Origin: Bacteroidales bacterium
GTDB lineage: Bacteria > Bacteroidota > Bacteroidia > Bacteroidales > VadinHA17
Assembly: GCA_030692905.1 (NCBI GenBank)
Contig: JAUYBT010000030.1
Span: 1 to 37,529, forward strand
DNA length: 37,529 bases
Reading direction: 5' to 3'
The translations under genes were made by a program, and so were the position numbers. The stretch's first letter is position 1. Each line of letters begins with the position of its first letter. Shown here piece after piece: positions 1 to 37,529 of the stretch. Under the pieces are notes generated by a model. The model ran no database searches and was not told where the DNA came from. It saw only the letters and a list, made by a program, of their open reading frames with translations.

Positions 1-55
1 AAGTTAAAGCCGATAATTTTATATATTTACACCTGATTTAAAGCAATCTAGTTAG

Positions 56-1843
56 ATGGACAATATCCGGAATTTCTGCATAATAGCTCATATTGACCAT
101 GGCAAGAGTACACTGGCCGACCGGTTACTGGAGAAGACCAATACAATAACCGAAAGAGAATACCAGGCACAGGTACTCGACGACATGGATATTGAAAGGG
201 AAAGAGGCATAACAATAAAGAGTCATGCAATTCAGATGGAATATTTCCATGACGGTAAAAAGTATATCCTGAATCTTATTGATACACCCGGGCATGTTGA
301 TTTTTCTTATGAAGTATCGCGGTCAATTGCTGCATGCGAAGGTGCTTTACTTGTTATAGATGCTACTCAGGGAATACAGGCACAAACCATATCGAACCTC
401 TATATGGCTATCGATCACAATCTTGAAATTATTCCGGTGCTAAACAAGATGGACATGGCCAACGCGATGCCTGAAGAGGTTAAGGATCAGATCGTTGACC
501 TTGTAGGTTGCAAAAGGGAAGACATCATTGAGGCAAGCGCAAAGACAGGCATGGGAGTAGAAAAAATTCTTCGTGATATTGTAAATCATATTCCACCTCC
601 GGAAGGAAATCCCGATGCCCCTTTACAGGCTCTGGTATTTGATTCAATCTTCAATTCATTCAGAGGTATTATTGCTTACTTTAAAATAATTAATGGAACA
701 ATACGTAAAGGTGACAGGGTAAAATTCTTCAGTACGGAACATGAATATAATGCAGAAGAGATAGGAGTTTTAAAATTTAAACAGGATCCCCGCGATAAAT
801 TGGGGGCAGGCGATGTTGGTTATATTATTTCAGGAATAAAAAACTCCGTAGAAGTTAAGGTTGGTGATACTATTACACATGTTAAGAACCCCTGTGATAA
901 AGCAATTTCAGGATTTGAGGATGTTAAACCAATGGTGTTTGCCGGAATTTACCCTATTGATGCTGATGAGTATGAAGACCTGAGAATTTCAATAGAAAAG
1001 TTACAGTTGAATGATGCTTCTCTTTCATTCATTCCGGAATCATCAGCAGCACTTGGATTTGGTTTCAGGTGCGGTTTCCTGGGACTACTTCATATGGAAA
1101 TCATCCAGGAGCGTCTCAACAGGGAGTTCGACATGGATGTGATTACAACGGTACCAAACGTTTCTTATAAAGCATATACCACCAAAGGAGAAGAGATTGA
1201 TGTTCATAATCCTTCGGGGTTGCCTCCTGTTAACCATCTCGACCGTATTGAGGAGCCCTATATTATTGCACAGGTAATTACATTATCTGAGTATGTAGGC
1301 TCAATAATGAATCTTTGTATTGATAAAAGGGGTGTTCTGAAAAATCAGGTTTACCTTACAAGAGACAGGGTTGAAATAACATTCGAAATGCCTCTGGCAG
1401 AAATTGTTTTTGATTTCTACGATAAACTTAAGAGCATCTCTAAAGGGTATGCCTCTTTTGATTATTATTATACTACATATCAAAAGGCGGATCTTGTAAG
1501 GCTTGATATCCTTTTAAACGGTGAAATGGTGGATGCTCTTTCCACACTTATTTACAGAGGTCATGCATACGAATTTGGCCGGAAGATGTGTGTCAAACTT
1601 AAAGAACTTATTCCGCGTCAGCAGTTTGACATTGCCATACAGGCAGCGATAGGAGCGAAAATTATTTCCCGCGAAACAGTAAAGGCAGTCAGAAAGGATG
1701 TAACAGCAAAATGTTACGGCGGCGATATTACAAGGAAAAGAAAACTTCTGGAGAAACAGAAGAAAGGGAAGAAACGAATGAGGCTGGTGGGAAACGTTGA
1801 AGTTCCTCAACAGGCATTCCTTGCAGTTTTAAAACTTGACTAA
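56..1843 (+). CDS. lepA: Elongation factor 4 (LepA)
   Basis: [36 protein letters not shown] GTPase motifs; C-terminal [18 protein letters not shown]. Confidence 0.99.
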
Positions 1844-1904
1844 TCCGATCAACCAACCTAAGTTCTTTACCCTGACCAAATCTAAAAAATTTCAGGGTGT
1901 TTTT

Positions 1905-2591
1905 TCAGCAAATAAGTTTATAGCCTCTTCCGTGTACGTTTAATATTTTTACAGACGGGTCTTTTTTGAGATATTTTCTCAATCTTGTAATATATACATC
2001 CATGCTCCTTGCATTAAAATAGTTATCATCAATCCAGATAGTTTTTAATGCAAAGTTTCTCTCCAGTATTTCGTTCCCATGCCGACATAATAGTTCAAGC
2101 AGCTCTGATTCCTTTGTTGTGAGTTTTATTAGTTGATCTCCGTAAACAAGCAATTGTTTCAGAGGCTCAAAAGAATAACCTCCAATTACATAGGGTCCCT
2201 CTTTTTTATTTACGGAAGTATTGGTGGTTCTTCTCAGGATGGCTTCGATGCGGTAAAGCAGCTCCTCCATTGAAAATGGTTTTGTAATATAATCATCAGC
2301 ACCTGATTTGAATCCTTCTATTATGTCTTCTTTCTGGTTTTTTGCTGTAAGAAAAATTATGGGTACTTCAGGGTTTGTAAGGCGAATCTCTTTTGCAAGA
2401 GTAAGTCCATCCATTTCGGGCATCATAATATCAAGTATGCACAGCCCGAATGACTCTGCAGAGAAGGCTTCAAGAGCCAGACTACCGTTTATGAACAGTG
2501 TTGTTTCATAGTTCTTAGCGGTGAGATAATTCCTTAACATGATGCCCAGGTTGCTGTCATCTTCGGCAAGCAGAATTCTAATCTTATTCAT
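1905..2591 (-). CDS. rprY: OmpR/PhoB-family response regulator (RprY-like)
   Basis: Receiver domain (LLAEDD, LDIMMPEMDG, GADDYITKPF) plus winged helix (NARSMDVYITRLRKYL, HGRGYKL); 4-nt ATGA overlap with the upstream kinase. Confidence 0.9.
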   Translation of the reverse strand: MNKIRILLAEDDSNLGIMLRNYLTAKNYETTLFINGSLALEAFSAESFGLCILDIMMPEMDGLTLAKEIRLTNPEVPIIFLTAKNQKEDIIEGFKSGADDYITKPFSMEELLYRIEAILRRTTNTSVNKKEGPYVIGGYSFEPLKQLLVYGDQLIKLTTKESELLELLCRHGNEILERNFALKTIWIDDNYFNARSMDVYITRLRKYLKKDPSVKILNVHGRGYKLIC

Positions 2592-4144
2592 TTTAATCCG
2601 TTTTGTGGAAGAAAAATAGTAAATCTTGTTCCTTTATTAATCTGGCTATCAGCCTTAATTGTTCCGTTATGTTCTTCTATAATCTTCTTAACATAACTTA
2701 AACCGAGGCCAAACCCTTTTACATTATGAACATTACCGGAAGGGACACGAAAGAATTTGTCAAAAATCCTTTTCAGGTTTTCTTTACTTATCCCCATACC
2801 TTTATCTTCAATAGTAACCAAAATACCTTTCTTGTTATTACGGGTGGAGATAATTATTTCCGGTTTATCTTTAGAGTATTTAATTGCATTATCAATAAGG
2901 TTGGAGATTGAATTCAGAAAATGAATTTCATCAACCATTGCAAGTGACATCGTGGCCTGAAAATCACTCTTTATCAAGCCATCGTGGTTTCCGATCTGAA
3001 GAGCGAAATTATCTACTGCTTTATTAATTATCCCATTAACATCCAACTCAACCAGATTGAATTTCATTTTTATTTTTTCAAATATTGCCATCTGGAGAAC
3101 TTTCTCAACCTGGAACTTAAGTCTCATGCTCTCATCGGAAATAACTTTTGCCAGGTTGTCGATATTTCTATCCTTGTCGGAGATTGTTTTATCGGCCATC
3201 ATCTGGGAAGCCAGAGATATTGTGGAAATAGGTGTTTTAAGCTCATGAGTCATATTGTTTATGAAATCACTCCTTATTTCTGAAATCCTTTTTTGGCGGA
3301 AAATAACAATAAAAGTCCCGGTGGAAAGGATCAGCAGAAGCAAGGTAAACAGCAGGGATAAAAAACCAAGGATTCCGATTTTCTCAAATTTATATTGTTG
3401 TTCCTGAAGGCAATATAGTACTATCTGATTCTGACTGGGAACAGGGTCGTTCGGAAAAAGCTGAATGATGAATTTATTTGTCCCTGGCTTATCGGTAAAA
3501 CCAGGCGTTTTCCATATATTTCCCAAGCGCCCGGACCGGATGGAGAATTCATAATCGAGATAAATTCCGGCATTATTAAGGGCTGTTCTGAGTTGCTGAT
3601 TCAGATTTTCAGGATCTATTCTTTCTCTGATATCAGGGGTATTGCGAAGTATTTTCTCCATTATATTCTCGAGGAAAACAATTTTATTACTCACCCTTCC
3701 GGTTATATCCGAATTAGTTATTTGTGGCGAAGGTTCAGGTGTTTCATCTGTGGAAAAGGGAGAAATATCTTCAGCTGAAATAAATATTTTATGACCTGAA
3801 CTGGTTATTGCTATTGGTTCACCAGGATTATTAAGTCCATACATTTCAAGAAGTTTGGAGTTGGGCTGATATCCCTGAAGTTTCCTGGCCAGAGGAGAAT
3901 TAGCGGGAACAATTGCTGTAACTGAATCTGTTGATGCCGGATCGATATCTTCAACGATATTTTTTATTAATTCCTTCTCTTCAAGATCAAGAACGACTGA
4001 CTCAAGAGCTTTATTAGCAAGGTAACGGAATTGCTGATCGGTTATAGCAATCGCATTTCGAATCCAGTATAACTGTATAAGGATCAGCCCCGAGATAGAC
4101 AGAAAAAAAAATATGGCCAGTAATACTATGGTTTTCCGCTTCAT
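2588..4144 (-). CDS. rprX: Sensor histidine kinase (RprX-like)
   Basis: Two transmembrane segments; H-box FINNMTHELKTP, N-box NLIDNAIKYS, G-boxes DKGMGI and GFGLGL. Confidence 0.88.
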   Translation of the reverse strand: MKRKTIVLLAIFFFLSISGLILIQLYWIRNAIAITDQQFRYLANKALESVVLDLEEKELIKNIVEDIDPASTDSVTAIVPANSPLARKLQGYQPNSKLLEMYGLNNPGEPIAITSSGHKIFISAEDISPFSTDETPEPSPQITNSDITGRVSNKIVFLENIMEKILRNTPDIRERIDPENLNQQLRTALNNAGIYLDYEFSIRSGRLGNIWKTPGFTDKPGTNKFIIQLFPNDPVPSQNQIVLYCLQEQQYKFEKIGILGFLSLLFTLLLLILSTGTFIVIFRQKRISEIRSDFINNMTHELKTPISTISLASQMMADKTISDKDRNIDNLAKVISDESMRLKFQVEKVLQMAIFEKIKMKFNLVELDVNGIINKAVDNFALQIGNHDGLIKSDFQATMSLAMVDEIHFLNSISNLIDNAIKYSKDKPEIIISTRNNKKGILVTIEDKGMGISKENLKRIFDKFFRVPSGNVHNVKGFGLGLSYVKKIIEEHNGTIKADSQINKGTRFTIFLPQNGLK

Positions 4145-4151
4145 ACAGACA

Positions 4152-4159
4152 CAAAAGTA
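4152..4159 (-). promoter_or_regulatory. Bacteroidota sigma70 -7 box (TACTTTTG) for the kinase/regulator operon
   Basis: Matches TAnnTTTG, 7 nt upstream of the ATG at 4144. Confidence 0.55.
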
Positions 4160-4183
4160 CTTGTATATATTTTATATTACCAC

Positions 4184-4289
4184 TCTTTAACTTTCTTTAA
4201 CAATCCTGACTGTTTCAGGCGATTATTACAGGAATTGCGAAGACACAAAAAATAAATTATTTTAACATATCATTAAAATATTGTTAATA
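4184..4289. promoter_or_regulatory. Phased TTAA(C) direct repeats, candidate response-regulator boxes
   Basis: CTTTAAC at 4185 and 4195 (10-bp period); TTAACA/TTAAAA/TTAATA at 4262, 4273 and 4284 (11-bp period). AT-rich context lowers confidence. Confidence 0.35.
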
Positions 4290-4351
4290 TTCAACTATTT
4301 AGAAAAAAATATTTTTTTAATCCGGTTATTTATATTATATTTGCAAAGGAT

Positions 4352-4368
4352 TTGGCATGATATTTGAA
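4352..4368 (+). promoter_or_regulatory. Sigma54-like -24/-12 promoter (TTGGCATGATATTTGAA)
   Basis: GG at 4354-4355, then exactly 10 nt to G(A) at 4366-4367; a sigma70 -7 box TATATTTG also lies at 4336-4343. Confidence 0.55.
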
Positions 4369-4378
4369 TCAAAAGATA

Positions 4379-4457
4379 TAGAGGTTTTTTTCATAGGTTA
4401 GGTTAGTTTTTAGGGTTATCAAAAAAGTGAGCCGCTTTCATAGCGGCTCTTCTTTTT
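4379..4457 (+). ncRNA. Candidate small regulatory RNA (~80 nt)
   Basis: Promoter upstream, intrinsic terminator downstream, no + strand ORF; U/G-rich body TTTTTTCATAGGTTAGGTTAGTTTTTAGGGTTAT. Confidence 0.55.
4421..4457. terminator. Bidirectional intrinsic terminator
   Basis: GAGCCGCT-ttcat-AGCGGCTC stem with an A6 tract before and TTCTTTTT after; lies downstream of the acpP-fabF-rnc operon. Confidence 0.85.
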
Positions 4458-4478
4458 GTATCATGTCTCAGGAAAACT

Positions 4479-4919
4479 TTATTGGGTCAGGTATTGTAAA
4501 TTCTTATCCTTAAAGGTATTTATATCAATATTGAACACTGCATTTACAGATTCAATTTCTCTCAGACTGGCAGTTATCTGATCTGTATGATTTTCATTTT
4601 CAGCATCCTGTACCTGAAAAATGTAATCTACATTTTTCAGTTTTTTAAGAAGAAAGCTTTTGCCAGACCGGTTTGAGAACAGATTAAACACTACATCCGG
4701 AGACTTACTGGAATCCGAAAACCGGCTAAATGCCAGTTCAGATCCGGTATCATCAGTAATCTTAAGGGGTAATATGTTTTTAAGAGAAATCCGGAATTTC
4801 TTATTAATTGAAAGTGAAAGTTTATAGTCAGGTTCTGCTGATACTATTCCAAGAAGTATAAACTCATCATTCTGGTTAATCTTAAGTTGCAATCGTGTTA
4901 TTCTTTGAATACTCTTCAT
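4479..4919 (-). CDS. IPExxxVDY-family protein (Bacteroidota conserved hypothetical)
   Basis: 146 aa; LLGIVS..DYKL..SIN and LLKKLKNVDY; typical position after rnc. Confidence 0.7.
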   Translation of the reverse strand: MKSIQRITRLQLKINQNDEFILLGIVSAEPDYKLSLSINKKFRISLKNILPLKITDDTGSELAFSRFSDSSKSPDVVFNLFSNRSGKSFLLKKLKNVDYIFQVQDAENENHTDQITASLREIESVNAVFNIDINTFKDKNLQYLTQ

Positions 4920-4968
4920 CTTTCGACGGCTTAACTAATAAAGTTAAGTAAAAAAGAAATACCAAACC

Positions 4969-5709
4969 TTATACGTTGAATTTATCTTTCAGTCTTTTCC
5001 ATGCCTGACTGGAAGATTCCTGTTCGGCCTCCTTTTTTGAGGCTCCGTGGCCTTCCCCTAACTCTTCTTTATCAATGAAAAGGATTGTTGAGAAGACAGA
5101 TTTTTTGAGGTTAAAATCATATTCCTCATTATATGTGAACATGAGGTTGGATTTATGCTTTTGCACCCATTCAAAAATAAGACTTTTATAATCTGTATCT
5201 GTATTAACGATCACATTCAGATCGAGGTATTTATTAAGTACATTACTGATAAAGAGCTTTTTGGTTTTTTTGAATCCTTTGTCTATAAAGACTGATCCGA
5301 TAAGTGCCTCGAGGGCATCACCATAAAGATTTTTTGTCGGGTGAACAGAACTGACATTGCTGATAAGGATTTTATTGATCCCCATTGATACCGCCAGTTG
5401 ATTAAGTACTTCCCTGTTCACAATCCTTGACCGTATTTTGGTCATAAAGCCTTCGCTGGCATCTGGGAATTTCTCGAAGAGATAATCTGACAGAATTGCA
5501 TCGAGCACGGCATCTCCCAGATACTCAAGCCTTTCATTATTCACTTTTTTACCATTGGGCAGGGTAAAAGAAGCTGACCGGTGGATAAATGCTATTTCGT
5601 ATAATTTAAGGTTTCCTGGACTAAAGCCTAAGATCTTTTTTAAACGGGAACCAAATTCCCGGTTATCGAGTACATATGTACCATTTATTCTTTTCCGGAA
5701 TAATGACAC
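4969..5709 (-). CDS. rnc: Ribonuclease III
   Basis: NERLEYLGDAVL signature, GDALEALIG, C-terminal dsRBD (DYKS...SKKEAEQ); GTG start overlaps the fabF stop by 1 nt. Confidence 0.97.
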   Translation of the reverse strand: MSLFRKRINGTYVLDNREFGSRLKKILGFSPGNLKLYEIAFIHRSASFTLPNGKKVNNERLEYLGDAVLDAILSDYLFEKFPDASEGFMTKIRSRIVNREVLNQLAVSMGINKILISNVSSVHPTKNLYGDALEALIGSVFIDKGFKKTKKLFISNVLNKYLDLNVIVNTDTDYKSLIFEWVQKHKSNLMFTYNEEYDFNLKKSVFSTILFIDKEELGEGHGASKKEAEQESSSQAWKRLKDKFNV

Positions 5710-6956
5710 TAAACTTCAGCTTTTTTAATGACGACAGAAGCGTTATGACCCCCAAACCCAAAGGTATTACTGATGGCAACATTAACTTTTCTGTTCTGGG
5801 CTTTGTTGAGTGTAAGATTCAGTTTTTGATCAATTGCAGGATCAGGAATCTTGAAGTTGATGGTAGGAGGAATGATGTCGTGAACAACAGACATTATGGC
5901 TGCAATTGCTTCAACAGCACCGGCTGCTCCCAAAAGGTGACCTGTCATTGATTTAGTCGAACTGATATTTAGCTTATAGGCATGTTCTCCAAAAACACTT
6001 ACAATAGCTTTTGTTTCAGAGACATCACCCAGCGGAGTTGCTGTGCCATGTACATTTATATAATCAACATCTTCGTACTTCAGGCAAGCATCATTTACCG
6101 CAAGTTTCATTACATTCTGTGCACCAAGTCCCTCAGGATGAGGAGCCGTCAGGTGATAGGCATCAGCAGTTAATCCTGTACCAACTAATTCGGCATACAC
6201 TTTTGCACCTCTTGCTTTGGCGTGTTCATACTCCTCAACTACCAATGCGCCTGCACCTTCTCCCAGGACAAACCCATCACGGGTCTGATCGAAAGGTCTT
6301 GATGCAGATTGAAATTCAGCATTATTTGTAGAGAGGGCCTGTAATGCATTAAAACCACCAATTCCCGGTTCATTGATACTGGCTTCTGAACCTCCGGTAA
6401 TGAAAATATCTGCTTTTCCCCAGCGTATATAATTGATAGCATCAATAATTGCGTTGGTGGAGGAGGCACATGCTGAAACAGTAGCGAAGTTTGGCCCTCT
6501 GAAACCGTATTTTATTGAGATTGATCCGGCAGCAATGTTTCCGATCATCTTGGGGATAAAGAATGGACTGAAGCGGGGTGTCCCATCCCCAAGGACATAA
6601 CTTTTAATGGCCAGAAAAAAGGTTTCAAGTCCCCCGATACCTGAAGCCCATATAACCCCAACCCTGTCTTTGTTAACTTTTTCCAGATTTAACCCTGAAT
6701 CAATTATTGCTTCGTCAGTGGCAATGAGTGCATACTGAGAATACAAATCCAGTTTGTAGGCCTCTTTCCTGTCAAAATACTTTGCAGAGTCGTAGTCCTT
6801 TAATTCGCAGGCAAATTTGGTTTTGAACTTTTCAGTATCAAAACGTGTAATAATTACTGATCCGCTGACACCATTTTTTAGTCCTTCCCAATATTCGTGC
6901 AAATTATTACCTAAAGGAGTTAATACTCCCAGACCTGTCACTACAACTCTTCTCAT
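5709..6956 (-). CDS. fabF: 3-oxoacyl-ACP synthase II
   Basis: RRVVVTGLG, catalytic SACAS, NVHGTATPLGD, KSMTGHLLGAAG, NTFGFGGHN. Confidence 0.98.
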   Translation of the reverse strand: MRRVVVTGLGVLTPLGNNLHEYWEGLKNGVSGSVIITRFDTEKFKTKFACELKDYDSAKYFDRKEAYKLDLYSQYALIATDEAIIDSGLNLEKVNKDRVGVIWASGIGGLETFFLAIKSYVLGDGTPRFSPFFIPKMIGNIAAGSISIKYGFRGPNFATVSACASSTNAIIDAINYIRWGKADIFITGGSEASINEPGIGGFNALQALSTNNAEFQSASRPFDQTRDGFVLGEGAGALVVEEYEHAKARGAKVYAELVGTGLTADAYHLTAPHPEGLGAQNVMKLAVNDACLKYEDVDYINVHGTATPLGDVSETKAIVSVFGEHAYKLNISSTKSMTGHLLGAAGAVEAIAAIMSVVHDIIPPTINFKIPDPAIDQKLNLTLNKAQNRKVNVAISNTFGFGGHNASVVIKKAEV

Positions 6957-6979
6957 AAATGGGTTATTAAAAATGCAAA

Positions 6980-7216
6980 TTATTTTGCATTCTCTTCAAT
7001 GTACTTGATAGCATCTCCGACTGTGCCAATGGTTTCTGCCTGATCGTCGGGAATACCGATATTGAATTCTTTCTCAAACTCCATGATTAACTCAACAGTA
7101 TCAAGAGAGTCTGCACCTAAATCGTTTGTGAAACTGGCTTCAGGAGTTACTTCTGATTCGTCTACTCCAAGTTTGTCAACTATAATCTCCTTTACTCTTG
7201 TGGCAATGTCCGACAT
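6980..7216 (-). CDS. acpP: Acyl carrier protein
   Basis: 78 aa acidic protein with [14 protein letters not shown] phosphopantetheine site. Confidence 0.99.
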
Positions 7217-7398
7217 AATAATAAATTTTAATTAATATTAATTTTTGAACCATGTAAAGAAATATATTTGTACTTTATTTTTCAAGAGATTTGATGTTTT
7301 TTTATTTAGGTTACAGTTTAATGTGTTGATAATTAGAAAAATAATCTTATTTTAAGGAATTATTAATAATGGTTGATAAATATGCTAATTATCAAAAT

Positions 7399-8001
7399 AT
7401 GAGGAATATAGCAATTTTTGCTTCTGGCTCCGGTACCAATGCAGAAAACATAATTCAATACTTTTCGAACAGAAATACAGCTAAAGTAAGTCTTGTTTTG
7501 TCAAATAAGCGTCAGGCAATGGTTCTAAAAAGGGCTGAAGCACTTAAAATAAGAACTGTTTTTTTCGAACATAAGGAATTTTATATCACAGGAAAGGTAC
7601 TTCGTTACCTTGGATTATATAAAATTGATTTTATTGTTCTGGCTGGATTTTTATGGCTCGTACCCGAGAATATAATTGAACAATACCCCGGACGAATTAT
7701 AAATATTCACCCTGCACTTTTACCTGGTTATGGTGGAAAAGGAATGTATGGAGATGCTGTCCATAAAGCAGTGATTGGTAATCATGATAAGGAATCAGGA
7801 ATCAGTATTCATTATGTAAATAAATTGTATGATAAGGGGGATATAATTTTTCAGGAACGTTGTAAAGTTGATCCTTCTGATACTCCTGACTTACTTGCTG
7901 AAAAGGTTCATGCCCTTGAATATCTGCATTATCCAAAGATTATTGAAGACCTGGTGGTAAAATTGCCTGATTTTCTAATTAAAGGTCCCGAGGAGGCTTA
8001 A
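7399..8001 (+). CDS. purN: Phosphoribosylglycinamide formyltransferase
   Basis: MRNIAIFASGSGTNA, LAGFL, INIHPALLP; start moved from 7369 to the ATG at 7399; 3' end overlaps the convergent M23 gene by 27 nt. Confidence 0.96.
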   Translation: MRNIAIFASGSGTNAENIIQYFSNRNTAKVSLVLSNKRQAMVLKRAEALKIRTVFFEHKEFYITGKVLRYLGLYKIDFIVLAGFLWLVPENIIEQYPGRIINIHPALLPGYGGKGMYGDAVHKAVIGNHDKESGISIHYVNKLYDKGDIIFQERCKVDPSDTPDLLAEKVHALEYLHYPKIIEDLVVKLPDFLIKGPEEA

Positions 8002-9216
8002 GATAACAGTTTTGATTTTTTCAAACTTCACCCTGTTTTCCTCTGACACTGGTTCTACGGGAGGTGCATCAACTTTCAGAGGATCGACCGATGATCCGTT
8101 CCGATAAAATCTGAAATCGAGATGGGGTCCGGTTGAAAGCCCGCTGCTGCCAACATAACCTATTATATCACCCTGTTTAACAGGGGCGCCCGGTGAAATA
8201 CCCTTACCAAACCTGCTCAGATGCAAATATGCAGTTGCATAAACACTATTGTGTTGAATTTTAACTACCCTTCCTGATCCGATTTCAGTTTTGGCTGAAA
8301 TAATTTTGCCATCGCCTATTGACTGAACGGGTGTACCAACAGGAGCAGCATAATCAACTCCAAAATGGGGCCTTCGTATTCTCAGAATCGGATGGAGCCT
8401 GCTTGATGAGAAACGCGAGCTTATTCTCGAAAACTGCAACGGTGCTTTTAGAAATGCTTTCCTCATGCTGTTTCCATCAATGTCGAAATATGTTTCTTTT
8501 CCATCCTGAATAAATGGTATAGCAGTAATTGAAGAACCTTTCCTATTAAACTGAGCTCCATATATTTTATCTGTTCCCAACGACTTGTTATCGATAAAAA
8601 GTTCTTCATAAATTACCTTAAAATTGTCTCCTTTCTGTAATCCGAAGAAATCGACTGTCCATGCAAAAATATCATCAAATTCAACTACCAGTGAAGGATT
8701 CAGGCCTCCTGCAATCATAGCATCCCAGAGTGAGGTTTCGATAGTCCCCGATGCATATTTGATTTCACTTTTTATCTCCTTTCTGAAAGGCGTAATATTA
8801 AGCGAATCATTAAAGCTGAATACATAACAGGTTGAAGGGTCATGTTCGTATACCAGATACCTCGCCCTGGCAATATTGTCTCTGTCGCAAAAAAGGGTAT
8901 AGTTATTACCCGACCTGATATTTCTTACATCAAAAACTGTTTTGGAATTTTTAACTGCCTGGTCAATCTCCTGCATACTGACACCTTGTTTTATGAGAAT
9001 TTCTGACAGGAAACCATTTTGCTTGATGTGACCGTAAACCAATTTGAATGAATCAGAAGGGATTCCATACAAAAAGACCGGACTGCTGATTTTTTGATTA
9101 ACAGCTGTATCTGTTGCAATTGATGCAATTTCAGGGTTGCTGTTCACTGAATTATTACAGGAAACTGAAAGAGATATAAAAGCAATTGTGATTATGGATT
9201 TTAGGTTGGTATACAT
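7975..9216 (-). CDS. M23-family peptidoglycan DD-metalloendopeptidase (MepM-like), probable lipoprotein
   Basis: HFGVDYAAP (HxxxD), YLHLS, STGPHLDFR; N-terminal hydrophobic stretch ending LSVSC; ATG 9216 preferred over TTG 9249, which lies inside a repeat. Confidence 0.92.
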   Translation of the reverse strand: MYTNLKSIITIAFISLSVSCNNSVNSNPEIASIATDTAVNQKISSPVFLYGIPSDSFKLVYGHIKQNGFLSEILIKQGVSMQEIDQAVKNSKTVFDVRNIRSGNNYTLFCDRDNIARARYLVYEHDPSTCYVFSFNDSLNITPFRKEIKSEIKYASGTIETSLWDAMIAGGLNPSLVVEFDDIFAWTVDFFGLQKGDNFKVIYEELFIDNKSLGTDKIYGAQFNRKGSSITAIPFIQDGKETYFDIDGNSMRKAFLKAPLQFSRISSRFSSSRLHPILRIRRPHFGVDYAAPVGTPVQSIGDGKIISAKTEIGSGRVVKIQHNSVYATAYLHLSRFGKGISPGAPVKQGDIIGYVGSSGLSTGPHLDFRFYRNGSSVDPLKVDAPPVEPVSEENRVKFEKIKTVILSLLGTFN

Positions 9217-9241
9217 CAATATATCAGTATAATTTGTGTGT

Positions 9242-9332
9242 AAGACCAAAGACCGAAGACCGAAGACCGAAGTCAGAAGTATTGATCCTGATTGCTTCCG
9301 GCTTCCGACTTCCGATTTCTGACTTCTGACTT
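9242..9332. repeat. Inverted heptamer tandem-repeat element A
   Basis: (AAGACCR)4 AAGTCAG AAGT, 13-nt spacer, then (RYTTCYG)5 ACTT; begins right after the leuS stop. Confidence 0.9.
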
Positions 9333-9333
9333 T

Positions 9334-11997
9334 TCAATTTTTAATCACTATGTTAACGATCCTGTTCGGAACAACTATTATATTCGAAGGAGTAGCAGTT
9401 CCAATCCATTTCTTAGCCCTCTCATCAGCCAGAACTATTTTAATGATTTCTTCTTTGGAAAGGTTGACCGGGAGTTCAATTTTAAACCTCATTTTACCGT
9501 TAAATGATACCGGATAATCAAAGATGTCTTCTTTCAGAAACTCCTCATTGAATTCAGTCCATGGCTCATATGAAAGAGTTTCATTATGACCCAGCAGATG
9601 CCATAATTCCTCAGCCATGTGTGGCGCAAAAGGAGCAAGGACCTTTGTAAATATACAGGCGGTATCAACTGTTACTTTACCCTTTTTTGTTGCAAGGTTG
9701 AGGAATATCATCATTGCAGAAATTGCTGTATTAAACCGTAGGTTTTCAATATCCCCCTCTACTTTTTTGATAACATGGTGAAGTGCTTTTACGACCTCTC
9801 CATCTTCCTCTCCCTTAGTTATATTCTCCGGATTTGACAGGAACCTGAAAGTTCTCCCAAGGAACCCGAATACTCCTTTGACGCCTTTATCGTCCCATGG
9901 TTTTGTAACATCAAGTGGCCCCATAAACATCTCATAAAGTCTTAGGGAGTCAGCCCCGTATTTTGATGTAACATCATCGGGATTAACTACATTCTTGAGC
10001 GATTTTGACATTTTTGCGACGATCTGTTTCAGTTTGTCACCTGTCTCTTTATGGAAGTATTTGCCCTCACGCTCTTCAACCAGATCACCTGAAACCTTGG
10101 ACCCTGATTCAGTTTCGTAAGCAAAGGCAAGGATCATTCCCTGGTTGAATAATCTTTGATAGGGTTCGTCTGTTGAGACAATTCCAAGGTCAAATAATAC
10201 TTTGTGCCAGAACCGGCTGTAAAGGAGGTGAAGGACAGCATGTTCAGCGCCACCAATATAAAGATCAACCGGCATCCAGTATTTCTCTTTTGTCAGGTCA
10301 AAAATTATTTTGTCATTTTTCGGATCAATAAACCGGAGGTAATACCAGCACGATCCTGCCCATTGAGGCATGGTATTGGTTTCCCTTCTGCCTTTGCGTC
10401 CGTTTTTATCAGCTACATTCAACCATTCAGTTGAGTTTGAAAGAGGTGATTCGCCCGTTTCGCCTGGAAGATATTTTTCAAGTTTAGGCAGTTCGAGGGG
10501 AAGTTCATTCTCGTTCATCGCTGTAATTTCTCCATCTTCCCAATGAATTACAGGAAATGGCTCACCCCAGTATCTCTGTCTGCTGAAAAGCCAGTCGCGG
10601 AGCTTATAGTTAACTTTCGCTGTTCCCAGGTTTTTTGTCCCAAGCCACCTGGTAATATGAGCGATACCAGCATCTTTATTCATGCCGTTTATGTCAATAC
10701 CGGTCGATTTATCTGATGAGTTAATATATTTCCCGTCTTCAGTCCAGCATTCCTTCCCGTCAAGGATTCTTTTCTTCTGCTCTGAATCAGAAACATCAGG
10801 ATCTTGTATGCAGACAATAGGAAGATTGAATTTTTGAGCAAATTCGAAGTCCCTGGTGTCGTGAGCAGGAACAGCCATAATTGCACCTGTGCCGTAACCT
10901 GTTAATACATAATCAGCTACCCATATCGGTATCTGCTTCTTATTTACAGGATTAATTGCATACCTGCCGGTAAAGATCCCTGTTTTTTCTTTTGCAAGAT
11001 CAGTCCGGTCAAGGTCTGATTTAAGAGAAGTAGCTTTAATATAATCGTTAACGGAATTTTTATTGTCATGTATTGTAATTGCATCTGTAAGAGGATGTTC
11101 AGGTGCAATTACCATATATGTTGCTCCAAATAATGTGTCGGGCCTTGTTGTAAAAACGGTCAAATTTTCGTTTAATCCTTCAATTTTAAAATCAACTTCA
11201 GCTCCGGTTGAGCGCCCTATCCAGTTGCGCTGCATATCTTTAATCCCTTCAGGCCAGTCGAGTTTATCAATGCCTTTCAGCAGCCGTTCGGCATAAAGTG
11301 GAATGCGGAGCATCCATTGTTTGAGATTTTTCTTTTCAACCCTGTTCCCGCATTTCTCATGAGAACCATCAGTCATGACCTCTTCGTTTGCGCATACTAT
11401 CCGGCAGCTTGGACACCACCACACCAAGGCATTGTCGTAGTATGCAAGTCTCTTGGAATCAATGTATTTAACTATCTCTTTCTGACCAAGCTTTGCAATG
11501 TTTTCCGGTAACTTTAATTCGGAAATTGGTCTTCCTCTCTGCAATTTATCATCGAACCATGTATTATAAAGCTGTATAAATATCCACTGGGTCCATTTAA
11601 AATAGCCGGGATCAGTTGTATTAATTTCTTTGTCCCAGTCATAACTTAGTCCGAGTTCTTTTATCTGTCTTCTGAAAGTATCACAATTGTTATTTGTGGT
11701 AATTGAAGGATGTGTTCCGGTTTGTATGGCATACTGTTCTGCAGGAAGGCCGAATGCATCCCATCCCATTGGGTGGAGTACATTGAATCCTTTCATCCTT
11801 TTGTATCTGCTGAAAATATCTGTTGCTGTATATCCCTCAGGGTGACCCACATGCAGACCTGCCCCTGACGGGTAAGGGAACATGTCGAGAATATAACACT
11901 TTTTCGGATTAGTTAAATCTTCCGGAGTTTTAAAGGTTTTGTTATCCTCCCAGTATTTCTGCCACCTCTTTTCAATTTCGTGGAAATTGTAATCCAT
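9334..11997 (-). CDS. leuS: Leucine--tRNA ligase
   Basis: [14 protein letters not shown] (HIGH), FTTRPDT and [12 protein letters not shown] (editing domain), KMSKS. Confidence 0.99.
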
Positions 11998-12028
11998 CTT
12001 GCTCTTTTCTTGATAAGTTGTTTCTAAT

Positions 12029-12124
12029 AAGTCCGAAGACCGAAGTCAGAAGTCCGAAGTTTAAAGATTGCCACCGTATCTATAATTCTTAACTTCTGAC
12101 TTCCGACTTCCGACTTCCGACTTC
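12029..12124. repeat. Inverted heptamer tandem-repeat element B
   Basis: (AAGWCMG)4 AAGT, 31-nt spacer, then (ACTTCYG)4 ACTTC; lies in the leuS 5' region; same unit family as element A. Confidence 0.9.
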
Positions 12125-12280
12125 ACAGCATTTAAACCTGATTAGTTAAAATAGTTTTAATGCTGAATATGAGTCTGCGAAAATAGAAAATCTTTGGCAA
12201 ATTTCATTAATGAGGTGTTGCAATAGATGGTCGGATCAGGTAAATTTACTGAATTAGTTGTATAAATGGGCTTTTGGTTA

Positions 12281-12288
12281 TATTTTTG
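12281..12288 (+). promoter_or_regulatory. Sigma70 -7 box for tRNA-Arg
   Basis: TATTTTTG 12 nt upstream of the tRNA 5' end. Confidence 0.6.
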
Positions 12289-12300
12289 CGTTGTTGTTAT

Positions 12301-12373
12301 GGTCCCGTAGTTCAATGGATAGAATGACAGATTCCGGTTCTGTTGGTTGGGCGTTCGAGTCGCCCCGGGATCA
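12301..12373 (+). tRNA. tRNA-Arg(CCG)
   Basis: Acceptor GGTCCCG/CGGGATC, anticodon arm ACAGA-TTCCGGT-TCTGT, T arm GGGCG-TTCGAGT-CGCCC; CCA not encoded. Confidence 0.97.
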
Positions 12374-12375
12374 CA

Positions 12376-12399
12376 AAAAGGCGCTGAAAGGCGCCTTTT
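12376..12399. terminator. Intrinsic terminator after tRNA-Arg (bidirectional)
   Basis: AAAAGGCGC-tgaaag-GCGCCTTTT. Confidence 0.85.
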
Positions 12400-12400
12400 C

Positions 12401-12490
12401 AAGTTAAAAGTTAAGACAAAAGATAAAAGGATAAAGACAAAAGTATATAGAGGCCTAACCAGGAACTCGAAACGAGGAACCCGAAACCCT
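12401..12490. repeat. Two degenerate heptamer arrays (element D)
   Basis: AAGTTAA AAGTTAA GACAAAA GATAAAA GGATAAA GACAAAA (12401-12443) and AACCAGG AACTCGA AACGAGG AACCCGA AACCCT (12457-12490). Confidence 0.65.
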
Positions 12491-13048
12491 TAAGATTTCG
12501 ATCATTTCCATTATCGCCTCAGTATCAACAGTATCCTTTATAGGAGACAGACCTAAGAGTATCCTGGCCTTGTTTAGATCATCACCGGTAATGAAATCTT
12601 TACCAATTAATATATAGTATAGCAATGCTGATTTCAGTGTGTTTGATTTGACCCTGAAAGAGTGCGGACTTGATCGAGCTGGGAAAAGATGGACGTACCT
12701 GATTTCGTTATTGTGATATTTAAGGGTCCATTGTGAACTGTCGGATAATGAGATTATTTTGAAGTTATTCATATTTATACCTGCCCAAAGGGAGAAAGGC
12801 TCTCTCCTTAAAATATCTTTCTGTTCAAGAAATTCTTCAACTTCTTTGCAAATATTAATAATAGATAATGATCCGGTATAAACATCCATTACAGATGTGC
12901 CCAGATGTTTCAGGTCTTTAATGAGATTTTTAATATCAGCATTAGATTCATCTTCTATTTTAAGATTTATGAACTCTTTAATGAATCCAAGATGGTGCTT
13001 AAGAGGGTTGAATAAAAGGGGTTCAGGTATTTGATAACCAATATTCAT
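12455..13048 (-). CDS. Hypothetical protein
   Basis: 197-aa ORF with normal composition and its own TATCTTTG box at 13053-13060; no motif I can assign; the last ~11 codons run through a heptamer array. Confidence 0.8.
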   Translation of the reverse strand: MNIGYQIPEPLLFNPLKHHLGFIKEFINLKIEDESNADIKNLIKDLKHLGTSVMDVYTGSLSIINICKEVEEFLEQKDILRREPFSLWAGINMNNFKIISLSDSSQWTLKYHNNEIRYVHLFPARSSPHSFRVKSNTLKSALLYYILIGKDFITGDDLNKARILLGLSPIKDTVDTEAIMEMIEILRVSGSSFRVPG

Positions 13049-13142
13049 ATTACAAAGATAAGCTAAAGAAAAAAAGCATTTAAGAATAATATAGCATGAA
13101 TGTCATAATATTTAGAATCGATTAACTTTATGAACTGAATAA

Positions 13143-14417
13143 ATGGCTTTTAAATTTTTAGATATGCCAGACTCTTCAAGACAGAATTTCTTAAAGACAA
13201 TAAACCATCAGCAACCTGATAAGGTTGTAGTAGATTTTGGCTCCACCGCTGTAACAGGTATCCATGTCGTGATTGTTGAAAAACTTCGTGAATACTACGG
13301 ACTGGAGAAAAAACCTGTCAAAGTTATTGAACCGTACCAGATGCTCGGAGAGATTGACAATGAGTTGATAAAAGCAATGAATATAGATGTAATTGGATTG
13401 TTTTCTGCAAAGAATATGTTCGGAGTTCCGAATGAAAACTGGAAGGTTCATAAAACGCTATGGGGACAGGAGGTACTTTTTCCCGGCACTTTTAATTACA
13501 CTTATAACAGCAATGGTGATATTCTGATGTATCCTGAAGGAGATACTTCTGTACCTCCAAGTGGTATGATGCCAAAGGCGGGTTACTTTTTCGACGCCCT
13601 CGACAGACAGCAGCCTATTGATGAATCAAAGATGAAAGTAGAGGACAACCTTGAGGAATTTGCTCATATCACTGAGCCGGAGCTTACTTACTGGAAAAAT
13701 CAGATTAAATTACTTGAAGATAATTCAAAAGCAGTAGTTGCTTCTTTAGGAGGGACAGCCCTGGGAGATATTGCCCTTGTCCCTGCTGTCGGGTTAAAGA
13801 ATCCAAAAGGAATTCGTGGTGTCGAAGAATGGTATATTTCCACACTCATAAGAGAGGATTTTATTAAAGGAATATATGACAGGCAGACAGATATAGCCAT
13901 TGAAAATCTTAAGTTATTACACAATGTCATAGGAAATAAAATTGATGTTGTCTTTACTTGTGGTACCGATTTCGGTACCCAGAATTCAACTTTCTGTTCA
14001 CCTGAAACCTACGACAGGGTTTGGTTGCCATATTATAAAAAAGTAAATGACTGGATCCACCAGAATACAAACTGGAAAACATTTAAACACTCATGCGGTG
14101 CTGTTGAACCGCTTTTGTCGCATTTCATCGAATCGGGATTTGATATTATAAATCCGGTTCAGATAAATGCCTCTGATATGGATCCCCGGAAACTTAAGAA
14201 GGAATATGGTGATAAGCTTGTCTTCTGGGGCGGAGGTGTTGATACCCAGGGTGTTTTTGCTTTCGGAACTCCGGCTCAGGTTAAGGAGCAGGTTAAATCC
14301 CAGTGTGAAATGTTTAACAATAATGGTGGTTTCGTCTTTAACACTGTTCATAATATTCAGGCTAACGTCCCCTTTGAAAATGTCGTTGCGATGCTGGAGG
14401 CCTTGAAAGAATTCTGA
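13143..14417 (+). CDS. Uroporphyrinogen decarboxylase-superfamily protein (MtaA/CmuA-like methyltransferase)
   Basis: GTDFGTQ, KHSCG (HxC zinc motif), GFDIINPVQ, FWGGGVDTQ, GFVFNTVHNIQ. Confidence 0.85.
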   Translation: MAFKFLDMPDSSRQNFLKTINHQQPDKVVVDFGSTAVTGIHVVIVEKLREYYGLEKKPVKVIEPYQMLGEIDNELIKAMNIDVIGLFSAKNMFGVPNENWKVHKTLWGQEVLFPGTFNYTYNSNGDILMYPEGDTSVPPSGMMPKAGYFFDALDRQQPIDESKMKVEDNLEEFAHITEPELTYWKNQIKLLEDNSKAVVASLGGTALGDIALVPAVGLKNPKGIRGVEEWYISTLIREDFIKGIYDRQTDIAIENLKLLHNVIGNKIDVVFTCGTDFGTQNSTFCSPETYDRVWLPYYKKVNDWIHQNTNWKTFKHSCGAVEPLLSHFIESGFDIINPVQINASDMDPRKLKKEYGDKLVFWGGGVDTQGVFAFGTPAQVKEQVKSQCEMFNNNGGFVFNTVHNIQANVPFENVVAMLEALKEF

Positions 14418-14450
14418 TAAAACCAATCCTGAAATATTCAAGCTGTACTA

Positions 14451-15848
14451 ATGAAAGACCAAAAAATTAACTGGAATTACCTGGTAAGCATTTCGCTTGT
14501 TTCTGCAATGGGTGGACTTCTTTTCGGTTACGATTGGGTCGTGATAGGAGGAGCAAAACCTTTTTATGAACCTTTTTTAGGAATTACAAACAATACGTTT
14601 TTACAGGGCTGGGCAATGAGTTGTGCTCTTATAGGTTGTCTGGCAGGAGCAGTGTTATCTGGTTGGTTAAGTGACCGGTTTGGGAGGAAAAAACTCCTGA
14701 TTCTGTCCGCAGGTTTATTTGTTGCAGCATCCCTTGGAACAGGAGCATCTGGTTCATTTGGAACATTTATTATCTTCCGGATGCTTGGTGGTATTGGTAT
14801 TGGTCTTGCCTCAAATCTCTCTCCAATGTATATTGCTGAAATTACACCCGGTAATGTCAGGGGAGGATTTGTTTCAATAAACCAGCTAACCATTGTCATA
14901 GGGATTCTTGCAGCTCAGCTAGTTAACTGGAGGATTGCCCGACCTGTTCCTGCCGGGGCAACAACAAGTGATATTCTGACTTCATGGAACGGACAAATGG
15001 GTTGGCGATGGATGTTTTATGCCTGCACTGTACCTGCAGGACTCTTTTTTATTCTTATGTGGTTTGTACCGGAAAGTCCGAGATGGCTGGCAAAAGATCA
15101 AACTAATCACAGTAAGGTACTTAAGATATTGACAAAAATTGGCGGTCCCCATTTTGCAGGTTCTGAACTGACCTCAATTAATGAAACCTTACGTAAAGGG
15201 GCAGATAAGTCAGATTTTAGTCTTCTAATGCAACCAGGTTTCCGTAAAATCCTGATTCTTGGTATCGTTATTGCAGTTTTCCAGCAATGGTGCGGGATAA
15301 ACGTGATTTTCAATTATGCTCAGGAGATCTTTGCAACCGCAGGTTATAGCGTTTCAGACATCCTGTTTAATATAGTGATTACCGGTAGCGTAAACCTTGT
15401 TTTCACATTTATCGGGATGTTTACTGTCGACAAACTTGGCAGGAAAACGCTTATGCTTCTGGGTTCAGGGGGTCTTGCAGGTATATTTGCCGTAATCGGG
15501 AGTATGTACTTTTTCCATTTGCAGGGATTACCTTTATTAATAATGGTAGTAGTTGCAATTGCCTGTTATGCTATGTCGCTCGCACCGGTAACATGGGTTA
15601 TTCTCTCTGAGATTTTTCCAAACCGCATGCGCGGAACTGCAATGTCGGTTGCAACATTTTCATTGTGGACAGCCTGTTTCGTGCTTACTTACACATTCCC
15701 GTTACTGAATAAGCTGCTTAATGCTTCAGGTACTTTCTGGCTTTACGGGGTAATTTGTGTGATTGGTTTCTGGTTCATTTATAAAAGACTACCAGAAACA
15801 AAAGGAAAGTCTCTTGAAGAAATTGAACATGAATTAACTAAAATTTGA
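14451..15848 (+). CDS. Sugar porter family MFS transporter (XylE/AraE-like)
   Basis: GGLLFGYD, SDRFGRK, PESPRWL, QQWCGIN, PETKGKSLEEIE. Confidence 0.95.
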   Translation: MKDQKINWNYLVSISLVSAMGGLLFGYDWVVIGGAKPFYEPFLGITNNTFLQGWAMSCALIGCLAGAVLSGWLSDRFGRKKLLILSAGLFVAASLGTGASGSFGTFIIFRMLGGIGIGLASNLSPMYIAEITPGNVRGGFVSINQLTIVIGILAAQLVNWRIARPVPAGATTSDILTSWNGQMGWRWMFYACTVPAGLFFILMWFVPESPRWLAKDQTNHSKVLKILTKIGGPHFAGSELTSINETLRKGADKSDFSLLMQPGFRKILILGIVIAVFQQWCGINVIFNYAQEIFATAGYSVSDILFNIVITGSVNLVFTFIGMFTVDKLGRKTLMLLGSGGLAGIFAVIGSMYFFHLQGLPLLIMVVVAIACYAMSLAPVTWVILSEIFPNRMRGTAMSVATFSLWTACFVLTYTFPLLNKLLNASGTFWLYGVICVIGFWFIYKRLPETKGKSLEEIEHELTKI

Positions 15849-15853
15849 CAAAA

Positions 15854-15934
15854 TGACGCTCGACACAAGACACACGACACAAGGAAGAAAAGAATTTGAT
15901 TTCCCCTGCGCCGTTAGTCGTGAGTCGTGCGTCA
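15854..15934. repeat. Inverted heptamer tandem-repeat element C
   Basis: TGACGCT CGACACA AGACACA CGACACA ... TGCGCCG TTAGTCG TGAGTCG TGCGTCA between the MFS and GH2 genes. Confidence 0.8.
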
Positions 15935-15952
15935 ACAACAAATATATTTGAT

Positions 15953-18796
15953 ATGAAAAAAATATTAATTCTTTTATTTGTTGTCTCCGGATGCACAAGT
16001 CAGAATGTCGAAGTAAGAAATAGCTTTTCCCTTGCAGGTGATTGGAAATTCAGAATCGATTCACTCGATCAGAGAATTGAAAACAAATGGTATACTAAAT
16101 TAAGCCAGGAGACAGTTGAGATGCCTGGTTCAATGGCAGAAAACGGAAAAGGTGATGAGGTTACTCTCAAGACAGACTGGACCGGCGATATTATTGATAA
16201 ATCATATTTCACCGATAAGAAGTATGAAAAGTACCGTCAGCCGGGAAACATAAAAATACCATTCTGGCTGAAACCAGTCAAATATTATAAAGGAGCAGCA
16301 TGGTATCAGAAAGAGATTGAGATACCTGCAAACTGGAAAGGAACTCGCATTGTACTCTTCCTTGAACGTTGTCATTGGGAATCGACAGTATTTGTTAATG
16401 ATAAAAAGGCAGGAAGTCAGAACAGCCTGGCAACGCCTCATGAATATGATATAACAGATCTGATTGTTCCTGGTAAAAACCTTTTCAATATCAGAATTGA
16501 TAACCGCGTAATTATTCCTATCGGGGTTAACTCTCACAGTATCAGTGACCACACCCAGTCGAACTGGAACGGCATTACAGGAGATATTAGTCTGAAAGCA
16601 ACATCAAAAGTATTTATCAGTGATGTAAGGGTATATCCTGATATCCAAGGTAAAAAAGCAAAAATAATTGTAGAATTAACCAACAAAACGGGAACAACGT
16701 TTAAGGGAAAAGTAGCGCTGCAGGCTGAAAGTTTTAATTCGGGTATCTCGCAAAAACTGAAAAGTAAAGTTGTGTCAGCAAACACCGGTTCAAAGGAACT
16801 GCAACTGGTGATTGACTATCCGATGGGAAATAAGATGCAATTATGGAGTGAATTCACGCCTTCATTATATAAACTATCTGTAAGTCTGAAAGGATCGAAG
16901 GGGGAAATAATTGATCATACGTCAGAGGACTTCGGCATGCGTGAGTTTAAAACCAATGGAACACGTTTCGAAGTAAATGGTCAGCAGATATTCTTAAGAG
17001 GAACACTTGAATGCTGCATTTTCCCGCTTACAGGTTACCCTCCGACTGATGTTAAATCGTGGGAGAAAGTTTTGCAGACTTGCAAAGATTATGGATTAAA
17101 CCATATCCGGTTCCATTCATGGTGCCCTCCGGAAGCTGCTTTCATTGCCGCTGATAAACTTGGAATTTATTTTCATATCGAATGTTCTTCATGGGCTAAC
17201 CAGGGGAGTTCAATAGGTAATGGAGGAGTTATCGATGAATATATATACCAGGAGGGAGACAAAATTCTGAAGACCTATGGAAACCACCCATCATTCTGCA
17301 TGATGGCTTATGGTAATGAACCTGCCGGTAGAAACCAGAAAGAATATTTGGGAAAGCTTCTGACATACTGGAAAACAAAGGATAACCGAAGGGTATATAC
17401 ATCTGCAGCTGGATGGCCAATAATTCCTGAAAATGATTACAACCTATCGTCTGAACCAAGGATTCAACACTGGGGAGAAGGGTTAAAGAGTATCATTAAT
17501 GCTGAACCTCCCCAGACCATGTTTGACTTTCGTGATTTTGTTTCAAAGTTCACAGTACCTACTGTCAGTCATGAGATCGGACAATGGTGTGTTTATCCCG
17601 ATTTTAAAGAGATTTCGAAATACCCCGGTGTCCTGAAACCAACAAATTTTGAGATTTTCCGCGAAACACTGATTGAAAATAGCATGGGCGACCAGGCAGA
17701 GGATTTCCTGATGGCATCAGGAAAACTTCAGGTATTATGCTATAAGGCTGATATTGAGGCAGCTCTCAGGACACCCGGATTTGCAGGTTTTCACCTTCTT
17801 CAGCTTCACGATTTTCCCGGGCAGGGAACTGCCCTTGTTGGTATACTTAATCCCTTCTTTGAATCGAAAGGATACATCACCCCCGAAGAATTCAGAATGT
17901 TTTGTAATGAGACCGTTCCACTGGCAAGGATGCAGAAACTTGTTTACAGTAATAATGAGTCTTTTAAAGCGGAGATTGAAATGGCCCATTTCGGGGCAAA
18001 ATCGTTAAAAAAGCCTGTGATTCTGTGTGATGTTTTAAATTCAGCAGGTGACACTATTTATAAGGAGATTTTCACAAAAGAGGATATAGCGATTGGTAAT
18101 TGTATTCCAATAGGTTCTTTATCAGTTGATCTGGCCAATATTTCTAAAGTTCAGAAACTTATACTGGAAGTTTCTGTAGAAAACACATCTTATAGAAACA
18201 ACTGGGATTTTTGGGTTTATCCTGCAAAACAGGAGATAATTAATGGCAATGTTTTAATGACAGACAAGCTTGATAAAAATGCTGAAACAACTCTGAAAAA
18301 TGGAGGTTCTGTTCTGTTACTTACTTATGGTAAAGTCGGAAAAGAAAAGGGAGCACAGATTGCAATCGGATTTTCAAGTATATTCTGGAACACAGCCTGG
18401 ACAAATAACCAGGCACCACATACACTTGGAATTCTTTGCGATCCTAAGCATCCGTTATTCAGTGATTTTCCGACAGAAAATCACACCAACTGGCAATGGT
18501 GGGATCCGGTAACCCATTCACAGGCAATGATACTCAATGATTTCCCTGTAAAACTGAAACCTCTTATCCAACCAATTGATACCTGGTTCGAGAACAGAAG
18601 ATTGGGTCTTGCCTTTGAAACAAAAACCGGCAATGGAAAGCTACTGGTTTGTAGTATTAACCTCAAAGATGGCATTGAAGAGAGACCTGTTTCTGAACAG
18701 CTTCTTGTATCAATTCTTAAATATATGAATAGCGGATCATTCAATCCTCAGGTTGAGGTAGACCAGGTCCATATTAAGGATTTATTGAAAAATTAA
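15953..18796 (+). CDS. Glycoside hydrolase family 2 (beta-galactosidase/beta-glucuronidase type), probable lipoprotein
   Basis: SLAGDWKF, AWYQKEI, NWNGITG, HIRFHSWCPP, NHPSF..YGNE (acid/base), SHEIG (nucleophile); start moved to MKKILILLFVVSGC. Confidence 0.9.
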   Translation: MKKILILLFVVSGCTSQNVEVRNSFSLAGDWKFRIDSLDQRIENKWYTKLSQETVEMPGSMAENGKGDEVTLKTDWTGDIIDKSYFTDKKYEKYRQPGNIKIPFWLKPVKYYKGAAWYQKEIEIPANWKGTRIVLFLERCHWESTVFVNDKKAGSQNSLATPHEYDITDLIVPGKNLFNIRIDNRVIIPIGVNSHSISDHTQSNWNGITGDISLKATSKVFISDVRVYPDIQGKKAKIIVELTNKTGTTFKGKVALQAESFNSGISQKLKSKVVSANTGSKELQLVIDYPMGNKMQLWSEFTPSLYKLSVSLKGSKGEIIDHTSEDFGMREFKTNGTRFEVNGQQIFLRGTLECCIFPLTGYPPTDVKSWEKVLQTCKDYGLNHIRFHSWCPPEAAFIAADKLGIYFHIECSSWANQGSSIGNGGVIDEYIYQEGDKILKTYGNHPSFCMMAYGNEPAGRNQKEYLGKLLTYWKTKDNRRVYTSAAGWPIIPENDYNLSSEPRIQHWGEGLKSIINAEPPQTMFDFRDFVSKFTVPTVSHEIGQWCVYPDFKEISKYPGVLKPTNFEIFRETLIENSMGDQAEDFLMASGKLQVLCYKADIEAALRTPGFAGFHLLQLHDFPGQGTALVGILNPFFESKGYITPEEFRMFCNETVPLARMQKLVYSNNESFKAEIEMAHFGAKSLKKPVILCDVLNSAGDTIYKEIFTKEDIAIGNCIPIGSLSVDLANISKVQKLILEVSVENTSYRNNWDFWVYPAKQEIINGNVLMTDKLDKNAETTLKNGGSVLLLTYGKVGKEKGAQIAIGFSSIFWNTAWTNNQAPHTLGILCDPKHPLFSDFPTENHTNWQWWDPVTHSQAMILNDFPVKLKPLIQPIDTWFENRRLGLAFETKTGNGKLLVCSINLKDGIEERPVSEQLLVSILKYMNSGSFNPQVEVDQVHIKDLLKN

Positions 18797-18805
18797 AAAG
18801 CACTG

Positions 18806-20008
18806 TCAGGCTGGCTGCAGTTCAATTTTTTTACCAACTACTGAGAGGTTTTCCAGTAACATCTCTTCTGTTGTGATCCCGGATACAACGCCAGACAGAT
18901 CTGTATTCTGCAATGCCCATAAATAAGCTTTGACTGGTAATTTCATATCCCCGGGTATGATCTGGTTTAGTTTCTGGATTCTCCATTCAGGGATCGGGAC
19001 TTGTTCAGGAGAATATGGTGTAAATACTGCCATTGCAACCTTCATTGCAATAATTCCGACATTATTCTCTTTGGCTCTTTTTATTACATGATCCAAAAAT
19101 CCGTAATTAACTATATTGTATGCCAGCATTACCACATCAAAGTGTTTCGCATCGATGGCTGTATTTAAAATCGGTGCCATGTCGCTATGAGTTGATAATC
19201 CGTGAAATCTCACCTTACCCTGTTTTTTGAGTTCGCTGAATGTTTCAGCAATAAATGGGTTTTTTGCCTCGTGCGGACTGTTCGTTGCATGAGGGCAATG
19301 GACAATGTCTAAATAATCGGTACCTAATCTCTTTAGTGATTCTTCAACTGTGCTTATGATTAGTTTCTTAAACTCCGGGCTGCCCTCTACTTTTTCACCA
19401 TATTCTGCCATCATGGCATCACTCAGAAATACTCCATCAAGCTGACGTGGATGACCGGGCCAATATGTAAGAAAATAGCCTGGCTTTTCGATACCTCTTT
19501 CTCTTCGCATATCCAGGGCTTTTTTTTGCAGGGCTTCCTTCTTCGTAGTCGATAATCCATCGAAGATCTCTTTATAGAGTCTGTTACGGAGTGACGGAAA
19601 GGCACTGATTTTAGTAGCAAGAAACACCTTCTCCCTTTTTGAAGAACTGCTAAGCACTTTACCCAGAGCCGTTTCAGATGCACCTCTCCCGTACTGGGGA
19701 GCGGTATCCAGGTAATTCACCCCTCTTTCAATTGCAATCTCAACAGGTCTGATGTTTTCCGGAGTGGTAAACTCACTTCCATAGACTATCTCTGAAACCA
19801 TAAACCCGGTTCTTCCCAACTGCCTATAGACTATCCCATCCTGTTTATTACGCCATTCAGGAGTTGTTGACTGCGGTATCTCATTCGAGATGTTCTTCAA
19901 ACCTGATGATTCAAAGCCGGAGATAAAAGGAACCGATAAGGCAGCCATTGAACCCACATGAATGAATTCCCTCCGGCCTATTTCTCTGTTTTTTTTCTTT
20001 TTTTCCAT
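18806..20008 (-). CDS. Aldo/keto reductase with twin-arginine signal peptide
   Basis: YRQLGRTG, NYLDTAPQYG, ATK, SLKRLGTDYLD, GIIAMK; N-terminal GRREFI plus hydrophobic stretch. Confidence 0.88.
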   Translation of the reverse strand: MEKKKKNREIGRREFIHVGSMAALSVPFISGFESSGLKNISNEIPQSTTPEWRNKQDGIVYRQLGRTGFMVSEIVYGSEFTTPENIRPVEIAIERGVNYLDTAPQYGRGASETALGKVLSSSSKREKVFLATKISAFPSLRNRLYKEIFDGLSTTKKEALQKKALDMRRERGIEKPGYFLTYWPGHPRQLDGVFLSDAMMAEYGEKVEGSPEFKKLIISTVEESLKRLGTDYLDIVHCPHATNSPHEAKNPFIAETFSELKKQGKVRFHGLSTHSDMAPILNTAIDAKHFDVVMLAYNIVNYGFLDHVIKRAKENNVGIIAMKVAMAVFTPYSPEQVPIPEWRIQKLNQIIPGDMKLPVKAYLWALQNTDLSGVVSGITTEEMLLENLSVVGKKIELQPA

Positions 20009-20250
20009 AATATTATTTTTTGATTTATATTACTAAAATGAAACATCAGGATATAAAAGATCACTTGTTCCGGAATCTGATAAAGTAAAATTCCTGATTT
20101 ATTAATATGTCTTTAAAATAGTAAATAAAAACCATTTTCATATTGATTCTTTGGATTTTTTCGTAAATTTTGGTAAAAATATCTACGTAATAGATGATTA
20201 AGAAAATCTTACTCTTTTGTCTGAAGAATTAACCTTTATAATCCCGAACA

Positions 20251-21633
20251 ATGGACCGCAGATCATTTGTTAAAACCTCGGCAATAGGCTATTCCGGACT
20301 TGTATTAGGTGGACTTGCATTCAATCCGCTTCGTGCTTTGTCAAGACCTACTAACCTTAAAATCACGGATATCAGGGGGTGCACCGTAGCATCGAATTAT
20401 GATTATCCAATAATTAAAATTTATACAAATCAGGATATTTACGGACTTGGGGAGGTAAGAGATGCCGGATTTCTTGGCCAGGCGCTTATGATGAAACCAT
20501 ATCTTATCGGAAAGGACCCTCTGGATATAGAAAGTATACTTCATTCAATCCGGCCATTTACCGGACATGGAAGATTTGGAGGAGGATACAGTGCAATTGA
20601 TATTGCCTTAATGGATATTGCAGGAAAAGTTATGGGATGGCCATGTTACAAACTATTAGGGACAAAACTGAGAGATACAATTTCTGTATATGCCGATACA
20701 TTTGGCTCAGAAGATAAAGAGGCTTTCGCACGGTTCATGGAAATCAGGTTAAAACAGGGGTATAAGCATTATAAGATGGATCTCCGACCATGGTATCTGG
20801 AAGGTATTGAAGGAGCCCAGTCGGGAGGTTATCCCACTGAAAAAGGTCTGGAAGTATGGGGTAGTTATGTTGAAAGAATCAGAGATGTTATCGGTTACAA
20901 GGTGTCGCTGGGGGCTGACCATTTCGGGCCAATGAATATCCAGACAGGTATAAGGCTGGGTGAATTCATGTCACAATCGAAATACTGCCTTGCATATATA
21001 GAAGATGTTTACCACTTCTCTCAAACCAATTCAGTAAATGTCAATAAAGCAATCAGTGCAGGATCTCCTGTTCCTACACTGGGATTTGAAGATATTTTTG
21101 GCTTCGAGGGATACAGACCTTTTATTGAAGAAAACGCTATTGACATTATTCATGCCGATATGCTAACTTCAGGCGGCATGCTTGAAACAAAAAAGATAGC
21201 AGATTACGGTCATATATTTGGTATCAGAACTATGATGCATTGTGCCGGCTCGCCAATAGCTTCAATTGCAATGGTTCATTGTGCTGCAACTATTCAGGAT
21301 TTTATATGCCTTGAGAATCATGCGCTTGAAATACCATGGTGGTCGGATCTGATTACAGGGTTTGAAAAACCCATAATCCGGGATGGACTCATAAAAGTTC
21401 CTGAAAAACCGGGTTTGGGGATCGAACTAAATGATGAAGTAATGAAAAAATATTTAAGAGAACCGGGATATTTATACAAATCTGGCTATTTTGAACCTAC
21501 CCCTGAATTTGATAAGCCATTTCTCTGGCAGGAAGCAATCGATAAGAAAATCATTGGCCGATGGGCAAATATGGGCCCATGGTGGCATATAAACGATAAA
21601 GGCGAATACGGCTATACGATGGATCGCAGATAA
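20251..21633 (+). CDS. Mandelate racemase/muconate lactonizing (enolase superfamily) enzyme, probable acid-sugar dehydratase, with twin-arginine signal
   Basis: MDRRSFVK; GLGEVRD, SAIDIALMDIAGK, YKMD, metal ligands in ADH, IED and FED, PEKPGLGIEL. Confidence 0.88.
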   Translation: MDRRSFVKTSAIGYSGLVLGGLAFNPLRALSRPTNLKITDIRGCTVASNYDYPIIKIYTNQDIYGLGEVRDAGFLGQALMMKPYLIGKDPLDIESILHSIRPFTGHGRFGGGYSAIDIALMDIAGKVMGWPCYKLLGTKLRDTISVYADTFGSEDKEAFARFMEIRLKQGYKHYKMDLRPWYLEGIEGAQSGGYPTEKGLEVWGSYVERIRDVIGYKVSLGADHFGPMNIQTGIRLGEFMSQSKYCLAYIEDVYHFSQTNSVNVNKAISAGSPVPTLGFEDIFGFEGYRPFIEENAIDIIHADMLTSGGMLETKKIADYGHIFGIRTMMHCAGSPIASIAMVHCAATIQDFICLENHALEIPWWSDLITGFEKPIIRDGLIKVPEKPGLGIELNDEVMKKYLREPGYLYKSGYFEPTPEFDKPFLWQEAIDKKIIGRWANMGPWWHINDKGEYGYTMDRR

Positions 21634-21668
21634 GAAATAAATGGTAATATAAAGAAAATCAAAATAAT

Positions 21669-22538
21669 ATGAGATATTTAATTCTGCCACTCTTCTTTTC
21701 GGCATGTTTTTCATTTATTATTGAGGGACAGACTCCGGAATTCCTAAAACGGACTTTATCTGATGTCTTAGTTAAAAAGGCAGACATTTCTGGTGAGTCA
21801 GCGTACTATAAACCAATTTTTGGAGATGGAGATAGTAATGCCGAGACTGTTAAATGTATCGCCAGGTATGGTTTCCTTTCCATTGACTCAGGAGGATCAA
21901 GCAGTATTGTAAGATATGAAAAAGAGGAACAGGTTATATTCATTCTTGAAGGTACAGGAAATCTTCATTACGCAAAAGAGACTGTTCCGGTCACGAAAAG
22001 TGATTTTGTATATATTCCTGTCGGTGTGGAATATGGATTATCAAATCCCCGGGAAAAAACTTTGAAAGTAATTGTGATGGGATATAAAATTCCTGATGGA
22101 ACAAAAATGAATCAAACCCAAAAGCTGATGATTGCAAATGCTGATGAAGTACCTTTACAGGTTCTTGGTCAACATGGACCAACAACACAGTTTCAATTGC
22201 TTATGGGTACAACAGAAAGCAAAAGAGACAGACTTGCCGCTGCCTGTCAGGTTAACAGCCTGTTCATCATGGATTTTGCTGCAGGCGGAACCAATATTCC
22301 TCACATTCATGAAAGGGAAGAAGAGGTATATTTTGTTCTCAGAGGAAATGGTGAAATGGTGGCAGGGCAGACTTCTGACGGAAAAGAGATACGCTTTCCA
22401 GCCAAGGAAGGTGATGTTTTCTATTTTTCACCATGCACTCTGATAGGATTTTATAGTGCCACCAGGGAAGGGGAGGAGCATGCAAGAATACTTGCTGTAA
22501 GATCAAAATTCATTGTTCCTGACTCTGGAGGTAAATAG
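21669..22538 (+). CDS. Bicupin-domain protein with signal peptide
   Basis: Two cupin repeats (EEQVIFILEG, degenerate; PHIHEREEEVYFVLRG, metal motif intact); hydrophobic N-terminus. Confidence 0.82.
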   Translation: MRYLILPLFFSACFSFIIEGQTPEFLKRTLSDVLVKKADISGESAYYKPIFGDGDSNAETVKCIARYGFLSIDSGGSSSIVRYEKEEQVIFILEGTGNLHYAKETVPVTKSDFVYIPVGVEYGLSNPREKTLKVIVMGYKIPDGTKMNQTQKLMIANADEVPLQVLGQHGPTTQFQLLMGTTESKRDRLAAACQVNSLFIMDFAAGGTNIPHIHEREEEVYFVLRGNGEMVAGQTSDGKEIRFPAKEGDVFYFSPCTLIGFYSATREGEEHARILAVRSKFIVPDSGGK

Positions 22539-22587
22539 TCCACAAATTGAAAATTCAACAGCGGAGTAAACTTCTGAACCCCTGGTG

Positions 22588-25254
22588 TTAAATACTCTGT
22601 TTTTTTGCTTTTATTCTAAGTATTGTAAATGAATAAGGTTTGAACTCCATTTTAAATGAGTTGCTGAATTCTGCACATTCCGATACATGGGGAGATACTT
22701 TTGTCGGTTCGGCAAAGCTATTTTCATCCTGATTAGAAGCAGAAGATATCGTAATTACCTGACCGACAGGATTAACCTCAGCAGCATTGTTAAGATTAAT
22801 AGTTGTATTGAAAGGAGTTCCCTCACCATTCACAACTTTAACTATTATTTCATTATTGGTGCGATCGTAACCTGCAATTGCATACTGCTTCTGGAGTCTT
22901 TTATATTCAATTTCACCCTGGGTTACATCATCGATGGAACAGCTGATCATTTTACCATTTATAGTCAGTTTGATATTATGCCATCCATCTATACCGAACT
23001 CAAACGGTTTGCCGATAGTTCCGACTCTGACATTGCTTCCATTGGCAACTTTATCAACTGTAACAATATAGGTTCTTGGCTGATTCTGATCTTGCTGGCC
23101 TCCGAAACCGCCACCTCTCTGCATCCTGCTGCTTCCTACTGATAAGAGGAAGTAATTTCTGTCATCGGAAACTCCGAACCTGATGCTGAATCCATTGAAT
23201 ACACTGTCTCTTTTAATGTTTGCCGAGATCGTGCAATCTTCAAAAATAAGATCTTCAAGCAGCATGGCATTTGTCCTTCTGCCCCGGTTTTGTCCACCTC
23301 CCTGACCGGGCTGGCCCTGAGGATTCTGTTGGCCAATTTTTGTTGAATATGCATTTTCTATTACTTCCCAGTTTCCCGAAAGAATTTTCCATTTTGCCGT
23401 ATCTGCAGGAAAATCTGAAGTATAGAGAACTTTTGAACCCTTGCTGACGGTAAAGTCCTTGAACTTAACTGTTGAATTGACTGCAAATGCTGCAGCTTCG
23501 AAACCGACATTCCCTGAAATATTCTCTGCCGGAGGAACCCAGTCGAGTGTTGAAACTAGATTTAAATCTGGTCTGTTCTCGTTGTACATCTTCTGGACAT
23601 AATAAGAAGAACGTCCGAATACCGAATCATTTTTGAATCTTATAAGGTTGGTTGGCCAGTTCCTGTAATTAACATTCTCAAGAAGCGGAGCATACGAAGC
23701 GATCTTGATAAGGTCTGAGTTGTGCTCAATACCGGTCATAAAGGAAGCTTCGCTCAGGGCAGCATCCATGTTACCCGTTCCCACATTCCTGTTACAGGCA
23801 TATTCGCCTATATAAACTTCATAATTGCCTCTTGGAACAGTGTCATACATACGAACATTACTATAGAAAAATTCAGGACTGTTGTAATAATGAGGGTCGA
23901 TCATCTCAATTTTGTCAGCATCATAATAGGAGGGAAGTTGATTCCTTAACCCATTAGTGTTGATATAGGTCAGGTGCGGATATTTTTCCTTTAATGCTTT
24001 GTAAATCATATTGTAACGCTCACCGTAAATCGGGCCCGAGTTTTCATTTCCGATCTCAACATATTTCAGGGGGAAAGGAGCCGGATGTCCGTTTTTAGCA
24101 CGCTCGGCACCCCACTTTGTGCTTTTATCGCCAATTGCATATTCCACTGCATCGAGAGCATCCTGAACAATTGTTTTCATATCTTTCATTTCGTAATAGT
24201 CACCATTACGGACAGAGCATGAAACACCGGCATTGGCCACAAACATCCCCACAGCGCCGATATCTTCACAGAATTGAAGAAATTCATGATAGCCGAAATT
24301 ATAGGTATTATGATAGCCCCACAGGTCAAACTGCCCCTGACGGGTTATACGGTCACCAATCGATTCCTTCCAGTTAACCCTGTTCTCCATTGTGAATCCT
24401 TCAACAATACAACCGCCCGGCCACCTGATAAATGAGGGTTTCAGGTCCGCCAGTATCTGGGCAATATCTTTCCGCAGGCCATTTTTTCTACCCATAAATG
24501 TGTTCTGTGGAAGGAGAGAAACAAAGTCAACCCACAGCTCACCTGTGGAATTAAACTGCATTACAAGTTTTGCTTTGTTATCAGTAATAATTGAAGTAAT
24601 AGTATATGCATAACTAGTCCAGGTACCTGAATTATTTACTTTATACTCACTTGAAGAAATAACGTTACCATTTGAACTGATCAGTAAGACATTAACTTTC
24701 CCTTTATAGGATTTGTCAGCCTTCAGGAAGAACAGGAGGTCATATTTTTCACCATTCAGAACGGAAATTCCTTTAAATCCTTCATTAATGAGATTAACTC
24801 CACCGTCATTTTTGCTGATGTCGATCTGCAGAGAATGAGGTGTAGCTTTGTTCAAGGGATTATCGGTAGTGATTTTCATTTCTGCTTTTGATGCTCCTTT
24901 TGATTCCAGTATCCATCCTTCTGATTTCTCATCCGCATTAAATTTGAATCTGAAATTGCTTATTCGCCCCGAGCCATAATTTGGAAGGGAAGGGGCAATA
25001 ATAAATCCATCGGCAAATGTTGTTGAAGAGGGAATATTTTTCTCTTCAAAGCCCATGTTATAGATCATTTCCGGGTAGAGTCCGCCATCACCGGCACGAC
25101 TGATCTCTTCATAAAAGATACCCCAGAGTCCTTTGGAAATTTCGGCACCTTCTTTTGCCACATCAACAGATATGACTGAAGGTTTTTGTTTTGAGCAACC
25201 GGGGAACAGGCATGCTGCCAACAAAAATATGATTAAATAATTGAACCTTTTCAT
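22588..25254 (-). CDS. Alpha-L-arabinofuranosidase (GH51), lipoprotein, with an inserted beta-sandwich domain
   Basis: GIFYEEI, RWPGGC, EIGNEN (acid/base), IDPHYY, YIGEY (nucleophile), SYAPL; lipobox LFPGC. Confidence 0.92.
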   Translation of the reverse strand: MKRFNYLIIFLLAACLFPGCSKQKPSVISVDVAKEGAEISKGLWGIFYEEISRAGDGGLYPEMIYNMGFEEKNIPSSTTFADGFIIAPSLPNYGSGRISNFRFKFNADEKSEGWILESKGASKAEMKITTDNPLNKATPHSLQIDISKNDGGVNLINEGFKGISVLNGEKYDLLFFLKADKSYKGKVNVLLISSNGNVISSSEYKVNNSGTWTSYAYTITSIITDNKAKLVMQFNSTGELWVDFVSLLPQNTFMGRKNGLRKDIAQILADLKPSFIRWPGGCIVEGFTMENRVNWKESIGDRITRQGQFDLWGYHNTYNFGYHEFLQFCEDIGAVGMFVANAGVSCSVRNGDYYEMKDMKTIVQDALDAVEYAIGDKSTKWGAERAKNGHPAPFPLKYVEIGNENSGPIYGERYNMIYKALKEKYPHLTYINTNGLRNQLPSYYDADKIEMIDPHYYNSPEFFYSNVRMYDTVPRGNYEVYIGEYACNRNVGTGNMDAALSEASFMTGIEHNSDLIKIASYAPLLENVNYRNWPTNLIRFKNDSVFGRSSYYVQKMYNENRPDLNLVSTLDWVPPAENISGNVGFEAAAFAVNSTVKFKDFTVSKGSKVLYTSDFPADTAKWKILSGNWEVIENAYSTKIGQQNPQGQPGQGGGQNRGRRTNAMLLEDLIFEDCTISANIKRDSVFNGFSIRFGVSDDRNYFLLSVGSSRMQRGGGFGGQQDQNQPRTYIVTVDKVANGSNVRVGTIGKPFEFGIDGWHNIKLTINGKMISCSIDDVTQGEIEYKRLQKQYAIAGYDRTNNEIIVKVVNGEGTPFNTTINLNNAAEVNPVGQVITISSASNQDENSFAEPTKVSPHVSECAEFSNSFKMEFKPYSFTILRIKAKKQSI

Positions 25255-25524
25255 AGATGATAAAAGTATAAAATGTTAATAATAGTTTCGTAGGTCTTGA
25301 TTATGCAGGATTTTAAAATGTAATTCTATTTTTTGCCTTCTTAAGATCCATAATGAATATGCCGTAACCAATACCGGCAAGATCGGTTGATTTCACCAGC
25401 TTGAAGTTGTTATGAAAGGTAAGAAAAATAAATGTATTTTTTACACGTAAAAAGTTAAAAAATAATAAAATTAAGTTATTGGACTGTAAATCAATTACCT
25501 AAGTTTTTCAACACTGGGAGAAAT

Positions 25525-25614
25525 GGGGATTACATGCGGTGATCCCTTGTGGGGGTTCCTTGCAAAGCCAAATTACTCCCTTATTCGTTTCACTCGTATT
25601 GTCTTTTTCTTTTC
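25525..25614. repeat. tRNA-linked direct repeat, distal copy
   Basis: 83/90 nt identical (counted by hand) to 30476-30565; GGGAGAAATGGGGATT (25516-25531) matches the tRNA-Ser 3' end at 13/16. Confidence 0.92.
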
Positions 25615-25645
25615 TGTAAAATAATTAATCCCGACTTGGCAGGAT

Positions 25646-27052
25646 TCATTTAAGCTTTGCAGAATCAGGAGGATCAATAACCGTTTCATTTGCTTCAGGT
25701 TCATCATTGGTTTCAATCCGTACAAACTGAAGAGGTTTACGAAACCATGATGTCCGGTATGCACCATAAAGGACACCGGCTGTAAGCCAGCACATTCCTG
25801 CGATCTTGGCTTTGTATCCAAGGCTGAGCCATAGATATAAACAGATAGTAAATCCTAAGATCGGTACAATAAGATTGCTGAAGGTTTTGTGTTCGTTGCG
25901 TAAAAAATAGCGCACAAAAGCAGAGGCATTAACCCCCATGAATGCAATTAAGGCCCCAAAATTTAGTAATTGAGCACCTAACGGGTAGGTAAGCAGGAAT
26001 ACGCCGAAAAGGACTATTACGCCGACCAGGATTATATTGTTAGAAGGTATGCGCGTGCGTGGATTAATTTTAGCAAAGAACTTACCGGGGATAGCATTGT
26101 CTCGTCCCATTCCATATAGAAGACGGCCGGCTCCGAGATGGGCACCTGAACCTGAACCTATTGTCGCTACCAGTAGTGCAAGGTTGACAGCATGGAAGAG
26201 CCATTGGCCACCTGCCTTTCCTGCTACATAACAGAATGCCGTGTCCTGGTCCGGAAAGGTTGTTCCCGGCCATACAAGCTGAGCGGTATAAACCTGTATT
26301 GAAGCAAGCACACCTGTAATAAGGCAAACCAGGACTGTAGCCAACAGGATGTTGCGTCGTGGATTATGAACCTCTTCAGACAATGTTGAAATTCCGTCGA
26401 AACCAATGTAGGTAAGGACTGCCAGCGATGCACCTGCAGATACTGCGGAAAACGAAAAAGTCTTGGGATCATAAAATGGTCTTGTCCATTCAGCTGCATT
26501 GACGGGAGGATGTAAAAAAAGATAACGGGCCGCCGCTCCCAGGAAAAGAATAATAACCACACCCAATCCGGTAGCTATGATAGAGTTAGTACGTGAACTG
26601 GCTTCAATTCCACGCAAGTTCATTGCCGTAAATAAACATGTAAAAGCAATTGCGTAAACTGCGAAGGGTATTTCGGGAATTAAATTCATGGAAGCCTTAC
26701 TGATCCATATCACGCTGATTATAGGATTCATTACATAGTCGAAAATCATACCCCAGCCTACAAAGTAACCAAGTGCGGGATGAATTTCCCTGCTGACATA
26801 TGTATATGCCGAACCGGCACTGGGATAAGCATTAGCCATACGCCCGTAACTGATAGCAGTGAACAGCATCGCCACCATACCTATCAGAATCGTGGTAACC
26901 ACATGACCATGAGCTAAACCTGCAGCAGCGCCGAACAATGGCATTGGCGCCGTAGGCTGAATAAGAATAATCCCGTACAGTACCAGTGACGAAAGTCCAA
27001 GAACACGTTTTAAGCCCGGTCCTGAAACGGATGATGTTTGGGTGCCACTCAT
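25646..27052 (-). CDS. APC-family permease (PuuP/PlaP-like)
   Basis: LKRVLG, YPSAGSAYTY, TYIGFDGISTLSEE, RLLYGMGRD; about 12 hydrophobic segments. Confidence 0.92.
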   Translation of the reverse strand: MSGTQTSSVSGPGLKRVLGLSSLVLYGIILIQPTAPMPLFGAAAGLAHGHVVTTILIGMVAMLFTAISYGRMANAYPSAGSAYTYVSREIHPALGYFVGWGMIFDYVMNPIISVIWISKASMNLIPEIPFAVYAIAFTCLFTAMNLRGIEASSRTNSIIATGLGVVIILFLGAAARYLFLHPPVNAAEWTRPFYDPKTFSFSAVSAGASLAVLTYIGFDGISTLSEEVHNPRRNILLATVLVCLITGVLASIQVYTAQLVWPGTTFPDQDTAFCYVAGKAGGQWLFHAVNLALLVATIGSGSGAHLGAGRLLYGMGRDNAIPGKFFAKINPRTRIPSNNIILVGVIVLFGVFLLTYPLGAQLLNFGALIAFMGVNASAFVRYFLRNEHKTFSNLIVPILGFTICLYLWLSLGYKAKIAGMCWLTAGVLYGAYRTSWFRKPLQFVRIETNDEPEANETVIDPPDSAKLK

Positions 27053-27115
27053 ATTTCTTTTTTTTAGAAATTCATAGTGTTAATAAAGATAATAACTATA
27101 TATCTAATTTGAAAT

Positions 27116-27144
27116 ATTTGAATCGGAATTAATCCGATTTAAAT
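27116..27144. promoter_or_regulatory. Inverted repeat between divergent genes, candidate operator
   Basis: ATTTGAATCGGA-attaa-TCCGATTTAAAT (11/12 perfect). Confidence 0.5.
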
Positions 27145-27224
27145 GTAAAAGCTTCCTGTCAATTTATTTTACTAACTTTAATACTTAAAAATGAATTTAT
27201 ACATCTATCATTAAAACCCGCGAT

Positions 27225-29810
27225 ATGAAAACCCGTATTATCTTCACTGCCGTCGTATTGGTTATCCTTTCCTTAACCTGCCTCGCACAGGCCCCTGCAG
27301 GCAGAAAAATTCTGCTTAAAGATAACTGGGCAATACAGTCTTCCAATGAAATCAAGCCAGACGGTAAAGCCATTTCAAATACCGGCTTCAATACCAATGG
27401 ATGGTATCCCACTTCTGTGCCTGCAACTGTTCTTGCTGCATTAGTTGCCAACAAGGTTTACCCCGATCCCTATTTTGGAACCAACATCAAAAACCTTCCC
27501 GGTACAACCCCCGAGCGGAACAGAGACATGCCCGATGGCAGTCCGTTTAAGGTTGCCTGGTGGTACCGTACCGAGTTCAAACTCCCTGCCGATTATAAAG
27601 GAATGCACACCTGGCTGCAGTTTCACAGCATCAACTACAAAGCAAATATCTGGCTGAACGGCAAGCTTATTGCCGATACAACCACTATTGAAGGTGCGTA
27701 TCGTCTCTTTAACCTCGATATTTCAAAAGAAGCCTTACCAGGCGATAACAATTGCCTGGCCCTGGAGATATTTCCTCCAAAGGGAATGGACCTTACCATC
27801 ACCTGGGTTGACTGGAACCCCACCCCGCCCGACCGGGGCATGGGTATATGGTACGACGTGTCCGTTCATGCAACCGGTGCAGTGGCAATTGAAAACCCCC
27901 ATGTGGTAACAAAGCTGAACCTGCCGTCAACCGACCAGGCCAGACTCACGGTCACGGCAGAACTGCGGAATGCAGAGAAGAAACCGGTAACAGGAATGCT
28001 GAAAGGGACCATTGAAAATATTACTTTCTCGCAAGAAGTAAAGCTGGGAGCCGGGGAAACAAAGCTGGTGAGTTTTCTGCCTGAGACATTTCCCCAACTG
28101 GTGATGGCTAATCCGCGCCTCTGGTGGCCGCATACAGTAGGTCCCCAAAACCTTTATGACCTGAACCTTAGTTTTGAGGCCTCAGGCAGTACAACGGACA
28201 CCAAAAAAGTGCGCTTTGGCATTCGCGAGATCACCGCATGGATGAACAATTTCGACAAACTTCATACAAAAGTTTTCCAGGTGAATGGTAAGAACATCGT
28301 TATCAGGGGCGGCGGCTATGTGCAAGACCTGATGCTGCGGCCATCCAATGAACGGACAGACGCAGACCTGTTGTATGCAAAGCACATGAACCTGAATACC
28401 CTGAGGATGGAAGCTCCGCGGGGCTCTGATTATTTGTTTGAAAGGTGCGATGAAGAAGGCATTTTGCTCATGGTGGGCTGGTGCTGCTGCAGTGCATGGG
28501 AACGCTGGAAAAACTGGACACCGCACACAGGTGATGTGGCCGAATTGAGCTGGAAAGACCAGATTGTCCATCTGCGCAATCATCCTTCGGTTTTTACCTG
28601 GCTATACGGAAGTGATAATTTCCCACCCCCTGATGTTGAAAAGAGATACATCAAAGTATTGGATGAATATGACAACACCCGGCCTTATGAATCTTCAGCC
28701 ACCCAGGCCCCCAGTACCATTACCGGCTTGACCGGTGTGTGGATGGGTCCCTATCCAAAGGTGTATGCTTATTTCCCACCTTCCTACTGGTATACGAAAC
28801 TGGAGTTCAATACGGAAGCCGGTCCCACAGGCGAACAATTGCCGCCAATCGAGACAATGAGGCGGATGATGCCCGAAAAGGACTTGTGGCCCATGAGTGA
28901 ATCATGGGATCTGCGCCTGCATAAAGCATTTTATCCGATTGCAAGGGCAGCTCTTGAATCACGCTATGGTAAACCAACCGGCGTGGAAGAGTATTGCATG
29001 AAGTCGCAGGTGTTTCAGAATGAGGCTGTAAAGGCCATGTTCGAGGCTTTTGCAGGCAATAAATACCGTTCCAGCGGCATTATTTACTGGATGTACAACT
29101 CCGCCTGGCCCAAGATGTACTGGCAATTGTACGACTATTATTTTATGCCCAACGGGGCTTTTTACGGGGCAAAGAATGCCTGCGAACCGCTGCATATCCA
29201 GTATTGCTATGATGACAATTCAATTAAAATTGTGAATTGCTTTTACAAGGATTTTAACGGATTGAAAGCATCCGTGAAAATCTTTGATTTCAATATGGCT
29301 GAAGTCTGGTCGAAAGTGGTAGATGCCGGTGTAGCTGCCGATGAGAGCAAAAAAATACTGAACCTTGAAATTCCAAAGGATATTACAAAGGTTTATTTCC
29401 TCAAGTTGGAGTTAAAAGATGCTTCAGGAAAACCGGTATCATCCAATTTTTATTGGTTAAGCTCCAATGGGGATGAGAAGGCCGATTTTACTGATCTCAG
29501 CAAGCTTCCCGTGGCGAATGTAAATGTTACTGCATCAGCAATGCAGCAGGAAGGAAATAAATGCCGGCTCACGGTTACCATTGAAAATCCGGGTACGGGA
29601 CTAGCTTTTGCTGTGAATCCAAAGATACTGAAACTGACTTCCAAGGATCCGGTACTGCCTGTGTTCTGGGAGGATAATTATATTTCGCTCCTGCCAAAGG
29701 AAAAGCGGACGCTGCAGGTTGAATTCGACGTGAAAAATCTGAATGGTGAAAAGCTTCTGCTGAAAGTTGAAGGGTGGAATGTGAATGTGGTGGAAAAGGA
29801 AATTAGGTAG
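27225..29810 (+). CDS. GH2 exo-beta-D-glucosaminidase (CsxA-like) or beta-mannosidase, secreted
   Basis: Signal peptide; WVDWNPTPPD, GWCCCSAWE, LRNHPSVFTWLYGSD (Asp instead of the usual NE acid/base), FNTEAG. Confidence 0.85.
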   Translation: MKTRIIFTAVVLVILSLTCLAQAPAGRKILLKDNWAIQSSNEIKPDGKAISNTGFNTNGWYPTSVPATVLAALVANKVYPDPYFGTNIKNLPGTTPERNRDMPDGSPFKVAWWYRTEFKLPADYKGMHTWLQFHSINYKANIWLNGKLIADTTTIEGAYRLFNLDISKEALPGDNNCLALEIFPPKGMDLTITWVDWNPTPPDRGMGIWYDVSVHATGAVAIENPHVVTKLNLPSTDQARLTVTAELRNAEKKPVTGMLKGTIENITFSQEVKLGAGETKLVSFLPETFPQLVMANPRLWWPHTVGPQNLYDLNLSFEASGSTTDTKKVRFGIREITAWMNNFDKLHTKVFQVNGKNIVIRGGGYVQDLMLRPSNERTDADLLYAKHMNLNTLRMEAPRGSDYLFERCDEEGILLMVGWCCCSAWERWKNWTPHTGDVAELSWKDQIVHLRNHPSVFTWLYGSDNFPPPDVEKRYIKVLDEYDNTRPYESSATQAPSTITGLTGVWMGPYPKVYAYFPPSYWYTKLEFNTEAGPTGEQLPPIETMRRMMPEKDLWPMSESWDLRLHKAFYPIARAALESRYGKPTGVEEYCMKSQVFQNEAVKAMFEAFAGNKYRSSGIIYWMYNSAWPKMYWQLYDYYFMPNGAFYGAKNACEPLHIQYCYDDNSIKIVNCFYKDFNGLKASVKIFDFNMAEVWSKVVDAGVAADESKKILNLEIPKDITKVYFLKLELKDASGKPVSSNFYWLSSNGDEKADFTDLSKLPVANVNVTASAMQQEGNKCRLTVTIENPGTGLAFAVNPKILKLTSKDPVLPVFWEDNYISLLPKEKRTLQVEFDVKNLNGEKLLLKVEGWNVNVVEKEIR

Positions 29811-29824
29811 GTGTTAGGGTAAGT

Positions 29825-30461
29825 GTGTGCCTTGAATGAGCCTTATCGAAAGATGAGAATCAATGCTGTAAGTAAGATGGAGGAAGGCCCTCCGCAGGTG
29901 TTGTACAGGCGAGACCTGCAAACCGTCCTACGGTGCTTCTCGGGTGACTGAGCGGTATTGAACGGTTAGGGAAAAAGTCCTGTTGGAAGGATTAGGTAAG
30001 GATAGAAAAGATGAACGAAAGTGAACCTCTGTTGAAGTGCCGTGAAAACGAACTTCCTGTCAAAACTACCGTTTACTTACGACGGAGGATAAATGTAGCG
30101 GGCACCTGTTTACTGGCTACATGGCAGGCGTCATAGAGGAAGCATGATTTCTATTCGGGCTTACTTATGGAACAAGGGAAGTCTTGCAGAGATGCAAAGG
30201 GAAAGGCACAAGCAGGGGAAACACTTGCGAGGCTGAATACTGATGATCTGCAAGATGGCGGACTACCTCGTAGTAGTGAAGAAGCTTCTGTAATGGGAGT
30301 GGAGCGAAGGGGGTAGCAGCTTAATACGTCGCTAAATGAACAACTGTATTTACAGGAGGATTTAGCCAGCGAAGTATTAACTGAAGAGCCGTATGATGGG
30401 AGACTATCACGTACGGTTCCGTGAAAGGTTTGGGGGTGAAATTCCCCCTTACCTATTCGAC
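29825..30461 (+). mobile_element. Group II intron, ORF-less (IIB-like; 3' end +/-1 nt)
   Basis: 5' GTGTG; EBS1 ACTTAC (30075-30080) complementary to exon GTAAGT (29819-29824); domain III near 30267-30313; canonical 34-nt domain V at 30386-30419; domain VI with bulged A30455 and terminal GAC. Confidence 0.95.
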
Positions 30462-30475
30462 TAATGAAAATCGGA

Positions 30476-30565
30476 GGGGATTACCTGCGGTGATCCCTTG
30501 TGGGAGTTCCTTGCAACGCCAAATTACTCCCTTACTCGTTTCACTCGTATGGACTTTTTATTTTC
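30476..30565. repeat. tRNA-linked direct repeat, proximal copy
   Basis: Partner of 25525-25614; CGGAGGGGATT (30472-30482) is a shortened copy of the tRNA-Ser 3' end. Confidence 0.92.
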
Positions 30566-30636
30566 ATAGCTTTCCCAAACTGGTTTTGGAAAGCTATGAA
30601 AATAAAAAGCCCCCGGCTTTGCCGAGGGAGTAATTT
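30521..30636. repeat. Large nested inverted repeat in the tRNA-Ser 3' trailer (also terminator-like)
   Basis: Outer AAATTACTCCCT/AGGGAGTAATTT (12 bp); inner perfect 22-bp inverted repeat at 30554-30575 and 30588-30609. Confidence 0.9.
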
Positions 30637-30642
30637 ATCTTT

Positions 30643-30731
<89 letters not shown>

Positions 30732-30798
30732 TTTTTAATGCATCAGGTGTAAAAAAACAGGGGCGCAAATTACAAAAATATTTTTACAAAACGCCCTG

Positions 30799-31833
30799 TC
30801 ATGAGATTTCTCCTGCCAGGGTCTTATTCAATGATTGTACTACTTTTTCCCTCGATGAGTATCTGCCAAGCAGATGCATAAGTTTGGTAACAGAAGCTTC
30901 CGATGTAATGTCTTTACCGCTCACCACACCGGCTGCCAGCATCTGACGGCTTGTCTCATACAAACCCATTTCAACACTACCTCCAAGGCACTGGGTGACA
31001 TTGAAGATTATTCCTCCATTATCAATGTAGTATTTAAGATCATCTAAAAACCATTGGTATGTGGGTGCATTCCCCGACCCGAAGGTCTCAATAATTAATC
31101 CTCTCAGCCCATCAGTATTAATAATAGCCTGAACAAGTTTTCTGTTAATCCCAGGGAAGAGTTTCAGTATGGCAACGTTGGTATCGAATGTTTTATTAAC
31201 TATAAGTTTCTGATCTTTTGCATGATATCTTATCAGGTTACTAAAATATTTCAAATGTAATCCGACTTCTGCAAGAGGAGGATAGTTGGGAGAATAGAAG
31301 GCGTCGAAATGCTCAGCGCTCATCTTGGTGGTACGATTTCCACGGGTTAGTTTATTGTCGAAATATATACAAACCTCAGGTACTGCCGGAACCCCGTTTT
31401 CCTTGGCTGCAGCGATTTCTATTGCGGTGATGAGATTCTCTTTTCCATCAGTACGAAGCAGACCTATCGGCAATTGCGAACCGGTAAGAATAACGGGTTT
31501 TCCCAGGTTCTCCAGCATAAAGCTTAACGCTGATGCAGTATATGCCATTGTATCAGTTCCATGTAATACCACAAAGCCGTCAAAATCATTGTAGTTTTCT
31601 TCAATGATCTCAGCCATTTTAACCCAGACTCCGGGATCGATATTGGATGAATCCTTTACCGGATCAAAAGAGATTGAGTGAAGGTCATAACCGAACTTCA
31701 GGAGTTCGGGTACGTGATCTGAAATATGCCGGAAGTCGATTGGTATCAGCGATCCGGTTACAGGATCGTGAACCATCCCGATGGTTCCCCCTGTATAAAT
31801 GATCAGTATAGAGATATCCTTTTTATTTTTCAT
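30799..31833 (-). CDS. ansA: L-asparaginase type I
   Basis: IIYTGGTIGM, DSSN, HGTDTMAY, TGSQLP, FGSGNAP. Confidence 0.96.
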   Translation of the reverse strand: MKNKKDISILIIYTGGTIGMVHDPVTGSLIPIDFRHISDHVPELLKFGYDLHSISFDPVKDSSNIDPGVWVKMAEIIEENYNDFDGFVVLHGTDTMAYTASALSFMLENLGKPVILTGSQLPIGLLRTDGKENLITAIEIAAAKENGVPAVPEVCIYFDNKLTRGNRTTKMSAEHFDAFYSPNYPPLAEVGLHLKYFSNLIRYHAKDQKLIVNKTFDTNVAILKLFPGINRKLVQAIINTDGLRGLIIETFGSGNAPTYQWFLDDLKYYIDNGGIIFNVTQCLGGSVEMGLYETSRQMLAAGVVSGKDITSEASVTKLMHLLGRYSSREKVVQSLNKTLAGEIS

Positions 31834-31842
31834 TATTTCCTT

Positions 31843-32609
31843 TCAAAGATTGAAAAGTCGGGTTGAGTTAGTATACGTTATTGAAGCAACTTCTTCTTCA
31901 CTCATTCCGAAAATTTCTGCGAGTTTTTTATTAATAATACAAATATACGAACTCTCGTTCCTTTTTCCTCTATGTGGTACTGGCGCAAGATATGGAGAGT
32001 CAGTTTCAAGAATAAGGTTCTCCGGGCCAGTCTCTTTAACTATTTTGTCGAGCCCGGAGTTCTTAAAGGTTACAATACCTCCAATCCCAAGTTTAAATCC
32101 CATACCTATTGCTTTCTCAGCATCTTTGATATTCCCCGTAAAGGCATGTAAAACACCTTTTAAACCTTTCCCTTCAAATTCATCCAAGACTGAAAAAACT
32201 TCAGGGAAAGAATCCCTTGAATGAATTACAACAGGTAAGCCTTTATCTAATGCAAAGGCAATCTGCCTTCTGAAAGCAACCAGCTGTTCTTTCAGGAAAG
32301 TCTTATCCCAATACAGATCGATCCCGATTTCCCCGATTGCAATGAATTTATGTTTTGTAAACAGGTTTTCAAACTTATCGAGTTGAACAATGTAGTCCTC
32401 TTTGACAGAAGTGGGATGAAGGCCAATCATAGGATAACATATTCCAGGATATCTGTCAACTGTAGAAAGTATGCGGTCAACAGACTGAATATCAATGTTA
32501 GGCAGCAGCATTTTTGAGATACCACTGCTGCCAGCTCTGTTTACAGCTTCATCCCTGTCGGTATCGAATTCCGGAAGATAAAGATGGGTATGGGTATCAA
32601 TCAATTGCA

Positions 32610-32610
<1 letters not shown>
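31843..32610 (-). CDS. tatD: TatD-family DNase
   Basis: IDTHTHL, GLHP, IGEIGID, VIHSR, LHAF, ETDSPYLAP. Confidence 0.95.
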
Positions 32611-33962
<1,352 letters not shown>

Positions 33963-34049
33963 TTAGTTAAAAGGTTAATTGGTAAGTTAAAAGTATAAAA
34001 ACAATGGCAATTATCATTTCATTTTCCAGGGAATAAATGATATGACAAC

Positions 34050-35156
34050 TTATACTGTCCGATATATATTTCCCGGGGAACACTTTACTAGTCCTTTAAA
34101 CTCCATCTGAAGGAGCAGGGATGATAATTTATAAACCGGTATTTCGAGCGTCCGGCAAATACTGTCTATGGTAAGTTCCCCTTCTTTCATGAGTAATTCA
34201 AAGATCAGCTTTTCAGTCTCATCCAGATCGGAGAACAATGTTCTCTGTACAGGAGGTTTTGATTTTTCAGGTTTCCAGTTAAGAAAGTATTCGATATCAT
34301 CAGAACATTCGGTAAGTGCTGCTTTATTGCTCCTGATAAGGCTGTTGCAGCCGGCCGACCATTGATCATCCGGTCGTCCGGGTACAGCAAAAACATCGCG
34401 ATTATATGAATTGGCTATGTCGGCTGTAATAAGAGCACCTCCCTTTATTCCTGATTCGACAAGCAGGGTAGCATCGGATAGTCCGGCAATAATGCGGTTT
34501 CTTTTCAGGAAGTTATTGCGCTCAGGAAGTGCGTCTGAAAGGAAATCAGTCAGCAGTCCTCCTTTTTTAACTATCGTCCTTGCTGTTGAGGTGTGGACAG
34601 CAGGATAGGTGGTCTTAAAACCATGTCCCAGAACTCCTATGGTTTGCAGATTATTTGCAAGGGCTGCTTTGTGTGATGCAATATCAATGCCGTATGCAAG
34701 GCCGCTTACAATAATAAGATCGGGATGACCCGCTGCCAGCCCTCCGATAATCTTGTCACATATTTCTCTTCCACGTGTTGTGGCATTACGTGTGCCAACT
34801 ACACTTAATATCTTTGCAGCATTCAGATCGCAGTCACCCATGAAGAAAAATACCACGGGAGAATCATCACATTGTCTGAGTCTGAAAGGATAATCATTAT
34901 CAAGATAGAAATAGGTTCTGATGTTGTTCTTACTGATATATTCGGCCTCCTGTTCCGCAGTATCGAGATACGATCTGTCGCTGATATATTTTGCAATACC
35001 TGATCCGATTCCCGGTATTTTGATAAGGTTTCTGTAAGGTTCATGAAAAATCGCTTCCACGCTTCCGAAATGTGATACAAGCTTTCGCGCATTAATGTCG
35101 CCGATACGTGGAATCAGACCTAAAGCAATTTTATGCTTAAGTGATACTTCTGGCAT
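34050..35156 (-). CDS. dprA: DNA-processing protein DprA
   Basis: VVGTR, VSGLAYGID, FLKRNRIIAGLS, GGALITA, FAVPG, C-terminal winged helix; start moved to ATG 35156 (TATATTTG box at 35178-35185). Confidence 0.96.
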   Translation of the reverse strand: MPEVSLKHKIALGLIPRIGDINARKLVSHFGSVEAIFHEPYRNLIKIPGIGSGIAKYISDRSYLDTAEQEAEYISKNNIRTYFYLDNDYPFRLRQCDDSPVVFFFMGDCDLNAAKILSVVGTRNATTRGREICDKIIGGLAAGHPDLIIVSGLAYGIDIASHKAALANNLQTIGVLGHGFKTTYPAVHTSTARTIVKKGGLLTDFLSDALPERNNFLKRNRIIAGLSDATLLVESGIKGGALITADIANSYNRDVFAVPGRPDDQWSAGCNSLIRSNKAALTECSDDIEYFLNWKPEKSKPPVQRTLFSDLDETEKLIFELLMKEGELTIDSICRTLEIPVYKLSSLLLQMEFKGLVKCSPGNIYRTV

Positions 35157-35191
35157 AGCACAAGAAATTGAAACATACAAATATAAAAAAT

Positions 35192-35219
35192 GCAGGGACA
35201 TGTCATGGCATGTCCCTAC
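35192..35219. repeat. GTAG-type REP-like palindrome
   Basis: Minus strand reads GTAGGGACATGCCATGACATGTCCCTGC; lies between gdhB and dprA. Confidence 0.7.
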
Positions 35220-35249
35220 TAAATTTTATAATGACAGAGGGGTAAAATT

Positions 35250-36587
35250 TTATATCACACCCATATCAAGCATTGAACTTGCTACTTTAAGGAATCCGGC
35301 AATGTTTGCACCCTTCACATAATCAACATAGCCGTCTTCCCTCTTACCATGTTTAACGCACTGGCTATGGATATTGCACATGATATCATGCAGACGGTCA
35401 TCAACCTCCTGACAGTTCCAGCGAAGCTTCATTGAGTTCTGAGTCATTTCCAGTCCCGATGTAGCAACTCCACCGGCATTGACTGCTTTACCAGGAGCAA
35501 ATAATATCTTATGTTTATGAAATTCCTCAACAGCTTCGGGAGTGCAACCCATATTTGATACTTCAGCAATGAGGATAGCACCGTTGTTGATCAGTTTTTT
35601 TGCATCTTCACCGGTAAGTTCATTTTGGGTTGCACATGGGAGTGCAATATCAACTTTAACTTCCCATGGACGTTTACCTTCATGAAATTCGACTTCTTCA
35701 AATGCATAGGAATATGGTTTAACTATATCTTCATTTGATGCGCGAAGTTCAAGCATAAAATCAATTTTCTTTCCGGAAATTCCTTCTGGATCATAAATAT
35801 AACCATCAGGACCTGAGATAGTAACAACTTTACCTCCCAGTTCGGTAGCTTTAAGAGCAGCACCCCAGGCTACATTGCCAAATCCGGATATTGAAATTGT
35901 TTTACCCTTAAGAGTTTCATTTTTAGTAGCCAGCATTTCCTTGGCAAAATAGATCCCGCCAAAACCGGTAGCTTCAGGACGTATAAGCGAACCACCCCAG
36001 TTGCTGCCTTTGCCTGTAAGAACGCCCGTATGATCTCCCTTCAGTCTTTTGTACATCCCGTACAGGAATCCAATTTCACGGCCTCCAACACCGATATCAC
36101 CGGCAGGAACATCAGTTTCCGGTCCGATGTATTTCCACAGTTCAAGCATAAATGATTGGCAGAAACGCATTACCTCTGCATTTGATTTTCCTTTTGGATC
36201 AAAATCAGAACCCCCTTTACCTCCACCCATCGGAAGAGTGGTAAGTGCGTTCTTGAATATCTGTTCAAATCCAAGGAACTTAAGAATTGAAAGGTTAACA
36301 CTGGGGTGGAAGCGAAGGCCTCCTTTATAGGGACCAATGGCATTATTGAACTGAATGCGGTAACCAAGGTTTACCTTTACATTTCCTTCATCATCAACCC
36401 ATGGAATTTTAAAAGTTAAAACGCGATCAGGTTCAATGATGCGCTCAATAATGTTTGCAGATTCAAACTGTGGGTTTTCGTTATAAACCTCTTCGATCGA
36501 TTCCAGTACTTCTCTTACTGCCTGTAAATACTCAACCTCTCCCGGATGCTTCTTTTCGAGGTTATTCATGATTTTATCTACGTTCAT
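35250..36587 (-). CDS. gdhB: Glutamate dehydrogenase, Bacteroides GdhB-like (probably NAD-specific)
   Basis: Same GDH motifs, but RPEATGFGG, GFGNVAWG and N-terminus MNVDKIMNNLEKKHPGE as I recall for Bacteroides GdhB. Confidence 0.9.
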   Translation of the reverse strand: MNVDKIMNNLEKKHPGEVEYLQAVREVLESIEEVYNENPQFESANIIERIIEPDRVLTFKIPWVDDEGNVKVNLGYRIQFNNAIGPYKGGLRFHPSVNLSILKFLGFEQIFKNALTTLPMGGGKGGSDFDPKGKSNAEVMRFCQSFMLELWKYIGPETDVPAGDIGVGGREIGFLYGMYKRLKGDHTGVLTGKGSNWGGSLIRPEATGFGGIYFAKEMLATKNETLKGKTISISGFGNVAWGAALKATELGGKVVTISGPDGYIYDPEGISGKKIDFMLELRASNEDIVKPYSYAFEEVEFHEGKRPWEVKVDIALPCATQNELTGEDAKKLINNGAILIAEVSNMGCTPEAVEEFHKHKILFAPGKAVNAGGVATSGLEMTQNSMKLRWNCQEVDDRLHDIMCNIHSQCVKHGKREDGYVDYVKGANIAGFLKVASSMLDMGVI

Positions 36588-36756
36588 TATTCTGATATTT
36601 TAATTGATAATCCGTGTTAAAAATTAACTATTCAAATTTGAGGTTGTCAAAAATAATTTAAAATGATAAAACTCATGTTATCAAATGATAACCTTCACGC
36701 CTGTGGGGCACAAAATTAATTTTTTTTTCAAAAGGCATTACTGTTCAGGAAAAAAC

Positions 36757-37197
36757 CTATCGCCTGGTTTTAAAGAATCTCATCAATAATTCCATGCATT
36801 CTTCCTCAAGAACTCCGGATTCCACTTTAGTTTTTGGATGCAGTAACAAATCTGATATTGATCTGTAGCCCTTCTTTTCATCCTTTGCTCCGTAGACTAA
36901 TGCAGTCGCCTGGCTCCAGCCAATGGCTCCGGCACACATTGCGCAGGGTTCAAGTGTAACGTATATTGTACAATCTATCAGATATTTGCCACCAAGCCAG
37001 TTTGTGGCAGCTTTAATAGCCTGCATCTCAGCATGAGCTGTCGGATCTTTTAATGTCTCAGTAAGATTATGAGCCCTGGCAATAATCATATCATTGCAGA
37101 TCACCACCGCACCAACCGGAATCTCCTGTTTGTCAAATGCTTTATTTGCTTCAGCAAGGGCCGCCCTCATAAACTGCTCTTCTTTTTTCTGAGCCAT
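36757..37197 (-). CDS. tadA: tRNA adenosine(34) deaminase / nucleoside deaminase
   Basis: EIPVGAV, DPTAHAE, TLEPCAMC zinc motifs. Confidence 0.92.
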   Translation of the reverse strand: MAQKKEEQFMRAALAEANKAFDKQEIPVGAVVICNDMIIARAHNLTETLKDPTAHAEMQAIKAATNWLGGKYLIDCTIYVTLEPCAMCAGAIGWSQATALVYGAKDEKKGYRSISDLLLHPKTKVESGVLEEECMELLMRFFKTRR

Positions 37198-37301
37198 AAC
37201 CTTCTTGATTTACCTCTAAAAGTAGAAAGAAAAATGGGATTTCCCTTTTTCTCAGCAATCTGATAATTTTCTTATTTTTGTTGAAAATTAAATAGAAAGA
37301 A

Positions 37302-37529
37302 ATGTACAGGACACACACGTGCGGCGAATTGAATATGAGAAATACAGGGCAAGACGTTATTTTATGCGGTTGGGTTCAGAAATCGAGGGACCTTGGCGGA
37401 ATGACCTTTGTTGATCTTCGTGACCGTTATGGTATAACCCAGCTCGTATTTAACATGGAAACGAACAGAGAGCTTTGTGAAAAAGCCAGGAAACTCGGAC
37501 GCGAATTTGTTCTTCAGACGAAAGGGAAA
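37302..37529 (+). CDS. aspS: Aspartate--tRNA ligase, 5' part (runs off the window)
   Basis: Not in the ORF track; translates as [10 protein letters not shown]...[29 protein letters not shown]; TATTTTTG box at 37273-37280. Confidence 0.95.

Follow-up and report, generated by a model that had tools for sequence, protein, structure and literature searches.

The window analysed here is the whole stretch of 37,529 nucleotides (positions 1 to 37,529) of contig JAUYBT010000030.1, from the Bacteroidales bacterium assembly GCA_030692905.1 (genome G000). It carries a structurally intact, complete group II intron of 637 nt that has no ORF and occupies positions 29825..30461 of the + strand. The reading that best accounts for this element, and that is considered probable, is that of a structurally intact non-autonomous intron whose domains II to V descend from one ancestor that lost its ORF, which entered the 3' UTR of a gene coding a GH2-family protein at a look-alike target, was mobilised in trans and had its domain I exchanged. 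The original prediction had proposed a streamlined non-autonomous retroelement. This proposal is supported by sibling copies, by EBS elements that track the exons, by a locus that is empty in two relatives and by retention of the D4a element.

Anatomy and structural conservation of the intron

The intron starts with GUGUG at 29825-29829 and finishes with ..CGAC at 30461. Its identity and extent are defined by Rfam matches, by the alignment of its family and by the boundaries GUGUG...AC, and the termini line up across the copies, with UUGUG replacing the usual start in 2 out of 17. The span of 29819..30462 proposed originally did contain the intron and needed correction at its two ends: since the intron begins at 29825 and ends at 30461, positions 29819-29824 are IBS1, in the 5' exon, and the 3' exon starts at 30462. 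Infernal searches against Rfam (cmscan, curated thresholds) gave matches above threshold to both relevant models, group-II-D1D4-2 at 29879-29997 (84.6 bits, E 8.1e-16) and Intron_gpII (RF00029, covering D5/D6) at 30384-30461 (61.1 bits for a gathering score of 40, E 8.5e-10). Every landmark of a complete ORF-less group II intron that had been named from the sequence is indeed present. The longest ORF of the ORF list that lies inside the intron has 49 aa and is found in D2-D3.

The gene upstream, at 27225..29810 (+), codes a GH2-family glycoside hydrolase of 861 aa, similar to exo-beta-D-glucosaminidases, that features the Pfam domains Glyco_hydro_2, Glyco_hydro_2_N2, Ig_GlcNase and Mannosidase_ig. 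Its TAG stop codon (29808-29810) is followed 14 nt downstream by the intron, which is in sense orientation. The neighbour on the other side is a convergent tRNA-Ser(GGA) gene at 30643..30731 (-) with a terminator hairpin at 30610-30628.

The domain map was read, in window coordinates, off an alignment of 17 copies of the family and its RNAalifold consensus. Domain I (29830..30177, +) contains the D1D4-2 match and is closest to that of the metagenome introns L079, L078 and L080. It is followed by domain II (30178..30259, +; arms GTCTTGCAGA/TCTGCAAGAT) and domain III (30263..30316, +; basal stem CUACC/GGUAG), both of the type found in the ORF-less lineage, and by domain IV (30317..30383, +). Domain V (30386..30419, +), recognised by Intron_gpII, has the AGC triad at 30387-30389, a GAGA tetraloop at 30400-30403 and the AC bulge, and domain VI (30423..30458, +) has a bulged branch-point adenine, A30455, the seventh base counting back from the 3' end. 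The architecture is IIB-like with EBS1, EBS2 and EBS3.

Mean column identity in the 17-copy alignment is 79% and the consensus is a six-domain fold (D1-D6) of 31 helices and 176 pairs. Standard pairs occupy 97.5% of the pair cells, a percentage that is favoured because the alignment had also served to predict the structure; stronger evidence comes from compensatory changes, which are found in 81 of the 176 pairs versus 36.4 +/- 3.6 in 500 shuffles (none of which reached 81) and drop to 11-21 upon displacement of the partners by 1-3 columns. Judged from this covariation, the ribozyme structure of the ORF-less family is under selection. The copy of the window is among the best preserved of the 17 on two counts, as a single one of the 176 consensus pairs is broken and six departures are found at the 407 columns that are conserved at a level of at least 88%, both figures being among the lowest in the set. 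Its domain VI shows a double change, from G-C to A-U, at pair 652/683.

Domain IV, described originally as a closed domain of about 67 nt without reverse transcriptase, has exactly 67 nt, contains no ORF and is closed by a covarying basal stem (30317-30327 with 30374-30383; helix 26) that shows compensatory change in 4 of its 10 pairs. Alignment with ORF-containing relatives revealed no recognisable ORF, start codon or ORF remnant in it. What it does contain is a D4a-like element at 30340..30361 (+), composed of ACAA, the hairpin CUGU-AUUU-ACAG (30344-30355; 3 of its 4 pairs covary in the family alignment) and GAGGAU. A corresponding "ACAAC-hairpin-GAGGA" motif precedes the RT start by 30-45 nt in all nine ORF-containing relatives inspected, namely four close ones and five more diverged ones with RTs 50-84% identical to the G029b RT, the leading part of the motif being variant in two of the nine (UCAC in G025, CAAU in L032). 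DIVa is the primary binding site of the IEP in group IIA introns (PMC2882425). By analogy, the D4a-like element of the window intron is presumed to be an IEP-binding site.

Exon recognition and the insertion site

The 5' exon ends in GUAAGU (IBS1, 29819..29824, +), whose six bases all form Watson-Crick pairs with ACUUAC in a hairpin loop (EBS1, 30075..30080, +), the same 6/6 match as in the original prediction. Over the 15 copies compared at fixed alignment columns, 69 of 90 positions pair between EBS1 and the last six bases of the copy's own exon, a count that is lowered by a one-column shift in two of the copies. Shuffling exons among copies yielded 54.5 +/- 3.4 and none of 20000 shuffles reached 69. 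A search for EBS1 at free positions over a 21-nt region was dropped owing to its poor control (own mean 5.2 versus cross mean 4.5). EBS3 was located by comparing the 3' exon's first base with each column of the intron: no column does better than that of G30136 (30136..30136, +), in the internal loop CAUA-N-AGG, where Watson-Crick pairs occur in 13 of 17 copies, with three states, plus one G-U pair. The latter is that of the window, whose IBS3 is a U (30462..30462, +).

The pairing between EBS2 and IBS2 had been regarded as unconvincing, a fair doubt for the window, where AACG (30047-30050) of the internal loop GUGAAAACGAAC (30043..30055, +; unpaired in the consensus) makes just four pairs, one of them G-U, with the probable IBS2 UGUU at exon positions -13 to -10 (29812..29815, +). 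The family adds two observations. CGUU occurs at about -14 to -10 of the exon in 12 of the 16 copies that have a 5' exon, and in L048b, L048c and L049 the loop reads AAACCG opposite exon CGGUUU, EBS2 and IBS2 having changed together, by insertion. The AACG loop is a probable EBS2, rather than a proven one, because this covariation amounts to a single evolutionary event. As far as these alignments indicate, EBS1, EBS2 and EBS3 all track the exons of their own copy, EBS2 more weakly than the others. By the same pairing rules the target site used in the window is sub-optimal, with its four EBS2-IBS2 pairs including one G-U and its wobble at IBS3.

Comparison with related genomes indicates that the intron was gained at this locus. 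Two genomes of the same genus, G078 and G090, whose flanks are ~81% identical, have the stop codon of the GH2 gene, the terminator hairpin and the tRNA-Ser gene without the intron. In G096, the nearest relative, with 90% identity upstream, TAGGTGTT is shared; similarity is lost immediately past GTGTT, and the sequence that follows belongs to another context. Most copies of the intron, ORF-less as well as ORF-containing, are found at the end of a repeated element of ~340-490 nt that finishes with ..CCGGGCCGTTAG and is followed by a short spacer and then by IBS1. The exact 24-nt EBS1 hairpin of the window intron was found in three metagenome contigs, all of them with ORF-containing introns (L078-L080, one cut by the contig end) that are 91, 87 and 88% identical to it in D1-D3. 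Their 5' exons end in ..CGTTAG-CG-GTAAGG, ..CGTTAT-AT-GTAAGG and ..CGTTAG-CT-GTAAGG. The site in the window, GTGTTAG-G-GTAAGT, resembles this target, but lies outside any such repeat. It would thus be a look-alike target, consistent with EBS1 and EBS2 having guided the intron to an ectopic site. Insertion inside a 90-nt repeat was also considered and rejected, for the other copies of that repeat begin at 30474-30477 or beyond, at least 13-16 nt after the intron.

The ORF-less family and its mosaic ancestry

Sibling copies, which the original prediction had suggested looking for by BLASTN, exist at different sites in other genomes. A full-length ORF-less copy (~640 nt, 83-84% identity) was found in 3 of 60 relatives (G001:C53, G045:C144 and G029:C1). 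Others among the relatives have ORF-containing introns that match positions 29819-30311 and 30384-30461 of the window only, leaving 30312-30383 unmatched, which corresponds to the reduced domain IV. A 21-nt pattern at the D3/D4 junction identified 20 loci in a collection of species-representative genomes, three of them being the copies already found by BLAST. Sixteen of these loci carry 17 contiguous alignments of 554-655 nt, and the remaining four are partial, cut or mixed. Note that the D3/D4 junction is shared by construction, since the pattern is specific for the ORF-less junction; this does not apply to the rest of D4 or to D2-D3.

The ORF-less copies are 72-86% identical in D1-D3 across many genomes. 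Most of their carriers belong to Bacteroidales or elsewhere in Bacteroidota (Flavobacterium, Saprospiraceae, Ferruginibacter and Ancylomarina euxinus M1P, which is cultured). Single carrier contigs are also found in MAGs labelled Chlorobiota, Thiotrichales and delta proteobacterium; these contigs, which are short and binned, are weak evidence for spread across phyla. Several copies can coexist in one genome: G115 has three matches of ORF-less length and four of the ORF type within 150 kb, and G116 has two and one, respectively. In A. euxinus a contig of 658 nt is made up of the element by itself, the starts of three contigs match its 3' end and three further partial matches cover its 5' part. 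The window intron is single-copy in G000, where a short-word BLAST search for a sibling or parent found only D5/D6-like pieces on contigs C63, C77 and C18. A search of the plasmid collection returned only partial matches, at 65-73% identity, to D1-D3 of other introns.

The closest autonomous relatives (L029 and L037 in G029:C1, L028 in G001:C3 and the metagenome introns L078-L080) have the same EBS1 hairpin and D4a motif, and their D5/D6 are 88-91% identical to those of the window. They differ by the presence of a 402-aa RT/maturase ORF in D4 and by compensatory changes in the D2 stem, the D3 basal stem (CUCAGC/GCUGAG), the D4 basal stem and one pair of D5.

Different parts of the window intron have different nearest relatives. 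Over most 60-column segments of D1 it is 93-98% identical to the ORF-containing L079, and over D2/D3 segments its identity is 0.83-0.90 to other ORF-less copies versus 0.71-0.79 to L079. The two partitions yield correspondingly distinct trees. The D2-D3 tree (143 columns) splits the 18 ORF-less copies from the nine ORF-containing introns with UFBoot 99. The D1 tree (336 columns) pairs the window intron with L079, the ORF-less L056 with the ORF-containing L054 of the same genome (support 97) and the group of L048b, L048c and L049 with L048a (support 100), L048a, L048b and L048c being from one genome. Forcing monophyly of the ORF-less copies on D1 costs a delta lnL of 146 (p-AU 1e-7), and imposing the D1 groups on D2-D3 costs 115 (p-AU 4e-57). 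An earlier tree of concatenated D1-D3, built without the metagenome introns, had decided neither for nor against ORF-less monophyly (delta lnL 1.03, p-AU 0.50); the conflict between D1 and D2-D3 became clear only after the partitions were split and the three metagenome introns added.

The significance of this incongruence argues for exchange of D1 as a module. The simplest reading of the trees is that one ancestral loss of the ORF defines the D2-D5 module and that D1 would then have been exchanged repeatedly with co-resident autonomous introns. A broader proposal, put forward tentatively and held at somewhat below even confidence, is that the family is a long-lived non-autonomous lineage, with its own D2-D5 and its 67-nt D4, that spreads in Bacteroidota as a modular parasite, swapping in the D1 of co-resident autonomous introns to stay compatible with a helper and keeping D4a.

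Proposed mobilisation and relation to known group II introns

In the preferred reading of a non-autonomous intron mobilised in trans, the ancestor of the D2-D5 module would have lost the whole ORF and kept the D4a stem-loop. At some time in the past the intron RNA would have formed an RNP with the IEP of a related ORF-containing intron, acting in trans, and reverse-spliced into DNA at a site like the usual target of the family, to be then copied into DNA. Domain I, which is the target-recognition module, would have been exchanged with an ORF-containing intron of the same specificity group. At its present location the intron may be co-transcribed with the GH2 gene as part of the 3' UTR, fold and splice itself out in lariat form, with the assistance of any compatible maturase that the cell may have.

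The related IEP has 402 aa and features RVT_1 and GIIM only, without an endonuclease domain (Pfam). Its best plasmid matches are from Neochlamydia (51%) and to LtrA of Sinorhizobium garamanticum (46.5% over full length). RmInt1 is a bacterial class D intron. The family resembles RmInt1-like introns (class D / IIB3) in its IEP without endonuclease domain and its IIB-like RNA with EBS1/EBS2/EBS3, a tentative naming of the class that draws on the Pfam domains of the IEP and its best plasmid matches. Class D introns occur in Bacteroidetes and Chlorobi (PMC3552965).

The G000 assembly consists of 258 contigs and is 88% complete. RVT_1 was found in it once, on C63, in an ORF cut by the contig end, and no close helper RT was detected by tblastn, the C63 protein being the closest with 46% identity to the RT of the nearest ORF-containing relatives (G029b RT). 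Two further contigs were discarded as parents: C166 has only a maturase remnant and D5/D6 (a 3' fragment), and C160 only a weak D1 at its end. The assembly has 88% completeness and is interrupted at other group II introns (C63 and the pieces at the ends of C77 and C160), so a helper may simply be unassembled. Among ten other carrier genomes, mostly MAGs and mostly incomplete assemblies, the best matches to the G029b RT have 84, 62, 57, 52, 50, 36 and 29% identity, those of 84 and 50% carrying an internal stop, and three genomes have none. G001, G029, G115 and G116 hold both ORF-less and ORF-containing forms. Co-residence with a close helper thus appears to be frequent, not universal, in these mostly incomplete assemblies.

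The intron could alternatively be a stranded relic that arrived by retromobility or on transferred DNA, finds no compatible IEP, neither moves nor splices efficiently and stays in the 3' UTR until it decays. Its single-copy state, the 46% identity of the closest RT and the weak pairing of IBS2 and IBS3 are in line with such a fate, and failure to splice would cost little because the intron lies outside coding sequence. Decay is nevertheless almost absent from a copy with one broken pair in 176 and six departures at 407 conserved columns, the double change in D6 is compensatory, and the helper may be missing merely from an assembly that is incomplete and broken at other group II introns. A relic is hence considered unlikely.

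It is very improbable that the intron is a self-sufficient ribozyme, independent of an IEP, kept for a host function such as the processing or stabilisation of the GH2 mRNA at its 3' end. Its position in sense between the stop codon, 14 nt away, and the hairpins that follow, its conserved structure and the finding of the same junction in contigs from a second study (X6 record 17) would suit this role, but the locus is empty in two relatives of the same genus, the siblings occupy unrelated sites, mostly in the repeated element, and nothing points to an activity beyond self-excision; retention of D4a and exon-tracking EBS elements fit a mobile element better.

The stretch of the window is present in groundwater metagenome runs from several studies. 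Logan contigs, which are contigs and not reads and so inform on presence only, span 29597-30371 with no difference (X4 record 10), 30282-30452 with one difference (X6 record 21) and 30282-30431 with one difference (X9 record 29), and X6 record 17, from a second study, covers the 5' junction. No contig joining 29824 to 30462 was found in four runs, in which contigs can show presence alone, and only ~0.04 of the sampled words were present in the RNA runs listed for the stretch. A collapsed assembly, the test set by the original prediction, is ruled against because contigs from other runs bridge domain IV with 0-1 differences: that the ORF of a full-length intron was collapsed out can be given practically no credence, for even though other group II introns of this MAG are broken at contig ends, contigs from other runs, another study among them, span D3-D4-D5 almost without difference and the same mini-D4 recurs in 17 further copies from other assemblies.

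The preferred reading, trans mobilisation of a non-autonomous intron, has precedents. That bacteria contain group II introns without an ORF, and that these can be mobilised in trans, is established (PMC2882425, PMC4424553). The most thoroughly studied example is TeI3, which underwent a burst within the genome of a single cyanobacterium, Thermosynechococcus elongatus, and for which IEPs of relatives were shown to mobilise ORF-less copies in trans (Mohr et al. 2010, PMC2882425). The two systems share ORF-less copies with one common architecture of D4 deletion and a retained DIVa. They differ in four respects: TeI3 proliferated within one genome and the family described here is spread over many; TeI3 IEPs have an endonuclease domain that the related IEPs of this family lack; ORF remnants are found at the deletion break-points of TeI3, whereas none is recognisable here; and this family exchanges domain I with ORF-containing introns, its trans mobilisation being inferred. 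Zimmerly and Semper 2015 (PMC4424553) describe ORF-less introns as rare in bacteria, suggest that such derivatives do not persist long and note that they are normally accompanied by ORF-containing relatives, from which an IEP may be supplied in trans. The family shares this latter type but departs from the general picture in being diverged, in occupying 20 loci by one 21-nt pattern and in having several carriers without a close IEP. No description of an ORF-less group II family in Bacteroidetes was found in a search of titles and the starts of abstracts. The window intron is a new member of an established kind, which differs by the breadth and divergence of its family, the full loss of ORF remnants and the exchange of domain I.

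For the organism of the window itself the consequence is modest, that of a selfish element in a 3' UTR. The family has a wider bearing as a diverged ORF-less lineage, found in many Bacteroidota assemblies, whose structure is selected, whose target sites were retargeted and whose domain I exchange is statistically supported, and it can be put to the test in one carrier available in culture, Ancylomarina euxinus M1P. If its members are mobilised by diverged helpers, they would provide a natural model for a shared splicing and mobility apparatus that serves many protein-less introns, and also for how compact ribozymes of ~640 nt stay functional.

Repeats and hairpins around the intron

The window intron (29825–30461, plus strand) is followed, after a gap of 13–16 nt, by a repeat of about 90 nt with a two-hairpin structure (30476–30565), of which the window carries a second copy with 92% identity at positions 25525–25614. 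The repeat has no match in Rfam. Many genomes of the same genus have matches to it that often reach to about window position 30674; one of them is G087, whose contig C13 bears three copies in tandem. A near-perfect palindromic hairpin of 62 nt (30551–30612) is located between the 90-nt repeat and the terminator of the convergent tRNA-Ser gene. The only models that match it are those of miRNA precursors, by shape and far under their thresholds. Between them, the intron, the 90-nt repeat and the 62-nt hairpin bring this intergenic region to about 830 nt, compared with about 55 nt at the intron-free locus of the same-genus genome G078.

Introns of the relatives are positioned at the 3' end of a different repeated element of about 340–490 nt, which terminates in ..CCGGGCCGTTAG and recurs about 1.3 kb apart inside one locus. 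This element was observed in the 5' flanks of loci L014, L029 and L037 (G029:C1), and also of L028, L012 and L079.

Group II intron pieces and partial copies

Contig ends interrupt at least one further ORF-containing group II intron in G000, the MAG that contains the window, so that just pieces of it are present; the MAG also has a 3' intron fragment bearing a maturase remnant. The group II intron pieces are found in contigs C63 (6476–7524, minus strand), C77 (62–140), C160 (6471–6588) and C166 (1666–2090). Domains V and VI of this other intron are 86–89% identical to those of the window intron. Locus L051, from a MAG labelled delta proteobacterium, has two partial copies spaced by about 770 nt that cover only the segments corresponding to window domains II–III and III–VI, with 71–81% identity. 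These copies may represent a derivative that was shortened or rearranged.

RT frame and domain IV of the relatives

Of the seven ORF-containing relatives with frames listed, five (L029, L037, L015, L078 and L079) have an RT frame that runs without a stop from a domain II ATG located about 80 codons before the conserved MIWEAF start. This upstream frame could be fortuitous or an amino terminal extension of the RT. The corresponding window frame (ORF 30167–30316, 49 aa) ends at a TAG at the 3' end of domain III.

The hairpin D4a, the presumed IEP-binding site in domain IV, is followed by GGAGGA in most other copies, but by GGAAGA in both L053 and L074 of Ancylomarina euxinus (G113), an ORF-less copy and the resident ORF-containing intron. 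This common motif, seen in a single case, may reflect a match between a parasite and its helper.
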